From Clostridia bacterium (GTDB lineage: Bacteria; Bacillota; Clostridia; TANB77; CAG-508), in contig JAFWYK010000002.1 of the NCBI GenBank assembly GCA_017517685.1, forward strand, positions 11,477 through 75,476: a stretch of DNA of 64,000 nt. Direction: 5' to 3'. Positions within the stretch are counted from its first letter, which is position 1. Each line of letters begins with the position of its first letter. The position numbers and the translations under genes were made by a program. Under the pieces are notes generated by a model that saw only the letters and a program-made list of their open reading frames with translations, was not told where the DNA came from and did no database searches. Shown here in pieces: positions 1 to 64,000 of this stretch.

Positions 1-540
1 GCCCTCAAGTACAGGGTCTCCACCAGTTTTTAAGACATTGGTTTTATTCCACTTGATAGTGATATTCTTAACTTCTATCTCATCAAACCAACCGGGTGTA
101 AATGAGTATCTAAGCATATGATCTTCCTGATCAATTACGTACATATGACTCTGATGAATCGAAAAATCAAAGTTGATAATTTCGTTCTTATGATAGTCTC
201 TATCGAAATAAACATATACGTACGTTCTGCCATCTTGCTTATTATACTCGATTTTTTTAATGTTGTCAGTATGGGACTCGATTTCATCCACATGTTTATT
301 AGGGATGCCAATCTTTACCCAGGAAAGCGGTCCATCAGAAGTGTCATCTAAGACCTTCCATTCAATATGGTACTTAATGTCAAGTGTACCATCAGTCCGC
401 ATATCGACCTGAATTGTGTAATCCTGAATTTCATCGAGCGGTGCAGCTGCACTTGCTTGGATAGGTGCGAACGAGAACAACAAAGCCATCAACATGCAAA
501 AAGCAGCAAGCATTCTTGTAGTTTTATTGGTTTTAGTCAT
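1..540 (-). CDS. Partial (3' end outside window) secreted/membrane protein with N-terminal signal peptide; DUF2207-like N-terminal domain
   Basis: Reverse-strand translation starts MTKTNKTTRMLAAFCMLMALLFSFAPIQASAAAPLDE...; ATG at 540-538 preceded by GGGAGGTGACGAAT RBS; visibly GC-richer than bulk genome. Confidence 0.4.
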   Translation of the reverse strand, partial: MTKTNKTTRMLAAFCMLMALLFSFAPIQASAAAPLDEIQDYTIQVDMRTDGTLDIKYHIEWKVLDDTSDGPLSWVKIGIPNKHVDEIESHTDNIKKIEYNKQDGRTYVYVYFDRDYHKNEIINFDFSIHQSHMYVIDQEDHMLRYSFTPGWFDEIEVKNITIKWNKTNVLKTGGDPVLEG

Positions 541-554
541 ATTCGTCACCTCCC

Positions 555-1973
555 TTAGAAGTCAGCCCTAAGCGGGCATGTCTGTTCAAGTTTTGCAGCA
601 AACTCTCTTGTACTTAGAGAAAGCGGTGCATTCCAAATTCTCTTCCAAGGATCTGTCAGCATGTTGCCAAGTATAGAATTAGCATTGAGCCAACTCTGAC
701 AAGGCACGACATCTCCATTCGGAGAAATGGCCATATTGCTCATGCATGCGCCACAAGTAGGCGTTGCAAGTCCAATACATTCCAACTTTTCTTCAGAAAC
801 CAGTCCCGGAGAAGTGAAGGAAATTTCCATATTGTTTTCTTGGCAATACACAGCCGCTTCTTTCAGAACTGCAAAGAGTTCATTTTCAGTTAACTGGTCC
901 TTCTTCGCATCATCATTTCTTGCATTACCAGTGAAAATAATGCCGGAACAAGATACGTACTCTACACCAAGTTCATGCAAAAACTCGAGAGTTTTCACAT
1001 AATTTTTGTTGATTTTACAAATCGGTGTATTTACACTTACATTAAGACCAGCTGCCAGCGCATTTTTAATGCCCTGAACAGTCTTATCGAAAGCATGACT
1101 TCCGGTAAGATTTTCATGTTCTTTCTTTTCGGAAGAATACAATGTAATCTGAACACTGTCCAGACTTACTTCATAAAGCCGTTTGCACAGCTCTTCAGAA
1201 AGCAAGATACCATTTGTATTCAACCTAGTGACAAACCACTTCGCGTGTTCAATGAGCTCCACAAGATCATTTCTCATGGTAGGCTCTCCGCCGGTGAATG
1301 TGAGCTGAGGAATATAAGCTTCACGACACTTGTCGATAATCTTCTTCCAGTCATCAGTAGACAGCTCTTCTACTTCTGCTTGATGCTGACCAGCAGCATA
1401 GCAGTTCTTACATTTCTGGTTACAATGCCAATGACCATCTCTAGTCATAGCACTTACCATCAGGTCCATTCTGTGAGGGGCATTCATGTATGGTGCATAT
1501 TCGCCAATACTCATGTAAGGAATTTCAACCTCAGGAATATTGCCATATGCAACATCAAGCAGTGCCTTAAACAGAACTTTCAGATCCTCCTTGAGGACTG
1601 CGTCACTTGTCTTACGGTAGATGTTCTTAACACGGAGCAGAGTATTTCTCTTAATGTTCCGCAAATCGTCTTCATCGATTTCATGTCCGCTGTAGCGATT
1701 AATCTGATCGATAAATTCGGAAAGCATGATTGTCCATGCAGGTTTGAGCGGCAAGATATCTTTACCGTTCAAAATTACAACACTGGGTGCATCAAGCTTT
1801 TCCGGACGAGGTGGAACTAAGTGAATTCTCACCACTCCAGGTCCATTGGGATTAAGGGTCGTATGTTTTACTTCCCGAAGTTCCCATAAGTACTTCTTTT
1901 CTCTTAGATTCATGTGGTTACCTCCTTGATGTATGATTTTTCTCCAAGAATTGTTTATAGCAGCCTTTAGCAA
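555..1973 (-). CDS. Radical SAM enzyme with C-terminal SPASM/twitch Cys cluster and ~170 aa N-terminal extension (RiPP-maturase-like)
   Basis: CNQKCKNCY (CxxxCxxC) at about aa 173; C-terminal CxxC...C cluster (TPTCGACMSNMAISPNGDVVPCQSW); GGEP motif; GC-richer than surrounding genes. Confidence 0.75.
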   Translation of the reverse strand: MLKAAINNSWRKIIHQGGNHMNLREKKYLWELREVKHTTLNPNGPGVVRIHLVPPRPEKLDAPSVVILNGKDILPLKPAWTIMLSEFIDQINRYSGHEIDEDDLRNIKRNTLLRVKNIYRKTSDAVLKEDLKVLFKALLDVAYGNIPEVEIPYMSIGEYAPYMNAPHRMDLMVSAMTRDGHWHCNQKCKNCYAAGQHQAEVEELSTDDWKKIIDKCREAYIPQLTFTGGEPTMRNDLVELIEHAKWFVTRLNTNGILLSEELCKRLYEVSLDSVQITLYSSEKKEHENLTGSHAFDKTVQGIKNALAAGLNVSVNTPICKINKNYVKTLEFLHELGVEYVSCSGIIFTGNARNDDAKKDQLTENELFAVLKEAAVYCQENNMEISFTSPGLVSEEKLECIGLATPTCGACMSNMAISPNGDVVPCQSWLNANSILGNMLTDPWKRIWNAPLSLSTREFAAKLEQTCPLRADF

Positions 1974-2059
1974 ACCGCATCAACTCTTGTCAGAAATTGT
2001 ACCGCGTAAAATTATATCATATTTACATAATATTTTCAAGGAAAAACCTATTATAATCA

Positions 2060-2092
2060 ATAAAAAAGACAATAGGACCATTTCCTATTGTC
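2060..2092 (-). terminator. Rho-independent terminator downstream of tyrS
   Basis: GACAATAGGaccatttCCTATTGTC hairpin followed by a T-run on the minus strand. Confidence 0.55.
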
Positions 2093-2112
2093 TAAATAAA
2101 AATTCTATAAAA

Positions 2113-3327
2113 TTATTTCTCTAATTTATGGAAGACTTTTTTACCTTTTTTAAGTATTGCGTATCCTTCTTTAAAATCTGCATCACTTAATTTATATCCA
2201 ATATCTTCAACTTTAACATCATTTAATGTTACTCCACCTTGAGCAATTAATGTTTTTGCTTGTCCTTTAGAAGGAGCAATATTTGTTAAAACTAAAGCAT
2301 CTAAAATTGAAATATTAACGTCTTCAAGTTTAGTTGTTGGCATATTATCTAAATTTCCACCATTTCTAAATAAAGCTTCAGCAGCATCTCTGCATTTGAT
2401 AGCTTCTTCTTCACCATGGATTAGCTTTGTAATTTCATATGCTGCAATTTTCTTAGCTTCATTGATTTCTTGATCTTTTAAAGCAGATAGTCTATCAACT
2501 TCTTCATTAGGTAAGAATGTAAGTAAACTTAATACTTTTCTAACTTCAGTATCACCAATGTTTCTCCAGTATTGATAGAATTCATATGGAGATGTCTTTT
2601 CTGGATTTAACCATAAAGCACCTTTGGCTGTTTTACCCATTTTTTTACCTTCTGCAGTTGTTAGAAGTTTAAATGTTAAACCATAAGAATCTTCTGTTCC
2701 GATTTTTCTTATTAGTTCTACACCACCAATGATGTTAGACCATTGATCATTTCCACCAATTTGCATTTTACAATCATATTTATCATGTAAATATAAGAAA
2801 TCATAACTTTGTAATAATAAATATCCCATTTCGAAGAATGTAAGACCAGTTTCTAATCTTGTTTTATAACATTCTTGAGCAAGCATTCTACTAATAGTAA
2901 ATTTACTTCCTATATCTCTCATAAATTCTATGTAATTTAAATCTAATAACCAATCAGCATTATTAACAATAATAGCTGCATTGTCACCTTCAAATGAAAC
3001 AAATCTTTCAGCTTGTTTTTTAATAGCTTCAACATTAGCATCTAATTGTTCTCGTGTAAGCATTTGTCTCATATCAGTTCTTCCTGATGGATCACCGATA
3101 GCTGCTGTACCACCACCCATTAATATAATTGGTCTATGTCCAGCTTTTTGAAGACGAGCAGCAACCATCAATGCAACAAAGTGTCCAATGTGCATACTGT
3201 TAGCTGTTGGATCTATACCTATATAAAATCTAACACTTTCTTTTTGAAATAATTCTCTCATTTCCTTTTCATGTGTTAATTGTTCAATATATCCTCTATC
3301 TTCTAGTTCTTTAATTATGTCTGTCAT
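2113..3327 (-). CDS. tyrS: Tyrosyl-tRNA synthetase
   Basis: HIGH motif (SMHIGHFVAL) and KMSKS-type motif (KKMGKT); class I aaRS length about 404 aa. Confidence 0.95.
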   Translation of the reverse strand: MTDIIKELEDRGYIEQLTHEKEMRELFQKESVRFYIGIDPTANSMHIGHFVALMVAARLQKAGHRPIILMGGGTAAIGDPSGRTDMRQMLTREQLDANVEAIKKQAERFVSFEGDNAAIIVNNADWLLDLNYIEFMRDIGSKFTISRMLAQECYKTRLETGLTFFEMGYLLLQSYDFLYLHDKYDCKMQIGGNDQWSNIIGGVELIRKIGTEDSYGLTFKLLTTAEGKKMGKTAKGALWLNPEKTSPYEFYQYWRNIGDTEVRKVLSLLTFLPNEEVDRLSALKDQEINEAKKIAAYEITKLIHGEEEAIKCRDAAEALFRNGGNLDNMPTTKLEDVNISILDALVLTNIAPSKGQAKTLIAQGGVTLNDVKVEDIGYKLSDADFKEGYAILKKGKKVFHKLEK

Positions 3328-3346
3328 TTTAAACGTCCCTCCAATA

Positions 3347-3637
3347 TTATAAGCTAACTTTTCCTTCTGCTTTTTTACCTTCTAATCCAGTTGTTGCATC
3401 AACTTCTGGAATATAGATACCAGCAAATTCTTCATAGCCCAAATATCGATTTAAATTTCTTGCACTTATACCTGTTGATGCTGAAATTTCTGTTTTAGTA
3501 ACACCGCTAACATAGCTGTCTGCAAAAAATCCTTTTAATTTACTTAAATCTGCTAAATCTTTTTTCTCGCATTCATGGCAAACTTCAACATCTGATGCAT
3601 AAAATTTTCCACAACGAGCACATCTTTTTAGTTCCAT
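3347..3637 (-). CDS. Small zinc-ribbon plus HTH-like protein, co-transcribed upstream of tyrS
   Basis: CARCGK...CHECEK zinc ribbon; start moved to the MELK ATG because GGAGGT lies 8 nt upstream; only a 19 nt gap to tyrS. Confidence 0.5.
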   Translation of the reverse strand: MELKRCARCGKFYASDVEVCHECEKKDLADLSKLKGFFADSYVSGVTKTEISASTGISARNLNRYLGYEEFAGIYIPEVDATTGLEGKKAEGKVSL

Positions 3638-3713
3638 ATTATTCAGACCTCCCATAATTTTATATTGCTTATTTTATCATATCTTTCGAAAAAAAGATAT
3701 AATTTTTGTAAAT

Positions 3714-4886
3714 TTATTTAATTTTATGTAACTTTTTAAAGCCTTTTCCAATTAAATCTGATATTTTTCTTAAAATACATACAACAATTACTGATGCAGT
3801 AAAAGTAATTGTAATACTTAATGCTAAATATATTAATTCTTCACCTAATTTTCCTAGCTTATCAAATTTATATAAATCAACTTTTGCAATTAACAAATAA
3901 TGTACTAAATAAACACCAAATGTTTTATCACTAAGCCAACTAATAATTTTTGAAAATCTTTCAGATTTTATCTCAAAAGAATATAAAGCCATAAATAAAC
4001 AAATACTTGAAATTATATTTAAACTTGTATATTTCCACTCTAAAAAACTACTTCTACCTACAATATCATAATAGTTATTAATTACCATATATTGCATTTC
4101 TAACTTGTATTTAGCAACATTAGCTAAAACAAACAATACTAGTGAAATAACGCATAATTTTTTATTCTTTTTAATTTTGTCTTTATTTACAAATAATTCA
4201 TATCCAAACAATACATATAAAATAGTTGGATCTACCATTGTAAATATTTTAATTGCTGTATCTGGTATTACTACAAACTTTTGTATATCTTGAATTACAA
4301 ATGAAAAAATTCCAAATCCCATTATCATTCTTCTTGCAAGATTTGGTGTATCTTCATTTTTGCAAATAAGCCATAATACAGGCATCCAAATTACAATTTT
4401 AATATGTGAGAATATATACCATAAATGAGCACACAAACTATTAATATTAACTACATCTCCAGTTAAAATAGCTCTTAGTATTCCTTGTAAATTTAAATTA
4501 TTTATAGCATTTTGTAAACACCACATTATTGATTGTTTATTTGTAATAAACATATAAAATATTTGTGCAAATAAAACATATATACCTACTGGTAATAATA
4601 TTCTTTTACCAACACTTTTCCATGTTTTTTTATAACTACGACCATTTGCAATAAAAAATCCTGTAATCATAAAAAATAATGGAACTCCATCAGTAAAGAA
4701 ACATTTCTCAAACAATCTACTCCAATCAACTTGAGAGTAGTATTGATTAAATACTTGAAGTGATAAATGAACTGCAACTACTAATAAACATGCTACAACT
4801 CTAATCAATTCAACTGAAATATCTCTTTTCTTTACATTTGTTTGTTTGTTTTCAGTTAATTCTTGTTTTTCATCTACTTTCATCAT
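3714..4886 (-). CDS. Acyltransferase-3 family integral membrane O-acyltransferase
   Basis: Polytopic hydrophobic profile with a conserved N-terminal R/H-containing helix typical of OatA/acyltransferase 3 proteins. Confidence 0.55.
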   Translation of the reverse strand: MMKVDEKQELTENKQTNVKKRDISVELIRVVACLLVVAVHLSLQVFNQYYSQVDWSRLFEKCFFTDGVPLFFMITGFFIANGRSYKKTWKSVGKRILLPVGIYVLFAQIFYMFITNKQSIMWCLQNAINNLNLQGILRAILTGDVVNINSLCAHLWYIFSHIKIVIWMPVLWLICKNEDTPNLARRMIMGFGIFSFVIQDIQKFVVIPDTAIKIFTMVDPTILYVLFGYELFVNKDKIKKNKKLCVISLVLFVLANVAKYKLEMQYMVINNYYDIVGRSSFLEWKYTSLNIISSICLFMALYSFEIKSERFSKIISWLSDKTFGVYLVHYLLIAKVDLYKFDKLGKLGEELIYLALSITITFTASVIVVCILRKISDLIGKGFKKLHKIK

Positions 4887-4903
4887 TAAGGTCTTCCCTT
4901 CTT

Positions 4904-5920
4904 CTATCTTAAATATGTATCTACTCTTCCTTTTCCATTCTCACTTGTTATTTTAAGAACAGCTCCATTTACTATAGACATTTGTGGTGAAACATGTCCA
5001 ATATCAGCATCACATATTACTGGTATATTTAATTCTTCTAATGATTTTTTAACAGCATCATTAAAACTTGTTTCATAATCTTCTCTTATAAATAGTGGCC
5101 TTCCGAAAATGATACCATTGCAATTTTCAAAATATCCTGCTGATTTCATCTGCCAAAGTGTTCTTTGTAATTCTGCTGTATTCATTTCAAATGCTTCTAA
5201 AAACCAAATAATTCCATCTTCTGAATGTCTTTTTATATACTCAGTTACTTTGTCATATTTAGTTCCAATATATGATTTTATACAATCTAAACAACCACCA
5301 ATTGTTCTTCCTTGCATTTCAATTTTTTCTGGACCTAATATATTTTTCCATTCAACTGGTTCAGTTGCATTATATCCATCTCTTGGATTTTCTGAATCAG
5401 CCCATTCTTTCTCATATTTATCGAACGAATATTGAACAACCTCTTCACCAGAAGCAATTTTTAAAGCGTCAATTAAACTTTGATGAAGTGGTAACATCGC
5501 ATAATCTTTAATTGTTTGAGCATATAATGTAGGAATATCAAAAATACTATTAAATAAATAACTAATACCAGTTATATCTGAATATCCTTGCATCCATTTT
5601 GGTTTAAGAGTTTTAATTAAATCGAAATCTAAGTAATCAAGCATCTCACATAAGAAGTCTCCCCCTGTTGCAAAAATAATCATTTTAACCTCTTCATTAA
5701 GAAGCAAACTCATAAACTCTTCTGCTCTAACTTTAGCTGATGCACTTCTACCATTTTCTTCGCATCTAACAGACTTTGTTTCAATAACTCTGTATCCCAT
5801 TTCTTCTAGTGCTTTTATTGCAATTTCTAATTTTTCTATCTTTTCTGGTTTAACTATACCAGCAGAAGGAGCACATATACCAATCAAATCTCCTTTTTTT
5901 AAACTTTCTGGATAATTCAT
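4904..5920 (-). CDS. LD-carboxypeptidase (peptidase S66 family)
   Basis: N-terminal GDLIGICAPSAG motif characteristic of LdcA/MccF. Confidence 0.7.
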   Translation of the reverse strand: MNYPESLKKGDLIGICAPSAGIVKPEKIEKLEIAIKALEEMGYRVIETKSVRCEENGRSASAKVRAEEFMSLLLNEEVKMIIFATGGDFLCEMLDYLDFDLIKTLKPKWMQGYSDITGISYLFNSIFDIPTLYAQTIKDYAMLPLHQSLIDALKIASGEEVVQYSFDKYEKEWADSENPRDGYNATEPVEWKNILGPEKIEMQGRTIGGCLDCIKSYIGTKYDKVTEYIKRHSEDGIIWFLEAFEMNTAELQRTLWQMKSAGYFENCNGIIFGRPLFIREDYETSFNDAVKKSLEELNIPVICDADIGHVSPQMSIVNGAVLKITSENGKGRVDTYLR

Positions 5921-5928
5921 ACTGCCTC

Positions 5929-6987
5929 CTATTTAATCATTTCTAAAATTTCTTTTTTAAGTTCTTCAATAATGTTATTTTCTGGAATTTTTCTTATAAT
6001 CTCACCCTTTTTAAATAAAAGAGCTTCTCCATTTCCACCAGCAATTCCAATATCAGCTTCTCTAGCTTCACCTGGTCCATTAACAGCGCATCCCATTATA
6101 GCAACAGTAATATCAGACTCTAATGTAAGCAAGAAACTTTCAATTTCTTTTGCAATTGGAATCATATCGTATTGTATTCTTCCACATGTAGGACAAGCTA
6201 CAAGTTTTGGGCTTTTATTATATAAATGACAATTCTTTAATATTTCTTTACATACAGGTATCTCTTCAATAGGATCATCAGAAAGTGATACTCTTATTGT
6301 ATCTCCAATACCTTGTCTTAGCATTACAGCTAAACCGATACTTGATTTAATTGTTCCACTAAATGCTGTCCCTGCTTCTGTAACTCCTAAATGCAGTGGA
6401 TATTTAAATACTTCTGATGCTTTTTCATAAGCTTCAATACACATATCTAAACTTGATGCTTTTAAAGAAATTGCAATATCATAAAAATCTAATTTCTCTA
6501 ATATTTCAACATGACGTTTAGCACTTTCTACCATTGCATCACTACAAGGTTTTCCATACTTTTCTAATAATTCTTTTTCAAGTGAGCCTGCATTAACTCC
6601 AATTCTAATTGGAATCTTATTTAATTTACATGCTTCAACAACTGCTCTTGTTTTTTCTTCATCTCCAATATTGCCTGGATTAATTCTGATTTTATCTACT
6701 CCAGATTCAATTGCAGCTAAAGCAATTTTATAATCAAAATGTATATCAGCTACAATAGGTATATGAATTTGTTTTTTTATTTCTTTAATTGCTTTTGCAT
6801 CTTCCACATCTAAGCAAGCAACTCTAATTATTTCACAGCCAGCATTTTCTAATGCTAGTATTTGTTTAACTGTATCTTCTACATTCTTTGTTTTTGTATT
6901 ACACATAGATTGAATAACAACTTTATTTTGTCCACCTATTTGTACATCTCTTACATAGATAGGTCTTGTTTCTGTTCTTTTATACAT
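5929..6987 (-). CDS. ispG: 4-hydroxy-3-methylbut-2-en-1-yl diphosphate synthase (MEP pathway)
   Basis: [13 protein letters not shown]...[10 protein letters not shown]-terminus and CPTCGR Fe-S ligands. Confidence 0.95.
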
Positions 6988-6999
6988 ATGTATCTCCCC

Positions 7000-7866
7000 T
7001 TATCTTATGATTATATCTCTTTTTAGTAAATTATTTTTTATTGTTCCTGTTCCTAAATATTCATGACTAAAGTTATATATGTTATATATACCATCTGGAT
7101 ATTCAAACGTTAACATTACACCATTTAAGAATAGTTCTTCTTTTCTTTTATTAATATCAAGTCTTGGTAAATCTTTAAAAACTTCTTCCATTTTTATTAA
7201 TTTAGATTCAATATGTTCTTTATTTGATTCTAGTTCTTCAAAAGTAATCGCATCTGATATAACAAATTTATCAACTACAGTTCTGTTTAAACAAGACATT
7301 GTTCCTATTGTTCCAAGTGTTTTTGCAATATCTTCACATAACACTCTAATATATGTTCCTTTTGAGCATGAGACTTCAAATTCTATTTCATCTCCAATAA
7401 TTGAAAGTAAATTTAATTTATATAGTTCAATATCTCTTGGTTCAACTTTTACTTCTATACCTTGTCTTGCATATTCATATAACTTTTTACCATCTATTTT
7501 AATTGCAGAATACATTGGAGGAATTTGTTTTTGTTTTCCTAAAAAAGATCTAAGAACATTTTCTACATTAGCTTTTTCTAAAATAGTTTTATCAAAATCC
7601 TTTTCTTCAATTACATTACCTTCAATATCACCTGTATCTGTTTTTATGCCTAATCTTAATTTTGCAACATAAGTTTTATCATGTTCAATTAAGTATTTAG
7701 AAAGTTTTGTATATTCTCCAAGTAATACTGGTAGTACTCCTGTTGCCATAGGATCAAGAGTACCAGTATGTCCTGCTTTTTTTATATTTAATATTTTCTT
7801 AACCTTTGATACAACATCTTGTGATGTATATCCTTGCGGTTTATTTATAATCAAAATTCCTTGCAT
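7000..7866 (-). CDS. truB: tRNA pseudouridine(55) synthase
   Basis: GILIINKPQGYTS...GHTGTLDPMATGVLPV catalytic Asp motif. Confidence 0.9.
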   Translation of the reverse strand: MQGILIINKPQGYTSQDVVSKVKKILNIKKAGHTGTLDPMATGVLPVLLGEYTKLSKYLIEHDKTYVAKLRLGIKTDTGDIEGNVIEEKDFDKTILEKANVENVLRSFLGKQKQIPPMYSAIKIDGKKLYEYARQGIEVKVEPRDIELYKLNLLSIIGDEIEFEVSCSKGTYIRVLCEDIAKTLGTIGTMSCLNRTVVDKFVISDAITFEELESNKEHIESKLIKMEEVFKDLPRLDINKRKEELFLNGVMLTFEYPDGIYNIYNFSHEYLGTGTIKNNLLKRDIIIR

Positions 7867-7877
7867 ATTCTATCCTT

Positions 7878-8561
7878 TTAAAAACTTGATAAATCAATAT
7901 ATTCTATACTTTCTGGTAAATCTACTTCAAGCTTAGTTATTAAATCTTTTTCAAGAAAATCATTAATATCAATTCTATTTCCATCAAAGTATAAAATACC
8001 ATCTTGATAATCTTCTAACAATTTATAGTCACTATATTCTTTTGCTTTTTCTGTTCTTTCTTCCATCTTATCATTTCCCATACTAAGGCCTTTTTTCTTT
8101 AAGAAATATGTAACCATTACATTTTTAATATTTCCAGAACGATATTTAATATAAGATTTCAATTTGTTAGATGGAATTGAAAAACATTTTCCGTGCCAGA
8201 ATATTGTATCTTTAATATATAAAGAATTAAAATGATGGAAAAATAATTGAGAAAATAGAGCAATAATTTCATTTGTTCTATTACACTTATCTACATCTAA
8301 ATCTGCAATTACAAGCATTGGATTTGGAAATATAAAGCTAACTTCATCTGAACCAAATATAGAATAGCCATGATATTTTTCTGTAAAAAATTTTACAGTT
8401 TTTTCAAATGCATCAGTAAAACTTCCATTATATATATCAAAGAAATTTATATCTTTGCTTTTTGTTACATCTTTACCATCAAATCTAATTACTAAGGGTT
8501 CAGTAAGACTTGCTCTCATATTATATTTAGATTGAATTTGAAAAAAATAATTTCTCCACAT
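7878..8561 (-). CDS. Thg1-like protein (tRNA-His guanylyltransferase family, bacterial TLP)
   Basis: IRFDGKDVTK resembles the Thg1 VVRLDGRxF motif; YSIFGSDEVSFIF resembles the AYGQSDEYSFVF motif; AAGGA RBS before the first ATG. Confidence 0.5.
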   Translation of the reverse strand: MWRNYFFQIQSKYNMRASLTEPLVIRFDGKDVTKSKDINFFDIYNGSFTDAFEKTVKFFTEKYHGYSIFGSDEVSFIFPNPMLVIADLDVDKCNRTNEIIALFSQLFFHHFNSLYIKDTIFWHGKCFSIPSNKLKSYIKYRSGNIKNVMVTYFLKKKGLSMGNDKMEERTEKAKEYSDYKLLEDYQDGILYFDGNRIDINDFLEKDLITKLEVDLPESIEYIDLSSF

Positions 8562-8753
8562 AATTTATCCTTTCTATAAAACAAAAAGTAATATAGTATA
8601 ATTTTAAAAAGAGCAGGAGTTTCCTCCTACTCCTTAATGTATGCGATAAAAATTTCTACAATTTAATTCGTGGAATAAGTTCCAATACACAATATCACAT
8701 ACATGCACATTATACCATATTACTTCTATTAATAACAATATTTAATTCTTAAT

Positions 8754-9236
8754 TTACCAATGATAAGTTTCATTATTTGATATCTTAAATGCTCTAAAAA
8801 CTTGTTCTAGCAAAAATACTCTAATTAATTGATGTGGAAATGTCATTTTAGAAAAAGAAATAAATTCATTTGCAGAATTTAAAACTTCCTCTGTAAGACC
8901 TAAAGTACCACCAATTATGAATGTAATATTACTAAATCCTTTTACTGGCACTTCATCAATTTTTTTAGAAAACTCTTCAGATGTAAATTGTTTACCTCTT
9001 AAATCTAAAGCCATAACATATGAGTCTTTTTTAATTGCATTTAAAATTTTTGTACATTCTTTTTGTTTTATATCTTTAGCAATAGAATCATTTACTTTCC
9101 CTGGTAATTTTTCATCTTGAATTTCAATTATATTTAAATTACAGTATTTAGATAATCTTTTTGAATATTCATCAATTGCATCTTTTAAATACTTTTCCTT
9201 TAATTTGCCAACACAAATAATATTAATTCCTATCAT
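8754..9236 (-). CDS. rlmH: 23S rRNA (pseudouridine1915-N3)-methyltransferase
   Basis: MIGINIICVGKLKEKYL...; SPOUT family, about 160 aa. Confidence 0.85.
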   Translation of the reverse strand: MIGINIICVGKLKEKYLKDAIDEYSKRLSKYCNLNIIEIQDEKLPGKVNDSIAKDIKQKECTKILNAIKKDSYVMALDLRGKQFTSEEFSKKIDEVPVKGFSNITFIIGGTLGLTEEVLNSANEFISFSKMTFPHQLIRVFLLEQVFRAFKISNNETYHW

Positions 9237-10563
9237 CTATTTTTTCCTTTTTAAATTTAAATTTTATATTTTCTTTATCATATTGAACTGCCATAAGAAA
9301 TACAGATATTATTAATGGTATTAAAAGTCTATAAGTAAAGAATGAATGAAGTGATGAATGATCTGCACAAACCACATACCATAATACAACTGCGATTATA
9401 GACATATGATATACAAAGCAGTTCTTATTATATACATTCTTTATACCATAATTAATAATATTAAATAATCCAATTGTTATAAATAAACTAGATACAAATA
9501 AATTTAATGGATTAAATAATAATTTAAAATTTTCTATAAGCGAATTTACAATTAACTTATCCATTGGTTTATCATTATCTTTAATCCCAATTCTAATTAA
9601 AATTTGCTCTAAAGATGTTTTAATTATATTTGTATCTGTTAGGATATCTGAAATAATCCATTTTGTTCCCCAAAAAAGTGCATATCCCAATGCCCAAGAT
9701 ATTACATTTAAAACAAATCGTATAAATATTTTTGAAAATTTTTCGTCTTCACATCTAACAATATTATTAACTATTATTGGTAATAAACAAGTTACTAGTG
9801 GTACAGTTAAAAAATCAAAATATGCAGTCATTATACCTGTTATAAATAATGCATAACTTAATTTCTTACTATTAATCACACCAATAGCAATCAAATTTGA
9901 TACTATAAGAGCTATTAACATAGCAAACATTCCTTGAATATTATAAGACCAAGTAGTTAAATCAAGCATAAAAAACGCAAGTAATATTACCATAGCTTCT
10001 TTTGATTTCCTATGTTTAATTACAAGTAAATATGCAAGCATTGTCAAAAGAGTAAGAACTAAAAGTTGAAGTATAATTCTTATTTCAACAACGTCAAAAA
10101 ATACAAGCATTATCCTTAAAATTATAATATATCCATGCCAATATCTAGCATATTCAAAAACTCTTTGGCTATAATTACCGTTTACTAATCCTTCTAATTC
10201 TTTTGTCATCTTAAAGCCAGAATAATCACTTTTTAAATTACCAGTTAAATCACGAACTACTTTCTGGTTACTATCCTCTAAATAATTTCTTCTTGCTTTT
10301 AAAATTCCATCTAATCTATCTGTTTCATCTAAACCGTATACTATATTTAACATTATTGCATCTGTTGAATTATGAAATAAAACGTCTCTTGTTAAAGATT
10401 TCTTTCTAAACTTTTCACCTTGTTCTAATAAAACTTCAGATGAAATTTCTACGTTTTCTTTAATCATAACTTTAGGAATAAAAGTCACTAAATATAGCGC
10501 TCCTATTCCTAAAACAACCATAACAACAAATGTTAAAACATATTTTAAAATATTTTTCATCAT
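9223..10563 (-). CDS. Polytopic integral membrane protein of unknown function, translationally coupled to rlmH
   Basis: More than 10 predicted hydrophobic helices; 14 nt overlap with rlmH. Confidence 0.45.
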   Translation of the reverse strand: MMKNILKYVLTFVVMVVLGIGALYLVTFIPKVMIKENVEISSEVLLEQGEKFRKKSLTRDVLFHNSTDAIMLNIVYGLDETDRLDGILKARRNYLEDSNQKVVRDLTGNLKSDYSGFKMTKELEGLVNGNYSQRVFEYARYWHGYIIILRIMLVFFDVVEIRIILQLLVLTLLTMLAYLLVIKHRKSKEAMVILLAFFMLDLTTWSYNIQGMFAMLIALIVSNLIAIGVINSKKLSYALFITGIMTAYFDFLTVPLVTCLLPIIVNNIVRCEDEKFSKIFIRFVLNVISWALGYALFWGTKWIISDILTDTNIIKTSLEQILIRIGIKDNDKPMDKLIVNSLIENFKLLFNPLNLFVSSLFITIGLFNIINYGIKNVYNKNCFVYHMSIIAVVLWYVVCADHSSLHSFFTYRLLIPLIISVFLMAVQYDKENIKFKFKKEKIDDRN

Positions 10564-10580
10564 TTGCCTCTATTTATATT

Positions 10581-12434
10581 TTATTGCCACTCACATGTTG
10601 CTGGTGGTTTACTTGTAACATCATACATTACAAACTCAATTTTATCAGAGAAGTTTTCTTCTATCTCTTTAATAATTTCTTCTATAGCTCCTTTGTCAGC
10701 TTCTGTTCCAATTGCTGCTGGTCTACCTGTCATAAAATCATTTGTTACAAATGTACGAATAGCTACAGAGTATTTTTTTGTTATTCCTATTGGAACAAGT
10801 ACTGCGAATGTTTGATTTGCTTTTGATTTTTCTAATTTAGAAGTAACTATTTTATCAAGTTCTCTTAATAAATCAACACATTCATCATTAATTTTCATAT
10901 CATAACAATTAATTGGTTCTGTTACATCTTTTTTATTTAAAATATAAGCAACCCTATTAATTGTGTTTATTTTATCTGTAATTTCTTTTGCTTTTGTTGT
11001 AACTTGGTTCCAATTTAAATCTGTACCATTTCCACTAAGTACTGCTAAATTTCTATAGCTTCTTGCATCTCCTTGAACTCCAACAGATTTTATTGGAAGT
11101 ATTTGTCCCTTTTCTCCTGTTCCATCTAAAACAGCTTTTATAGCATTAACTTCTTCAGTTGTTACAACAACTTCTTCAGTTTTATCATGACATAATAGTC
11201 TAATAGCTAATCCTGGTCCTGGGAATGGTTGTCTTGCAGCAATTGATTCTTCTAAGCCTAATCTTCTTGCAACATTTCTAACTTCATCTTTATGCCAATC
11301 AGCATTTGTTTCAACTATCAATCCTTTTTTACGAGCTTCTCTAACTGCAACAACATCATTATGATGTGTTTTGATTTTATGTGCAAATCCACTGATATCT
11401 GGATTACCACTTTCAATTAAGTCAGGTCTTAATGTACCTTGAGCAATAAAAGTATTTTCTGGATCTAATCCTAATCTTTCAATTACGTTATTAGTAATTT
11501 TAATAAAGATATCTCCAATTAATAATCTTTTATCTTCAGGTTCAACAGTATCAACTAATGGACCAACTTTTCTTCCTTCTACTTCTATAATTGTGTTAAA
11601 GAATGTATCTTTTGCATTTTCTCTAATTAGATTTTTTAATCCTAATTCTTTTAAGTTTTCACATATTACATCTGATTCATTTTTTCTCATAAATCCTGAA
11701 TCTACGTGAATTGCATAAATTTGTTCTGGATCTAAAGCTTTAACTAAAAGCGCTGCTGTAACAGCTGAATCAACACCACCACTTACTAGTACAATAACTT
11801 TACCATTTCCTACTTTTTCTTGAATCATTTTAATAGATGATTCAATTCTATCTTCTAATGCATAAACTTCTTTATATTCAGCAATCTTTCTAATAAAGTT
11901 TTCAAACATTACCATTCCATTTTCAGTTAAATCAACTTCTGGATGGAATTGAACACCATATAATTTTTTCTCAACATTACCTACACCAGCTATTTCTTCG
12001 CCAGTTTTTGCAATTACTGTAAATCCATTTGGTGTAACTTTAACAGTATCTCCATGGCTCATTAATACTTGTTGTTTTTCTTCTAATCCCTCAAATATTG
12101 GACTAGTTACATCTATTTTTATTTCTGTTTGTCCATATTCTTTAACTACATTGCTATCTACAACTCCACCGAAATGGTCAGACATAAGTTGCATACCATA
12201 ACAAATTCCTAGAATTGGTTTTCCTGAATCAAATATTTTCTCATCAAAATTTAATCTTTGTGATTCTCCAATATTATTTGGTCCTCCAGATAATATTACC
12301 GCTTTGTAATCTGCAAGTTCTTCTGCTCTTACATTGATAGGAAAAATATCAGATTTTACACCAAGTTCTCTTACTCTTCTATCAATTACTTTAGTATATT
12401 GTCCTCCACAATCAAGTATTGCTAACTTTTCCAT
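10581..12434 (-). CDS. guaA: GMP synthase (glutamine-hydrolysing), long form
   Basis: GATase N-terminus; SGGVDSAV PP-loop; KPPATCEWQ C-terminus; 617 aa with an apparent duplicated SVGV(Q/M)GD segment. Confidence 0.9.
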   Translation of the reverse strand: MEKLAILDCGGQYTKVIDRRVRELGVKSDIFPINVRAEELADYKAVILSGGPNNIGESQRLNFDEKIFDSGKPILGICYGMQLMSDHFGGVVDSNVVKEYGQTEIKIDVTSPIFEGLEEKQQVLMSHGDTVKVTPNGFTVIAKTGEEIAGVGNVEKKLYGVQFHPEVDLTENGMVMFENFIRKIAEYKEVYALEDRIESSIKMIQEKVGNGKVIVLVSGGVDSAVTAALLVKALDPEQIYAIHVDSGFMRKNESDVICENLKELGLKNLIRENAKDTFFNTIIEVEGRKVGPLVDTVEPEDKRLLIGDIFIKITNNVIERLGLDPENTFIAQGTLRPDLIESGNPDISGFAHKIKTHHNDVVAVREARKKGLIVETNADWHKDEVRNVARRLGLEESIAARQPFPGPGLAIRLLCHDKTEEVVVTTEEVNAIKAVLDGTGEKGQILPIKSVGVQGDARSYRNLAVLSGNGTDLNWNQVTTKAKEITDKINTINRVAYILNKKDVTEPINCYDMKINDECVDLLRELDKIVTSKLEKSKANQTFAVLVPIGITKKYSVAIRTFVTNDFMTGRPAAIGTEADKGAIEEIIKEIEENFSDKIEFVMYDVTSKPPATCEWQ

Positions 12435-12456
12435 AAAAATCTCCTTTATATATTTT

Positions 12457-13587
12457 TTATTTTGAAAACTTTCTTATTAGGGCTTCTGCATCTCCTGAGA
12501 ATTGTCCTTGTATCATTTGAGAACTTCCTCCACCCTTTATATCAAATTCTATTTTTAAATCATTTAAGACTTGTTTTAAATCTTGATTATTACTCATCAT
12601 TAAAAATCTTCCATCTGCTATAACACCTGCTATATTAGTTGTTTTTTCTTTTAATAAATTGCAATAATTTCTCATATCATTTGGTTCCATATCTGCATGA
12701 TATACTATGATATTTTCTCTTTCTCCAAATCCTGAGATTTCTTGTTTATAAATTTTATTCTTTAAAGAAGAAATTTCTTTTTTTAATTCTTCTTGTTCTT
12801 TTAATTGATTTTCAACTCCAGAATATACTTCGTTTGGCTTTAATGAAAGAAGCACGGAAATCTTATTAACTTGTTCATATTTAATTGTATAATCTTCAAC
12901 TGCTTTATATCCTGCAAGCATATAAATTCTTACACCATTTTTATATTTTTCAACCTTAAGAAGTTTAATTATTCCTATTTCTCCAGTTCTTGAAACATGT
13001 ACACCACAACATGCACATATATCATAACCTTCAATTTTTACTATTCTAATATCTTCATGAAGTTCAATTTTACTTCTATACTCAATATCTTTCGCTTCTT
13101 CTGGTGAATATATCTTTTCTTCAATTTTAATATTTTTATATACTGCTTGATTTGCCATTTTTTCAATATTTCTTAAATCACTTTCAGAAATATCTACAGG
13201 AAAATCCATAGTGATAAAATCTTTACCTATATGAAATCCAACATTAGAAGTTTGAAACATTTTACAAATAATTCCTGAAACAATATGTTCTGCAGTATGC
13301 GATTGCATATTTAAAAATCTATAATCCCAATCAATCTCACCTGTTACTTTAGTTCCTACTGGAATTTCTCTATCTACTATATGATAAATAATATCGTTCT
13401 TAACTTCTACTCTTAAAACATTAACATCATTTAATTTTCCTATATCTGATGGTTGTCCACCACCTTCAGGATAAAATGCTGTTTTATCAAGTACAACTTT
13501 TATTACTTTATCATTAATGCATTCTTTAACAGTTGCATCGAATTTAGTTAAATAATTATCCTTATAATATAATGTATCTTTAATCAT
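12457..13587 (-). CDS. AlaX-L type alanyl-tRNA editing protein (Ser-tRNA(Ala) deacylase)
   Basis: HTAEH (HxxxH) and CCGVHV zinc motifs of the AlaRS/ThrRS second additional domain; C-terminal GGGSSQMIQGQ resembles the AlaRS C-Ala domain. Confidence 0.7.
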   Translation of the reverse strand: MIKDTLYYKDNYLTKFDATVKECINDKVIKVVLDKTAFYPEGGGQPSDIGKLNDVNVLRVEVKNDIIYHIVDREIPVGTKVTGEIDWDYRFLNMQSHTAEHIVSGIICKMFQTSNVGFHIGKDFITMDFPVDISESDLRNIEKMANQAVYKNIKIEEKIYSPEEAKDIEYRSKIELHEDIRIVKIEGYDICACCGVHVSRTGEIGIIKLLKVEKYKNGVRIYMLAGYKAVEDYTIKYEQVNKISVLLSLKPNEVYSGVENQLKEQEELKKEISSLKNKIYKQEISGFGERENIIVYHADMEPNDMRNYCNLLKEKTTNIAGVIADGRFLMMSNNQDLKQVLNDLKIEFDIKGGGSSQMIQGQFSGDAEALIRKFSK

Positions 13588-13725
13588 TATTCGTTCCTTT
13601 CAAATTAGTGCGTCTATTATATCACAATTAATACATGCATTTCTACCCTTTTTTATATAAAAAATAAGCGAATCTTAAGCATTATCACGAACGCTACAAA
13701 TCCGCTTATCATTATTTACTATAAA

Positions 13726-13989
13726 TTAAGCAGCAGGTTCAACATCAGGTTCAACTGTTGTTGCATCTCCATCTGCATCTACTGGCGCATCTACGTCAGC
13801 TGTATTATTATCATTTTCACTAGTTACTGTATCATCAACTACAGGTGCCTCAACTACTGTTCCTGGATTTGTTACAGGTGCTTCATTTTCATTTGATAAA
13901 ACTAATGCAACTGTTAAACCAGCTAAAACTAACAATAATAATATTATTAGTATTAATGCAACTAATGTTATTCCTTTTTCACTTCTCAT
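13726..13989 (-). CDS. Small membrane-anchored/secreted acidic low-complexity protein
   Basis: N-terminal hydrophobic helix, then an acidic, Pro/Val/Asp/Ala-rich tail (VDAPVDADGDATTVEPDVEPAA). Confidence 0.35.
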   Translation of the reverse strand: MRSEKGITLVALILIILLLLVLAGLTVALVLSNENEAPVTNPGTVVEAPVVDDTVTSENDNNTADVDAPVDADGDATTVEPDVEPAA

Positions 13990-14160
13990 TTTAATTCCTC
14001 CTAAATACTTTTAACTTTTGTTCACTATAATAATTTTACACATAATATTTTCTTAATTCAAGTTATTTTTTATATCTTTTTTATAACAACATTTATTTTT
14101 CTTGTCATTTATGTATATAATATATTAAACTAATAAAAAACAATACTAAGGAGGCAAATT

Positions 14161-15522
14161 ATGTTTGATGAAATTATTGAAAATTATAAAAACGATATAA
14201 TTAATACAACTTCAGAACTAATAAAATTCCCAAGTGTATCTGAAGAAACAAACTTACCTGATAATCCATTTGGAGACAATTGTACAAATTGTTTAAATTA
14301 CTTTTTAAATATTGCTTCATCACTTGGATTTAGAACAAAAAATATTGATAATTATGCTGGTTATGTTGAATTTGGAGATGGCGATGAATTAGTTGGAATC
14401 ATAGGACATTTAGATGTTGTTCCAGCTCTTGAAGAAGATGGTTGGACTACTTCTCCATTTTCTCCTGAAGTAAGAGATAATAAATTATTTGGTCGTGGCT
14501 CAATTGATGATAAAGGTCCTGTAGTAGCAAGCTTATATGCTATGAAAGCTATTATGGATTCAGTTAAAGTATCAAAAACTGTAAGATTAATTGTAGGATT
14601 AAATGAAGAAAAAGGTTGGAAATGTATAGACTATTATAAAGATCACGAAAAATGGCCAACTATAGGGTTTAGTCCAGATGCTAATTTTCCAGGAATATAT
14701 GCCGAAAAAGGAATCATGTCTATTTCTGTAACAAGTCCATTAAATATAAATAGTTATGAAATTGTTGATATTGATTGTAAGTCAAATGCTATCAACGTTG
14801 TTCCAAAATATGTATCAATTACTCTTAAAGGAAATCAAAATATTATTTTAAATGAAAGTAATGATATTAAAATTACAAAAATTAACAACGACTTACTTAA
14901 AATAGAATCTTTTGGAATTGCAGCACATGCTGCTCATCCTGAACTTGGTAAAAATGCAATAAAACAATTAGTTGAATACTTAGTAAGCAACTTTGAATTT
15001 AATGAAAATATTCTAAAATCATATCTAGAATATGGCCTATTCTCTATTACAAGTCCAGAATTTATGAGTAAAGCTCCTATAGAAGATGAATCTGGAATAC
15101 TTACTTCTAATGTTGCATCTTTAAGTTATGAAAATGGAAAAGTTACATTTAACATAAACTTAAGAGTTCCTGTCACATATAAATTAGAAGATATACTTGA
15201 TAAATATAATTATTTTAAACAAGAAAGTAATGACTTTACCGTTTCTCTTCTTTCTACTCAAAATCCATTATATATTGAAAAAAATAGTTATCTTGTTGAA
15301 ACTTTAGTTAATATCTTTAATAAAAAAGCAAGATTATCAAGCTCACCTATTGCAATTGGCGGTGGAACATATGCTAGAGCATTTGAAAATTGTATTTCAT
15401 ATGGTTTAACTATGCCAGGTGAAAAAGATATGTGCCATCAAGTAGACGAATTTGTCAAAATAGATGATTTAATTCTAGGTTCAAAAATTTACGCAGAAGC
15501 AATTTATGAACTAGCAAAATAA
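14161..15522 (+). CDS. M20 family dipeptidase (PepV/Sapep-like)
   Basis: HLDVVP and GRGSIDDKG metal-binding motifs; AAGGAGG RBS. Confidence 0.8.
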   Translation: MFDEIIENYKNDIINTTSELIKFPSVSEETNLPDNPFGDNCTNCLNYFLNIASSLGFRTKNIDNYAGYVEFGDGDELVGIIGHLDVVPALEEDGWTTSPFSPEVRDNKLFGRGSIDDKGPVVASLYAMKAIMDSVKVSKTVRLIVGLNEEKGWKCIDYYKDHEKWPTIGFSPDANFPGIYAEKGIMSISVTSPLNINSYEIVDIDCKSNAINVVPKYVSITLKGNQNIILNESNDIKITKINNDLLKIESFGIAAHAAHPELGKNAIKQLVEYLVSNFEFNENILKSYLEYGLFSITSPEFMSKAPIEDESGILTSNVASLSYENGKVTFNINLRVPVTYKLEDILDKYNYFKQESNDFTVSLLSTQNPLYIEKNSYLVETLVNIFNKKARLSSSPIAIGGGTYARAFENCISYGLTMPGEKDMCHQVDEFVKIDDLILGSKIYAEAIYELAK

Positions 15523-15569
15523 ATAAAACAAAAACGGGCAGTTTTTTTATTAACTTGCCCGTTATTTTT

Positions 15570-16148
15570 TTATTTAACTACAGGAGAAAAATCTCTTCCT
15601 GTTACAAACTTTTCAAATATATTTTTTATATTTTCATCCATTTCTTTTGATGATTTATCATAATATTCTGCAACTAAATTATAAATATAATTTCTATGAT
15701 CATCATTTAATCTTTCATCTGTTTGATATAAATCAATTAATTTATAATAATATTCATAGATAGAAGATTCTTTTGCACCAAATATAACTTCAAATTCATC
15801 ATTATATATAATATCTTCAAAGTAAGCATAAAATTCTTTTTCTTCTGGTGATAGACTTGCATAAAATTCTCCTACAGTTTTTATATAAGCTTTATCAAAT
15901 GTTACCCAGAATGGCCCAAAATATTTAAAATTCTCTTCTTCTAAAAATCTATCTTCTAACATATTAAAATATATAATTTCATATCCTAGTCCTATATATT
16001 CAACAGATCCACCATCATTATAATATATTGGATATGCAAATATTGGTTCTTTATCATTTTGAAATCTTCCATAATCAATTGTAGAAAAAACAGTAATAAT
16101 TAATGCTACTCCTAAAAATGTTAGAATTGCTGTTCCATATTTTTTCAT
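15570..16148 (-). CDS. Secreted Tyr-rich hypothetical protein
   Basis: Signal-peptide-like N-terminus (MKKYGTAILTFLGVALIITVFS); no recognisable domain. Confidence 0.35.
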   Translation of the reverse strand: MKKYGTAILTFLGVALIITVFSTIDYGRFQNDKEPIFAYPIYYNDGGSVEYIGLGYEIIYFNMLEDRFLEEENFKYFGPFWVTFDKAYIKTVGEFYASLSPEEKEFYAYFEDIIYNDEFEVIFGAKESSIYEYYYKLIDLYQTDERLNDDHRNYIYNLVAEYYDKSSKEMDENIKNIFEKFVTGRDFSPVVK

Positions 16149-16212
16149 AAGTATCTCCTTTTTAACAAAAAAAGCTAGACAAAAGTCTAGCTCATTTATA
16201 ATTGGTTTTAAA

Positions 16213-17109
16213 TTATGCTCTTGGATGAGCTTTTTTATAAATATCTTTTAAATTTTCATTTTGGAATTGCATATAAACTTGTGTTGAAGATATATCTGAA
16301 TGTCCAAGCATTGTTTGAATAGCTTTTAAATCAGCTCCATTTTGTAAAAGATGTGTTGCAAAAGAATGTCTTAACACGTGTGGTGTAATTTCTTTTGTAA
16401 TGTGAGCTTGTTCTTTATAGAATTTTACTATTTTCCAGAATCCTTGTCTTGTTAATCTTTTTCCATTAACGTTAACAAATAATGCTCCAACTTTTTCATC
16501 TTTAATTAATATTGGTCTTGCTTTTTCAATATAATCTTTTAAAGCTTTTAATGAAATTGATCCAAGTGGAATATTTCTTTTCTTGAATCCTGTGTTACAT
16601 ACAACATAGCTTCCTTCTAAGTTAACATCTGTTATATCTAAAGATATAATTTCTGTAACTCTCATTCCTGTTGCATAAGCAAATTCAAGCATTGCTTTAT
16701 CTCTGATTCCTTTTAAATCTATATTTTTTGGTTGTTCTAATAATAATTCAACTTCTTTTGAAGTTAAAATACTAGGAACTTTTTTCTCAACTTTTGGAGA
16801 TTGAACTCCTACAGTAGGATCTACTTTAATTTTCTTAGTTCTTAATAAGAATTGATAAAAAGATCTTATTGTAGCTAGATTTCTAGATATTGTTGATGTT
16901 TTTTTGTTTAACATCTTTAATGCTTTAAAGTATTTTTCAATATCCTCATTATCTATTTTTAAATAATTTAAACCGTTTTTATCTATGTATTCTTGATATT
17001 GTGTAATATCTCTTTTGTAAGATTGTAATGTGTTTAATGATAATTTTTTGTCATTTTCAAGAAATTCTAAAAAAAGTTTAATTTGTTTTTCCATTACATA
17101 ACTCTCCAA
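16213..17109 (-). CDS. xerD: Tyrosine recombinase XerD-like
   Basis: HVLRHSFATHLL...GHSDISSTQVY catalytic R-H-R-Y region; adjacent to spoIIM as in Clostridia. Confidence 0.85.
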   Translation of the reverse strand: MESYVMEKQIKLFLEFLENDKKLSLNTLQSYKRDITQYQEYIDKNGLNYLKIDNEDIEKYFKALKMLNKKTSTISRNLATIRSFYQFLLRTKKIKVDPTVGVQSPKVEKKVPSILTSKEVELLLEQPKNIDLKGIRDKAMLEFAYATGMRVTEIISLDITDVNLEGSYVVCNTGFKKRNIPLGSISLKALKDYIEKARPILIKDEKVGALFVNVNGKRLTRQGFWKIVKFYKEQAHITKEITPHVLRHSFATHLLQNGADLKAIQTMLGHSDISSTQVYMQFQNENLKDIYKKAHPRA

Positions 17110-17196
17110 TCATTTTTTGTTTTTTTATATTTTACCTATATAATTTACATAAGGTATTTATGTTATATCAAATATCTTCAAAAAAGTAAAGTCTTT

Positions 17197-17805
17197 TTAA
17201 AGAAATTCTTTTAAAAATATTAATAAATTCACAGAAACATAAACTTCTATCAAGCTCGATATTATGACAATCATAATTGAAATCAACATAATAATGCTAT
17301 GACGAATTACTTCTTCTTTTAGGTATGTGCATTTTTTGCATATACCTTTATATAACTTTATTCCATTTTCTGCTATTAAAAATATTCCAGGAATTAATAT
17401 CATATTCTGTAGTACAAATGTGCTTAAAATAAGCATTATTCCAACTTTAGATTCTATTGATGCCACTAAAGCAGCACAAGTATATCCTATAGCAAAACCT
17501 TTATATATAATTGCAAGATATATTAGACATCCTCCAACAATTGTACAACCTAAAAACCATATTAATAATATATATGAAACATTATCTTTTATACTCAGAA
17601 TTAACATATCAAATTTATTTATCTGATTTTGACCTTTAATATTTGAAACAACATTATCCAAGTATTCGTTTATTTCAGTCTTAATATCGTTTGAAAGATT
17701 ATTTATAATTATAATTCCTAAAACGATACCAATCAAAAATAAAATTGAAAGTATAATATAATTCTTTTTATTTCTAAGTATGTATTCATATAATACTTTT
17801 TTCAT
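17197..17805 (-). CDS. spoIIM: Stage II sporulation protein M
   Basis: Five-helix membrane protein; LQNMILIPGIF resembles B. subtilis SpoIIM PQNFILIP; synteny with xerD. Confidence 0.65.
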   Translation of the reverse strand: MKKVLYEYILRNKKNYIILSILFLIGIVLGIIIINNLSNDIKTEINEYLDNVVSNIKGQNQINKFDMLILSIKDNVSYILLIWFLGCTIVGGCLIYLAIIYKGFAIGYTCAALVASIESKVGIMLILSTFVLQNMILIPGIFLIAENGIKLYKGICKKCTYLKEEVIRHSIIMLISIMIVIISSLIEVYVSVNLLIFLKEFL

Positions 17806-17895
17806 TTTCTACCCTTTACTAATTCATATTATTAAAAGGAACAAATATTTAATTCATTCCTTTTGATTAATAAAGTGTATTCAAATTATTATTAA

Positions 17896-19083
17896 TTATT
17901 CTACTTTTCCGTATACTCCTCCGCCGCCTTCAACAATATGCATTTTTCCATCTCTTGCAGAAATTATATTTTTTGCAATTTTGCTTCCAACAACACCTTC
18001 TATATCGTCATTTGATAATTTATGTAATATAGTCATTTCTGTACCAAAATGATCCAATAGTTTATCTATAGTCTTACCACCAAGTCCTGGTATAAATGTA
18101 AGAGGTATTTGATAAACATATTCAGGTCTTATTTCTGGACTTTGAGTTTCTTTTTTATCTTTTATTATTTCAATCCTGTCATAAACACCCATTGTAATGT
18201 TTTTGCTTTCACATTCTAAGCATCTAGTTACTGGTGCATCTCCAGGAATTCTTTTATCACAAACTTCACAATATGTTCTATGATATTTACCAAGTTTAGG
18301 GTCTAAACCATAATTAGCTATAATCTTTCTTCCTTCTTCGTTTTTTAAAGCCATTATGAACTCTTTAAAGCTAATTCCACCAAGTTGCATCTTATTATAT
18401 TCTCTTGCTATTTTGGGAAGAGAATGAGCATCTGAATTTGTTAAAAATGTTTTTGTTTCAAGTTCACTAATTTGATCTGCTAAGAAAGTATCTGAGCTTA
18501 AACCAAGTTCAATTGCTGGAATTAAATCATATTTTTCCTTAAAAATTTTTCTTAATGAATCTGTACAATTTCCATAGAAACTTTTATGTGGTGTAAAGCA
18601 GTGTGCAGGTACTAAAATACCATTATACTTAGTTACTATATCAATTAATTCATATGCAGATATATCTGCTCTTTGAGAACTTAAAGTTATATTTTTAATA
18701 TGTCCTCTCATTTCATTTGAAAATGCTTTTATGTCATTTAATGTTGGAAAATAGCATAAGTTATGAGCACTACCTGTTTTTCCTTCATCATTAATTTCTG
18801 AAGTTTCAATTTCACTTCCTAAAATAATACATACCTTATCTTTATAAATAATACCACCATCTGGTATTTCATATGCTTCTCCTGTTGCTAAAAAGTTTTC
18901 TATATCTTCTATTACATATGGTGAAGCACAATCTATAATTCCAACTAAATTAATACCTTTTCTTTCAACACATTCTTTTGCAATATTTGCAAAATTTAAG
19001 CTTCTTGCAGCTGTTATTTTAATTGGTTTATTACTTTCACTTCTTCCTATATGAACATGTAAATCTGCATAAATTTCGTACAT
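17896..19083 (-). CDS. PHP-domain nuclease-like protein with zinc ribbon and helix-hairpin-helix tail (endonuclease Q-like)
   Basis: ADLHVHIGRS PHP start; CEVCDKR...CLECESK zinc ribbon; GLGGKTIDKLLDHFG HhH; start set at MYEIY because GAGGAG lies 7 nt upstream. Confidence 0.5.
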   Translation of the reverse strand: MYEIYADLHVHIGRSESNKPIKITAARSLNFANIAKECVERKGINLVGIIDCASPYVIEDIENFLATGEAYEIPDGGIIYKDKVCIILGSEIETSEINDEGKTGSAHNLCYFPTLNDIKAFSNEMRGHIKNITLSSQRADISAYELIDIVTKYNGILVPAHCFTPHKSFYGNCTDSLRKIFKEKYDLIPAIELGLSSDTFLADQISELETKTFLTNSDAHSLPKIAREYNKMQLGGISFKEFIMALKNEEGRKIIANYGLDPKLGKYHRTYCEVCDKRIPGDAPVTRCLECESKNITMGVYDRIEIIKDKKETQSPEIRPEYVYQIPLTFIPGLGGKTIDKLLDHFGTEMTILHKLSNDDIEGVVGSKIAKNIISARDGKMHIVEGGGGVYGKVE

Positions 19084-19149
19084 TATTTTCTCCTCAAATA
19101 TATTTATTTTCCTTAGCAATTATATTGCAATTATTTCTCTTTTTCAAGA

Positions 19150-19186
19150 AAAAAGATGAGTCAAGTTTTATCTTTTCTCATCTTTA
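19150..19186 (-). terminator. Possible intrinsic terminator
   Basis: AAAGATGAG...CTCATCTTT stem with a long loop; weak. Confidence 0.3.
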
Positions 19187-19200
19187 GTAAACTTTTAATA

Positions 19201-20352
19201 TTATCTTTCTGGCTCCGCATTCGAATTCTCAGAAATTGTCATATTGCTAGCATATTGCATAGCAGCTCTTTCTTGTCTTGTTTGTAATAATCTACCAACT
19301 GTCTTATGAGCTTCAACTCCCATATCCTTATATTCAAAATTTCCATCTCTTAAATCTATACCACCAGCATAGTTCCAAAGATTCATATTGTGTGCTGGCT
19401 CTTTACTAACAACTTCAGATACCATTACAGCAATTGATCTCGCATACTCTGGATTTGTTTGATCATTTGCCATTTGAAATAATCTTTCCATATCAAATTC
19501 AGCTGGAAGTGAAAATTCGAAATTAACTCCATTTGGATTTATTTTACATGGTTTTCCTGGTTTAGTTTCTTGTTTAAATGCTGAATAATAATATTCTTGA
19601 ATACCATTTGCATGTGTAACAAGCTCAATATTTTGAATAGTCAAATCTATATCATTTCCATTGTTAATATTAGTAATTTTAAAACTTCCATCAAGTTGTC
19701 TTTTAAAACTTGGATTTTGAATTCTTGCTTGCAATTCTCTTTCTTTTTTAGTTCTTGCTTTTGTTACATTTAAAACTAATTCTTGTTCTGCTTGTTCTTG
19801 CTCAGCTACGTTTCTTTCATGTGTTTCTTTCATTTGTTTATCTGTTTCAGCAAGACGCTCTTTTAATTCTTTAGTTAAATTCTCAGTAACCCAAGCTTCA
19901 ACTTCTGTATGTGAGTCTAAAATGCTTCCATATGAATTAATTCTACCTAAATGATTTACTTTTGTTCTATCTAAAGCTTCTAGATAAGCTTTAGGTCTAT
20001 TTAATAATATTGCAATTAATCCTGCATCTATCGCATCTTGAACAGATAATGTTTCTGGAAGCTCAAAGCTCACCATTCTACCTTTTAAATCACTCGTATA
20101 TCCATCTCTATTGTATTTAACTATATTAGCTGTATATATAAATGTTTTTTCACCATCGTAATTTTGAAATTTTTTTCCTGTATTTCTTGGTGTTTTGAAT
20201 TGTAAAGATTCTCCTGAAGTATCGAAAACAGGAACCTTAACACCATAAGTCTCAATAGGATCAAATTTACTAAAAACAGGTGTCCCAGTATCTAACAATA
20301 ATTGATCAGTATTCTTTTTAAATATTCTTTTAAATATATCCAAAAATCCCAT
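19201..20352 (-). CDS. Hypothetical protein with central charged coiled-coil
   Basis: No recognisable motif; central KE/Q-rich predicted coiled coil. Confidence 0.4.
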   Translation of the reverse strand: MGFLDIFKRIFKKNTDQLLLDTGTPVFSKFDPIETYGVKVPVFDTSGESLQFKTPRNTGKKFQNYDGEKTFIYTANIVKYNRDGYTSDLKGRMVSFELPETLSVQDAIDAGLIAILLNRPKAYLEALDRTKVNHLGRINSYGSILDSHTEVEAWVTENLTKELKERLAETDKQMKETHERNVAEQEQAEQELVLNVTKARTKKERELQARIQNPSFKRQLDGSFKITNINNGNDIDLTIQNIELVTHANGIQEYYYSAFKQETKPGKPCKINPNGVNFEFSLPAEFDMERLFQMANDQTNPEYARSIAVMVSEVVSKEPAHNMNLWNYAGGIDLRDGNFEYKDMGVEAHKTVGRLLQTRQERAAMQYASNMTISENSNAEPER

Positions 20353-20451
20353 CTTTTGTGCCCTTTACTTATACTTTTTTAATTACTATCATTATAAACC
20401 ATATTTTTCAAGATTAACATTACAATAACATTATATTTGTGTAACCATTGT

Positions 20452-20477
20452 AACAAAAAAGAGTGCCGAAGCACTCT
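20452..20477 (-). terminator. Intrinsic terminator of rnpB
   Basis: GAGTGCttcgGCACTC hairpin followed by TTTTTTGTT on the minus strand. Confidence 0.7.
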
Positions 20478-20479
20478 TT

Positions 20480-20828
20480 CTTTAAAGTAAATCTATAAGC
20501 CGGGTTCTGTCGTGGATAGTCATTTATCTAGAATATATATTGCTATATATTTCAAGCCACACAAATCGAGAAAATGGCGAGCAGCCTTAACTTTCTCTAC
20601 AAGGTGTTGCTCCAGATAGGGTTTACACAGCCGATATATCACTATACCGCTGGTGAGCTCTTACCTCACCTTTTCACCTGAACCATATTTCTATGGTTGT
20701 TATTTTCTGTTGCACTTTCCCTAAGGTTACCCTCGCTTGACGTTATCAAGTATCATTGCTCTATGGAGCCCGGACTTTCCTCTTGTGAATCCTTTCGAAT
20801 TTCACCAGCGACTATCCAATTTACTCTA
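20480..20828 (-). ncRNA. rnpB: RNase P RNA (bacterial type)
   Basis: Minus strand reads GAGGAAAGTCCGGGCTCCATAGAGCA near the 5' end and ACAGAACCCGGCTTATAG near the 3' end; P1 complementarity AGTAAAT/ATTTACT; GC-rich island between AT-rich flanks. Confidence 0.85.
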
Positions 20829-20834
20829 TGTTTA

Positions 20835-20863
20835 ATTTTACTCTCTTTCTTCATATTAGTCAA
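20835..20863 (-). promoter_or_regulatory. Sigma-A-type promoter for rnpB
   Basis: TTGACT - 17 nt - TAAAAT about 7-10 nt upstream of the inferred RNA 5' end. Confidence 0.5.
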
Positions 20864-20882
20864 GAAAAAATTATGTAAAGTT

Positions 20883-21431
20883 CTAGTTTTTATTTTTATC
20901 TTTCCATTCAAAATATTTTAATAAATAGTTCCAACATCCAGTTTTCTCAGTTAATCCATCATAACCATTTTCTATTCTTCTAACTACTTCTTCTTTATCA
21001 ACCCATTTAATATCTGAAACTTCTTCTGGTTGCAATATTAAAGTTTTTTCATCTAAATCTTTTGTTATAACATAATATTCATTAAAATGTCTATTTATAA
21101 TATCACCTTTAATATTAGTAGAGCTTGCTGATCCTAAAAATAAGATGTCATTTCTATCAACTGTAGCACCTAACTCTTCTTTAATTTCTCTTATTATAGC
21201 TTCAAAACCAAATTCTCCAGCTAGTACATGTCCACCTGCAGTTATATCCCACATATTAGGCCAAAGCTTTTTGTTTGCACTTCTTTTTTGAAGTAACACT
21301 TGATCTTTTGAATTTACCATAAACATAGCAACCGCTTTATGCCATAAACCTTTTTCATGACATATATCTCTTGTTTCAGTTCTTCCTTCATACTCTCCAT
21401 TTTCAGTTAACACATCAAAATATTCGACCAT
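20883..21431 (-). CDS. Nudix hydrolase
   Basis: Nudix box GGHVLAGEFGFEAIIREIKEELG. Confidence 0.8.
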   Translation of the reverse strand: MVEYFDVLTENGEYEGRTETRDICHEKGLWHKAVAMFMVNSKDQVLLQKRSANKKLWPNMWDITAGGHVLAGEFGFEAIIREIKEELGATVDRNDILFLGSASSTNIKGDIINRHFNEYYVITKDLDEKTLILQPEEVSDIKWVDKEEVVRRIENGYDGLTEKTGCWNYLLKYFEWKDKNKN

Positions 21432-21443
21432 TTTTCTACTTCC

Positions 21444-22010
21444 TTACTTTAAATTTTTAATTCTTTCATTTAATTTAGCATAAATTGGTTTCATCTTATT
21501 TTCATTAGTTAATTTAACTGATTCTTCAATATCAACCCATTTAACTCCACTATTTTCATCAGCTTTAATTTGTAGAACTTCTTGTTCATCTGCTTCTAAA
21601 ATAAATGAGCAATTTAAATGTAGATGTGAAGATACATATTTTCCTCTTTTAACATGTCCATCAACAGTTAAAATTTCAAGTGATGCTAATTCACCATCAT
21701 TTAATACTTTAATATTTTTTATACCTGTTTCTTCTTCAGCTTCTTTCAAAGCAACATGAAGCATGTCTGCATCTCCATCTGCATGTCCGCCAGTCCATGC
21801 CCAAGAATCATAAATATTATGATATATCATTAATACTTTTGTTCTTTCTTTATTAACAATCCAACTTGATGATGTAAAATGGCACACTTTATTATCTCTA
21901 GTTAATGTATCCTCAAAAGTATCCATATACTCAAGTACCATATCTTTATCAGCAGTTTCTTGTTCATTACAAGGAGTATAATTCTCAATTAATTTTCTTA
22001 ACTTTTCCAT
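21444..22010 (-). CDS. Nudix hydrolase
   Basis: Nudix box GGHADGDADMLHVALKEAEEETG. Confidence 0.8.
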   Translation of the reverse strand: MEKLRKLIENYTPCNEQETADKDMVLEYMDTFEDTLTRDNKVCHFTSSSWIVNKERTKVLMIYHNIYDSWAWTGGHADGDADMLHVALKEAEEETGIKNIKVLNDGELASLEILTVDGHVKRGKYVSSHLHLNCSFILEADEQEVLQIKADENSGVKWVDIEESVKLTNENKMKPIYAKLNERIKNLK

Positions 22011-22024
22011 TATTTACTTCCTTC

Positions 22025-23599
22025 CTATTCTTTATTTAAAATTTGTAAAGCACATTTAATTCCATCCATAGCAGCTGTCATAATGCCACCTGCATAACCT
22101 GCACCTTCACCACATGGATAAATTCCTTTAATATTAGCTTCTAAAGTTTCTGTATCTCTTACAATTCTTACTGGAGAAGAACTTCTTGTTTCTAGGCCAG
22201 TTAAAATTGCATCATCATTTGCAAAGCCTTTAATCTTTTTATCAAAATCTAATAACCCTTCTTGCATTGTTTTTACAACATAATCAGGCATAATTTCTTG
22301 AAGGTTTGACATTGTTACTCCCGGTTTATATGTTGGTTTTACTTCACCAATAAAAGTGGTTTTTTTATTATTTAGAAAATCTCCTACTCTTTGAATTGGA
22401 GCATTGAAATTACCTCCTCCTAATTCAAATGCTTTTTTCTCTAAATCTCTTTGAAAATAAATACCTTCCAGTGGAGAATCACCTTTAAAATCATCTGGTG
22501 TAACACTTACTAATACAGCACTATTAGCATTTTCTCCATCACGAGCGAACTTACTCATTCCATTTGTAACAATTTCACCTTCATCACTTGATGAAGCCAT
22601 TACTGTTCCACCAGGACACATGCAAAAAGTATAACAAGATCTTTCCTCGCCATGATAAGCAAGTTTGTATTCAGCTGGTGGTAATTTTAATTTTGATTTA
22701 TTACCATACTGAGATTCATTTATCATTGATTGTTTATGTTCAATTCTAACTCCAACAGAAAAATTCTTCTTTTCTAAATTTAAACCTTTCTCATACATTT
22801 TCTCAAACATATCTCTAGCACTATGACCAATTGCAAAAACAGCAGAATCTGTTTCTATTGTATGAATAGAATTAGTCTTTAAATCTTTATATATAACACT
22901 TTTTATCTTTTTATCTTGTAATTCAAAATCAATTACTTTTGATTCAAATAAAAATTCACCACCAAGAGATATTATATTTTCTCTCATGTTTTCTATTGTA
23001 ATAATTAAATTATCTGTACCAATATGCGGTTTACTTACATACATAATTTGTTTTGGCGCACCAAAATTAACAAATTCTTTTAAAACAATTCTTCCAAGAG
23101 GATTATTTACACCTGTTGTTAATTTTCCATCAGAAAAAGTTCCAGCTCCACCTTCTCCAAATTGAACATTTGAAGTGGTCATTAATTTACCTTCGCTTAA
23201 AAATTTATCAATATCCTTTTTTCTTTCTTTTACTTTTTTTCCTTGTTCAATAACTATAGGTTTAATTCCTTTTTGAGCAAGAATTAAAGCGCAAAATAGC
23301 CCTGCAGGACCAGCTCCGATAATAACAGGTTTAACAGTGCTTTTTCTCTTTACATCAATATTTAATTCAAAGTTTTCTTCTTTAACTTCTTTAATGCCTT
23401 TTGGTTTTTTTCCGGAATACTTAACATCCACTACATAATTATAAAAGATGTTGTCTTTATTTCTTGCGTCTATTGATTTTTTATAGATTACAAATTTAGT
23501 AATCTTGCTAAAATCAATATTATATTTTTCGCAAGCTTTTCTTACAACATCTTCTTCAGTTAAGTCTTCATAAATTTTAATATTATCTAATCTTAACAT
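22025..23599 (-). CDS. FAD-dependent oxidoreductase (COG2509-like)
   Basis: VIIGAGPAGLFCALILAQKG Rossmann dinucleotide motif; start overlaps the upstream stop (TAATG). Confidence 0.75.
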   Translation of the reverse strand: MLRLDNIKIYEDLTEEDVVRKACEKYNIDFSKITKFVIYKKSIDARNKDNIFYNYVVDVKYSGKKPKGIKEVKEENFELNIDVKRKSTVKPVIIGAGPAGLFCALILAQKGIKPIVIEQGKKVKERKKDIDKFLSEGKLMTTSNVQFGEGGAGTFSDGKLTTGVNNPLGRIVLKEFVNFGAPKQIMYVSKPHIGTDNLIITIENMRENIISLGGEFLFESKVIDFELQDKKIKSVIYKDLKTNSIHTIETDSAVFAIGHSARDMFEKMYEKGLNLEKKNFSVGVRIEHKQSMINESQYGNKSKLKLPPAEYKLAYHGEERSCYTFCMCPGGTVMASSSDEGEIVTNGMSKFARDGENANSAVLVSVTPDDFKGDSPLEGIYFQRDLEKKAFELGGGNFNAPIQRVGDFLNNKKTTFIGEVKPTYKPGVTMSNLQEIMPDYVVKTMQEGLLDFDKKIKGFANDDAILTGLETRSSSPVRIVRDTETLEANIKGIYPCGEGAGYAGGIMTAAMDGIKCALQILNKE

Positions 23600-24345
23600 T
23601 AATCTTCTCTTTCCCTTTCTCTATCCTCAGGTCTTGATTTTGATTTTTTCTTAAATGGTAATGTAATTACCGGTGTAGTTTGTTCTAATGCAAACCTATC
23701 AAATTCAGGATTGTGTTCTATAGATAAATCAGGAATTAATTTAACAACACTATCAACAAGTTGTCTAGGCATTGATTCTTCAGCCATTGCTGTTGGAAAT
23801 GGAACTGCTGGTTTATCTAAATCATCATTTAATACTTCTACTGGTGTATAGAAGCGATTAAAATCTTCTTTACCAAGTGCTGCACAGCAGAATAACATTT
23901 CATCAGGATTTTCACCTTGTTCTTCATAAATACTTCTTTCTAAAGTTGTATCAAAAAAGAAGTACTCTTTACCAATCCTTGCTATATTTGCAACATGTGG
24001 AGTTCCATTTTTTGATCTAGCCAAAATGATATGTGTGTCAAAACCTTTCATATATAGTAAGTGATTAAATAAAATCGCATTCGTTGTTTGATCTCCTGGA
24101 TTTTTCATTACACCTCTATAAAGATTGCTTAAATACTCTTCTTGTTTTGTATCTTTAGCAACACCATCATATACTTGTTCTTCTGGAAATACGTTTTGGA
24201 CAACATATTTATATAATCTTAAAACAATTTCTAATTGATCTACTAAATTAGAATTTTTAATTCTAAGATTTAAAAAACGAAGTATTTGCATTGATCTATT
24301 TTCAATTAGTCTCTTTTTTTCTTGTTTACTTACTTTTGAATTCAC
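23599..24345 (-). CDS. Hypothetical protein with charged low-complexity C-terminal tail
   Basis: No clear motif; C-terminus KKKSKSRPEDRERERED; translationally coupled to the downstream FAD enzyme. Confidence 0.35.
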   Translation of the reverse strand: MNSKVSKQEKKRLIENRSMQILRFLNLRIKNSNLVDQLEIVLRLYKYVVQNVFPEEQVYDGVAKDTKQEEYLSNLYRGVMKNPGDQTTNAILFNHLLYMKGFDTHIILARSKNGTPHVANIARIGKEYFFFDTTLERSIYEEQGENPDEMLFCCAALGKEDFNRFYTPVEVLNDDLDKPAVPFPTAMAEESMPRQLVDSVVKLIPDLSIEHNPEFDRFALEQTTPVITLPFKKKSKSRPEDRERERED

Positions 24346-24412
24346 TAACTCGTTTCTCTTTCTAAAAAAATCTTTAATATAATACCATAACTTTAACTAT
24401 TATTCAATAATA

Positions 24413-25111
24413 TTATATTCTATTTACTAAAGCTTTTAATATAGTTGCAACTCTTTTTGATACAATTCCTAAATATGTATGAAAATCTATATCATTATTA
24501 CCATTTGGTGAATCAGATACACCTCTTATTACTAAAAACGGAACATTATCTAACATACAAACTTGCGCGATAGCTGCACCTTCCATTTCCACGCATTCAA
24601 CCCCAAATTCTTCTCTAGTTTTAGCACCTAAATTAGAATCTGTACAGAAAAGATCCGCAGAACCTATCGAACCAACAATAATATTAAAATCTCTGTCTTC
24701 CATATTTTCAATAATGTCTCTTGAAAGTTCTACTAATCTATTATCTGAATGAAAAAATTTACCAGTACCACAGATTTCACCTTTTTCATAGTTTCCTGCA
24801 CCTGAAATATCGAAATCATATTGTACTAATTTATCTCCAATAACAATATCTAAGATATTTAAATCTTTATTAACTCCACCAGCAGATCCCACATTTATTA
24901 CATAATCTACTGAATATTTATCAATTAATATTTGAGCAGTTCTTGCAGCATTAACTTTTCCAACGCCACATTCTACAAGAACACATTCTTTATTTTCTAT
25001 ATTACCTAAAGTAAAAACTAAATTATAAACAGTTTCTTCTTTAATATCATTCATTATTTCTTTAATAGCCATCATTTCTGCATTTTCAGCAGCAATTATA
25101 CCAATTTTCAT
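24413..25111 (-). CDS. mtnN: 5'-methylthioadenosine/S-adenosylhomocysteine nucleosidase
   Basis: MKIGIIAAENAEM...EMEGAAIAQVC. Confidence 0.85.
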   Translation of the reverse strand: MKIGIIAAENAEMMAIKEIMNDIKEETVYNLVFTLGNIENKECVLVECGVGKVNAARTAQILIDKYSVDYVINVGSAGGVNKDLNILDIVIGDKLVQYDFDISGAGNYEKGEICGTGKFFHSDNRLVELSRDIIENMEDRDFNIIVGSIGSADLFCTDSNLGAKTREEFGVECVEMEGAAIAQVCMLDNVPFLVIRGVSDSPNGNNDIDFHTYLGIVSKRVATILKALVNRI

Positions 25112-25126
25112 TTTACTTCCTCTTTC

Positions 25127-25651
25127 TTATTTGCCTTCAAAAGATATTGAACTTAGTACATCATATCCTTCTAAAGCTTTTTTACCATTTAATTCAGGTA
25201 ATTCTATTAAACAGCAAATTTTAACAACTTCTCCGCCTAATTTTTCTACTAAATTTACAATTGCTTTTAATGTACCACCTGTTGCAATTAAATCATCTAC
25301 TATAACAACTTTTTGACCTTTTTTTATCGAATCAACATGAGCTTCTAAAGTAGCTGTTCCATACTCTAGTTTATATGATTCTTCAATAGTTTCACAAGGT
25401 AGTTTTCCTTTCTTTCTAACTGGAACAAAAGCTTTATTTAAAGCATATGCAATTGGTGTTCCAAAAATAAATCCTCTTGCCTCTGGTCCTACAACCACAT
25501 CAAAATCAACATCTTTCAATTTTTCAATCATACTGTCAACAGCTAATTTAAATCCATCACGATCTTGAAGGACTGTAGAAACATCTCTAAAAATTATTCC
25601 TTTTTCTGGAAAATCCGGAATGCTTCTTACGTAATCTTTTAATTCTTTCAT
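25127..25651 (-). CDS. apt: Adenine phosphoribosyltransferase
   Basis: VVIVDDLIATGGT PRPP-binding motif. Confidence 0.9.
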   Translation of the reverse strand: MKELKDYVRSIPDFPEKGIIFRDVSTVLQDRDGFKLAVDSMIEKLKDVDFDVVVGPEARGFIFGTPIAYALNKAFVPVRKKGKLPCETIEESYKLEYGTATLEAHVDSIKKGQKVVIVDDLIATGGTLKAIVNLVEKLGGEVVKICCLIELPELNGKKALEGYDVLSSISFEGK

Positions 25652-25790
25652 ACGTATATCTCTCCTTTAATTAAATTATAATTTATGTAGATATTTCAAA
25701 AGCAAATGTATTATATCATATTAGATATATATTTAAAATAACATTTTTGTTAAATTTAAAAGCCTCTACTTAATTGTAGAGGCTTTTAAA

Positions 25791-27518
25791 TTATTGATCT
25801 GCTAAAATCTTTTTCATTTCTTCTCTTCTAATAACTTTTTTAGTTGTAGTTTTTACTAACCCTTCACTAGAAACTATTAAATTTTGAATATGTTTATATC
25901 TTGGGAATGTTTTATTTAGTTCTTTAATATCTTCCCAAATTATTTTTTTAATTTCTTCTTCAGACTTACCTTTATATTTTTCTTCAGCAACTTCTTTATT
26001 ATATACTACTTTAGCTGATAAAGTTACGTCATTTTTATCTTCTTTAGAAGGCATTCCAAAAACCATTGATTCTTCAATTAAAGGCATTCTATTTAATAAA
26101 GTTTCAATTTCTTCTGGAAATACTTTTTTACCATTTGCTAGAACTATCATATTTTTATTTCTACCAGTAATTGTGATATATCCTTTTGTATCAATAAATC
26201 CTAAATCTCCAGTATAATACCAACCATCTTTTAAAACTTCTGTAGTTTCTTCTGGCATATCATAATATCCAAGCATAACAGAAGGAGCTTTTACTCTAAT
26301 TTCCCCAATACCTAATTCATCTTTATTAACAACTTCCATTGTTACGCTAGGCATTGCTGGTCCACATGTACCATTCTTTTTAGCTTTTGCATTTTCAGCT
26401 GCAACAACTGGAGAACATTCACTTAGTCCATAACCTTGAAGTGTTACAATACCAAAATTATCAAATGCTTGTAATATTCTTGGATCAGCAGGAGCTCCAC
26501 CAACAATAACTAATCTTAATGCTCCACCAAGTCCATCGATTACTTGTTTAAATAACTTTCTTCTAATATCAATTTTTAATTTTAAAAGTGCATTACTAAC
26601 TTTTGTAGCAACTTTAATTAATTTTGTTTTACCTTTTTTCTCTATTTCTTTAACTACAGCTTTATATATTGATTCCATAAGAAGTGGAACACCAACAAAC
26701 ATAGTTACTTTGTATTCACATAGGTTTTGTTTTACATATCTCAATCCATCTGGGAAAACTATTTTTACACCACATGCTAATGTATAAACCATACATGTAG
26801 AACCAAAAATATGGTGGAATGGTAATAATGCTATACTTGTATCTTTTTCATTAATATCTTCCACGCTTTGTAAATCATATACGTTTGTAGCAACATTTCT
26901 ATGTGATAGCATAACCGCTTTTGATTGTGATGTTGTTCCTGAAGTAAATAAAAGAATTGCTAAAGCATCATTATTTATCTCAGCATTAATATATTCATTA
27001 TTTGCATTTTCTAATTCTTTATTTCCTTCTTCCATTAAATCATATACAGAATCATAACCTTTAACTTCTGTCATTGATATAAAATGTTTTATAGAAGTTT
27101 TCTCTTGATTTCTAATTCCTCTTATAGATTCTTCTAATTTCTCGTCAAAAATAATAGCATCAGCTTTACTTCTAATTAAAGATCTTTCAAGTTCATCATA
27201 TTGTAAATCTTTATCAAGTGGAACTGAAACAATTCCTCCTAAAAGATTTGCTAAATGAGCTAAAGCCCATTCATATCTATTTTTTCCTATTATAGCAACT
27301 CTTTTTCCTTTTAATCCAAGTTTATAAAGAGCTGTTCCTAGTTTATTAATATCTTCTAAGAATTTTTTATATGTAATATTTTCATATGTAACTTCTTTAT
27401 TTTCATTTTGATGTTTAATAACAAATGCTATATTGTCAGCAAATTTTTCTGCCGCTCTATAAATAACATCTTTCATATTATTTGGTTGTGGCACTTTAAA
27501 TATTCTTTCAGTTTTCAT
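25791..27518 (-). CDS. AMP-binding long-chain acyl-CoA/ACP ligase
   Basis: LLFTSGTTSQSKAV AMP-binding motif; 575 aa. Confidence 0.8.
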   Translation of the reverse strand: MKTERIFKVPQPNNMKDVIYRAAEKFADNIAFVIKHQNENKEVTYENITYKKFLEDINKLGTALYKLGLKGKRVAIIGKNRYEWALAHLANLLGGIVSVPLDKDLQYDELERSLIRSKADAIIFDEKLEESIRGIRNQEKTSIKHFISMTEVKGYDSVYDLMEEGNKELENANNEYINAEINNDALAILLFTSGTTSQSKAVMLSHRNVATNVYDLQSVEDINEKDTSIALLPFHHIFGSTCMVYTLACGVKIVFPDGLRYVKQNLCEYKVTMFVGVPLLMESIYKAVVKEIEKKGKTKLIKVATKVSNALLKLKIDIRRKLFKQVIDGLGGALRLVIVGGAPADPRILQAFDNFGIVTLQGYGLSECSPVVAAENAKAKKNGTCGPAMPSVTMEVVNKDELGIGEIRVKAPSVMLGYYDMPEETTEVLKDGWYYTGDLGFIDTKGYITITGRNKNMIVLANGKKVFPEEIETLLNRMPLIEESMVFGMPSKEDKNDVTLSAKVVYNKEVAEEKYKGKSEEEIKKIIWEDIKELNKTFPRYKHIQNLIVSSEGLVKTTTKKVIRREEMKKILADQ

Positions 27519-27662
27519 TATTTCTCCTATAATTTTAAAAAATATTTTTACAAGTCGATTATATTATACAAAATATTTTTTGTAAATAGTTTGTAAGACT
27601 TTATTTACTAAATAATCTAATTTTGAAAACTAGATGTATTAAAAACAATAGCTCCAATTAAT

Positions 27663-27674
27663 TTTGGCGCCAAA
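27663..27674. promoter_or_regulatory. Perfect 12-nt palindrome TTTGGCGCCAAA between acpP and the acyl-CoA ligase gene
   Basis: GC-rich palindrome in an AT-rich spacer; no loop possible, so it is not a hairpin terminator. Confidence 0.25.
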
Positions 27675-27680
27675 TTGAAA

Positions 27681-27920
27681 CTATTTATTATTTTTTATAT
27701 ATGTAATAACATCATTAACAGTTACAATATGTTCTGCCTCTTCATCAGCTATTTGTAAATCAAATTCTTCTTCAATTGACATTACAAGTTCAACTATATC
27801 CAAAGAATCTGCCGCTAAATCTTCTACAAATGTAGCTTTTGGTTTTACTTGATCAGCTGATACTCCTAATTGATCTACAATAATTCCTGTTAATTTTTCT
27901 AAAATTTCTTTTTCGTTCAT
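27681..27920 (-). CDS. acpP: Acyl carrier protein
   Basis: [14 protein letters not shown] phosphopantetheine-attachment Ser motif; 79 aa. Confidence 0.85.
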
Positions 27921-27979
27921 TTAAATCTCCTTTGTAATTAATAACAAATTATTTATACCATAAAACCATACTAAAAATA

Positions 27980-28016
27980 ATTATACTGACCGGTCAAGTT
28001 CATAGACCAAGTGGTC
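27980..28016 (-). promoter_or_regulatory. Putative acpP promoter -10 (TATAAT) with two overlapping GACC..GGTC palindromic operator-like sites
   Basis: Minus strand TTGGTC...TGACCGGTCAG TATAAT; perfect TGACCGGTCA palindrome at 27987-27996 and imperfect GACCAAGTGGTC at 28005-28016. Confidence 0.35.
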
Positions 28017-28098
28017 AGAAATATTCATATAAAATTCAAAAAACGCCTATCTCAAATCTTACTTTGAAATAAGCGTTTTTATTTTAGTTTTTATTTAA

Positions 28099-30156
28099 TT
28101 AATCTAAAACTAATGAGTTCAATTTTTCAAATGTTAGTAAATCGTAAGATACAATTTCTTCTTTAGATAATGTAAATAATTCATCTTTAATATAAATCAT
28201 TCTTTCTATAGTATCATAATATCTATTCTTATACATTATTTTTCCATAATCTTCAAATTCACCAGAATCTAAGTTTATTTTATAAATAACTATACCAGCT
28301 CTTCCTGATTCTCTTAATGGAAATCCGATTAGATTTTTAGCTTTATTATAGAATAATGCTTTATGATTATATGATATTTCTGAATAAGTATATCCATCAC
28401 CAACATCTACACTAAAGATCTCTTTTGGATTTTCTAAATCTGATACATCAAACATAGACATTTTCATATTATCATTTGTTACTCCACCCCAACCATTATC
28501 TTTTGTGTTATAACCAATTCCTATAATATGTGTTTCATCATATGGATGTAGATAAGATGAATAACCTGGTATTTTTAATGCGCCTTTAACTTCTGGATTT
28601 GCAGGATTTGATAAATCTATTACAAATAATGGATCTATTTGTTTAAAAGTAACTACATAACCTAAATCCCCAATAAATCTTGCTGAATATATTTTTTCAT
28701 CTTTAGCTAAGTTTTCGATTTTACCAACAACTTTTAAGTCTTCATTTAAAACATATAAATTATTAGCTGTTATTTTTTGAGTATCAATTTCAACACTGAT
28801 TGCTCCTGTTCTTGCATTCTTCTTTTCTGTTCTGATTTCATCATCAATATATACTGTAGTAGCTAATCTTAAATATCCCTTATGTTCATCCATTGAGAAT
28901 TGATTGTTTAAATAACCATCGATCTCACCTTTTGTTTCAAGTTTAATTGAACCTTCATCTAAATCAAATTTATAAATAGTTGTTTTTCTGTTATAGTAAC
29001 TTTCGCCAAAATTTTCATGTGTTATATATAAATGTTCCTCACTAGCATATATTGTTTCACCAGCACCTAAGAATGTTTCTACAGACATTCCTTCATCATT
29101 ATTAATATTAAATCCACCAACTAAAGTATAAGTATTAGATTCAACTTCTGGGAAATGTACAATTCTTTTACAATCAACAACAATATCATTTGAAGATACA
29201 TAAGAATCATAAACTATTGGTAATACTTCGATATCTCTCATTGTTTTATAGTATCTAATTCCTTTTCTACTGATAAAATATACATTATCACCAATCATTC
29301 TTGCTTGTACATAGTCACCATCTAAAGCTACTTCTCTTTCAAGTTTTAAATCTTTTTTATCTTTTATTGAATATATTAATGCCTTAGCTTTTGATTTACT
29401 AAAGCTATATGCATAATCATAGTATACATCATCTAATTCTTTCTTATCATATTCATAAGTATAGTGTGTACCAAGTACTACTAATTTATCATTATTTATA
29501 AATATCTCTCTTGGATAAAATCTTTCTTCCTTATCTTCTGCAAGAGATATATTTGATAATTCTTCTAATGTATCTGCTTTTATAATATACACCTTATTAT
29601 TTTGGACATAATAAATATATTCACCATCTGTTTTTACAATGTCAGCTTCATCAACATTAGCTACTTGATTATTAGTTGTTGAATAGTCATCATTAGTTAA
29701 GAATTTATCTTGTGTTGAAGATTCTGCAGACCCCATCAAATCACTTGAAAGTGAATCATTAAGTGCTACATCACCTTTAGTAACTGTAGATTGAATTGTT
29801 GATTCAAATCCTTCAAACGAATCAAAATGTAAACCATTAGTTTGTCTTGATTCTACTAAAGCAGATCTTAATTCTTCAATATTTGAAAATCTTGGTAAAT
29901 CATCATTATCATTTAATTTAATATTAGTATCATTAATTGCAATTTGTGTAGAAGGATCAATTTTTACTTGTCTATTATTAATTCCAGCTACAATAACTAA
30001 TACAAAAACTGCAACTAAAGCTAAAACTTTCATAGTTTTAAATCTTTTTACTTTACCAGCATTCATTGCTTTTTCTAATGTTTCTTGTTTTAACTTATCG
30101 CTAGCATGAATACTATCAAATACTTTTTTATAAGCATCTTTATTATTCATTTTCAA
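28099..30156 (-). CDS. Anti-sigma-factor-like membrane protein with large extracytoplasmic beta-propeller domain
   Basis: Short cytoplasmic N-terminus, a single TM helix (VLALVAVFVLVIVAGI), a long extracellular region; overlaps the ECF sigma gene by 14 nt. Confidence 0.6.
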   Translation of the reverse strand: MKMNNKDAYKKVFDSIHASDKLKQETLEKAMNAGKVKRFKTMKVLALVAVFVLVIVAGINNRQVKIDPSTQIAINDTNIKLNDNDDLPRFSNIEELRSALVESRQTNGLHFDSFEGFESTIQSTVTKGDVALNDSLSSDLMGSAESSTQDKFLTNDDYSTTNNQVANVDEADIVKTDGEYIYYVQNNKVYIIKADTLEELSNISLAEDKEERFYPREIFINNDKLVVLGTHYTYEYDKKELDDVYYDYAYSFSKSKAKALIYSIKDKKDLKLEREVALDGDYVQARMIGDNVYFISRKGIRYYKTMRDIEVLPIVYDSYVSSNDIVVDCKRIVHFPEVESNTYTLVGGFNINNDEGMSVETFLGAGETIYASEEHLYITHENFGESYYNRKTTIYKFDLDEGSIKLETKGEIDGYLNNQFSMDEHKGYLRLATTVYIDDEIRTEKKNARTGAISVEIDTQKITANNLYVLNEDLKVVGKIENLAKDEKIYSARFIGDLGYVVTFKQIDPLFVIDLSNPANPEVKGALKIPGYSSYLHPYDETHIIGIGYNTKDNGWGGVTNDNMKMSMFDVSDLENPKEIFSVDVGDGYTYSEISYNHKALFYNKAKNLIGFPLRESGRAGIVIYKINLDSGEFEDYGKIMYKNRYYDTIERMIYIKDELFTLSKEEIVSYDLLTFEKLNSLVLD

Positions 30157-30619
30157 AACCTCCTTCTAATTTAGTTTTTAAGATTTCTCTTGCTCTATAA
30201 AGCCAAGTTTTTATAGTTCCTGAGGTTGAACTCATCAATTTTGCAATTTCTTCGACTTTATAACCTTCATAGTAGTATAAATAAATTACAGTTCTATAGT
30301 TTTGGGGTAAATCACAAACTACAGAAAATACATCTGATTCTTCTTTTGTTTCAAATTCCATATTTTCATCAAGCGTTACAACTTTTCTATTCCATGCTGA
30401 CATATTCATGTTTTTAGAAAAATTAATTGTAACTCTAATAAGCCAAGCTTTTTTATGCTCTTCTGATTTAAACTTTGGCATTTTTTCACTTAACTTCATA
30501 AATACATTTTGAAAAACATCCTCTGCATTTTCTACATTGCCACATCTTGTAAGTGCAACTTTATAGACCATATCAGAATAATTATTAATGATATCTTTTA
30601 AATACGTTTCTTTTTGCAT
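30143..30619 (-). CDS. ECF-type RNA polymerase sigma-70 factor
   Basis: Sigma-70 region 2 and region 4 signatures (VFQNVFMKL; EIAKLMSSTSGTIKTWLYRAR). Confidence 0.8.
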   Translation of the reverse strand: MQKETYLKDIINNYSDMVYKVALTRCGNVENAEDVFQNVFMKLSEKMPKFKSEEHKKAWLIRVTINFSKNMNMSAWNRKVVTLDENMEFETKEESDVFSVVCDLPQNYRTVIYLYYYEGYKVEEIAKLMSSTSGTIKTWLYRAREILKTKLEGGFENE

Positions 30620-30687
30620 AACTTTCCCCCTTATCTACTATGAATACAATTCAAAACAGGTTTTGGTTTCAAAAAAATATAATTTTT

Positions 30688-31572
30688 TTATAAATTTTCC
30701 CAATTTTCTATTATTTTTCTTTCGATATGTAAATTTCCTTTTCCAGAAGCCATATCTATTCCTGGTTTATTTTTACCATGATAATCACTTCCGCCACTTT
30801 TCAAAAGATTATTTATCTCACAATAATCATTTATATATTCAATTTGCTCTTCTGAAAAATTACTATGATAACATTCGAAACCATCTATATCAAAATCTCT
30901 ATGTAAATCTTTAATTAATTTTTCTTTATCTTGAGCCCATTTATAAATAAAAACATGCGCTACAAATACTTTACCGCCAGCTTTTTTTATTGCTGATACA
31001 GCTTCGCTAACTGTCGGATAGTCTTTAGACTTATCAATATAAAATGGATCATTAAAGTCTGCACAATACTTTTTAGTAAAAGTTGTAAAATCTTCCCATA
31101 AATCTTCTGGAAGTTTTTCTTTATTTTCGTCATGAGATTTTATATTCTTATAAATCTCTACACTTGCCCAATCATTTTCAGGATTCCAATTCCAAGATTC
31201 TTTATTCTCCATTACTAAACCTTTTTTCATACAAGCATCATATAAATGATTATAATATTTTATTTGCAAATCTTTTCTTTGTTTATCTTTATAATACTCA
31301 TCTATCCACTCATTCAATTTATTTAGGTCATAATTATAACCTAATACTTCAATGAGTCTTCCCATATATGAACATTTAATTTCAATACCTTGTACTAATT
31401 TGCCTGAATAATAATCTTTTATATTAATGTTTTTAAGTTCATTATAAGCTCTGCAATTATCATGATCAGTTATAGAAATACATTCTAAATTTAAGCTTTC
31501 TGCTTTTGTAAGAAGTTCTACTACACTATCAGTTCCATCTGAATAGCTAGTATGAAGATGCATATCTATCAT
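30688..31572 (-). CDS. PHP-family metal-dependent phosphoesterase
   Basis: MIDMHLHTSYSDGTDS...ISITDHD PHP motifs. Confidence 0.7.
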   Translation of the reverse strand: MIDMHLHTSYSDGTDSVVELLTKAESLNLECISITDHDNCRAYNELKNINIKDYYSGKLVQGIEIKCSYMGRLIEVLGYNYDLNKLNEWIDEYYKDKQRKDLQIKYYNHLYDACMKKGLVMENKESWNWNPENDWASVEIYKNIKSHDENKEKLPEDLWEDFTTFTKKYCADFNDPFYIDKSKDYPTVSEAVSAIKKAGGKVFVAHVFIYKWAQDKEKLIKDLHRDFDIDGFECYHSNFSEEQIEYINDYCEINNLLKSGGSDYHGKNKPGIDMASGKGNLHIERKIIENWENL

Positions 31573-31671
31573 TATTCTACCTCCCTAATAGCTCTTTCAC
31601 TTAATAATTCTTCATCATAATTGGCATCATATATTTCGCCAGCTAGCATCTTTTCTCTTTCCGTTTTCACT

Positions 31672-32274
31672 TTAACTCTCCTTTATACTATACAAGATTT
31701 TTATAACTTCTTCAGTTACACTTTTCTTCTCTATTTTTGATTGATCAAATTTTTCTCCCTTTGGTGTTAGAAAATCTTCAAATTCACTTATTACCATATC
31801 TATATTATCTTTATTTACTTTTTGTTTTATTATTTCTCTGCAAGAATTTATATGGCCTCTTACTGCATATCCAGCTAAAGTTTTAAAATATGTTTTTTCT
31901 GGTAATTTTGATTTTAAAAACAATTCTAAAGCTAATTCATCAGTTATTTCCCTTGGATTAGTTACAATTATTTTATTTGAACGAAAAACACCGTTTGGAG
32001 TTGATGGATTATCTGCAAGAATTACTTCAGCATCTTCGGGAATAATGACATCATATAAAGTATCTCCTCTTACAATCCATCTTGCTATTTGATCTTCTGT
32101 AGAAAAATTAAAACCACCTGAATTTTCTTCATCAGGATTCCATATATTTGCAATGTTAACCTGATCAATACTATATTTAAATACACCATCGCCAAAGCGT
32201 GATTCATCTTTAAACATAGCTTTCAAAAATTTAGGTAGTTTTTTTATTTCTTCTTTACTTAATTTTCTATTCAT
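31672..32274 (-). CDS. Hypothetical protein
   Basis: No recognisable motif. Confidence 0.35.
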   Translation of the reverse strand: MNRKLSKEEIKKLPKFLKAMFKDESRFGDGVFKYSIDQVNIANIWNPDEENSGGFNFSTEDQIARWIVRGDTLYDVIIPEDAEVILADNPSTPNGVFRSNKIIVTNPREITDELALELFLKSKLPEKTYFKTLAGYAVRGHINSCREIIKQKVNKDNIDMVISEFEDFLTPKGEKFDQSKIEKKSVTEEVIKILYSIKES

Positions 32275-32403
32275 ATATTGTATTTCCTTTATAAGAATTT
32301 ACAAAAATATTTTATATCTAATAGTATATTATTTCAATAAAAAATGAAAAAAAGCAGACTACAAAATACTAGACTTTTGTGTTCTGCTTTTCCATCAAGT
32401 AAG

Positions 32404-32634
32404 TTATCCGTGATAGAGATCTTCGTACTTACTTGAATTCCAGTCAAGTTTTCCCCATGCTTCTTCAGCAGGACTTACTCGACACAGCGCGTTATGAAGT
32501 TTGTGACCGTTAGAACATCCTGCACACATCGTATGTGTGAAAAATATTCCAGCTTTCTCAAAGTCTTCACGACAAGCTTGACATTCCTGGTTGCATTCCT
32601 CGATGATTTTGTTCCAGTCTGTCTTCATGGCCAA
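32404..32634 (-). CDS. Small Cys-rich protein (CX3CX2C...CX2CX10C), GC-rich
   Basis: 76 aa, 7 Cys; visibly higher GC than flanks; own GCAGA...TCTGC terminator downstream. Confidence 0.45.
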   Translation of the reverse strand: MAMKTDWNKIIEECNQECQACREDFEKAGIFFTHTMCAGCSNGHKLHNALCRVSPAEEAWGKLDWNSSKYEDLYHG

Positions 32635-32755
32635 TTACCTCGCGCATATATATTCTATAGAGGAATATTCCCTCTAAATTCATATTACAACTTTTACAAG
32701 GTTATGTCAACCTTTTGCTTATAAAAAAGAAGGAATTTCTTCCTTCTTAAAAGAC

Positions 32756-34165
32756 TTATTTTACATCTAATTCTGTTATTTTTTCTTCATTTACATACAA
32801 AGTATATGTACCTTCTGTTAGTTTATCATTACTTAATATTAAAGTTTTAAATGACTCAATTGTTGTAAATTCTTTTACAATATTTCCGTTTTTATCCTCT
32901 AACTTAACATCACTTCCATTAGCGACTACTTTTGGTAAATTAGTTGCAATATATTTTTGTTTAGAATCTTTTGGTTTTTCAAGCATATCAGAACCGATAG
33001 CAATAACATCGCCACCATCAATTGTAACACCTTGATCAGCATCTAAACCAGCATCTCCACCTTGTGCTGATCCAATTGCATAAACTTGTCCACCTGTAAT
33101 TTTAATGTCTTTATTTGAGTCAATTCCATCTCCACTAGCTTTAACAGTTAATGTTCCACCAGCAATTAGAATTGTACCTCCATCTCCACCAGCATTAAGT
33201 CCATCATCATTAGCTTCAACAGTAATATTACCACCATTAATTGTTAAATTATTTGTTTCAGTAGCAATCCCTTCTCCTTCTTCCTGATTACCATATACTT
33301 CTAAAGTACCGTTTCCATTTATAGTTAAATGTCCTGCAGAATATACACAAGCATCATATTCACTTGAACCACCGTCAGATAAAATATTTTTTGTTCCATC
33401 TAAAAGATTAATTGTCACAGGATTTGTTGAAATATTTGCAAATGCTGCTGTTACTGTATTTTTAATAACAACATTATTAAAGTTTAATACTACTTCACCA
33501 TCAGCATTAATTAAAAGTGTATTAGCAAACTCACCACTTAAATTATATGTTCCAGCTTTATCAATTGTTATGTTAGAAAAGTGATCTGCTAAGTTAATTT
33601 CTTCTACATTCACTTTCTCACCTTCACTAACATCCTCTTTTTTAGTTGTTCTTTCAATTTCTTCCTCTTGCATAATCATTCCACCTTTGAAGTTGTTATG
33701 AAATAATCCACTCGAAGTTATGTAGCATACATAAGTAATTATTAGAGTTGATAAAACAATTATTATTATATAGCACATTAATATCATGCTAACACCAAAA
33801 GTTTCTTTTACTGTTAATTTATTAAATTTAGACAGTATTAGATACATTACCAAACTAGATAAAGCACAGCCTTCAATTGCACATAGAACTATTTGAAAAA
33901 CATTAACTCTTTGAGTCCTAAATCCATTCATATTATTTCTATTAAAGCTTTTGTTTATATTTTCTATATCTAAATTTTCTGGTTTCATCTCTTTATCGAC
34001 TTCATTAGGCATTTCACCTTCAGGCATCTCAGGACGTTCTCCTATTTGCATTTTTTCAAATTCATTTCTACGTTCTGCTTTGCTTATTCCTAAAGTTAAA
34101 TACATAGAAACGCATAAAAGAATTACTAAAAAAATCATTATTATATTTTTTAGTTTTCTAGACAT
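32756..34165 (-). CDS. Membrane-anchored beta-helix-repeat protein (DUF4097/putative adhesin-like)
   Basis: Four N-terminal TM helices, then a Gly/Asn/Asp-rich repetitive beta-strand region (LTINGNG..., NLTINGGN...). Confidence 0.45.
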   Translation of the reverse strand: MSRKLKNIIMIFLVILLCVSMYLTLGISKAERRNEFEKMQIGERPEMPEGEMPNEVDKEMKPENLDIENINKSFNRNNMNGFRTQRVNVFQIVLCAIEGCALSSLVMYLILSKFNKLTVKETFGVSMILMCYIIIIVLSTLIITYVCYITSSGLFHNNFKGGMIMQEEEIERTTKKEDVSEGEKVNVEEINLADHFSNITIDKAGTYNLSGEFANTLLINADGEVVLNFNNVVIKNTVTAAFANISTNPVTINLLDGTKNILSDGGSSEYDACVYSAGHLTINGNGTLEVYGNQEEGEGIATETNNLTINGGNITVEANDDGLNAGGDGGTILIAGGTLTVKASGDGIDSNKDIKITGGQVYAIGSAQGGDAGLDADQGVTIDGGDVIAIGSDMLEKPKDSKQKYIATNLPKVVANGSDVKLEDKNGNIVKEFTTIESFKTLILSNDKLTEGTYTLYVNEEKITELDVK

Positions 34166-34278
34166 ATTTTACCTCCTAAATTTATTTCTAAATTTAATAT
34201 ATTTTATAAACATTAAATAAATATTAAAAAACAAAAAAAGATAAGAAAAATTTCTTATCTTTTATACCTCGTATTTAA

Positions 34279-34824
34279 TTATCTAGCATCGTCATCATTA
34301 TCATCAAGCATCATGCTTTCTAATACGCCTTTTCCTTGATAATGTTCATACTTACATATTTTATTTGTTTTTGCTTGTGCAGCAAAAAATTTCTTAACTA
34401 TTGGTAATACTTGATTTGGTTTTATACCATTATTACTACAAAAGTTTGTAGTATACTCTCTTATCGCTTCTGTTCTTGCTTTTGGATCAGAAATCTCATG
34501 GAAAGCTCTAATAGCATAAATCAAATCATTTTCAACTAATTTAATTTGATCATCACTTAATTCATCTGAAAAAATAATTTTTTCTAAAGTTTTCTTTCCT
34601 TTATAATGTTCAAAATTAAACATTGTGTCATCTTTTCTTCTTCTCTCAAAATAAGCATTTAAAACATCAATTGCTTCTCTTGGATCAATATTATTATCTT
34701 TGCAAAATTTTAATGTATATTCTCTTACATATGTCTCTCTTGTTTTCTTATCATCTAAATCATGAAATGCTTTTATTGCATCAATTAATACGTTTTCTGT
34801 TAATAATAGTTGTTCTCTTGTCAT
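34279..34824 (-). CDS. Hypothetical protein built from two tandem ~85 aa repeats
   Basis: IDAIKAFHDLDDKKTRETYVREYT...FEHYKGKKTLE repeats as IYAIRAFHEISDPKARTEAIREYT...YEHYQGKGVLE. Confidence 0.45.
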   Translation of the reverse strand: MTREQLLLTENVLIDAIKAFHDLDDKKTRETYVREYTLKFCKDNNIDPREAIDVLNAYFERRRKDDTMFNFEHYKGKKTLEKIIFSDELSDDQIKLVENDLIYAIRAFHEISDPKARTEAIREYTTNFCSNNGIKPNQVLPIVKKFFAAQAKTNKICKYEHYQGKGVLESMMLDDNDDDAR

Positions 34825-34904
34825 AAAAAACTCCTTTACATAAAACTCTTCTTATATTATACAACATTTTACTTTATTTTTCAACTCTCTATAAAAAGCA
34901 CAAA

Positions 34905-34938
34905 CCAGAAGAGCAGACTCTTCTGGCCGTTTTTTGTG
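34905..34938 (-). terminator. GC-rich intrinsic terminator (functional in both orientations) after the small zinc-ribbon gene
   Basis: CCAGAAGAGcagacTCTTCTGG followed by T-runs on both strands. Confidence 0.6.
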
Positions 34939-34954
34939 TTTCTTGGGAATTTAA

Positions 34955-35191
34955 TTACTTAACAATGAAAGCTGTCCATCCACCGCGGTCGAATCTCTGA
35001 GTTGCCTCCTTAGACATCTGTCTGTACTCTGCGTCGCTAATAGCCTTCGTTTCCTTAGGCATAAAAGACATTCCGCAGGCTGCACACATGATCTGACCAT
35101 CGTTATCATGGCCTTCAACACATGTTGCACCACATTTGGGACAAGTCGCCAGGGTTACCTCGTAAGTGCTCGCGTTGTTTTGTTCTAACAT
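34955..35191 (-). CDS. Small zinc-ribbon protein, GC-rich
   Basis: CPKCGATC...CAACG (CxxC...CxxC); visibly GC-richer than flanks. Confidence 0.45.
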   Translation of the reverse strand: MLEQNNASTYEVTLATCPKCGATCVEGHDNDGQIMCAACGMSFMPKETKAISDAEYRQMSKEATQRFDRGGWTAFIVK

Positions 35192-35285
35192 TGGGATATT
35201 CCCTCCTTATAAAAAGAATTGTCTTTATAATATTACTTTTGTTTGAAATCTAAATGTATCTATTGTGGCTTTTATGTGAACACCA

Positions 35286-36416
35286 CTAATTCTTTTTATT
35301 TACTAATCTTTTATTCATATTGTCTTTTACTAATGTATAAATTACAGAAGCAACAGGAAGTCCTAAAAGCATTCCTATTAAACCAAATAAATCTCCACCA
35401 ACTGCTACTGCAACTAAAACCCATATACCTGGTAGTCCAACAGAATCTCCAACAACTTTTGGATATATTAAGTTACCTTCAATTTGTTGAAGAATTAATA
35501 TAAACACGATAAATGTTAATACTTTAACTGGTTCTACAGAAAGAATTAATACTGCACCTATTGCTATACCAATAAATGCACCAACGATTGGAATTAAAGC
35601 TGTAACTCCAATTAAAACTCCTATTGGAACTGCATATGGTATATCAAATATGAACATTCCAATAATACTTAACGCTCCTAATATAGTTGCTTCTAAGCAT
35701 TGACCAGTAATAAAGTTTTTAAATATTCTTCTAGCAGTTCTTCCAATTTCAATAATATTCTCAGCTTTTTCCTTGTTTAAATATGCATGTAAAAATCTCT
35801 TTGATTGTTCTTTTAATTTATCTTTACCAGTTAATATATAAATTGAAAATACTAAAGAAACTATTGCATTAATTATAGATCCTACAAAATTACCAGCAAA
35901 TGAAACTGAAAAAGTAAGTACGTTTGTTAAAATTGTCTTAGCTTGATCTTGGAATTTTGCATTACTAATATCTATATTTTGAATTGTTTCTCTTATGCTA
36001 GGCATATTCTCTGTTATATCAACTGCAAACTTTTTAATTTCTGTCATATATTTTGGAGAATTTTCAATTAATAATTTTATAACATTTACAATCTCAGGAA
36101 GAATTAAATTAACAATTAGTGTAATAATAAAACAAATTACAATAATTGCAAGCAAAAGTGAAATTATTCTTACTAAATTTTTATTTAATTTTTTACCTTT
36201 TTTAAATGTTATTTTAGAAAACTTATTTTCAAAAAAGTTCATTGGTATATTTAAAATAAATGCAAGCGCCGCACCAACAACAAATGGACTAATTATATCC
36301 ATAAACTTTGTTATAAAACCTGCTACTACAGAAACATTATTTACTATAAGTAAGCCGATTAATGCAAACGATATTATTTTAAACCATTTTTTTATATCTT
36401 TTTTATCTTGTTCCAT
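35286..36416 (-). CDS. AI-2E family transporter (PerM/YtvI-like)
   Basis: About 370 aa, 8 TM helices; typical AI-2E arrangement and Gly-rich C-terminal helices. Confidence 0.7.
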   Translation of the reverse strand: MEQDKKDIKKWFKIISFALIGLLIVNNVSVVAGFITKFMDIISPFVVGAALAFILNIPMNFFENKFSKITFKKGKKLNKNLVRIISLLLAIIVICFIITLIVNLILPEIVNVIKLLIENSPKYMTEIKKFAVDITENMPSIRETIQNIDISNAKFQDQAKTILTNVLTFSVSFAGNFVGSIINAIVSLVFSIYILTGKDKLKEQSKRFLHAYLNKEKAENIIEIGRTARRIFKNFITGQCLEATILGALSIIGMFIFDIPYAVPIGVLIGVTALIPIVGAFIGIAIGAVLILSVEPVKVLTFIVFILILQQIEGNLIYPKVVGDSVGLPGIWVLVAVAVGGDLFGLIGMLLGLPVASVIYTLVKDNMNKRLVNKKN

Positions 36417-36464
36417 ATTGTTCTCCTATCATACATTTTTATAGTATTTTACCATAAATATAAA

Positions 36465-37544
36465 TTATTTTAAAATATTTTGATTTAAAAGCATAGTACT
36501 ATAAATAAAAAGCACGTCTTGATTATCTTTAAACTCAACAAACTTATCTAGAATTTGACTTGATATATATCTTAAATCAATCAATATTATATTTTCATAT
36601 TCATCTATTAACAATGGAGCTAAACTACTTCCAAATGAATCTCTAAAAATCAATAGTTCTTTTCCATTTTTTACATTTGGATTTTTTATACCTATAAGTG
36701 GTGTAGCACCTGATAAATAAACATCATATTTATCATTAGATTCTCTTTTATCGTATATACCTAAAGTTTCTTTTGTTTCATAATTATATACTACCGCTTC
36801 ATTTATCATATCATTTGTTAAAATGTACATATCATCCGCTGTAACATCGCACGATATTTGTCCATAATATGTACCGTAGAATTTACCAACATTTTCTTCA
36901 TTATATAAAACTTCTTCTTGTTTTTCTTTTACTATTGATGACTTAATTTTAGTTGCAACTTTATTTATCTTTTCTTGTCTCCAATGAATATCAGTTTTAT
37001 AATAACAATCTAAATCTAGTTCATTCCATATATCAATATATTCTACATTTGTTAACTTATCATTAACTAAAGTTTTTAATTTTTCATAATCTATTGTTAA
37101 ATGATCATCATTTAAATAATAGTTTTTATCTGGAATAATCGCAGAATAAACATTTGCTTTAGATAAATATTTATCACAAACATTTTTAATAACATTTAAA
37201 GTCTTATCTACATTTGATTCTGATAATGGATACTCCATTTTATATATAGCACCATCTTTTTCAAAATAAGAATTATTATCTTTTTGTCCAAAAATGTTTA
37301 CATTAAAAAATGATTTTAACGTTCTAAACTCTTCTCTAAATGCAACTTGATCTACAGCATAACTTTCAAAATCAGTAGATAATTTAGTGCTAAATACAAC
37401 GTCTTTTGTAAATTTTGGTAATTGAGCAAGTTTTCTTCTCTCTGTTAAAGATATTTCAGTATCTTCTTTTACTATGTTAAAAACAAGCATTCCTATGATT
37501 ATAAGAGAGAATAAAATTGAATTAATAATATTTTTTATTTTCAT
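36465..37544 (-). CDS. DHHW-family protein (AlgJ/AlgX-like partner of MBOAT)
   Basis: N-terminal TM anchor; TDIHW motif (DHHW variant); start set at MKIKNIINS because AGGAGGG lies 7 nt upstream; 11 nt after the MBOAT stop. Confidence 0.6.
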   Translation of the reverse strand: MKIKNIINSILFSLIIIGMLVFNIVKEDTEISLTERRKLAQLPKFTKDVVFSTKLSTDFESYAVDQVAFREEFRTLKSFFNVNIFGQKDNNSYFEKDGAIYKMEYPLSESNVDKTLNVIKNVCDKYLSKANVYSAIIPDKNYYLNDDHLTIDYEKLKTLVNDKLTNVEYIDIWNELDLDCYYKTDIHWRQEKINKVATKIKSSIVKEKQEEVLYNEENVGKFYGTYYGQISCDVTADDMYILTNDMINEAVVYNYETKETLGIYDKRESNDKYDVYLSGATPLIGIKNPNVKNGKELLIFRDSFGSSLAPLLIDEYENIILIDLRYISSQILDKFVEFKDNQDVLFIYSTMLLNQNILK

Positions 37545-37554
37545 TATTTCCCTC

Positions 37555-38940
37555 CTAAAATCTAAAGTACAAAAATGGATTAAATGAACCATCAACAATA
37601 AATGCTGTTGATACAAGAAGTATCACTACTACAAATATAGGTTCTAATACATTTTGTGCTTTTTTTAAGTATTTTGAATTAACTATCATCTTCATAAGTG
37701 GTGTTGAACCAATTATACTAATAATAAAAATCATTAAATAACTTTTTAAATAATAAATTGTTTCTTGACTAATAAATGGAATTCCATTTAATCCTAGAAG
37801 TCCTGATAAATGATTCATTATTTCTTCTGTTGAATTTCCATTAAATATAATAAAGCTTATCATAACTAATATACATGTATATAAATTTGAAAATACCTTT
37901 GGCAGTTTTTCTAAATATTTCTTTAGTAATATTTTTTCAATTAATAATAAAATTGCAAAATAAAGCCCCCAAACAACAAAATTCCATGAAGCTCCATGCC
38001 AAATACCAGTAAGCATCCAAACAACAAAGATATTTCTAATCCATTTAGCTTTGCTTACTCTGTTTCCACCAAGCGGAATATAAATATAATCTCTAAACCA
38101 TGAAGAAAGTGACATATGCCATCTTCTCCAAAACTCTGTTATACTTGTTGCAATATATGGATAATTAAAGTTTTCATTATAGTCAAATCCAAACATTTTT
38201 CCAAGTCCAATTGCCATATCTGAATAACCAGAAAAATCGAAGTATATTTGCATCATTATCGCTAATCCATACATCCAATGATAAATAACACTTGGATCTG
38301 ATGTAGATAAGAATATTGTTCCAAGTTCTCCTATAACATTTGCAATTAACACTTTTTTACCAAGACCTATGACAAATTTTGTTACACCTTGTGAAAACTT
38401 TTCAAAAGAATGTGTTCTTTCAGCTAGTTCTTTTACAACTGTTGTGTATCTAACTATTGGACCTGCAATAAGTTGTGGAAAAAGCACAACATATAACGCT
38501 AAATCTAATATATTCTTTTGAGATGGAACTTCTTTTCTATAAACATCTACTAAATAACTCATCATTTGGAATGTATAGAATGATATTCCAACCGGAAGAG
38601 CTACATATAATAAATCTAGTTTATTTTTTAAGAATAAATTAATATTCTCTATTAAAAAATCTATATATTTAAAGTAAATTAGAAAACCAGCACTAATACA
38701 TAAAGAAATTATTAAAAATAACTTAGAATATTTTTCATATTTATTAATTAAAATACCAAAAATATATGTATTTAAAACAGAAACAATCATAAGTAAAATA
38801 TACTTTGGTTCTCCTACAAAGTAAAATAACATTGATGCAATTAATAATATTATGTTTTTAAACTTTTTTGGTACTGCATAATAAATAATTAAAAGTACCG
38901 GTAAAAAGTAAAACAAAAAGGTAATACTTGAAAATATCAT
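37555..38940 (-). CDS. MBOAT-family membrane-bound O-acyltransferase (AlgI/DltB-like)
   Basis: 461 aa polytopic; conserved His region (WHMSLSSWFRDYIYIPLGG). Confidence 0.8.
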   Translation of the reverse strand: MIFSSITFLFYFLPVLLIIYYAVPKKFKNIILLIASMLFYFVGEPKYILLMIVSVLNTYIFGILINKYEKYSKLFLIISLCISAGFLIYFKYIDFLIENINLFLKNKLDLLYVALPVGISFYTFQMMSYLVDVYRKEVPSQKNILDLALYVVLFPQLIAGPIVRYTTVVKELAERTHSFEKFSQGVTKFVIGLGKKVLIANVIGELGTIFLSTSDPSVIYHWMYGLAIMMQIYFDFSGYSDMAIGLGKMFGFDYNENFNYPYIATSITEFWRRWHMSLSSWFRDYIYIPLGGNRVSKAKWIRNIFVVWMLTGIWHGASWNFVVWGLYFAILLLIEKILLKKYLEKLPKVFSNLYTCILVMISFIIFNGNSTEEIMNHLSGLLGLNGIPFISQETIYYLKSYLMIFIISIIGSTPLMKMIVNSKYLKKAQNVLEPIFVVVILLVSTAFIVDGSFNPFLYFRF

Positions 38941-38962
38941 TTTTTCTCCTTTTAAATCAAAT

Positions 38963-38990
38963 AAAACGCCGTAAATAATTGCGGCGTTTT
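38963..38990. terminator. Bidirectional intrinsic terminator
   Basis: AAAACGCCGtaaataattGCGGCGTTTT. Confidence 0.65.
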
Positions 38991-39005
38991 AAGTTTACTA
39001 ATTAA

Positions 39006-39641
39006 TTATACTGCAGGTACCATATCACCATCAGCAGCTGGAACTTGATCTTGTCCAGGCATCATATCTTCTGGCATTGGAGCTACTTCAGCTGTTCTTT
39101 CGTATACTTCGCCAATTCCACCAGCTAATGTTTTGAATTTTTCAAATACTGGTTTAGCCATTTCTTCTGATGACATTACTAAACAAATAATATCTCCACT
39201 GCTTGTTGTATAAGCTTTTTCTGCTTCTACACAAATCCATTTTCTCATATTAATATTTTCATTCATTGTTTTTGCTACGCTGTTAGCATCAACACCTTCT
39301 TTAACTTTAACAATTACTAATGAGTAAGCTTGTGATGACATCATTGGTTCTGATACAATGCAAAATTGAATATCATTTGCATTCTCTAATCCTGTAAAAG
39401 AAGCAACTGAATCATTATCAGCTGGATCTATAGCTTGTGTCATTAAGCTTCCATATAGATTATCATTTCCTTCATATAATTTACTAACAAAAGTTGTTAT
39501 ATCCTCTGCTGTATTTAATACTAAATTTGATTTTACTTCAGCAACTGTATTATCAGCTTTTTCTAAAACTGGTTTAATTACAAATACACCTACTGCAGCT
39601 ACTACAGCTATAATTAGCACTGCTATTAAAACTTTTTTCAT
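39006..39641 (-). CDS. Membrane-anchored extracytoplasmic hypothetical protein
   Basis: N-terminal TM helix (VLIAVLIIAVVAAVGVFVI); C-terminal Pro/Met/Asp-rich tail. Confidence 0.4.
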   Translation of the reverse strand: MKKVLIAVLIIAVVAAVGVFVIKPVLEKADNTVAEVKSNLVLNTAEDITTFVSKLYEGNDNLYGSLMTQAIDPADNDSVASFTGLENANDIQFCIVSEPMMSSQAYSLVIVKVKEGVDANSVAKTMNENINMRKWICVEAEKAYTTSSGDIICLVMSSEEMAKPVFEKFKTLAGGIGEVYERTAEVAPMPEDMMPGQDQVPAADGDMVPAV

Positions 39642-39832
39642 AAATTTACCTCTCTTTTTTATTAATAGTATTTTATTTATACATCCATTATATTATAAAG
39701 AAAAATAAAAGCAAGATGCTTTTATATAACATTTTTAATACTTTTCTTATTGTATCTTCTTGTACATCTTTTATTCTCATTTTCTTATAATAAGATATAT
39801 AAAAAGAGCATCTTTTAGATGCCCTTTAACTT

Positions 39833-41113
39833 TTAAACTGATAAATAATTTAATTTTTTATCTATACCAAATTTAATATTATTTTGTTCTAATAATTCTT
39901 TAAATACTTTTTCAACTTTACTATTTTTTAAATATGTTCCGAATGATACGACTAAATTATCTCCATATGAACAAATACCACATTTCATCTTCTCTGCCCA
40001 ATCTGGTGCTAAAGTTACTGTTGCATTTTCTACATATTTACTATATTTTGGTTGAATATCAAATTTACCAATATTAGATATAGTCATTGTAAAATGTCTT
40101 TTTACTTCTAATGATCCAAGTCTTACCGCTGCTTTTTTAAGAACTAATGGAACTGCTCTTACAAACGGATTTCTTGTTTTAGCAGCATCATTTGACATTG
40201 TTTCAACTATTCTTTCTAATTTAAATTTTTTCTCAAATTCAGATTTAACCATCTCCAAAACATTTTCAAATGTATATGTTCTATTTCTTTTAAATTTAAA
40301 TGTTAAAATCATATAAGAAAAGAAATTTGAAAGTGTTTCTGAACCAAAATATTTTTGAAGGCTAATTGGAAGACATAGATTTATTGGTCTATTTCCTTTA
40401 TTAATCTTATAATCACCTTCATAAATTGAATAAGCAATCATTGCTGATAAGTACATTGATAAAGAACAATCTTTAATTTTTGTACACTCTTTAATTTGTG
40501 GAAGGTTAATGTTAAAGTTACTTACTCCAACTTTTCCTGTTTCAACTTCTTCACCACTTAATTGATGAGCTCTTGGTGCTTTAAATTGTTTTTTTACATT
40601 CTTTTTATAGTTCTTAATATATGCATTTTCAGATTCATAAATAATTTCGCTTTCTTCAAGTTTAACCATCTCTAAATTTTCTGGGTGTTTTAATTCTAAA
40701 TATCTATAAATTACTTCTTTTAAGAATTTAGAAGCTCCATTACCATCTGTTAATGCATGAAAAAATTCCATATTAATTCTATTTTCAACATATGTTGTTC
40801 TAAATAAATATTTGTTGTTCTCTTTTGTATTTACTTTTCTAAATAGTGAATTTTTTTCTGGTTTAACTACAGGATCTAATTCATTTCCAATAAAGTAATA
40901 AGAGAATACTCCTTTTTTCATTTTAACTTTAAAAGCTTGAAATTTTTCTAAAGCAAGTTTTACTGCTTCTTGTAATAAGTTTGCATCAATAGATTCTTTT
41001 AAAACAACTGATAATCTAAATATTGAACTATACTTTTTATTACTAGCCCATGCGAATACTTTAGCTTGGTCATCAAGTTTTCTATATAATCTTTCTTTTA
41101 AACTTTCTTTCAT
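39833..41113 (-). CDS. Condensation-domain-like acyltransferase with HxxxDG motif (WS/DGAT or PapA5-like)
   Basis: FHALTDGNG motif at about aa 120; 426 aa. Confidence 0.5.
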   Translation of the reverse strand: MKESLKERLYRKLDDQAKVFAWASNKKYSSIFRLSVVLKESIDANLLQEAVKLALEKFQAFKVKMKKGVFSYYFIGNELDPVVKPEKNSLFRKVNTKENNKYLFRTTYVENRINMEFFHALTDGNGASKFLKEVIYRYLELKHPENLEMVKLEESEIIYESENAYIKNYKKNVKKQFKAPRAHQLSGEEVETGKVGVSNFNINLPQIKECTKIKDCSLSMYLSAMIAYSIYEGDYKINKGNRPINLCLPISLQKYFGSETLSNFFSYMILTFKFKRNRTYTFENVLEMVKSEFEKKFKLERIVETMSNDAAKTRNPFVRAVPLVLKKAAVRLGSLEVKRHFTMTISNIGKFDIQPKYSKYVENATVTLAPDWAEKMKCGICSYGDNLVVSFGTYLKNSKVEKVFKELLEQNNIKFGIDKKLNYLSV

Positions 41114-41262
41114 AATACCTCTTACAAAATATTAATCTTTTAATTTCATTTACTTTAACATCTCGTTTTAAAAACTAGATAATCATTTCTTAAATATTAT
41201 ACCAATAAACATTTAAAAAAGCAAACTATTTTTAAAATAATTTGCTTTCTTTTTTATTACAT

Positions 41263-41667
41263 TTATTTTACAAAAAAATCATAGATTACATCTAAGTCTT
41301 CTTCATCTTTAAATCTATTTTCCATTGGACACATTCCAGTTTTTTCATTATTTATAACATATTCTGTTATAATATCATATTCATAAGGTATATTATTATT
41401 GTCAAAAACATCTTTTCCAAATTTACTTAGTGTTTTAGAGTATACTTTTTTTACTCCTGCTTTAGTCATTAAAGTAGCTGCTACTTTTCCAATAATCTTA
41501 TCAGCAACTATAGCATCTTTTAGACCATCTTTGTTTTCTTTTAATATACTTACTATATCAATTACTCTTTTATTAAAATATTCTTTAATTTCTCCATTTG
41601 AAAACATTACTACTAAACTAGCATCTGTTTCAAACAATCTATTCTTTACAATTTCTAATTTATCCAT
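41263..41667 (-). CDS. Hypothetical protein
   Basis: 134 aa; no recognisable motif; AT-rich hairpin terminator downstream (about 41219-41258). Confidence 0.35.
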   Translation of the reverse strand: MDKLEIVKNRLFETDASLVVMFSNGEIKEYFNKRVIDIVSILKENKDGLKDAIVADKIIGKVAATLMTKAGVKKVYSKTLSKFGKDVFDNNNIPYEYDIITEYVINNEKTGMCPMENRFKDEEDLDVIYDFFVK

Positions 41668-41783
41668 TATCTAATTCTTTCTTTAATAATTTTTGCAACA
41701 ACTAAAACTAATAATATTTGGATAACTAATCCTGGCATACCTAATTTTACTGATTCTAAAACTTGTGTACCATAATTTATATC

Positions 41784-42914
41784 CTAACCATTTAACTTAT
41801 TTGTAAAATCTGCCATTGCTTCTGATATTTTAATATTTTGTGGGCATACAGCTTCACAAGATTTACATCCTATACAAGCACTTGGTTTTTTATCATCTGC
41901 CATTGTTTCTATTCTCATTGGAGCTATAAATCCTCCACCTGTTACATTAAATTCATTATATAAAGATATTAATTCTGGTATTTCTAATTTTTGAGGGCAA
42001 TATTCTGTACAATATCTACACTCTGTACATGGTAAAACATTTTTACTTAACATATCTTTTGCTAAATCTAATGTTTTTCTCATTTCGTCTTCGTTTAATG
42101 GTTTAGCTTCTTCGAATGTTTTAATGTTATCGGTTAATTGATCCATTGAACTCATTCCTGATAAAATAACTGTTACTTCTGGGAAACTTTGTAAAAATCT
42201 AAATGCAAAACTAACTGGTGTTTCATCATTTCTTATTTCTTTAATTCTTGCTTCGTTTTCTTCTCCAACATTTGCAAGTTTACCACCACGAATTGGTTCC
42301 ATTACCCAAACTGGAATTCCAAGCTCTTTAAATAATTCCATTTTTGCTTTAGCATCTTGAAATTCATAATCTAAATAATTTAATTGGATTTGTCCAAATT
42401 CCATGTATTTTCCATATACTTCTAAAAATCTTTTTGTTACATCTAAAGTTCCATGAACAGAGAATCCAAAATGTTTAATTCTTCCGTTTTCTTTTTGTTT
42501 TAATAAATAATCTAAAGTTCCATATTTAGGATCTAAATATTCATTTATATTCTTTTCACAAACGTTATGTATTAAATAAAAATCAAAATATTCAGTTTGA
42601 CATTTTTCAAGTTGTCTTTCAAATATTTCTTCTACTTTTCCCATATTTGATAAATCATATCCTGGAAATTTTGAAGCTAAATAATAACTTTCTCTTGGAT
42701 ATTTACTTAAAAGTCTTCCTGCTACCATTTCTGATTCACCACCATGGTATCCCCATGCTGTATCAAAATAATTAATACCATTATTAATAGCATATTCAAT
42801 CATTCTTGCGGCATGTTCTTCATCAATTGTTATTTTATCTTCTTTTAACGGAAGACGCATCATTCCAACACCTAAATTAGATAATTTTAAATCTTTAAAA
42901 TTTTTATAAATCAT
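41784..42914 (-). CDS. Aldo/keto reductase fused to C-terminal 2x[4Fe-4S] ferredoxin domain
   Basis: AKR N-terminal region (GTLDYLL, IHNVCE); CTECRYCTEYCP and CIGCKSCEAVCP clusters. Confidence 0.75.
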   Translation of the reverse strand: MIYKNFKDLKLSNLGVGMMRLPLKEDKITIDEEHAARMIEYAINNGINYFDTAWGYHGGESEMVAGRLLSKYPRESYYLASKFPGYDLSNMGKVEEIFERQLEKCQTEYFDFYLIHNVCEKNINEYLDPKYGTLDYLLKQKENGRIKHFGFSVHGTLDVTKRFLEVYGKYMEFGQIQLNYLDYEFQDAKAKMELFKELGIPVWVMEPIRGGKLANVGEENEARIKEIRNDETPVSFAFRFLQSFPEVTVILSGMSSMDQLTDNIKTFEEAKPLNEDEMRKTLDLAKDMLSKNVLPCTECRYCTEYCPQKLEIPELISLYNEFNVTGGGFIAPMRIETMADDKKPSACIGCKSCEAVCPQNIKISEAMADFTNKLNG

Positions 42915-43073
42915 ATAGCCTCCAAATTAATTTTTTCTACTTTGATATTATATAATTTTATAAAATTTATAGCAATAAAAAAAGACATAGTTTTTTTAAA
43001 AATAACGAACATATTTACTACACATATCAATAAAAAAAGCATTACTATTTCTAGTAATGCCTTTAATTATTTA

Positions 43074-45059
43074 CTACGATAAGATTACTTTTCTAATAAA
43101 TCTAAACGCATCATAAAGAGCAACTCTACCATCTAAATTATAATCTCTAATATGTTTATCAAATAATGATAATTGTTTTCCATATAATACGTTTTTAAGA
43201 ATTTGAAAAGCATCATATAATCTTACTTTTCCATCTCCTGTAACATCTCCACTAACTGCTACAGAATATTCTCTTGCTGTATTTCCTGATTTATCTTTAA
43301 TAATAATTTGATTATAAGATCCCATATAATCAGAATTTGCTTTTTTGGTTCCTTCTTGAGTTAATACTTCTACAGTATAACCTCTATCTAAAACCGGAAA
43401 ATTTTCTGCAGTTATAACTTCAGAAATTGCTGTTTTATCTTCAAAAGAAATTGCTAAAATATCATCAAATTGCTCTTCTTTTAAAGTTGTATATACAAGC
43501 TTTGGAATAACTTCTACTTGGCAAGTAGCTGTTATACCATTTACTGCAGCAGCATATACTATTGTTTTTCCTTCACCTACTGCTGTTACTTTTCCATTTG
43601 CATCAACTGTTGCAACTTTTTTGTCATTTGATCTCCAAATAAGAGATGTATCTTCTGTTGTATTGCTTGGTGCTATAGTTGCATTTAAAGTATATGTCTC
43701 TGTTACTCCAAGTTCTAATGTTAACTTTGTCTTATCAAGTGATAAACCTGTAATAGGATAATAAACAAGTTCATTTGTTTTTCTTGTAGTAGGTACAGTT
43801 GAACCATTTACTATATCAATAGTATCATAATAAAATTTACCATCTATACACTCTATTGAATAAATTACTTTTTCACTTGGATTTGGCAACGTATATATTT
43901 TTTCAACAACATCACGTGGAAAATTTATTTTATATATACTACTCATTGTTGTAAAATACATATTATTTCTAAGTGATGTAAGTCCAGCTTTATATAAAAC
44001 ATATTCTGTATCTATGCTTTTTGAAGTAATTGTAATAGGGTCTACTCTTAAATCAGCACAATTGAACATTAACGAATTAACTTGTGTTGTTCCTACAACA
44101 TAATACCATAAATAATCTTTGTAAATTAAATAATTTTCATTACCATACCAAAATTCTCTATCATATCTTGTATTTGTAGCAGTAACGTTTCCTGGAACAA
44201 CCCAACTATAATGCTGTCTACCAGAATCAGACATTCCTGAATCACTTACAATAAAATGCATATATCTTGTTCTTCCAACTCCACCGTCATCATCATCCCA
44301 AGTAACGTCTACGTGATAATAATTTCCATTAAGTTCAACCATGCTCCAAGCATGACTCATAGCAGAGCTTGTTACGAATAATGTATTAATTCCTACTTTA
44401 CTTAACAAATAATTAAATGCTTTAGAGTATCCATCACAAACCGGTTCTTTATCAACTAAAGCACCATATAAAGTATGTGATGTAGTTATAATATTTTTTG
44501 CATACGAACAATTCTTACAAAGGAAATCTTTTGTATATATTATTTTTTCCAAATCATTCCAAGAAGATTGTATTCCTGCTAAATATTCTTTAACAACTCC
44601 ATCTATTATTGCATTTGAATCATTAATTTCAACTTCAGACATTAAATAAGTAAATTCTAAACTTTTTACATATACAAGTCCTGTTTCTGTATCTTCATAT
44701 CTATAATATCTTACGCTTGTAGGATCAACAAAGAATAACTCTGGCACTTCAAACACTTTAAGAACTAGTGCATTTATATTTGATTCTAATATGTTATACA
44801 TAGAAACATCTATATTTGGATTCATTAGTTTAACTTGAGTAATTAAATATTCTTCAAGCGGTGTTTCTGCATTAAATGTAAAAGTAGAAAACTTATTTAG
44901 TTTTGGTTTTTCATTTTTATATACTTCTTCTCTTATTTTATAATAATTATCTTGTGTAAAACTAATTGTTGCAGCAGTTTCTGTTGCATCTGCAGGAATT
45001 GCTAATAATAAAAGAAATAAAAATAATATTAAATTAAAAAATATTTTGTTTTTCTTCAT
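43074..45059 (-). CDS. Secreted transglutaminase-like (C-H-D) protein with a Big_2 domain and C-terminal type-I dockerin
   Basis: Signal peptide; VCDGYSKAFNYLL...HAWSMVEL...YHVDVTWDD; Big_2 (VATVDANGKVTAVGEGKTIVYAAA); dockerin repeats DVTGDGKVRLYDAFQILKNV and DYNLDGRVALYDAFRFIRKV. Confidence 0.6.
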   Translation of the reverse strand: MKKNKIFFNLILFLFLLLLAIPADATETAATISFTQDNYYKIREEVYKNEKPKLNKFSTFTFNAETPLEEYLITQVKLMNPNIDVSMYNILESNINALVLKVFEVPELFFVDPTSVRYYRYEDTETGLVYVKSLEFTYLMSEVEINDSNAIIDGVVKEYLAGIQSSWNDLEKIIYTKDFLCKNCSYAKNIITTSHTLYGALVDKEPVCDGYSKAFNYLLSKVGINTLFVTSSAMSHAWSMVELNGNYYHVDVTWDDDDGGVGRTRYMHFIVSDSGMSDSGRQHYSWVVPGNVTATNTRYDREFWYGNENYLIYKDYLWYYVVGTTQVNSLMFNCADLRVDPITITSKSIDTEYVLYKAGLTSLRNNMYFTTMSSIYKINFPRDVVEKIYTLPNPSEKVIYSIECIDGKFYYDTIDIVNGSTVPTTRKTNELVYYPITGLSLDKTKLTLELGVTETYTLNATIAPSNTTEDTSLIWRSNDKKVATVDANGKVTAVGEGKTIVYAAAVNGITATCQVEVIPKLVYTTLKEEQFDDILAISFEDKTAISEVITAENFPVLDRGYTVEVLTQEGTKKANSDYMGSYNQIIIKDKSGNTAREYSVAVSGDVTGDGKVRLYDAFQILKNVLYGKQLSLFDKHIRDYNLDGRVALYDAFRFIRKVILS

Positions 45060-45069
45060 ATTTTAGTCC

Positions 45070-45855
45070 TTAATTATTATTAAATTTTTCTGATTTTATA
45101 CATACACTATGTACTAATATTCTTTTTCTACCAGATTTATCGCAAGTAGAAAGTGTTAATAATTGATCTGTCTTATCTGGTACAACATTATATTCTATAT
45201 CAGATCTTTCAAGCATTTCTTCAATGTATTTTTCTTGAGTATCATCATCAACTATATTAGATTTTATTGCATAATTGTCTGGTTTTGCCATATATGATGA
45301 AAATACTCTATATATCATCTTTTTAAGTGGTGTATATAATTCAATTAGGACTTCTTCTCCTAATTCATTACTTTGAACTTTTTGCAAATCAGCAAACATA
45401 ATTCCTGATTTTATATTATGACCATATATAACAGTATTTTTGTCTATCATTTTACTGTTATTTTTATAATCCATAAAAATCCAACCACAAGTATTATACT
45501 TTCTATTAAAATCTTTATGAAGATAATAATCATTATCAGTTGTTTGCAAAACCGGATAATCTATTGATGTTCCAGGAATTTTAAGCCAAGCAACAGTATC
45601 AGTATTTATATCTGTTAAGCTTTTAAAATCAACTGGATTAATTAATAAGTCTTCATCTTTCTTTAATGTTTCTTTAAAACTAGTCTTTATTAATTTAGCT
45701 TTTAAGCTTTCTGCTTTTCCATTATAAATTCCCCATCTTATTAAATTAACAAGAGAAAATATAAATAGAAAGAAGAATACTACAAATAGTATCCCATTTC
45801 TCAATACTTTAGTTTTTAATCTTTTACTTAAATCTCTATTTGATTGTCCTGCCAT
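45070..45855 (-). CDS. srtB: Class B sortase
   Basis: N-terminal TM anchor; IYGHN His; LTLSTCD (TLxTC) catalytic Cys motif; conserved Arg. Confidence 0.75.
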   Translation of the reverse strand: MAGQSNRDLSKRLKTKVLRNGILFVVFFFLFIFSLVNLIRWGIYNGKAESLKAKLIKTSFKETLKKDEDLLINPVDFKSLTDINTDTVAWLKIPGTSIDYPVLQTTDNDYYLHKDFNRKYNTCGWIFMDYKNNSKMIDKNTVIYGHNIKSGIMFADLQKVQSNELGEEVLIELYTPLKKMIYRVFSSYMAKPDNYAIKSNIVDDDTQEKYIEEMLERSDIEYNVVPDKTDQLLTLSTCDKSGRKRILVHSVCIKSEKFNNN

Positions 45856-45929
45856 AAATTTAAGCTCCTATAATTTAAAATGAGAGACATAATTATTTTG
45901 TCAAACTATGCCCCTCTTACTTCCCTTTT

Positions 45930-48900
45930 TTATTTTTGATTTATCGTATATTCAATCGATTTAAATCTTGTAAACATTCCAAGTAGTGATATTATCATCA
46001 TTGAAACTAACGCTCCAACGTTCATATCTCCTGTATGAGGTGATGTAACTAAACCTTGAACTGCTGATGTTGTATTGTTTTTATTTGAGTTTTTATTAGT
46101 TGTGTTTGTTGCAGCATTTGTTCCTGTGTTAGTTGCTGCTATATTTGTTGAAGTATTTGTTGCTGTTGTATTTGTTACTGTATTATCAGTTGTTGTATTT
46201 GTAGTTGTATTAGTCGTATTTGTTGTATTTGTTGTGTTTGTAGTATTTGTTGTGTTAGTTGTATTTGTTGTATCTTCTTCCTCAGGTTCTTGTTTATCTG
46301 GATTTTCTTCAATTATAAGCTCTACTTGAGAAACAAATTCTTTTTCTTCACCTTCACCATTTACAGCAACTACTGTTGTTGTAATAATTACTGTACCAGC
46401 TTTTTTAGCTGTTACTTTTCCATAGTTATCAATTGTAGCCATAGATTCATTAGATGTTTCATATGTTAATGTTACATCATCTGTACTATCCACTGGATTA
46501 TATTCTACAGTTAATTGAACTTGTTCACCTTCTAAAACTTTTTCATTTTCAAGTATTGTCTTAATTGATTCAAGTTCTACTTCTTTAACTTCTATATCCA
46601 TTGAAACTTCTTTACCACCATCTCCTTTGGCAGTAATTGTTACTTTACCTGCTTTAATACCTTTTACAACACCATTAACATCTACTGTAGCTATTTCTTC
46701 ATCACTTGTTTCCCAAGTTATTTTATCAACAGCTCCAACTGGCTCTAATGTAACTTCTAATTGAACTTCTTCACCTTTTAATAATGTTTCAACTTTTTGA
46801 TTAATTGTAATTGAATCTGCATATAATGGTGTAACTCTTACCTTTCTTGTAGCAGTTAATCCATTACCTAAATTTACTGTGATTGTAGCTTCACCTTCAG
46901 ATATAGCTATAAGTTCACCTTTTTGATTTACTGAAACTATAGCTTGGCTACTTGATTTCCATAAACCTTTTGGAATATTTGTAGCATTTGATGGTGTATA
47001 TACTAAGCCTAAAGTTGCTCTTTGACCAACTTTAATTTCTAATACTTCTGAACCATTTTCAATTTCTACACCAGTTAGTGTAACTCCAACACTTACTGTA
47101 CATGTAGCTGTTTTACCAGCAAGTTTTGCTTCAATAATTGCTGTACCAGCACCTACTGCTGTTACAATTCCATCTTCTACTGTAGCAACAGTTGGATTTA
47201 ATGATGTCCAAATTGTACCATTTATTTCATCTACTGTAGCATCTATAGGATTTTTTGTAACAATTAATTTATCTGTTGAAGTTTCTCCTAACTCTAAAGC
47301 CATTTCTGTAATATTTAATGAAATAGAATTAAGTTCGCATGTTACTTCAACAAGTGTTGTTGCTGTTAGTCCAGCTGCTGTAGCAGTAATTGTAGCTGAT
47401 CCAACTGAAAGTGCTGTAATCTTTCCTGTTTCATCTACTTTTACAACTTTTGGATCGCTTGACATCCAAGCAACTGTTGTATCGTCTGTTGTATTTTCTG
47501 GTTCTACAGTTGCAACTAATTGATCTGTATCACCTTTATTTATAACTAAACTTGTTTTATTTACTACTAAAGTTGAAGCTTTAATTTCTGGAACTGTAAC
47601 TGTTATTTTATCAGTTTTTCCATTTACTGAAGTAGCAATAATATCAGCTGTACCTGGAGTAATTGCAAAAATTGTTCCGTTGTGAATTGCAACAACTTCT
47701 GGATTTGTTGATCTCCATATAATTGTTCTAGATTCAGTAAAAACTTCTGGGAAGAAGTCTACATTTAAAACTTCAGTTTGTCCTTTTAATAGTTCCATTT
47801 TTTTATCAACTATTTTTTCATTTTTTATTTCAATTGATTGTAAGTGAGCACTTACTATTACATCTGTTGTTGCAGTAAATGTACCAACAGTTGCAGTAAT
47901 AGTTGTTGTTCCATGAGCTTTACCTGTAACTAATCCATTTTCATCAACTGTAGCTACATCTGGATTTGCTGAAACCCAAACAGTTGGATTTTTATCTGTT
48001 GTATCAACTGGATCTTTAACTACTGTTAATTGCTCTTGTTGATCTATATCAATATCAATTTCAGATTTATCAATTGTAATTCCTTTTAATGGAGCATCTA
48101 CAGTTACTTCTACTCTTTCAGTATATGTACCACATGAAACTCTAATTTGAGTTGAACCAGCACCTACAGCTGTTACTAATCCATTATGATCAACACTAGC
48201 TATACTATAGTCATTTGATACCCATGTAATTACTGCTGTACTTGTTGTGTCTTCTGGTTGTTTGTCTGCTGTTAATTGGAATGTTTCACCTTTTAACATA
48301 TTTATTGCTGAATGACTAACTGTAATACCAGTTAATGGACTTTTTACTGTAATAACTGAACTAGCTTCAAATCCAGCACATGTAGCAATAACCGTTGCTG
48401 TACCAGAACCAACTGCTGTTACAACTCCATTTTCAACAGTAACTACTGAAGTATCACTTGATACCCATTTAATTTTTTCAGAATTTCCTGTATTTGTAGG
48501 TTCTTTTGTTGCTGTTAATTGATATGTTTTTCCTTTATTAATTGTAGCTGTTTCAGGTTTTAATGTTAATCCTGTCATTGCAGGTCCACCAGATACTGTT
48601 ATATAACTTGATGAAGTTACTTCAGTCTCTGAATTTTCTGAACCATCATCTAAATCATACATAATTTTATCAAAAGCAACTGTTGAAGTTCCTTCTGAAA
48701 TTACTTTAAATTTAAGTGTTCCAACAGTTCCTGTTTGAGCAATTGCTACTGGAGTATTGAAAGTTATTGTAACTATACCATCACTAACAAGTCCCATTGC
48801 AACTGTATGACCTGGTGCAATATCAGAATTTAAACTATAACCAGTACCAGCTAGTAATTGTATATCTTCTCCACTTACCGCATCTGGTATTATTTCTAAT

Positions 48901-49136
48901 ACTGTTGGATCATATTTTACAGCTAAAACTAATGATTTTTGATTTTCTAAACCATCAGAAAGGTTAATTCCAACTGATATTTCCTCATTAACTTGAGCTT
49001 TTTTTGATCCACCAGCAGTTCCATCTACTGTCATAGTAAAACTTGGCTCTGCTGCATAACTGATTAAATTTGGCATAAAAGAACTAATAATTGTTATTAT
49101 TAATAGTACTGCTATTAGCTTTCTTCTTATCCTCAT
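45930..49136 (-). CDS. Cell-wall-anchored giant surface protein: N-terminal cohesin-like domain, about 9 Big_2 Ig-like domains, Thr/Asn-rich linker, SPHTG sorting signal
   Basis: Start set at MRIRRKLIAVLL because AGGAGG lies 6 nt upstream; cohesin-like FTMTVDGTAGG...LVLAVKYDPTVLEII; repeated ...TVxNGxVTAVGAGTATI... Big_2 units; C-terminal SPHTG + hydrophobic + RFKS. Confidence 0.6.
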   Translation of the reverse strand: MRIRRKLIAVLLIITIISSFMPNLISYAAEPSFTMTVDGTAGGSKKAQVNEEISVGINLSDGLENQKSLVLAVKYDPTVLEIIPDAVSGEDIQLLAGTGYSLNSDIAPGHTVAMGLVSDGIVTITFNTPVAIAQTGTVGTLKFKVISEGTSTVAFDKIMYDLDDGSENSETEVTSSSYITVSGGPAMTGLTLKPETATINKGKTYQLTATKEPTNTGNSEKIKWVSSDTSVVTVENGVVTAVGSGTATVIATCAGFEASSVITVKSPLTGITVSHSAINMLKGETFQLTADKQPEDTTSTAVITWVSNDYSIASVDHNGLVTAVGAGSTQIRVSCGTYTERVEVTVDAPLKGITIDKSEIDIDIDQQEQLTVVKDPVDTTDKNPTVWVSANPDVATVDENGLVTGKAHGTTTITATVGTFTATTDVIVSAHLQSIEIKNEKIVDKKMELLKGQTEVLNVDFFPEVFTESRTIIWRSTNPEVVAIHNGTIFAITPGTADIIATSVNGKTDKITVTVPEIKASTLVVNKTSLVINKGDTDQLVATVEPENTTDDTTVAWMSSDPKVVKVDETGKITALSVGSATITATAAGLTATTLVEVTCELNSISLNITEMALELGETSTDKLIVTKNPIDATVDEINGTIWTSLNPTVATVEDGIVTAVGAGTAIIEAKLAGKTATCTVSVGVTLTGVEIENGSEVLEIKVGQRATLGLVYTPSNATNIPKGLWKSSSQAIVSVNQKGELIAISEGEATITVNLGNGLTATRKVRVTPLYADSITINQKVETLLKGEEVQLEVTLEPVGAVDKITWETSDEEIATVDVNGVVKGIKAGKVTITAKGDGGKEVSMDIEVKEVELESIKTILENEKVLEGEQVQLTVEYNPVDSTDDVTLTYETSNESMATIDNYGKVTAKKAGTVIITTTVVAVNGEGEEKEFVSQVELIIEENPDKQEPEEEDTTNTTNTTNTTNTTNTTNTTNTTTNTTTDNTVTNTTATNTSTNIAATNTGTNAATNTTNKNSNKNNTTSAVQGLVTSPHTGDMNVGALVSMMIISLLGMFTRFKSIEYTINQK
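46075..46300 (-). repeat. In-frame Thr/Asn-codon microsatellite (TTNTTNTT...)
   Basis: Plus strand (tgttgtatt/tgttgtgtt)n-like repeats encoding TNTTNTTNTT... Confidence 0.6.
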
Positions 49137-50134
49137 AATCTTCCTCCTTTGTTTCTCTTCCTTATAATCAAATATATTCTCAATATAACTGTCATAGTTA
49201 TTAGTATCAAAACGATTATGCAAAAACTAATTAATAGTTTATCTCTTTCTGCTTTTTCTACTTTAGCTATTTCTTTTTTATATTCTTCAACTACTTCTTC
49301 TATAGTTTGTTCTTCACTAGTAGTAGCTTCTGGTAAAAATTTATTATTATTTTCTACTTTTGTAACTCTAATGATTTTTTCATCTTTAACTTCAATTTCT
49401 ACAGTTCCAATTAACTGATAATTGTTTTTTATTCTTACAGTTGTAATACCATTTGATTTTGGTATCATTGTTCCATCGTCCATAATCTCTAATATATCAA
49501 TATGTTCAGTCTCATAAACCAAATCATCTTCAATATCAAATTTCATATTTGCACTATTTATAAGAATATTTTCAATTGATTCTAATTGTTCTATTTCAGT
49601 AACTTCAAAATCATTAATTTCTTTTTTAGTTTCAGTTTTTGTTTCTGTTTTTATTTTTTCTTCTTTTGGTATTATTATTTTTCCGCTTTTTACACTACAT
49701 GAAACGTCATTTCCATCTTTATCACAAACTTCTTTTGCAACTAGTTCTACTGGAATATCAGTCGAATCATCTAAAACTTTAAATGATACTTGATAATATA
49801 AACCTTCTTTATCAAAACCAGTAATATTAATTGCACCCATAGAAACTTTACTTTCTTGTGATACATTTTCAGCTAGTTTAAATGTCGCCGATAAATCTTT
49901 GCCTGCTTTTGAATTTAAAAACTCTAACTTTTTAGAATCATACTTTACATCCAAACTCCAACTAGTAATATTTTTTGAAATATTTTCAGAGTATATTTCA
50001 ATTACTACCTTATTTGAATTTGAATATTTTGTAACATCTTTAATATAAAAGCTAGGCTTTGTTACAGCTTCAACTTTAACAGAAAATAATAATACAAAAA
50101 TTATTAAACAAATTTTAGTAATATTAATTCTCAT
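49133..50134 (-). CDS. Membrane-anchored cohesin-like domain protein
   Basis: Signal peptide; FYIKDVTK...WSLDVKYDSKKLEFLNSKAG cohesin-like signature; C-terminal TM helix plus basic tail (IRKRNKGGRL). Confidence 0.5.
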   Translation of the reverse strand: MRINITKICLIIFVLLFSVKVEAVTKPSFYIKDVTKYSNSNKVVIEIYSENISKNITSWSLDVKYDSKKLEFLNSKAGKDLSATFKLAENVSQESKVSMGAINITGFDKEGLYYQVSFKVLDDSTDIPVELVAKEVCDKDGNDVSCSVKSGKIIIPKEEKIKTETKTETKKEINDFEVTEIEQLESIENILINSANMKFDIEDDLVYETEHIDILEIMDDGTMIPKSNGITTVRIKNNYQLIGTVEIEVKDEKIIRVTKVENNNKFLPEATTSEEQTIEEVVEEYKKEIAKVEKAERDKLLISFCIIVLILITMTVILRIYLIIRKRNKGGRL

Positions 50135-50271
50135 GTATACCTCTCATACCAACGCTTTCATATACTTATGTGCGCTATTATCCCTTTTAATCTATGTATA
50201 CATATAAATTCTATGTCAAAACCTATATAAAATCAATAAAACTGAGGTTACAAGTTTATGTCTTTTTGATA

Positions 50272-50301
50272 ACAAAAAGAAGGATAGTTTCCTATCCTTC
50301 T
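50272..50301 (-). terminator. Intrinsic terminator after the ABC transporter gene
   Basis: AGAAGGATAGtttCCTATCCTTCT followed by a T-run on the minus strand. Confidence 0.6.
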
Positions 50302-50309
50302 TAACAATT

Positions 50310-53300
50310 TTATTCACTTCTTAAAGCAAGCACCGGATCTTTTTTAGCTGCTTGTTTTGATGGTATTAAACCACCTATTAATGTTAGTATTACACTTAGA
50401 ATAACAAGTATCGTTCCTCCTACTGTTGGAAGAATAGCTGTTATATCTTCATTTACACTATGAATTATCATATTTGTAGGTATTAATAGTAGTAAAGTAA
50501 CAACTATACCCATAATACCAGAGAATAATCCAACTATAAATGTTTCTGCATTAAATATAGATGATATATTTCGTTTTGAAGCTCCTATAGCTCTTAATAT
50601 ACCAATCTCTTTTGTACGTTCTAATACAGAAATATAAGTAATAATTCCTATCATTATTGAAGAAACAATTAATGATATACTAACAAATGCAATTAATACA
50701 TAACTTACACTATCTACAATTGTTTTTACTGATGACATTAATATTCCTGTTATATCAGTATAATTAATAACTTTTTCTTCATCCTCTTTTTCCATTTTGT
50801 CATTATAATCATCTAAGAAATCTAAGAATAATTCTTTAGAATCAAAGTTATTAAAGTAGAATGATATATATGAAGGTTCATCTATATCTTGATATCCAAG
50901 AGTAATTAAATTTGTAGTTGCATTTTCTACTGTTGTACTAGACATTGCTTGGAATAAACGTTTCATTTCATCTTCATCCATTTCAAATTTAAATGCTGAA
51001 GCAAATTTATCTGTATCTACATTAAACGCATTTCCCATTTTTTCCATTAATTTTCCTGTTAATTCACCAACTTTTGTTAAAATTGATTTTTGCATAACAG
51101 CTTCTGTCATACCTGGAGCTATTTGATCAGCTACCGCTGTTATCTCTTTTTGTGTTAAAAGAGTATTTACAACAGTATCAATTGTATTTGCAGCTATTGG
51201 CGCTGATAAATCTGCAGTTCCTGCATTTCCACCACCTGGTATTCCAGGAATACTTCCAACTGTATTAGATGTGTTAGTTACAGTATTTCCAACAACTGTA
51301 TTATCAACACTTGTATTTCCAGTATTGGTATTAGTATTTGTATTTGTATTTGTATTATCTCCACCAGGAATTTGTCCTGCAGGTCCTCCAGGAATCATTG
51401 AGCCACCGCCCATTCCTCCACCAGAACCTAACATAGCAACATATCCTTGTAATACACCTTTTATAAGTCCACCATACATTTCTTTAAAAGTATCTTTAGG
51501 AATTACATATTTTGATTCTAAGTCAGAAAGTATTGATTGATTTTCTGATGATTTTAGTCCATCATCAACAATCTTATCAATTTCACTTAGCTTAATCATT
51601 GCAACTCCAGCTGTACCTTTTGAGTTTACATGATCAGTTAATATATTTTTTGTTAATTTCTTTAAACCATCTAAGTATGCTGCTTTAGCCTTTGATGTAT
51701 CTGTTGTTATTGCTGAAGATATTTCTCCGATATAGCCTTCTGTTAATTTCTTAATGTCATCTTCATTAATGTTTACACCAAAAGCTTTTGATAATGCATC
51801 TTCATCTATAGAAACCATATCTTGAAAATCAAGACCAGTATTCTTTTCTTCATCGTCAAAACGTTTACCACTAAATACATTTACATTTTTATCCGCTAAT
51901 TGTTTTTTTACAATTACAGATTTTGCAGCTTCTGACATAACATGTTCTGTTAATGCTTTAGTATATACAACACCTGAAGTCATGCTTCCAGTATTAGATG
52001 TTGGTTTAACAATTGCTGTAACTTTAAGTGGAGTTCCTTCTTTATAAACTTTTTCCATGAAGTCTTCATCATCAGACATATCTTCATAAATATCATATTT
52101 TGGATTGAATTTATATGTCTTTGTTGCATCAATTAACTTAAGTTCAATATTCATAAGTTCATCATATGATAATGTTAAAGGTTTTTCTGTATTTTCTACT
52201 TTTTCGCCTTCTACTAATTTTGCAATCATATCTTCAAGATCATCCAGGTCTCTTAATCCTAAAGCATATAATAATAAGTCAGATACTGAATCTTCATCTG
52301 GAAGAACAAGCATTATTTCATCATAATTCTCTGGCCATTTACCTTCAATAATTTCGTATTGTTCTTCGACCATATCCATATTATCAACCATTTGACTAAA
52401 AATAGTTATGCCCATTCCCATCATGCTTGAAGAACTACCCATTAATGATGAAATAAAATCACTTGGATTTAGAAGCATTAATTCATCTGTATTTCTATCC
52501 TTAGTATAAATCATTGGAGAAACAGAATATTGATAATTAATATAAGAAACCATCTTATCTACTTCTTCTTTGTTTTCTTCTACATAATGTTTAAAAGATT
52601 TTAAATCATTTTTTCCAACAGTAGCAAACATATCAGCTATATTTTGTTTTTCTACTACTGTTCTATCTTTTTTCTCTTTTTCTTCTTCATTTTCTACTTG
52701 TCCTAATAAAAGTGCAGCAGCATCTGCTGTTTCAGATTCAAGTGTAAGTGGATATGAAGTAAGAGTATCTTCTTGAATTTTATCTATATAATTTTGAAAT
52801 CCTGTAGATAAAGATAAAATCATCGCAATACCAATAATACCAATTGAACCAGCAAAAGATGTTAGTATTGTACGCCCTTTTTTAGTAAGTAAGTTATTTA
52901 AACTTAGTGTAAATGCTGTTAACATAGACATTGACGACTTACCTAAGTTTTTATGTTTTGGTTTTTCTCTACCTTTTTTCTCTACATTAAATGGATTAGA
53001 ATCATCTGTTATTTTTCCATCTCTTAATTTTACTATTCTTGTTGAATATTGTTCAGCAAGCTCTGGATTATGTGTTACCATTACAACCAAACGATCTTTG
53101 GCAACTTCTTTTAATAATTCCATAACTTGAACACTAGTTACAGTATCAAGAGCACCAGTTGGCTCGTCAGCTAATAAAATATCTGGATCATTAACTAAAG
53201 CTCTTGCTATTGCAACCCTTTGCATTTGTCCACCAGACATTTGTGTAGGTTTTTTATGAGCTTGTTCTCTTAACCCAACTTTTTCTAACGCTTCTAAAGC

Positions 53301-53663
53301 TCTTCTTTTTCTTGTTCTTTTTGAAATACCGCTAATTGTTAAAGCAAGTTCAACGTTTGCAAGAATTGTTTGGTGAGGTATTAAGTTATAACTTTGAAAT
53401 ACAAATCCAACTGTATGATTTCTATATGAATCCCAATCTCTATCTTTGTATTTTTTAGTTGATACATTATTGATAATTAAATCACCTTTATTGTATCTAT
53501 CAAGTCCACCTATAATATTAAGTAATGTTGTTTTTCCAGAACCAGAAGGTCCAAGTATTGAAACAAATTCATTGTCTCTAAAACTTAAACTAACATCATC
53601 AAGTGCAACTTGTACTAAATCGCCAGTTTTAAATTGTTTAGATATATTTTTGATTTGTAACAT
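50310..53663 (-). CDS. Fused MacB-type ABC transporter: ATPase, large extracytoplasmic domain and FtsX permease
   Basis: Walker A GPSGSGKTTLLN, LSGGQ signature, Walker B ILLADEPTGALD; C-terminal FtsX-like 4-TM domain; 1117 aa; internal TNTNTNTNTNTG repeat. Confidence 0.75.
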   Translation of the reverse strand: MLQIKNISKQFKTGDLVQVALDDVSLSFRDNEFVSILGPSGSGKTTLLNIIGGLDRYNKGDLIINNVSTKKYKDRDWDSYRNHTVGFVFQSYNLIPHQTILANVELALTISGISKRTRKRRALEALEKVGLREQAHKKPTQMSGGQMQRVAIARALVNDPDILLADEPTGALDTVTSVQVMELLKEVAKDRLVVMVTHNPELAEQYSTRIVKLRDGKITDDSNPFNVEKKGREKPKHKNLGKSSMSMLTAFTLSLNNLLTKKGRTILTSFAGSIGIIGIAMILSLSTGFQNYIDKIQEDTLTSYPLTLESETADAAALLLGQVENEEEKEKKDRTVVEKQNIADMFATVGKNDLKSFKHYVEENKEEVDKMVSYINYQYSVSPMIYTKDRNTDELMLLNPSDFISSLMGSSSSMMGMGITIFSQMVDNMDMVEEQYEIIEGKWPENYDEIMLVLPDEDSVSDLLLYALGLRDLDDLEDMIAKLVEGEKVENTEKPLTLSYDELMNIELKLIDATKTYKFNPKYDIYEDMSDDEDFMEKVYKEGTPLKVTAIVKPTSNTGSMTSGVVYTKALTEHVMSEAAKSVIVKKQLADKNVNVFSGKRFDDEEKNTGLDFQDMVSIDEDALSKAFGVNINEDDIKKLTEGYIGEISSAITTDTSKAKAAYLDGLKKLTKNILTDHVNSKGTAGVAMIKLSEIDKIVDDGLKSSENQSILSDLESKYVIPKDTFKEMYGGLIKGVLQGYVAMLGSGGGMGGGSMIPGGPAGQIPGGDNTNTNTNTNTNTGNTSVDNTVVGNTVTNTSNTVGSIPGIPGGGNAGTADLSAPIAANTIDTVVNTLLTQKEITAVADQIAPGMTEAVMQKSILTKVGELTGKLMEKMGNAFNVDTDKFASAFKFEMDEDEMKRLFQAMSSTTVENATTNLITLGYQDIDEPSYISFYFNNFDSKELFLDFLDDYNDKMEKEDEEKVINYTDITGILMSSVKTIVDSVSYVLIAFVSISLIVSSIMIGIITYISVLERTKEIGILRAIGASKRNISSIFNAETFIVGLFSGIMGIVVTLLLLIPTNMIIHSVNEDITAILPTVGGTILVILSVILTLIGGLIPSKQAAKKDPVLALRSE

Positions 53664-53814
53664 TTTTTCCTCCGCTTACAATCCTTTTTTATCACACTTT
53701 ATTTTACATCTAATATTCAACAAATTCAATAATTTTATATTTCATTTTCATATCATTTTTGACATGTATTATTTTATTTAATATATATTAACTCTATATG
53801 AACATATTCGTTAA

Positions 53815-53850
53815 AATCAAAAAAGATTGAGTAAAACTCAATCTTTTTTA
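53815..53850. terminator. Bidirectional intrinsic terminator
   Basis: AAAAGATTGAGtaaaaCTCAATCTTTTTT. Confidence 0.6.
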
Positions 53851-53856
53851 TACTTA

Positions 53857-54834
53857 TTATCCTACAAACATTTTTACCATATATAATGCATAACAAATTA
53901 AATAAATTACACCGTTTCTTTTACTCATCATATTTTTTGGTGGTATATATTGGAATAAAAATAAAAGAACTCCAGCAGCAAAACAAATTATTAAATCCAT
54001 ATTATATTCAATGTTATAAGTAATCGGTTTAATAAGTGATGCTACACCAATAATAAATGTCAAATTAAATATATTTGATCCTATAATATTTCCTACTGAA
54101 ATATCACTATTACCTCTAATTGCAGCTACAACACTTGTTACAAGTTCTGGTAAACTTGTACCAATTGCAATAATTGTTAAACTAATTACTTTTTCACTAA
54201 TACCTAAACTCTCTGCAATAATAATAGAATTATCAACTATAAAATCTCCACCAAATTTTAATGCAACCATACCAATTGCTATTTTCAAGATACAATTTAA
54301 TATTGAATCATGTTTATCAACTGGTTTTTTGTCATGTTCCTTATCTGCATTTTCAAGTTCTGGCTCTGAGTCGAATTTTTCTCCTTTAATACCCATTGCA
54401 ACTGTATAACCAATAAATAGATTAAACAAAACAAGTAATACGATTGCTTCTGGTCTTGTAATAATATTTCCTGTATTACATATTACAAAGAAAATCATTG
54501 TATAAGCAATACATAATGGAACTTCTATATATCTTGTTTCTCTTTTTAATTTAAGTCTTCTTATTGAAGCAGAAACACCCAAAATTAATAATAAATTACA
54601 AATATTACTTCCGATAACATTTCCTAAAGACATATCAGAATATCCTTTGGTTGCTGAATTAATACTAACTAACAATTCTGGAAGTGATGTACCTATAGAA
54701 ACAATTGTAAGTCCTATTACTATTTCTGGAATATGAAATTTTTTTGCTATAGCACTTGATCCTTCTACTAAAAAATCTGCACCTTTAATTAATAAAACAA
54801 ATCCAACGATAATCAATAATACTGGTATTAGCAT
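53857..54834 (-). CDS. CaCA family sodium/calcium exchanger (YrbG-like)
   Basis: Two alpha-repeat motifs GNVIGSNICNLLLILG and GNIIGSNIFNLTFIIG. Confidence 0.8.
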   Translation of the reverse strand: MLIPVLLIIVGFVLLIKGADFLVEGSSAIAKKFHIPEIVIGLTIVSIGTSLPELLVSINSATKGYSDMSLGNVIGSNICNLLLILGVSASIRRLKLKRETRYIEVPLCIAYTMIFFVICNTGNIITRPEAIVLLVLFNLFIGYTVAMGIKGEKFDSEPELENADKEHDKKPVDKHDSILNCILKIAIGMVALKFGGDFIVDNSIIIAESLGISEKVISLTIIAIGTSLPELVTSVVAAIRGNSDISVGNIIGSNIFNLTFIIGVASLIKPITYNIEYNMDLIICFAAGVLLFLFQYIPPKNMMSKRNGVIYLICYALYMVKMFVG

Positions 54835-55038
54835 TATTCATTCCTCCTTAAAATCATTTATCACTAAGACTAAATTATAATCATATTTTACATAAAAATC
54901 AATATTTTAAAACAAAAAAATAACATCTATTGATGTTATTTAATTTATATATTCTAAAAGGTTATCCATATTTTTTCTTGCATCATCATATCCTAAATCA
55001 TATATTCTTTGCAGTTTTTCTGGATTTTTTTCTAGTAA

Positions 55039-55710
55039 TTACCATACATAAGGAATTAATCTATATTTTACCTTTTTCTTATATTCAGAATATCCTTTTA
55101 ATCCTTTTTCTAAAACAGCTTCTTCATTTTCTATTCTTTTTCTTATAACAAAAGGATAAAAAATAAATACTAAAAGTCCAATTTTAGATCCCAAAACTAA
55201 AGGCATAGCTAAAAACATTAAAATTGTTGCTAGATACATTGGATGTCTAACCATAGCATATAATCCTGTATCAATAACTTCTTGATTTTCTTGCACTTCT
55301 ACAGTTCTTGATAAATACTTATTTTCTCTTAATACTTCCATATACATTATATACCCAAATAAGAATAATATACTTGCTTCAACTGTTTCTATTTTAGTCA
55401 TATTAGACCAACCATATTTAAAATCTAAAGAAGTAACAATAAATCCAATTATAAGGATAAGTCCTGATATAGCAATTACTCCTCTTTGCGTTTTTTCTTT
55501 TTCTCTTAACGCCATTCTTTTTTCCAAAAGTTCTGGTGATTTCACAAAAAGAATAATTCCAATACCTATCATGGGAATAAATAGTAATCCTAAAAATAAC
55601 CATGCATTTGGATAATTAAATGTGCCAACTGGCAAAAATAATAATAGCATGCAAATTACAAATCCAAGAGCTAATTTTATAAATGCACTTAATAATAGTT
55701 TTATTTTCAT
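55039..55710 (-). CDS. Isoprenylcysteine carboxyl methyltransferase / phospholipid methyltransferase family membrane protein
   Basis: RHPMYLATILMFLAMPLVLGS C-terminal ICMT/PEMT motif. Confidence 0.7.
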   Translation of the reverse strand: MKIKLLLSAFIKLALGFVICMLLLFLPVGTFNYPNAWLFLGLLFIPMIGIGIILFVKSPELLEKRMALREKEKTQRGVIAISGLILIIGFIVTSLDFKYGWSNMTKIETVEASILFLFGYIMYMEVLRENKYLSRTVEVQENQEVIDTGLYAMVRHPMYLATILMFLAMPLVLGSKIGLLVFIFYPFVIRKRIENEEAVLEKGLKGYSEYKKKVKYRLIPYVW

Positions 55711-55815
55711 AAGAATCTTCTCCTATACCTTTAATGACAATATCTTATATTATTTTTTTATTTTATTCAACATTATTAAATAAAAATCCTTACTATTTTA
55801 GTAAGGATTAATGAA

Positions 55816-56415
55816 TTATGATGCCATTGATTCTGCTGGAATATAATTTGCTTCAGCAAGTGTATATATTTTATTTTCTTTACTATCTTTATTTGAAAAG
55901 TATCCTATACAAGATGTTATTAAAACAACACCTTGAAGAATTGCCCCAAATACAGATTTAATTACTATACTATCAACAATAACAATTAGTGTTACTGGTA
56001 TTCCCATAAATCTATATATTTTTGTATTTTTTTGCCATATAGAATAAGTATAAAGCATTGAGCCACAAGCATATAAAAGTGATAATGGTCCATTATATGT
56101 AAAATAAATTGAAATTAAATTTAAACTATAGATAAAACTTATAAGCACCATATCTTTTTTAGTAATAACTTTACTTTTACCATTTATTCTTTCATCTATT
56201 AAAAAGATTATATCCCTTAAAATTGAAATTGCACACATTGCAGAACTTGTATATGATCCAAGCAATATAAAAGTTATTGCATTTAAAAAATTAGACATAA
56301 AGCTAAAAACTATTATCCATTTTCTATTTTTTACTACATATGTTAAAGATAAAAATACATATACAAAAATTACGATTATTTGTGAAGCTATATATTGTGT
56401 TGTTAATTCTGCCAC
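55816..56415 (-). CDS. Small polytopic membrane protein (possibly YgjV-like)
   Basis: Six predicted TM helices; no diagnostic motif. Confidence 0.35.
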   Translation of the reverse strand: MAELTTQYIASQIIVIFVYVFLSLTYVVKNRKWIIVFSFMSNFLNAITFILLGSYTSSAMCAISILRDIIFLIDERINGKSKVITKKDMVLISFIYSLNLISIYFTYNGPLSLLYACGSMLYTYSIWQKNTKIYRFMGIPVTLIVIVDSIVIKSVFGAILQGVVLITSCIGYFSNKDSKENKIYTLAEANYIPAESMAS

Positions 56416-56624
56416 TAAAATTCTCCTTTGTTAAAATGTTTATATTAATAATGCTTTTTAAAAAATTGCGCACCTTTTACTTTATACCATGAATCGAAAA
56501 ATAAAATCAAATACGTTTAAAGTTTTTTAAAGTTTAAAAAAGATGTCTATTTTAAAATAGACACCTTAAAATCTTTTAATCTTTCTTAATCATAAGTATG
56601 CGTGAGTATGCACATCCTTCAACA

Positions 56625-57419
56625 CTAATTAGCTGCTACTATCGCACCATAAGCAACTGAAAACTCTGAATCTTCTGGAACAAAAAAATTAATATTTTTT
56701 ACTTTTTCAATTCTATCTAGAACTGTTCTTACACCTGGAAGTCCCGTTATATTACCTATTAAAACTACATCTTTATTTTCTTTTTTATCGACAATAAATA
56801 CAGCCATCATACCAATTATTTCAAACACCATATTTATTAATCCTGCAGCAATATCTTCTGGTCTAGATTCTTGATTTAATTTTCCAAAATTTGCAAGCGT
56901 TAAATCTAAAGGTAAAGTTTCTATTTCTTGAGTTGTAATATCTTTAATTCTTAAATCTACTTTCTCAACATCTCCATTTTCTATTAATTCAAGCATTTCA
57001 TCAAAATTTGTAATTTTTAAGAACGCTTTAGAAAAATTAAACAATGTTCCTGCACCAAGACCTGTACCACCTAAATGTTTACACTCATTTTTGTTTGAAT
57101 CGATAAATGCAGTTCCTGTTCCAACACTTACAATTAATGCTTCATCTTTATCTGTTAAAGCTAAAGCCCCTTTAGCAATAGAGGTAAATTCATCAATTAT
57201 AAAAGTATTTTCTCCATAATCTTCTTTGATTATTTTATCTGCACCAATTCCTGTAAATACTACTTTTTCAATATTTTCTATTTCATTATTTTTCAAAAAT
57301 TCTTCGTATATTTCTTTTGAAAATCTTCCTCTAATTATTGCTTTACTAATTATCTCACCATTTTTAACTTCAATTATCTTTGTTGTTGAAGTTCCAATAT
57401 CTATACCAATTGCGCTCAT
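56625..57419 (-). CDS. ASKHA-fold kinase, possibly type II pantothenate kinase (CoaW-like)
   Basis: MSAIGIDIGTSTTKI phosphate-1 motif; GGTGLGAGT motif; start set at MSAIG because AGGAG lies 7 nt upstream. Confidence 0.45.
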   Translation of the reverse strand: MSAIGIDIGTSTTKIIEVKNGEIISKAIIRGRFSKEIYEEFLKNNEIENIEKVVFTGIGADKIIKEDYGENTFIIDEFTSIAKGALALTDKDEALIVSVGTGTAFIDSNKNECKHLGGTGLGAGTLFNFSKAFLKITNFDEMLELIENGDVEKVDLRIKDITTQEIETLPLDLTLANFGKLNQESRPEDIAAGLINMVFEIIGMMAVFIVDKKENKDVVLIGNITGLPGVRTVLDRIEKVKNINFFVPEDSEFSVAYGAIVAAN

Positions 57420-57501
57420 AACTTTTCTCCTTAAGTAAAATTTTACTATAAAAATAATATCAAAAAAGCAGCAATTTTTCAATCACTGCTTTTATATATC
57501 T

Positions 57502-58128
57502 TTAACTTTTTACTGTATAATAAATGCTATAATATGCAACAACTAAACATGTACCAAATAATATACCTAAAGCTACTAAAAAATCTATAAATGCTGTAAT
57601 GAAAACAGCAATTCCTCCTATCACAAAACTATATCCCATAGTTCTTGCAAGTTTTTTATAAGCTTCTTCTGTCTTTGGAACAATATTCATTGTTCTTTTA
57701 GCATCTTCATAACTCATTTTAGGTGTATAATTTCCCATTAATATAAAGAATATTGCAATTATTGCAATAACAATATTTCCTACATTATATTTGAAGTTTA
57801 ACGCAGTTCCAACACTCATTGTAAATAACGCACATGTTAAAACTGGTACAAACCATCTTACCACTTTATTAAATTTATTCTCTTTTTTCTCAGGATCTCT
57901 TGATAAATCCATTGCTAAACTGCAAACAAAATTAAGAACTACCATTACTAAAGGATACACAAATAAAACTAACCATTTTGGATCGTATCTGTCAACTTCA
58001 TTTTTAAAATTAAAATGTCCTGGCAGTTTATCTGGAAGATCATGGTACATAAGCATACCTAAAAAAATTGGTAACAAACATATAAATGTTGTTATAAGTA
58101 ATGATTTTAAATTAATTTTCTTTTTCAT
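57502..58128 (-). CDS. SdpI/YhfL-like membrane protein
   Basis: About 207 aa, 5-6 TM helices; overlaps and follows an ArsR/SdpR-type regulator gene. Confidence 0.5.
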   Translation of the reverse strand: MKKKINLKSLLITTFICLLPIFLGMLMYHDLPDKLPGHFNFKNEVDRYDPKWLVLFVYPLVMVVLNFVCSLAMDLSRDPEKKENKFNKVVRWFVPVLTCALFTMSVGTALNFKYNVGNIVIAIIAIFFILMGNYTPKMSYEDAKRTMNIVPKTEEAYKKLARTMGYSFVIGGIAVFITAFIDFLVALGILFGTCLVVAYYSIYYTVKS

Positions 58129-58394
58129 TATTTCTTCCCTCCTAAACTATAAATCCAAGATAATACTTCTTCAAATACAGAAGCATTTAGTTCATAATAA
58201 ATGTAATTCTTCCATTTACTTTCTTCAATTAAATCTGCTTTTTTTAATATTGAAAGATGATATGATACTGTAGCTTGAGTTAAATTAAATTGTTCAGCAA
58301 TCTCTCCTGCTGACATTCTTTTCTTTTTTAGTAATTCTAAAATATCTCTTCTTACAGGATCTGATATCGCCTTTAAAGTTTCAGACATTCCCAT
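58128..58394 (-). CDS. ArsR/SmtB-family HTH transcriptional regulator (SdpR-like)
   Basis: ISDPVRRDILELL...ATVSYHLSILKKADLIE winged-HTH. Confidence 0.8.
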   Translation of the reverse strand: MGMSETLKAISDPVRRDILELLKKKRMSAGEIAEQFNLTQATVSYHLSILKKADLIEESKWKNYIYYELNASVFEEVLSWIYSLGGKK

Positions 58395-58530
58395 AAACTC
58401 TTCTCCTTAATCTATTTCGAATTGTTTCTAAATAGATTATATAATTTCTTTTATAGTTTGTCAATAACTATATAGATATTTTTCTAAATAGTTTAAATAA
58501 AAATAGCTAGCTTTTTAGGCTAGCTAAGAT

Positions 58531-58950
58531 TTATTCTTTTACTAAAATTTCTTCCATTTTTGCATATAACTCTGGTCTTTCTTTTTTAATATTAATTACT
58601 TTAAATGTTTCTTTACTTGCCCAAGCAAGTGTTGTTCTACCTACATTTAAATGATTTCCATTTTTATCGTATATATTATATTCAACAGTAAATTTGGCTG
58701 GAGATAATTCAACAAGCTTTGTTCTAATTTCAACTTCTTGATTGTAATAAGCAGGTCTTTTATATTTACAATTAAGTTCAACAATAGGTGTCATTATTCC
58801 ACTTTTTTCAATTTGATCATATTCCATTCCTATACTATTAAAATAATCTGTTCTAGCTTGTTCATACCAAATCGCATATACAGAATGATGAATAATTCCC
58901 ATTTGATCAGTTTCAGCATATCTTGGTAATATCTTTGTAATTGCCTCCAT
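58531..58950 (-). CDS. Hotdog-fold acyl-CoA thioesterase (YbgC/4HBT-like)
   Basis: ETDQMGIIHHSVYAIWYEQAR. Confidence 0.75.
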   Translation of the reverse strand: MEAITKILPRYAETDQMGIIHHSVYAIWYEQARTDYFNSIGMEYDQIEKSGIMTPIVELNCKYKRPAYYNQEVEIRTKLVELSPAKFTVEYNIYDKNGNHLNVGRTTLAWASKETFKVINIKKERPELYAKMEEILVKE

Positions 58951-59029
58951 AATTTTCCTCCAATTTTATATTTAATATAATATCACACATTTATCTTAGT
59001 ATCAACATTTCTGACCACTCATTATAATT

Positions 59030-59065
59030 CATAAAAATTGAAAGGGCGGCCATAACATGCCGCCC
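59030..59065 (-). terminator. GC-rich intrinsic terminator after the alpha/beta hydrolase gene
   Basis: GGGCGGCcataacatGCCGCCC with a T-rich tail on the minus strand. Confidence 0.6.
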
Positions 59066-59079
59066 AACGTCTTCATCTC

Positions 59080-60024
59080 TTATTTCACTCGACGTCTCAG
59101 CAATTTTGCCTCGAGCCAAGTAGACAGATAGTCATAGATTTCCAGATGATTGGCTTCATGCAGGATATCATGACGCAGTCCAGGATACATTTTCAAAGTG
59201 GTATCACGTAGACCTGTGCGGATGAAAGACGCATAGAGTTTTTCGACTCCCTTACCGAAATCCCCTACGGGATCATCCTCACCGGAGATAATCAGGATTG
59301 GCAGTTTTTTTCTCATTACGGCTACGTTCATCGGGTCCTGAGCATAAGCAATGCCGCTAAGCATTTCTCTGAACAGTCCAGGTGTAACATAGTTGCCTCT
59401 CTTGCGATCAGCAATGTAAGCGTCCAGACCATTACGGTCAGAACACAGCCAATCAAATCCAGTGCGATTCGGTGCAAAATGCCTGTTGTAAGTATCGAAG
59501 GTAAGCATATCAATGAAATCACTCTCATCTCCATCTCCACATCTTAACTTTTCAATCCAGGCCGCGAACAGTCCAATCTTAATCTCGAAAGATGCCTTAT
59601 TGCCGCTTCCCATAATGATGGCAGCATCGACTTTCTTCGGATAGTTGATCAGGTATGTTCTCACGAGGTAAGACCCCAGTGAAAATCCCATCATCCCGTA
59701 AGGAATGCCAGGATATCTTGCCTTGGTGTTTTCAAGCAGTCTGTCCAAATCTTCAACTGCGTAATTCCAGCTACCTTTCGGGCCAAAATACATTTCGGGT
59801 GCGTCTGCTGCAACAGACATGCCATGACCAATGTGATCGTTGCCAATAACAACAAATCCTTTACTTACCAAAAACTTTGCGAAAGCATCATATCTGTCGA
59901 TATATTCGGTGATGCCATGCGCGATTTGCAAAACGGCAATCGGTTCTTGGTCAGGTACCCATTCGATTGCATGGATTTTTGTAACTCCATCATAAGAGTC
60001 GTACGCGAATTCTCGTTTCTTCAT
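59080..60024 (-). CDS. Alpha/beta hydrolase (lysophospholipase/monoglyceride lipase-like), GC-rich
   Basis: GFSLGS nucleophile elbow (GxSxG); HGITEY; visibly GC-richer than neighbours. Confidence 0.7.
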   Translation of the reverse strand: MKKREFAYDSYDGVTKIHAIEWVPDQEPIAVLQIAHGITEYIDRYDAFAKFLVSKGFVVIGNDHIGHGMSVAADAPEMYFGPKGSWNYAVEDLDRLLENTKARYPGIPYGMMGFSLGSYLVRTYLINYPKKVDAAIIMGSGNKASFEIKIGLFAAWIEKLRCGDGDESDFIDMLTFDTYNRHFAPNRTGFDWLCSDRNGLDAYIADRKRGNYVTPGLFREMLSGIAYAQDPMNVAVMRKKLPILIISGEDDPVGDFGKGVEKLYASFIRTGLRDTTLKMYPGLRHDILHEANHLEIYDYLSTWLEAKLLRRRVK

Positions 60025-60229
60025 AGAAATAATCCCCCTTTGGTGTATATAAAACTGAGATATATCAGCACATAAATAACTTCATTTGTTCCATTATAAT
60101 GATGCTGAGCGACGAAAGAAAACACTACTTAAAGTGCTTCTTATTTTCATTCTAACACTAATAATTTTCAAATACAAATACTTTTTTAAAAATAAAAAAA
60201 GAGTAGTTTCCACTACTCCTAAAATCTGC

Positions 60230-61012
60230 TTAAAACAATGCTTTTACATCTTCAGCTCTTTTATATCCTTCTTTATAAAAATTATTTACATTATCATTTA
60301 AATAATCATTTCTATAACATAATTCTAATGTTATTGGACCTTCATAATTGCAGTCTATTAATTTTTCTTTTACTAAATTCCAATTTAAAGTACCATCAAA
60401 TGGCAATAAGTGTTGATCTGAAGTTCCATCATTATCATGAAGATGAACTGCAAAAATTCTATTTTTAACAAATTCATGATCAAATTTATCGTTAAAATGT
60501 ACATGAAAATGTCCAGAATCAAAACACATTCCAACATGACTTTCTTTTATATTTCCAAGAACATATTCTAAATATCCTCTTATTTTTGTATTTTCAAATG
60601 CTACTTTAACATTTTGTTCTTTTGCATAATCTGTTATTTTCTTTATTCTTTCTAATCCAAGTTCATTATAATCTGGAGCAATATGTTTACTTGTTAAATG
60701 CATTACTACTAAATTTATACCATTTTCTTTACATTCTCTAATATTTCTTTTATATCTTTCTACTAGTAAATCTCCTTCTTCTCCTTTTTTCCATATTGAA
60801 TTTATATTTTGATATCCTAAATGAGCAAATATAATATTTAATCCTTTTGATTTTATATACTCTATTTGTCTTTCTTGAGAATATTCCCAAGAATCATTAT
60901 CATACCATTGAACAAATACATTTTTAAATCCTGATTCTTTAATAGCATCAATTGTTTCTATAACTGATACTGACTTATTTTCATATTGAACTGCTACAGC
61001 TAATTCTCTCAT
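60230..61012 (-). CDS. Sugar phosphate isomerase/epimerase (xylose-isomerase-like TIM barrel)
   Basis: 260 aa; conserved E/H/D metal-ligand spacing typical of AP endonuclease 2-like TIM barrels. Confidence 0.65.
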   Translation of the reverse strand: MRELAVAVQYENKSVSVIETIDAIKESGFKNVFVQWYDNDSWEYSQERQIEYIKSKGLNIIFAHLGYQNINSIWKKGEEGDLLVERYKRNIRECKENGINLVVMHLTSKHIAPDYNELGLERIKKITDYAKEQNVKVAFENTKIRGYLEYVLGNIKESHVGMCFDSGHFHVHFNDKFDHEFVKNRIFAVHLHDNDGTSDQHLLPFDGTLNWNLVKEKLIDCNYEGPITLELCYRNDYLNDNVNNFYKEGYKRAEDVKALF

Positions 61013-61104
61013 ATAACAACTACCTCCTACTACTGTCTATTAATTAATATGACAAGATACCTTAATATTTTACCACATTTTGAGTATGCTTTCAATCTCA
61101 CATT

Positions 61105-61133
61105 TTGACTTTTATGTTAACTCATGCTATAAT
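61105..61133 (+). promoter_or_regulatory. Near-consensus sigma-A promoter with extended -10
   Basis: TTGACT - 17 nt - TGcTATAAT, about 100 nt upstream of the 61236 start. Confidence 0.5.
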
Positions 61134-61235
61134 TATTGTATGAGTTTTACTCATATATTTCCCGTGGTGGGCTCGTCTCTTACTACTATACTTGATGGTG
61201 CCCACTGCCGTACATGTGGGAGAATGAGGATTAAG

Positions 61236-61766
61236 ATGAATAAGAAGACTCTTCGGCACAAGGGAATCCACACTGTTCGCGGTACTTACAGCACTGTTTA
61301 CAAGGATGTTAACTTTTCAAGAAGCCATCCTTTTGCATCATATGCAATCATTGTAGCAGTTCTGATTCTCGTCGCACTTTTGATGGTCCCTGTCTTTTTC
61401 AAGACTTCATCTATTACAATTTACAATCCCGATTCTAATAGTTGGACAAAGCAAATCACGGCTTATTCAAGCCAAATGATAAGTGAGAAAAAACTTTCTC
61501 GCCAAAACATTGATTTGTTCAAATCTAACAATTACATCGTTGTTGTTGATTGTAATTATGAATGTATCGACATCGCATACCAATACTCGGATTCAAACGA
61601 GTGGCTTGTGCCCGGTTCTATTTACCTCGGTAACGATCAATACTCAATCAATGCTGTCCCTGTTACATTAAATCGCAGTATTAACGCAAAATATGTAACA
61701 TACCGAATTGAGATTTACACCGACTCTGGAACCGAAACGGTATACTTCTCAACTAAGTTTCAATAA
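61236..61766 (+). CDS. Single-pass membrane-anchored hypothetical protein, GC-richer
   Basis: Start set at MNKKTLRHKG because GAGGA lies 5 nt upstream; TM helix IIVAVLILVALLMVPVFF; opposite strand to all neighbours. Confidence 0.45.
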   Translation: MNKKTLRHKGIHTVRGTYSTVYKDVNFSRSHPFASYAIIVAVLILVALLMVPVFFKTSSITIYNPDSNSWTKQITAYSSQMISEKKLSRQNIDLFKSNNYIVVVDCNYECIDIAYQYSDSNEWLVPGSIYLGNDQYSINAVPVTLNRSINAKYVTYRIEIYTDSGTETVYFSTKFQ

Positions 61767-61781
61767 CCCCACATTCTAAAG

Positions 61782-61811
61782 TCCGAGCTTGCTCGGGCTT
61801 TTTGCTTTTTT
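61782..61811 (+). terminator. GC-rich intrinsic terminator
   Basis: CCGAGCttgCTCGGG followed by TTTTGCTTTTTT. Confidence 0.6.
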
Positions 61812-61850
61812 AAGCATAAAAAAAGTAGCATCTACTGCTACTTTGTCAAC

Positions 61851-62324
61851 TTAATATATACTAACTTCCTCGACATCTTTTCCAACTTCAACTAAAACAA
61901 TAAAACCTGATATTTCATCAGTCATTGCTTCTTCTCCTGAAGCATATTGGATTGTTGTCATTATATTTAAATGTGCTCCTGTATGAAGCAAGTTTACAGC
62001 TGCTAAGGCATCACTTGGATGATATGATTTAAATGCTAATGCTAAAGAATTCTTTTCAAAAAAATCTTTGTCATATTCTGACCTTTCAATTTTGCTTACA
62101 TAAGCTTTTGAAGAATCTTCATCATCTAATGAAATAAGATTTTTATATTCATCATAAGTATCAATAATCATTGTATCAAAATCAGAAACATATCCACTTT
62201 CTATTACTCTATGATAATATTTTTGACTATCTAATGATTTAACTCCGTAAAAAATTGATATACCTATTATAATTATAATTCCTATCCATTTTAGTTTTTT
62301 TACCATTGTGATCACCTCAAACAT
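61851..62324 (-). CDS. Membrane-anchored hypothetical protein
   Basis: N-terminal TM helix (WIGIIIIIGISIFYGV); no recognisable motif. Confidence 0.35.
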   Translation of the reverse strand: MFEVITMVKKLKWIGIIIIIGISIFYGVKSLDSQKYYHRVIESGYVSDFDTMIIDTYDEYKNLISLDDEDSSKAYVSKIERSEYDKDFFEKNSLALAFKSYHPSDALAAVNLLHTGAHLNIMTTIQYASGEEAMTDEISGFIVLVEVGKDVEEVSIY

Positions 62325-62380
62325 TATTTTGATATAAATATTCTATAATTAAGTATTATAAATGTCAAATTTTTTAGAAT

Positions 62381-62409
62381 AAAAAAAGACAGATTTTAAA
62401 ATCTGTCTT
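62381..62409 (-). terminator. Intrinsic terminator immediately after tRNA-Leu
   Basis: AAAGACAGATtttaaaATCTGTCTTT with a T-run on the minus strand. Confidence 0.6.
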
Positions 62410-62492
62410 TGGTGCCCGAGGCGGGACTCGAACCCGCATGGTTTCCCGCACGATTTTGAGTCGTGTGCGTCTGCCAATTCCGCCACTTGGGC
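62410..62492 (-). tRNA. tRNA-Leu (anticodon CAA) with encoded CCA
   Basis: Cloverleaf by eye: acceptor GCCCAAG/CTCGGGC, D-arm GCG-GAATTGGCAGA-CGC, anticodon loop CTCAAAA, long variable arm, T-arm GCGGG-TTCGAGT-CCCGC, ACCA end. Confidence 0.85.
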
Positions 62493-62591
62493 ATCCTTCT
62501 TGGTACGCTTTTTATCTTAACACATATTTTTTTAGTTGTCCATACTAAAAACAAAAAATGGGAAGATTATTTTTCTTCCCACTTTTATTTT

Positions 62592-63767
62592 TTATAAAAT
62601 GTCTGATTTAAAACTTGTTCCGTTTTCAAGTTTTTCCATATCAAATATATCAAGTATTGTTGCAGATATATCTGCAAATGTATCTCTTGTTCCAAGGTTA
62701 ACATTTGATTTTAAATTTCTACCATAAGCAATAATTGGAATATACTCTCTTGAATGATCTGTACTTGGTGTACTTGGATCGTTTCCATGATCTGCTGTTA
62801 AAATTAGAATATCATCATCTTTTAAAGCTTGCATAATTTCAGGTAATTTTTTATCAAATTCTTCTAATGCTTTAGCATATCCTTCAATATTATTTCTATG
62901 TCCATATAACATATCAAAATCTACTAAGTTAGTAAATATCATATCCTCTTCAGCATTTTTTATAGCGTCAATAGTTTTCTCTATACCATCAGCATTTCCA
63001 TTTGTATGTATTGCTCTATTAATTCCTCTTCCTGAGAATAAATCTTCTATTTTACCGATTGCTAAAACTTTTTTGTTATTATCTTGGAATACATCAAGCA
63101 TTGTTTTTCCAAAGTCTTCTGCTTCCCAATCTTTTCTATTATAAGTTCTTGTAAAGTCACTTGAACAAGTACCAATAAATGGTCTTGCAATAACTGTACC
63201 AATTCCATAACCTAATTCATCAATTGTATCTCTTGCGATTTTACATAGTTTATGTAATTCTTCAACAGACATCATATCTTCATGCGCTGCAATTTGAAAT
63301 ACACTATCAGCAGAAGTATATACAATAGGTTTACCTGTTTTTATTGATTCTTCACCATACTTTTCTAAGAAATATGTACCAGAACCTTTTTCATTACAAA
63401 TAAATCCTTCTATATTTCCTCTTCTAGCTATTTCATCTAATAACTCACTTGGGAAACCATCATAATAAACTTTAAATGGTTCATCTTTGATAAATCCTGC
63501 TATTTCCCAATGTCCTACTGGACTATTTTTACCTTTAGTTTTTTCAGCAGCTTTACCATAAATACCGATTGGCATTTCATCTTTTTCATCAATATTAAGT
63601 CCATCAATATTATATAGACCTAATTTTCTTAAATTTGGAAGATTCATTTTAGTATTATTATAAATGCCTTCAATTGTGTTACTTCCAACATCTCCATATT
63701 CAGCAGCATCTGGTGCTTCACCAACGCCAAAACTATCTAAAACTATTATAACGGCTCTTTTAATCAT
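62592..63767 (-). CDS. deoB: Phosphopentomutase
   Basis: MIKRAVIIVLDSFGVGEAPDA... and DHGNDP metal-binding region. Confidence 0.9.
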   Translation of the reverse strand: MIKRAVIIVLDSFGVGEAPDAAEYGDVGSNTIEGIYNNTKMNLPNLRKLGLYNIDGLNIDEKDEMPIGIYGKAAEKTKGKNSPVGHWEIAGFIKDEPFKVYYDGFPSELLDEIARRGNIEGFICNEKGSGTYFLEKYGEESIKTGKPIVYTSADSVFQIAAHEDMMSVEELHKLCKIARDTIDELGYGIGTVIARPFIGTCSSDFTRTYNRKDWEAEDFGKTMLDVFQDNNKKVLAIGKIEDLFSGRGINRAIHTNGNADGIEKTIDAIKNAEEDMIFTNLVDFDMLYGHRNNIEGYAKALEEFDKKLPEIMQALKDDDILILTADHGNDPSTPSTDHSREYIPIIAYGRNLKSNVNLGTRDTFADISATILDIFDMEKLENGTSFKSDIL

Positions 63768-63807
63768 AATTTTATCCCTCGTACATGAATTTAGGTTTTT
63801 AAGATCC

Positions 63808-64000
63808 TATAACTTAGTTCTCAATTGTTTTAATATCAACATCATATTCATAAACAAATATATCTTTTGTTTTTGGTAATATTAAATTATTACTTTCAGC
63901 AAAGTAGTTGTTTGTTTTGAATTTATTTTTAGATACTAAATTAAATTCTAATCTCTTTGTATCAATAAGTACTGTTGTAGCTTCATCCATTCCTATTGGT
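63808..64000 (-). CDS. C-terminal fragment of an unidentified protein (5' part outside window)
   Basis: Open frame ...PIGMDEATTVLIDTKRLEF...YEYDVDIKTIEN stop. Confidence 0.3.

Follow-up and report, generated by a model that had tools for sequence, protein, structure and literature searches.

A radical SAM/SPASM enzyme of Clostridia paired with a membrane protein whose Cys-rich tail is its likely substrate

A radical SAM (rSAM)/SPASM enzyme, encoded near one end of a 64,000-nt stretch of DNA from a Clostridia bacterium (hereafter, the window), forms an obligate gene pair with a membrane protein, the Cys-rich cytoplasmic tail of which is the enzyme's likely substrate. From conservation patterns, structural models and analogy with characterised maturases, from which we infer both the substrate role of the tail and the chemistry, we estimate at roughly 60% the probability that the two genes constitute a self-contained bicistronic maturase-substrate module. 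The tail is favoured as substrate because of the pairing, the motif conservation, the predicted tail disorder, the maturase-like folds, the covariation of identities, the module's own promoter-like site and terminators, and the existing precedents. Full-text literature searches returned no description of the pair and no paper linking DUF2207 with radical SAM enzymes, and Pfam and NCBIfam offer no name for either protein.

Results

The enzyme gene and its domains

In the six-frame listing of open reading frames (ORFs) the enzyme appeared as 472 aa with a TTG start (555..1973, minus strand). Since the ATG at 1913 is preceded by AGGAGG, 8 nt upstream, and gives an N-terminus (MNLRE...) common to all homologues, we take it as the true start and the protein as 452 aa; full-length homologues count 451-463 aa and begin with the same Met. 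The features of the locus are as follows.

1..540, minus strand: 5' part of the partner gene (residues 1-180 of 313, from the translation), covering the signal peptide plus the greater part of the beta-sandwich ectodomain
448..540, minus strand: predicted signal peptide of the partner, residues 1-31, with putative cleavage between ...IQASA and AAP (A-S-A site read from the sequence; AF2 helix 4-24)
555..1913, minus strand: rSAM/SPASM enzyme gene, 452 aa, ATG start at 1913, TAA stop at 557-555 (sequence; Pfam PF04055, PF13353 and PF13186 above cut-off)
576..755, minus strand: SPASM domain, residues 387-446, with invariant C387-x2-C390-x14-C405 ... C446 (PF13186 and invariant columns)
981..1424, minus strand: radical SAM core, residues 164-311 (PF04055, E 9.7e-22)
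1401..1424, minus strand: CX3CX2C rSAM cluster motif, C164-N-Q-K-C168-K-N-C171 (sequence; invariant in 81 homologues)
1509..1913, minus strand: family-specific N-terminal domain, residues 1-135, candidate for substrate recognition (AF2 model; 22 invariant columns in 20 diverse sequences)
1921..1926, minus strand: AGGAGG ribosome-binding site of the rSAM gene (sequence)
2011..2039, minus strand: promoter-like TTGAAA-17 nt-TATAAT with TG extension upstream of the rSAM gene, a consensus match only (11/12 at L001 9876-9904, a sequence of the same genome; same sequence in the window)
2067..2093, minus strand: terminator-like hairpin with T-run, ending the tyrS transcript and separating tyrS from the rSAM operon (L001 9823-9849 and window sequence)

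The rSAM/SPASM architecture of the original prediction was borne out by three Pfam models, all above their curated cut-offs. PF04055 scored 78 bits (cut-off 29.5), which with the invariant CX3CX2C places the protein in the rSAM superfamily; Fer4_12 (PF13353) matched at E 1.5e-9, and PF13186, at 34.4 bits (cut-off 21.5, E 2.6e-8), identifies the expected C-terminal Cys cluster as a SPASM domain. The cluster motif, previously put at about residue 173, occupies residues 164-171 in the 452-aa numbering (184-191 in the 472-aa numbering), so that its location had been approximate but fair. In this superfamily CX3CX2C binds the [4Fe-4S] cluster that cleaves SAM, inside a partial TIM barrel; alternating beta/alpha elements are seen in the AF2 model of the enzyme. 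The canonical SPASM pattern of seven Cys, CX9-15GX4C ... CX2CX5CX3C ... C, carries two auxiliary clusters. The Cys conserved here number seven, C299-x16-G-x5-C322, C357 (>=90%), C387-x2-C390-x14-C405 and C446, in a non-canonical spacing with CX2C-X14-C instead of CX2CX5CX3C. It should be added that one family member, P0409, is devoid of CX3CX2C.

Pairing and distribution

A motif-bearing ORF was located directly downstream of the rSAM gene in 80 of the 81 related genome loci, the single exception being a 2.9-kb contig that ends 479 nt past the rSAM gene. The two genes are mostly within a few tens of nt of each other and often overlap (up to 481 nt of apparent overlap with longest-ORF calls). 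Reverse look-ups from three partner proteins found the rSAM gene directly upstream in all cases, and a partner-like gene is still the neighbour of the most divergent rSAM member checked (31% identity in the N-terminal domain). At least one full-length family member, L089, has no adjacent partner. Pairwise identities of enzymes and partners covary, with a Pearson coefficient of 0.74 over 3156 pairs.

Within 5 kb on either side only the rSAM and partner families are conserved, and the next real family occurs in 18 of the 81 loci. Across the same loci we detected no conserved small ORF, protease or transporter/exporter near the enzyme and no conserved sulfatase, heme, Moco, PQQ or dehydrogenase genes near the pair; the combination of a classical RiPP cluster, a short stand-alone precursor with a protease or exporter, was not found in them. 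The module is flanked by terminators and equipped with a promoter-like site of its own. As had been predicted, no small Cys-rich ORF is situated between the rSAM gene and tyrS: the intergenic segment 1914-2112 contains only ORFs of 21-63 aa with 0-1 Cys each.

The partner protein and its Cys-rich tail

The partner gene, with a GGGAGG ribosome-binding site at 554-549, 14 nt after the rSAM stop codon, runs off the window, its TM helix and Cys-rich tail being encoded beyond position 1. The full gene of the same genome (L001 11374-12315) codes for 313 aa, in which the signal peptide is followed by a beta-sandwich ectodomain, a single TM helix and a disordered tail that ends in SSCACVSSCACACACAGGGRAGCSKKDFY. 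The original prediction had allowed for a substrate past the window edge; a candidate does lie there, but as the tail of the neighbouring membrane protein and not as a small precursor gene. The description of this neighbour as DUF2207-like corresponds to a weak match to PF09972 over residues 37-111, which at 15.9 bits (E 0.016) is below the cut-off of 24.4. Nothing scored above cut-off for the partner in NCBIfam, Pfam or PADLOC, and the Pfam annotation was empty for all of the 120 partner homologues listed.

Partners range from 300 to 440 aa, and 83 of 85 possess a hydrophobic N-terminal segment. Their Cys residues are concentrated in the tail (5-14, vs a median of 1 in the ectodomain), which follows the pattern (x-S-S-C-A)n-(C-A)2-7-G-G/S-G-R-A-G-C-S/T-x-K-D-F-Y and then a short amphipathic helix. 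The motif G-x-G-R-A-G-C-x-x-K-D-F-Y, after 2-7 Cys-Ala units, was present in 79/85 partners and C-x-x-K-[DE] in 81/85; long tails have in addition a zinc-ribbon-like insert, CPxCG...CxYCG. The CA codons of the tail differ synonymously among genomes, so that selection operates at the protein level. In the AF2 model pLDDT is below 50 over residues 249-292 (the tail) and above 90 in the ectodomain; this predicted disorder would make the tail peptide-like and accessible.

With the 44-aa tail alone as query, only 22 short proteins were matched, which look like gene fragments or assembly chimeras; one of the short motif-bearing proteins opens with the N-terminus of the enzyme itself, and a second one with MCIRDS. 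This search gave no evidence of stand-alone precursors.

The N-terminal domain

The long N-terminal extension of the original prediction is real: it measures about 135-160 aa, is kept across the rSAM family and is confidently folded by AF2 (pLDDT mostly 80-96), with helix 3-11, strands 16-20, 28-33, 44-48 and 52-56, and helices 58-74, 81-98 and 104-122. Among 1.84 billion representatives its sequence was recovered in 228 clusters and was confined to the N-terminus of members of this rSAM family. A PqqD-like RiPP recognition element (RRE) is a winged helix, a three-stranded sheet followed by three helices, which binds the peptide as an extra strand. The predicted topology of the N-terminal domain (helix, four strands, three helices) fits an RRE-like arrangement.

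At the level of sequence the domain could not be shown to be an RRE, and the original prediction, which had found its size to be that expected for such an element, needs correction on this point. It had no Pfam match; none of 20 N-terminal domains matched PqqD (PF05402) at E <= 10 in the Pfam scan; its profile retrieved nothing under E 0.06 and no RRE protein from the PDB; and hhalign against a PqqD sequence, itself verified with Pfam (E 6e-16), returned a probability of 0.2%.

In model-based comparison the closest solved folds of the whole enzyme are SkfB, SuiB and CteB, peptide maturases with N-terminal peptide-binding domains. Foldseek whole-chain alignments with them extended over 425-470 columns, vs about 330 with anSME.

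Family assignment of the enzyme

NCBIfam, Pfam and PADLOC gave superfamily-level matches only, and no NCBIfam equivalog cut-off was reached. The best-scoring NCBIfam models were NirJ2, WgkB, AhbD, MoaA and PqqE, the first with 118 bits vs a cut-off of 500. For the NirJ, AhbC, AhbD, PqqE and MoaA cofactor families, bits and cut-offs were 118/500, 102/500, 99.5/650, 98/381 and 100/325, respectively. The PapB model scored 55 bits vs a cut-off of 340, the tetraether lipid synthase (Tes) model 60 bits, and no SCIFF-maturase model was among the 25 best NCBIfam matches. CteB was the second-best PDB sequence match, and the lipid-modifying GDGT-MAS was also among these matches.

For anSME there was no equivalog match, no conserved sulfatase in the 81 loci and no C/S-x-P/A-x-R in the tail. 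Assignment to anSME or to a housekeeping cofactor family, which the original prediction regarded as incompatible with its reading, was sought with NCBIfam and synteny and was not reached. Its label of a RiPP-type enzyme is supported in part, by the SPASM-type rSAM architecture and by the nearest folds, but not by a stand-alone precursor or a demonstrable RRE.

Composition and origin of the locus

Positions 1-2000 of the window have a GC content of 0.40-0.41, vs 0.23-0.33 in almost all other 1-kb bins, and GC3 is 0.39 in the rSAM gene and 0.40 in the partner fragment, whereas 52 long ORFs from the window have a median GC3 of 0.116 (sd 0.08), in line with the earlier remark that both genes are GC-richer than their surroundings. 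In the source genome the GC-rich island consists of exactly these two genes, and no convincing direct repeats or insertion scars flank it. Intrinsic GC-richness of the rSAM gene was considered and rejected: the median excess over flanks was 0.02 in 78 loci, and low-GC copies exist in other low-GC genomes.

Judged by GC3, the proposed acquisition of the pair is plausible, but it was not recent: at least five species-level genomes carry the pair at this tyrS-linked position, and across the syntenic species it has diverged to an extent typical of flanking genes. Recent transfer was rejected on these grounds.

Discussion

Proposed mechanism

The enzyme would be cytoplasmic and the partner a single-pass membrane protein with an extracytoplasmic beta-sandwich and an intrinsically disordered cytoplasmic tail. 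The N-terminal domain of the enzyme may dock on a conserved part of the tail, whereupon the rSAM cluster would cleave SAM to a 5'-deoxyadenosyl radical, which would abstract an H atom from a tail residue; a tail Cys held on an auxiliary cluster could then close a thioether. By analogy, thioether cross-links are probably what is formed on the tail. Candidate links are the invariant C-x3-D unit and/or links from the Cys-Ala ladder to residues after the GGG turn. The CA ladder and C-x3-D make up a donor/acceptor-like motif, as would suit a sacti- or ranthipeptide type of maturation, in which an S-C cross-link joins a Cys to an acceptor residue. The modified tail would stay on the membrane protein; the pair is accompanied by no conserved protease or exporter. 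Somewhat short of even odds, we tentatively suggest that a dedicated rSAM enzyme with its own kind of recognition domain equips a surface-exposed membrane protein, at its cytoplasmic tail, with a covalently cross-linked (or otherwise radical-modified) Cys ladder. This would be an undescribed type of post-translational system and in effect a membrane-tethered RiPP that is never released. Hundreds of Clostridia from gut and rumen would thereby possess a modified module inside the cell, which might be redox- or metal-active or serve in signalling, coupled to a beta-sandwich domain outside it.

Comparison with known systems

The ranthipeptide thioether maturases CteB (for SCIFF) and PapB (for freyrasin) likewise consist of an rSAM core, SPASM domain and extra N-terminal domain, and their Cys-rich substrates, like the candidate substrate here, are encoded beside the enzyme; CteB, moreover, ranks with the best structural matches. 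The cross-links made by PapB join Cys and Asp within CX3D motifs, a unit with an invariant counterpart in the partner tail, and the auxiliary cluster of CteB binds a substrate Cys (PMC10177961). However, in place of a peptide of about 45 aa the candidate substrate here is a tail, carried by a membrane protein of 300-440 aa, the N-terminal domain is without detectable sequence relation to RREs, and the SPASM Cys spacing differs.

Conceptually closest is QhpD/QhpC, in which an rSAM-SPASM enzyme installs thioethers by cross-linking Cys in a polypeptide that is kept as a functional protein part, a subunit and not a secreted peptide (PMC10114670). QhpC, however, is soluble and periplasmic; it forms the gamma subunit of quinohemoprotein amine dehydrogenase and is accompanied there by a cofactor and partner subunits, whereas the present loci hold no dehydrogenase genes and the candidate substrate is membrane-tethered with a Cys-Ala repeat. 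Another rSAM-SPASM enzyme and structural neighbour, anSME, acts on a Cys in a full-length protein, but lacks an N-terminal domain and is set apart by the missing sulfatase and target motif. DUF2207 (PF09972) proteins likewise have a signal peptide, an extracytoplasmic beta domain, TM segments and a low-complexity Gly/Ser-rich C-terminal region; the partner differs in its single TM helix, its (CA)n-GGGRAGC-xx-KDFY tail and its pairing with an rSAM enzyme, and its score is sub-threshold.

As a lead only, TIGR04340 may be mentioned, the rSAM/SPASM enzyme of the ACGX-repeat (Ala-Cys-Gly-Xaa) peptide system in TIGRFAMs, presumably also a combination of rSAM/SPASM enzyme and short-period Cys/Ala repeat substrate. 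This model scored 61 bits vs a cut-off of 400, and in the present partner the repeat consists of Cys-Ala units capped by a fixed GGGRAGC-xx-KDFY and is part of a membrane protein.

Alternative explanations

Several observations weigh against the tail as substrate: the sequence similarity of the enzyme does not single out thioether-forming families, the SPASM Cys pattern is non-canonical, the N-terminal domain bears no sequence similarity to known RREs, L089 is partnerless and P0409 has no cluster motif. Furthermore, a CxCxC tail could simply bind a metal or Fe-S cluster, unmodified. Taken further, the tail might be a metallothionein-like metal- or iron-sulfur-binding module and the rSAM enzyme linked to it otherwise, e.g. 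with the tail supplying or scaffolding clusters or electrons and the true substrate being a small molecule or lipid at the membrane. The alternating Cys-x-Cys (5-14 Cys), the zinc-ribbon-like insert of long tails, the GDGT-MAS match with the Tes score, and the lack of a protease or exporter conserved with the pair are all compatible with it. We nevertheless regard this explanation as unlikely, for metal binding by itself hardly accounts for the invariant non-Cys residues G-G-G-R-A-G and K-D-F-Y, the enzyme has a dedicated extra N-terminal domain, like peptide maturases, and lipid and cofactor families score far under their cut-offs.

Improbable, to a greater degree, is the idea of the original prediction, a classical RiPP with a small precursor gene at another site of the genome; the membrane neighbour would then be an immunity, export or receptor protein and not the substrate. 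The RiPP-like architecture of the enzyme and the one orphan enzyme would agree with it, but the 81 loci share no small ORF family close to the enzyme, none of the ORFs between it and tyrS in the window is Cys-rich, the GC-rich island comprises exactly the two genes, and short motif-bearing database proteins resemble fragments or chimeras. A housekeeping or known non-RiPP rSAM enzyme (anSME, a NirJ/AhbC/AhbD-type heme enzyme, MoaA or PqqE) is most improbable and disfavoured, for although NirJ2, AhbD, MoaA and PqqE head the NCBIfam alignments and anSME is a structural neighbour, scores are 4-6 fold under the curated cut-offs (e.g. 118 vs 500), all these enzymes lack this N-terminal domain, the neighbourhood has no conserved genes for sulfatase, heme, Moco or PQQ, and synteny is conserved only with the gene of the tail-bearing membrane protein.

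Implications and hosts

Enzymes of the rSAM/SPASM class are the main source of new peptide chemistry, and genome mining for them usually seeks small precursor genes and RREs matching known models. Such mining would miss the present family in both respects: the candidate substrate is hidden at the terminus of a membrane protein of 300-440 aa, and no RRE model matches the N-terminal domain. If the tail is indeed modified, as we favour, it would provide a protein-tethered case beside QhpD/QhpC and offer initial functional access to DUF2207-like membrane proteins.

The near-invariant (CA)n-GGGRAGC-xx-KDFY motif would represent a short, synthesisable substrate. In a one-genome-per-species collection 571 matches to the pair were confirmed, mostly in Lachnospiraceae and other Clostridia from gut and rumen. 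The hosts include cultured Butyrivibrio, Pseudobutyrivibrio and Sporobacter, and therefore direct testing is feasible.

Limits and classification of the enzyme gene

The six-frame listing of the window gave the radical SAM/SPASM enzyme as a 472-aa ORF from TTG (555..1973, minus strand). Within it, an ATG at 1913 is preceded by AGGAGG (1926-1921) at a spacing of 8 nt, and the N-terminus MN(L)RE... is common to all enzyme homologues, whose lengths are 451-463 aa; the gene was therefore redefined as follows, next to tyrS:

555-1913, minus strand: enzyme gene, 452 aa, start set by ribosome-binding site and shared homologue start
2113-3327: tyrS, neighbour of the enzyme gene

The original prediction of a radical SAM/SPASM protein was borne out by Pfam, with Radical_SAM (E 9.7e-22), Fer4_12 (E 1.5e-9) and SPASM (E 2.6e-8) all exceeding their cut-offs; among 72 matching NCBIfam families, none approached its cut-off. 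The CX3CX2C motif was correctly recognised, although its assignment to about residue 173 was approximate: it corresponds to C164-C168-C171 (nt 1424-1401) and is unchanged in 81/81 homologues. Seven cysteines are conserved C-terminal to the core (C299, C322, C357, C387, C390, C405 and C446), and the SPASM spacing in the alignment of homologues, CX2C-X14-C, is not canonical. Sequence matches in PDB comprised GDGT-MAS, CteB, BlsE, SkfB, PqqE, MoaA and SuiB (E 1e-11 to 1e-6).

The long N-terminal extension noticed earlier is real: the protein begins with ~135-160 residues that lie ahead of its radical SAM core and are shared family-wide. The AF2 model (81 sequences; pLDDT 86, pTM 0.85) predicted an N-domain (residues 1-135; one helix, four strands, three helices) followed by the radical SAM barrel and the SPASM region. 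In Foldseek searches of PDB, SkfB, SuiB and CteB ranked top with alignments of 425-470 columns, whereas those to anSME, PqqE and MoaA were shorter (270-350 columns). As to the suggestion that the N-domain is a RiPP recognition element (RRE), the predicted topology is RRE-like, but sequence comparisons with PqqD/RRE models and PDB chains revealed no similarity. A search of 1.84 billion representatives with the N-domain returned 228 clusters, all from the enzyme's own family, with the match at the protein N-terminal end in the rows listed. The resemblance of the domain to an RRE lies in predicted topology only.

The partner gene and its operon

The partner gene starts at 540, 14 nt past the enzyme stop, is preceded by GGGAGG and runs out of the window. 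Its residues 1-180 comprise a signal peptide (…IQASA, followed by AAP) and beta-rich sequence. A 99% identical copy of the enzyme occurs on 11 metagenome contigs, and at the six of these places displayed the neighbouring genes match those of the window; one of them, locus L001, was treated as the same genome. There the full partner has 313 aa, with the beta domain followed by a strongly hydrophobic helix, IILIIIIVIVVIVILIALF, and a Cys-rich tail, SDDDYGSSSGFGGRSRSTYIYSGGRSSCACVSSCACACACAGGGRAGCSKKDFYNTNVKSVDLIKILEE. The GC-rich stretch in L001 extends from the enzyme start to the partner stop; on its 5' side lie the terminator of tyrS and an extended -10 promoter close to consensus, and on its 3' side a terminator with a 17-bp stem; the two genes thus appear to form a two-gene operon.

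Between enzyme and tyrS, the window holds only ORFs of 21-63 aa with 0-1 Cys, in agreement with the lack of a small Cys-rich ORF noted earlier, and the partner tail, lying past the window edge, fits the suggestion that the substrate is encoded outside it. Upstream, a 102-aa ORF (3347-3655) precedes tyrS by 19 nt. No T-box was found 5' of tyrS among Rfam gathering-level matches in the window, the sole ones being RNase P RNA class A (20480-20827, minus, 279 bits) and a tRNA (62413-62492, minus).

Generality of the pairing

Scanning a collection with a single genome per species for the pattern yielded 571 matches confirmed by tblastn. The best 80 of these loci belong mainly to Lachnospiraceae and other Clostridia, including the cultured Butyrivibrio hungatei, Pseudobutyrivibrio xylanivorans and Sporobacter termitidis. 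An ORF with G[GS]GRAGC lies directly 3' of the enzyme on the same strand in 80/81 loci; in the remaining one, the contig stops 479 nt past the enzyme. The gap is mostly no more than a few tens of nt and overlap is frequent, apparent overlaps of up to 481 nt coming from longest-ORF calls. When ORFs within ~5 kb were clustered, enzyme and partner alone were universal, the next real family being an ABC ATPase (18/81 loci). Reverse look-up from three partner proteins found the radical SAM gene directly upstream in all three; a partner-like gene still follows a relative with 31% N-domain identity, and enzyme and partner identities covary between loci (Pearson 0.74).

Five loci carry two partner copies and a single radical SAM gene each: the second motif-bearing paralogue lies divergently upstream in L039, L052, L059 and L065, and 1.6 kb downstream in L016. 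Elsewhere, a full-length enzyme (P0360; L089, 2368-3738) has a pyrimidine-nucleoside phosphorylase gene downstream and no adjacent partner, and the 387-aa P0409 (L088, 481-1644) retains the N-domain and lacks CX3CX2C, being possibly a pseudo-radical SAM protein. In one genome, a phage-type integrase gene (L090, 4889-5995, minus) lies ~400 nt 3' of the partner, which hints that the pair may travel on mobile DNA.

Architecture of the partner and its tail motif

All 85 partners are built alike: an N-terminal hydrophobic segment and a ~190-residue ectodomain precede a single TM helix, after which comes a tail of 57-186 residues. The tail has 5-14 Cys, the ectodomain a median of 1. The motif-anchored consensus of the tail is …(x-S-S-C-A)n-(C-A)2-7-G-G/S-G-R-A-G-C-S/T-x-K-D-F-Y-x-T-x-L-K…, located ~20 residues short of the C-terminus; GxGRAGCxxKDFY is retained in 79/85 partners and C-x-x-K-D/E in 81/85. 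Cys-Ala codons vary synonymously from genome to genome, and the repeat is therefore maintained at the protein level.

The AF2 model of the partner (78 sequences) showed a beta-sandwich (36-202, pLDDT ~90-97), a TM helix (223-244) and a disordered Cys segment (249-292, pLDDT <50) followed by short helices. The ectodomain resembles both the M1 aminopeptidase N-domain and subunits of eukaryotic oligosaccharyltransferase complexes, the counterpart there being the luminal domain of ribophorin I/Ost1. The earlier label "DUF2207-like" stands only in so far as DUF2207 was matched, but below the Pfam threshold; no NCBIfam model matched, and the family is unnamed in database annotation of homologues.

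Because of the signal peptide and single TM helix, the tail is probably cytoplasmic, on the same side as the signal-less enzyme. A conserved zinc-ribbon-like insert, CPxCGAPR...EGK..C.YCG (CPxCG…CxYCG), in the tails of long Lachnospiraceae partners fits this placement. These long partners (387-441 aa; L039, L041, L052-L078 and other Lachnospiraceae) carry the insert and a ~60-aa spacer between TM helix and Cys-Ala motif.

Four short or fused database proteins with the tail motif (P0241, P0260, P0261, P0307) look like chimeras of assembly or gene calling rather than stand-alone precursors; the set includes a fusion of enzyme and partner (602 aa), the first part of the enzyme linked to the tail, and starts that recall an adapter (MCIRDS) or DnaJ.

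Proposed function

The conserved pairing and the tail motif argue strongly that the tail is the substrate of the enzyme. Characterised SPASM enzymes with an extra N-domain beside a Cys-rich polypeptide are thioether-forming maturases: PapB makes Cys-to-Asp links in CX3D motifs, the auxiliary cluster of CteB holds the substrate Cys, and in the case of QhpD the thioethers are formed within a subunit of a protein (PMC10177961, PMC10114670). The tail comprises a Cys ladder, a GGG turn and a near-invariant R-A-G-C-x-x-K-D-F-Y segment, whose C-x3-D unit recalls the CX3D of PapB. By analogy with these precedents, the ladder would supply thiol donors, the enzyme would perform SAM-dependent H abstraction on the tail, and Cys-to-carbon cross-links of thioether type could form inside it. 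The modified tail would stay on the membrane protein, since no conserved protease or exporter accompanies the pair. The main rival explanation is that the Cys-rich tail binds metal or Fe-S and undergoes no covalent modification.

As a maturation system, the pair falls within a known kind, radical SAM/SPASM maturases with a genetically linked Cys-rich substrate, and is not described in the curated models, source annotation or literature searched. It is set apart by the putative membrane-tethered protein substrate, the new, near-invariant motif and the recognition-type domain without detectable relatives.

Composition and history of the module

The GC-richness originally ascribed to the enzyme and its neighbour was evident: GC is 0.40-0.41 in the first 2 kb vs 0.23-0.33 elsewhere in the window, and GC3 reaches 0.39 in the enzyme gene and 0.40 in the partner fragment vs a median of 0.116 (sd 0.08; 52 long ORFs). 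High GC as a family-wide trait was ruled out by a median module excess over flanks of 0.02 across 78 loci and by copies with GC3 of 0.13-0.16 in several genomes of 27-29% GC; for the clade of the window, the module lies 0.13-0.17 above its flanks.

Gene order was compared in L001, L008, L009, L010 and L013 as far as contigs extend, and reads S66 peptidase, acyltransferase, 96-aa gene, tyrS, enzyme, partner, 231-aa gene, U32 peptidase. At least five species-level genomes share this position of the module between tyrS and the U32 peptidase gene (L001 8589-17047; L008, L009, L010, L013; also L091/L092). Between syntenic genomes, identities are 35-95% for flanking proteins (56-95% when the rapidly evolving 231-aa gene is set aside), 70-76% for the enzyme and 60-73% for the partner; divergence of the module is typical of flanking genes, and its GC3 is 0.34-0.43 vs ~0.12 in flanks. 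The acquisition proposed from composition is therefore plausible, but the shared locus and flank-like divergence suggest that any foreign origin is older than these species. The persistence of GC3 near 0.4, without amelioration, may reflect synonymous-site selection, repeated replacement or biased conversion.

Only 4/52 long ORFs lie far above the median GC3, namely the enzyme, the partner and two others that may be further foreign islets:

59080-60024, minus strand: S33/alpha-beta hydrolase (PF12146, E 3e-38), GC 0.45, GC3 0.44
61080-61766, plus strand: 228-aa ORF without Pfam match, GC3 0.39

Follow-up and report, generated by a model that had tools for sequence, protein, structure and literature searches.

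Within a 64,000-nucleotide stretch of clostridial DNA (hereafter the window), we identified a four-gene unit whose last gene encodes a transglutaminase-like protein ending in a dockerin. The best explanation, in which we are fairly confident, is that this protein is a secreted TglA-like enzyme with an intact C208-H236-D251 triad, displayed through the cohesin-bearing stalk of the same unit and favouring hydrolysis. The host is an uncultured gut Clostridium relative.

The enzyme is built, in order, from a signal peptide, a TglA-like catalytic module, a beta module, a Big_2 domain, an X module and a dockerin, which map to the window as follows:

43074..45059, minus strand: enzyme gene, 661 aa, secreted (ORF call; Pfam domains Transglut_core, Big_2 and Dockerin_1; full-length orthologues, 37-98% identical)
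44985..45059, minus strand: signal peptide, aa 1-25 (MKKNKIFFNLILFLFLLLLAIPADA, A-x-A site), read from the sequence
44130..44978, minus strand: catalytic module, aa 28-310, an N-terminal helical/beta subdomain plus the transglutaminase-like core (profile, model and Foldseek)
43767..44126, minus strand: all-beta module, aa 312-431, about 11 strands with repeated aromatic 'YY/YF' motifs (secondary structure of the model)
43506..43754, minus strand: Big_2 Ig-like domain, aa 436-518 (Pfam Big_2, 35.5 bits)
43254..43502, minus strand: beta 'X' module, aa 520-602, directly before the dockerin (strands 528-602 in the model)
43077..43250, minus strand: dockerin, aa 604-661, with two Ca-loop/helix repeats (F-hand repeats; Dockerin_1 sub-threshold)

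AlphaFold modelled the whole enzyme with a pLDDT of 92.7 and the catalytic module, as a separate domain, with a pLDDT of 91.2. The model places a helix at residues 3-19 of the enzyme, and the same N-terminal pattern recurs in all orthologues. Residues 28-48 are tied to the core in the model through a disordered linker (aa 52-61, pLDDT <50) and may form a zymogen-like N-terminal segment. Two of the accessory modules lack recognizable families: the beta module matched nothing in Pfam and, by sequence, nothing in the PDB, and the X module matched no Pfam family. Both are nevertheless kept in all 23 orthologues, the X module even in those without Big_2, a domain found in 11 of the 23 and missing from the shorter ones.

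By its sequence, the enzyme falls into the transglutaminase-like (papain-fold) superfamily and, within it, into the TglA-like branch. Positions 9-107 of the 108 in Pfam Transglut_core (PF01841) align with aa 164-251 at E = 1.1e-5. The score of 26.1 bits exceeds the gathering threshold of 23, and every one of the 23 orthologues matches the profile too. The A2 profile aligned with residues 20-348 of PDB 9crn_A at E = 2.8e-54 (188.5 bits), covering both the N-terminal subdomain and the core, while phmmer connected the enzyme with Streptococcus pyogenes TglA at 1.5e-8. Structural comparison of the catalytic module by Foldseek likewise returned 9crn as the top match (2.3e-8), along with 3isr (5.2e-5), 4xz7 and 3kd4; arylamine N-acetyltransferases, PNGase and the inactive transglutaminase-like domain of menin were also listed. 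Searches of Pfam and NCBIfam for animal-type or other characterized transglutaminases (EC 2.3.2.13) gave no match to Transglut_N or Transglut_C, Streptomyces MTG or Bacillus Tgl, and the BTLCP (DUF920)/LapG-type periplasmic cysteine protease profile was not matched in either database. Assignment to the MAG6410 family of transglutaminase-related lipoproteins (NF045980) was rejected, as the score was 79 bits against a cut-off of 450 and only the core (aa 165-278) aligned.

The catalytic family comprises 8,354 cluster representatives at E <= 1e-10, which are extracytoplasmic Firmicute proteins, and its homologues bear dockerin, SLH or other wall anchors. Genome scanning recovered no relatives with the single protein and 316 with alignment A1, the closest of these coming from Candidatus Scatovivens MAGs (44-46% identity). 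The genomic neighbourhoods of three homologues without a dockerin (P0148, P0158 and TglA) share no common partner gene and therefore provide no functional clue.

The catalytic residues reside in three conserved motifs that share one minus-strand frame and span 44292..44438:

44415..44438, minus strand: CDGYSKAF, aa 208-215, with the nucleophile C208 (codon TGT, 44436..44438)
44331..44354, minus strand: HAWSMVEL, aa 236-243, with H236 (codon 44352..44354)
44292..44318, minus strand: YHVDVTWDD, aa 248-256, with D251 (codon 44307..44309)

An alignment of 64 homologous sequences, with a mean column identity of ~16%, contained only five invariant columns, namely C208, H236, W238, D251 and T253. Residue 239 is Ser in the enzyme versus Asn in at least 90% of homologues. 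The triad is spaced Cys-x27-His-x14-Asp, and a strict motif search, which found 60 matching ORFs in 58 of 80 related genome loci, revealed how tightly this arrangement is held: all 60 ORFs have exactly 15 residues from His to Asp, and 58 of them have 28-29 from Cys to His, the two exceptions having 31 and 36. In the structural model, helix 208-220 begins with C208 and strand 236-243 with H236, and D251 comes at the close of strand 246-250, which neighbours the His strand. The counterpart of CDGYSKAF in the alignment is VCNGYAQAF in TglA and VCRDFAH in 3ISR; HAWSMVEL and YHVDVTWDD correspond to HAWN and VDVTWGD of TglA. The enzyme conforms to the TglA-like subfamily pattern VC-x-GY-x-x-A[FY] ... 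HAW[NS] ... VDVTW-x-D, with spacing Cys-x27/28-His-x14-Asp.

Collectively, sequence and model support the view that Cys, His and Asp occupy the catalytic positions of the superfamily, with no hint of a degraded site. The original prediction, that the triad is preserved in canonical order and spacing, was borne out for the presence, order and common frame of the motifs and for their mapping onto the catalytic positions of the papain-fold superfamily. Its claim of canonical spacing holds for the microbial TglA-like family (28/15) but fails for animal transglutaminases. A candidate zinc or disulphide site formed by C181-x-x-C184, H195 and H249 was rejected; these residues are invariant in the dockerin-borne clade and unconserved in the wider family.

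The C-terminal module is, judged from its sequence, a real dockerin, though it falls below the Pfam threshold. Dockerin_1 (PF00404) scored 21.0 bits with the whole protein and 22.4 bits with the isolated C-terminus, just short of the 22.9-bit cut-off, while 13 of the 23 orthologues matched it at E <= 0.01 (best 7.2e-7). Two F-hand loops, D605-x-T-x-D-G-x-V-x-x-x-D616 and D639-x-N-x-D-G-x-V-x-x-x-D650, are followed by predicted helices at 614-625 and 648-660, with LYDAF after both loops. The two repeats are identical at 10 of 23 positions, and both loops and their LYDAF helices are invariant in the 23 orthologues. The C-terminus also gave weak matches to the solved dockerins 6kge and 3ul4. The two canonical repeats and the orthologue matches uphold the earlier description of the enzyme as dockerin-borne.

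The enzyme gene is preceded by genes for a membrane-anchored cohesin protein, a stalk and a class B sortase, in that order, and terminator-like hairpins delimit the unit at both ends:

50277..50302, minus strand: terminator-like hairpin ending the upstream ABC-type gene; 5' boundary of the unit
49133..50134, minus strand: membrane-anchored cohesin protein, 333 aa (Cohesin matches of orthologues, TM helix)
45930..49136, minus strand: stalk/scaffoldin, 1068 aa from the ATG at 49136 (Cohesin, eight Big_2, sorting signal)
46029..46043, minus strand: SPHTG sorting signal of the stalk, conserved in stalk proteins
45070..45855, minus strand: class B sortase, 261 aa, TLSTC active-site motif (TIGR03064; Pfam Sortase)
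43035..43064, minus strand: terminator-like hairpin with a 13-bp stem and T-run, 10 nt past the enzyme stop; 3' boundary of the unit

The genes are closely packed, with an ATGA overlap between the 333-aa protein and the stalk, 74 nt between stalk and sortase, and 10 nt between sortase and enzyme. The sortase matches NCBIfam sortase_srtB (TIGR03064) at 177.9 bits, above the equivalog cut-off of 153.75, and its TLSTC motif is kept in orthologues. The stalk consists of a signal peptide, an N-terminal cohesin, eight Big_2 domains, a T/N-rich linker, the SPHTG motif, a TM helix and a basic tail. Its cohesin (~48567..49055) matches PF00963 at 39.3 bits with the isolated N-terminus, against a cut-off of 24.1. 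Six stalk orthologues or paralogues share the sorting signal [T/S]SPHTGDMN, as TSPHTGDMN in five and SSPHTGDMN in that of locus L086, and the TM helix and basic tail that follow it are conserved in all six. The stalk is the only sortase substrate in the window.

The 333-aa protein carries a signal peptide, a cohesin-like domain (~49655..50065), a second beta domain, a TM helix (49163..49237) and a basic tail. Searched directly with Pfam, it gave no cohesin match. Its four orthologues are 40-53% identical to it, and two of them do match Pfam Cohesin (best E = 1.3e-10); the precomputed matches of its orthologues read 'Cohesin' or 'Cohesin (weak)'; hhalign also recovered a weak match between the protein and the stalk cohesin (E = 2.8e-4 over 59 columns). 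The enzyme is the sole dockerin-bearing protein in the window, and the unit, like the window, holds two cohesins per one dockerin. Each scaffold protein in the window has a single cohesin. For the window, a cellulosome or amylosome, with carbohydrate-active dockerin enzymes on multi-cohesin scaffoldins, was rejected, given single-cohesin scaffolds and a transglutaminase-like enzyme as the only dockerin protein there.

The identical four-gene order recurs in four further loci (L081, L084, L085 and L086; 37-98% identity), and the flanks are unrelated in L085 and L086. In L089, a more distant transglutaminase-like-dockerin gene lies between two cohesin-Big_2-dockerin adaptor genes. Cohesin genes therefore adjoin the dockerin-enzyme gene in five cassettes and in the independent L089 locus. 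Loci L081 and L085 additionally carry genes for LRR-dockerin proteins. The signal peptide of the enzyme, the lipoprotein nature of TglA and the wall anchors of homologues all favour an extracytoplasmic location. The predicted surface display of the enzyme is well supported, because cohesin-bearing partners and a sortase, which the original prediction had not taken in, are encoded directly upstream.

These features suggest how the unit may operate. The class B sortase would link the stalk to peptidoglycan through its SPHTG signal, and the 333-aa cohesin protein is anchored in the membrane by its C-terminal TM helix. The X module and dockerin of the enzyme would bind one or both cohesins in a Ca2+-dependent manner, which would expose the catalytic module at the cell surface, probably on the end of a stalk measuring tens of nanometres. 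Catalysis would proceed through a thiol acyl-enzyme on a peptide or side-chain amide. Sequence and model together make it most likely that a wall-tethered stalk displays a catalytically competent Cys-His-Asp enzyme. That the enzyme is probably active, as originally predicted, we infer from the conservation of its triad; the literature searched documents no enzymatic activity for any member of the TglA-like subfamily.

We consider hydrolysis of extracellular protein, whether as protease, isopeptidase or amidase, roughly twice as probable as transamidation, because most characterized prokaryotic members of the superfamily, such as LapG and PeiW/PeiP, are hydrolases and the flanking domains of true transglutaminases are absent. 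The prediction had further named spore coat, biofilm or host protein as targets, and the locus contains no evidence for any of them. A PNGase-like amidase activity on the N-T-T-rich stalk linker was also considered, and no supporting evidence was found.

Alternative accounts differ in the chemistry or in the role assigned to the dockerin. A true cross-linking transglutaminase would form Gln-Lys isopeptide bonds, for example to stiffen or polymerize the Big_2 stalk or to glue adhesins or host proteins. Cys-His-Asp chemistry also supports transamidation, 4xz7 ('a TGase') is among the fold matches, and the enzyme is the constant cargo beside sortase and stalk; the LRR-dockerin proteins of L081 and L085, together with the transglutaminase-like/LRR operon of Ruminococcus flavefaciens, would fit a 'bind then fix' scheme. 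We nevertheless regard cross-linking as unlikely, since matches to the animal transglutaminase N- and C-terminal domains, Streptomyces MTG and Bacillus Tgl are lacking, the Cys-His interval is 28 residues versus ~58 in animal enzymes, the characterized prokaryotic relatives are mostly hydrolases, and no acceptor or donor substrate is visible. A more elaborate proposal, to which we give only a small chance, is that the unit forms a self-contained, non-cellulosomal display stalk whose invariant TglA-like cargo transamidates, fixing co-displayed adhesins or host/mucus glycoproteins to the surface or polymerizing the stalk. The LRR- and Big_2-dockerin proteins of sister loci are the candidate adhesins for such coupling, which, if true, would give gut Clostridia a means of covalent adhesion that does not depend on sortase.

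Hydrolysis might instead be directed at the cell wall, at a peptidoglycan stem peptide or isopeptide, for remodelling of the own wall or against neighbouring bacteria. Archaeal PeiW/PeiP, which are transglutaminase-fold pseudomurein endoisopeptidases, offer a precedent. Homologues fused to wall-binding modules such as SLH, one homologue adjoining a gene for an LCP wall-polymer ligase, and the C. tetani S-layer variants that bear transglutaminase-like 'cell wall-binding protease' domains (PMC3919590) point the same way. However, the far end of an eight-Big_2 stalk would place the active site away from the own wall, Pfam detects no LysM, SH3 or CW_binding module in the enzyme, and no immunity or lysis genes lie nearby, leaving a wall hydrolase improbable. 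Least credible, and in our estimate extremely unlikely, is a non-catalytic binding domain with a vestigial triad, as in menin or Rad4. It could draw on the presence of menin's inactive domain among the fold matches and on the undocumented activity of the family, but invariance confined to C208, H236, W238, D251 and T253 over 64 sequences at 16% identity, with spacing fixed in 58 of the 80 loci, argues for purifying selection on catalysis rather than binding. The dockerin, finally, could be a mere Ca-binding stabilizing module that binds no cohesin, so that the enzyme is released or held otherwise: dockerin-like modules without known cohesin partners exist, the Dockerin_1 score lies below the gathering threshold, and the unit pairs two cohesins with one dockerin. 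The strict adjacency of dockerin-enzyme and cohesin genes in the five cassettes and the independent locus, coupled with invariant F-hand loops and LYDAF helices in 23 orthologues, makes this a doubtful account with little probability.

Dockerin-borne transglutaminase-like proteins are already known: R. flavefaciens FD-1 encodes SIGN-transglutaminase-like-dockerin proteins (ORF01263-01266, with ten in the genome) catalogued in 2010 (PMC2930009), and the enzyme described here adds a member. The likeness is one of architecture and comprises a signal peptide, a transglutaminase-like domain and a C-terminal dockerin with internally symmetric repeats (PMC2930009, PMC5301203); an LRR-dockerin protein is encoded alongside the R. 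flavefaciens proteins, which is also the case in L081 and L085. The R. flavefaciens proteins differ in setting, belonging to a cellulosome with 223 dockerins, whereas here a minimal, non-cellulosomal sortase-B cassette with two cohesins serves one constant cargo, the present enzyme. The dedicated sortase-B/cohesin cassette adds a point of modest interest to the known picture; at present our result amounts to a sound annotation and falls short of a discovery. The locus does provide a clean setting for the function of the family, with one enzyme, two candidate cohesin receptors and a sortase in one conserved operon. No assigned reaction was found for any member of the 8,354-representative family, in which one member has a solved structure; if an activity and substrate were found, thousands of gut-bacterial 'transglutaminase domain-containing' surface proteins, including TglA, could be annotated.

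The display apparatus also has counterparts. R. flavefaciens ScaE and the R. bromii amylosome use sortase-anchored single-cohesin scaffoldins to capture dockerin proteins (PMC4611034), as the stalk is predicted to do here. Unlike in those systems, the cargo is transglutaminase-like rather than carbohydrate-active, the cohesin is mounted on a stalk of eight Big_2 domains, and the unit encodes another cohesin protein, anchored in the membrane. In C. difficile, SrtB has substrates with a (S/P)PxTG motif (PMC4155245, PMC5569036), to which the SPHTG signal of the stalk conforms; there too a class B sortase is paired with an SPxTG-type signal.

Among individual proteins, the closest solved relative and top structural match is S. 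pyogenes TglA (PDB 9CRN, 'transglutaminase-like domain-containing protein', released 2024-08-14). Both proteins are extracytoplasmic and share the motifs VC[DN]GY..AF, HAW[NS] and Y.VDVTW.D in the same Cys-His-Asp order, although sequence identity is only ~18-30%. The Cys-His interval of TglA is ~8 residues longer, and TglA is a 410-aa lipoprotein without Big_2, X module or dockerin whose gene stands alone. A literature search for TglA/9CRN returned no paper or function, only an unrelated RiPP peptide also called TglA. The putative cysteine protease 3ISR of Cytophaga hutchinsonii and Parabacteroides BDI_1141 (3KD4; structural genomics) have the same core fold, with an aligned Cys-helix motif (profile E = 6e-5; Foldseek 5e-5 and 9e-4). 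This resemblance is restricted to the core; their accessory domains differ from those of the enzyme and they have no dockerin. Animal transglutaminases (TG2, factor XIIIa) and PNGase have the superfamily fold and Cys-His-Asp order in common with the enzyme, which lacks both the flanking beta-sandwich and barrel domains of the former and the zinc-binding or PUB/PAW modules of the latter. The superposition with mouse PNGase (2f4m) covers 61 core columns at 1.9 Å.

The enzyme, whose gene contains the interval flagged by the original prediction, carries the three catalytic motifs exactly as that prediction wrote them, as confirmed by translation of its open reading frame. The frame and its parts are as follows.

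43074..45059, minus strand: enzyme open reading frame, 661 aa
aa 1-25, minus strand: Sec signal peptide (…AIPADA), from the sequence
aa 28-310, minus strand: TglA-like catalytic module, from the profile match to TglA, the domain model and Foldseek
44415..44438, minus strand: CDGYSKAF, aa 208-215, with the C208 codon TGT at 44436..44438
44331..44354, minus strand: HAWSMVEL, aa 236-243, with the H236 codon at 44352..44354
44292..44318, minus strand: YHVDVTWDD, aa 248-256, with the D251 codon at 44307..44309
43767..44126, minus strand: unannotated all-beta module of ~120 aa (aa 312-431), matching neither Pfam nor PDB sequences
aa 436-518, minus strand: Big_2 domain, found in only 11 of 23 orthologues
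aa 520-602, minus strand: conserved beta X module, from orthologue alignment and model
aa 604-661, minus strand: dockerin, from Pfam Dockerin_1, orthologues and Ca-loop repeats

The translated triad is spaced Cys-x27-His-x14-Asp. Pfam Transglut_core matched aa 164-251 across model positions 9-107 of 108 (26.1 bits; gathering score, 23) and also matched all 23 orthologues, which are themselves full-length or nearly so. In an alignment of 64 sequences, extending down to ~17-25% identity and averaging 16% identity per column, no columns other than C208, H236, W238, D251 and T253 were invariant; residue 239 is Ser in the enzyme and Asn in at least 90% of homologues. A strict motif search returned 60 matching ORFs from 58 of 80 related genome loci. 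Their His-Asp interval was exactly 15 residues in every case, and their Cys-His interval was 28 or 29 residues in 58, the remaining two having 31 and 36.

Structural modelling placed these residues in a recognizable fold. In the AlphaFold2 model of the whole enzyme (mean pLDDT 92.7), C208 begins helix 208-220, H236 begins strand 236-243, and D251 follows strand 246-250, adjacent to the His strand; this modelled Cys-helix/His-strand/Asp-strand arrangement is the topology by which papain-fold and transglutaminase-fold catalytic sites are defined. Foldseek searches with a domain-only model of the catalytic module (pLDDT 91.2) retrieved the Streptococcus pyogenes transglutaminase-like protein TglA (PDB 9CRN; 2.3e-8) and a Cytophaga putative cysteine protease (3ISR; 5.2e-5), together with 4XZ7 ("a TGase"), Parabacteroides 3KD4, the inactive transglutaminase-like domain of menin, arylamine N-acetyltransferases and PNGase. 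TglA also aligned with the enzyme in sequence, motif by motif (phmmer E 1.5e-8), and its residues 20-348 were matched by the enzyme's family profile (E 2.8e-54); judged by sequence, TglA is a true family member. Cys, His and Asp map to catalytic positions in canonical order. The objection raised alongside the original prediction, that the residues might fall elsewhere, therefore fails, and from sequence and model the catalytic core looks intact, with Ser in place of the usual Asn at 239 as a caveat.

In the 23 dockerin-borne orthologues, though not across the wider family or in TglA, four further residues never vary: C181 and C184 (C181-x-x-C184; 44508..44519), H195 and H249. They could form a clade-specific disulphide or metal site close to the active-site strand. 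Directly after the catalytic core, the all-beta module is kept in all orthologues and confidently modelled with ~11 strands and repeated aromatic YY/YF motifs; it may shape substrate binding.

The predicted targeting by dockerin is likewise supported. The module's two F-hand loops, D605-V-T-G-D-G-K-V-R-L-Y-D616 and D639-Y-N-L-D-G-R-V-A-L-Y-D650, are canonical and both lead into an LYDAF helix, so the repeats are internally symmetric. The enzyme's own Dockerin_1 score is formally just sub-threshold (21.0-22.4 bits; cut-off, 22.9), 13 of 23 orthologues match the model (best E 7.2e-7), and the weak PDB matches of the segment are solved dockerins.

The enzyme gene is the fourth and last of four co-oriented minus-strand genes. 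The other three, and the hairpins bracketing the cassette, are as follows.

50302..50277 and 43064..43035, minus strand: terminator-like hairpins
49133..50134, minus strand: 333-aa protein with signal peptide, a domain called cohesin-like from orthologues, another beta domain and a C-terminal TM helix
45930..49136, minus strand: 1068-aa stalk with cohesin at the N-terminus and eight Big_2 domains (both from Pfam), then a T/N-rich linker and a C-terminal SPHTG with TM helix and basic tail
45070..45855, minus strand: class B sortase (TIGR03064, 177.9 bits; cut-off, 153.75)

The stalk cohesin is well above threshold (39.3 bits; Pfam cut-off, 24.1). A direct search of the 333-aa protein against Pfam cohesin gave no match; two of its four orthologues match Cohesin (best 1.3e-10). 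The mechanically called stalk ORF begins at TTG 49223; the true start is probably ATG 49136, from which the product is 1068 aa long and its signal peptide normal. This ATG shares bases with the stop codon of the upstream 333-aa gene (ATGA), suggesting translational coupling, and the gaps that follow in the cassette are 74 nt and 10 nt. The sorting signal is kept in six stalk orthologues or paralogues, as TSPHTGDMN in five and SSPHTGDMN in the L086 locus, and SPHTG fits the (S/P)PxTG motif recognized by Clostridioides difficile SrtB (PMC4155245, PMC5569036). No dockerin protein other than the enzyme, and no sortase substrate other than the stalk, is encoded in the 64-kb window.

Identical four-gene order was found at four further loci: L081, from a 98% identical strain; L084, from a Candidatus Scatovivens MAG (46% identity); and the more distant metagenomic contigs L085 (42%) and L086 (37%), whose flanking genes bear no relation to the window's. 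On an unrelated metagenomic contig (L089:6640-10459), a more distant, 479-aa transglutaminase-like-dockerin gene lies between two small cohesin-Big_2-dockerin adaptor genes, so that enzyme and cohesin genes occur together in an independent case as well. This small cohesin-dockerin system therefore has the enzyme as its constant cargo. One conserved unit combines the intact triad with a signal for secretion, dockerin repeats, cohesins encoded alongside, SrtB and a conserved SPHTG substrate.

We propose that SrtB would join the stalk to peptidoglycan and that the X-dockerin would bind cohesin with Ca2+, thereby displaying the catalytic module at the surface, where it could be carried far out by the Big_2 stalk, close to the membrane by the 333-aa protein, or by each of them alternately. 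Cys208 would attack a peptide or a side-chain amide by way of a thioester. Hydrolysis of an extracellular protein, as protease, isopeptidase or amidase, is tentatively favoured over cross-linking, because prokaryotic transglutaminase-like proteins offer precedent and Pfam and NCBIfam searches of the enzyme found no true-transglutaminase accessory domain. Recurrent pairing with LRR-dockerin proteins (L081, L085; Ruminococcus flavefaciens, PMC2930009) hints at protein substrates. By Pfam and NCBIfam, the enzyme belongs neither to the animal, Streptomyces or Bacillus transglutaminase families nor to the LapG/BTLCP or MAG6410 families.

Dockerin-borne transglutaminase-like proteins are already a known kind: R. 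flavefaciens FD-1 has ten, four in tandem with an LRR-dockerin gene (PMC2930009, PMC5301203), and transglutaminase-like "proteases" of the S-layer or anchored to the wall are on record in clostridia (PMC3919590). The catalytic family is very large: of 1.84 billion cluster representatives searched, 8,354 matched at E<=1e-10, with protein lengths running from 300 to >4,500 aa. Some members have a lipid anchor (TglA, for one, is a lipoprotein), others SLH, dockerin or other modules; among the 60 ORFs that matched the motif in the genome loci, only some 4 carry a dockerin. The cassette, compact and conserved, with its sortase B, two cohesins and single enzyme, is modestly new and would be a good experimental way into an uncharacterised, very widespread surface-enzyme family.

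Extra dockerin proteins (LRR, Big_2) lie downstream of the enzyme gene in L081 and L085. At L081:12113-21986, a 1278-aa protein combining LRR_5, Big_2 and dockerin comes next after the enzyme gene, and beyond it lies another, paralogous cassette. This one encodes an 87-aa protein, a cohesin protein of 325 aa, a Big_2 stalk of 998 aa that terminates in SPHTG, a sortase, and a transglutaminase-like paralogue with 39% identity to the window enzyme. In the window, an aldo/keto-reductase-ferredoxin gene comes straight after the enzyme gene (41784..43074 compared with L081); cargo and cassette content therefore differ between strains. Synteny with L084 is maintained on both sides of the cassette; relative to L084, the aldo/keto-reductase gene (41784..42914) is an insertion. 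A flanking TM1506-like, housekeeping-type 134-aa gene (41263..41667; L084:12007-12411) is 71% identical against 46% for the enzyme, as expected of fast-evolving surface proteins.

The closest named genomes are Candidatus Scatovivens. The window has 28% GC and almost all its genes are on the minus strand, consistent with a leading-strand-biased region of a low-GC Firmicute. It is assigned to the chromosome because it contains two RNA genes.

20480..20827, minus strand: bacterial RNase P RNA class A, 278.8 bits
62413..62492, minus strand: tRNA

The T/N-rich low-complexity stalk linker (~46050..46330; TTNTTNTTN…), rich in N-x-T triplets, lies just ahead of the sorting signal and gives rise to a spurious plus-strand ORF at 46075..46329. 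A similar NTNTNT/G-rich insert occurs upstream in a 1117-aa ABC ATPase-permease fusion (inside 50310..53663), and both segments are possibly glycosylated.
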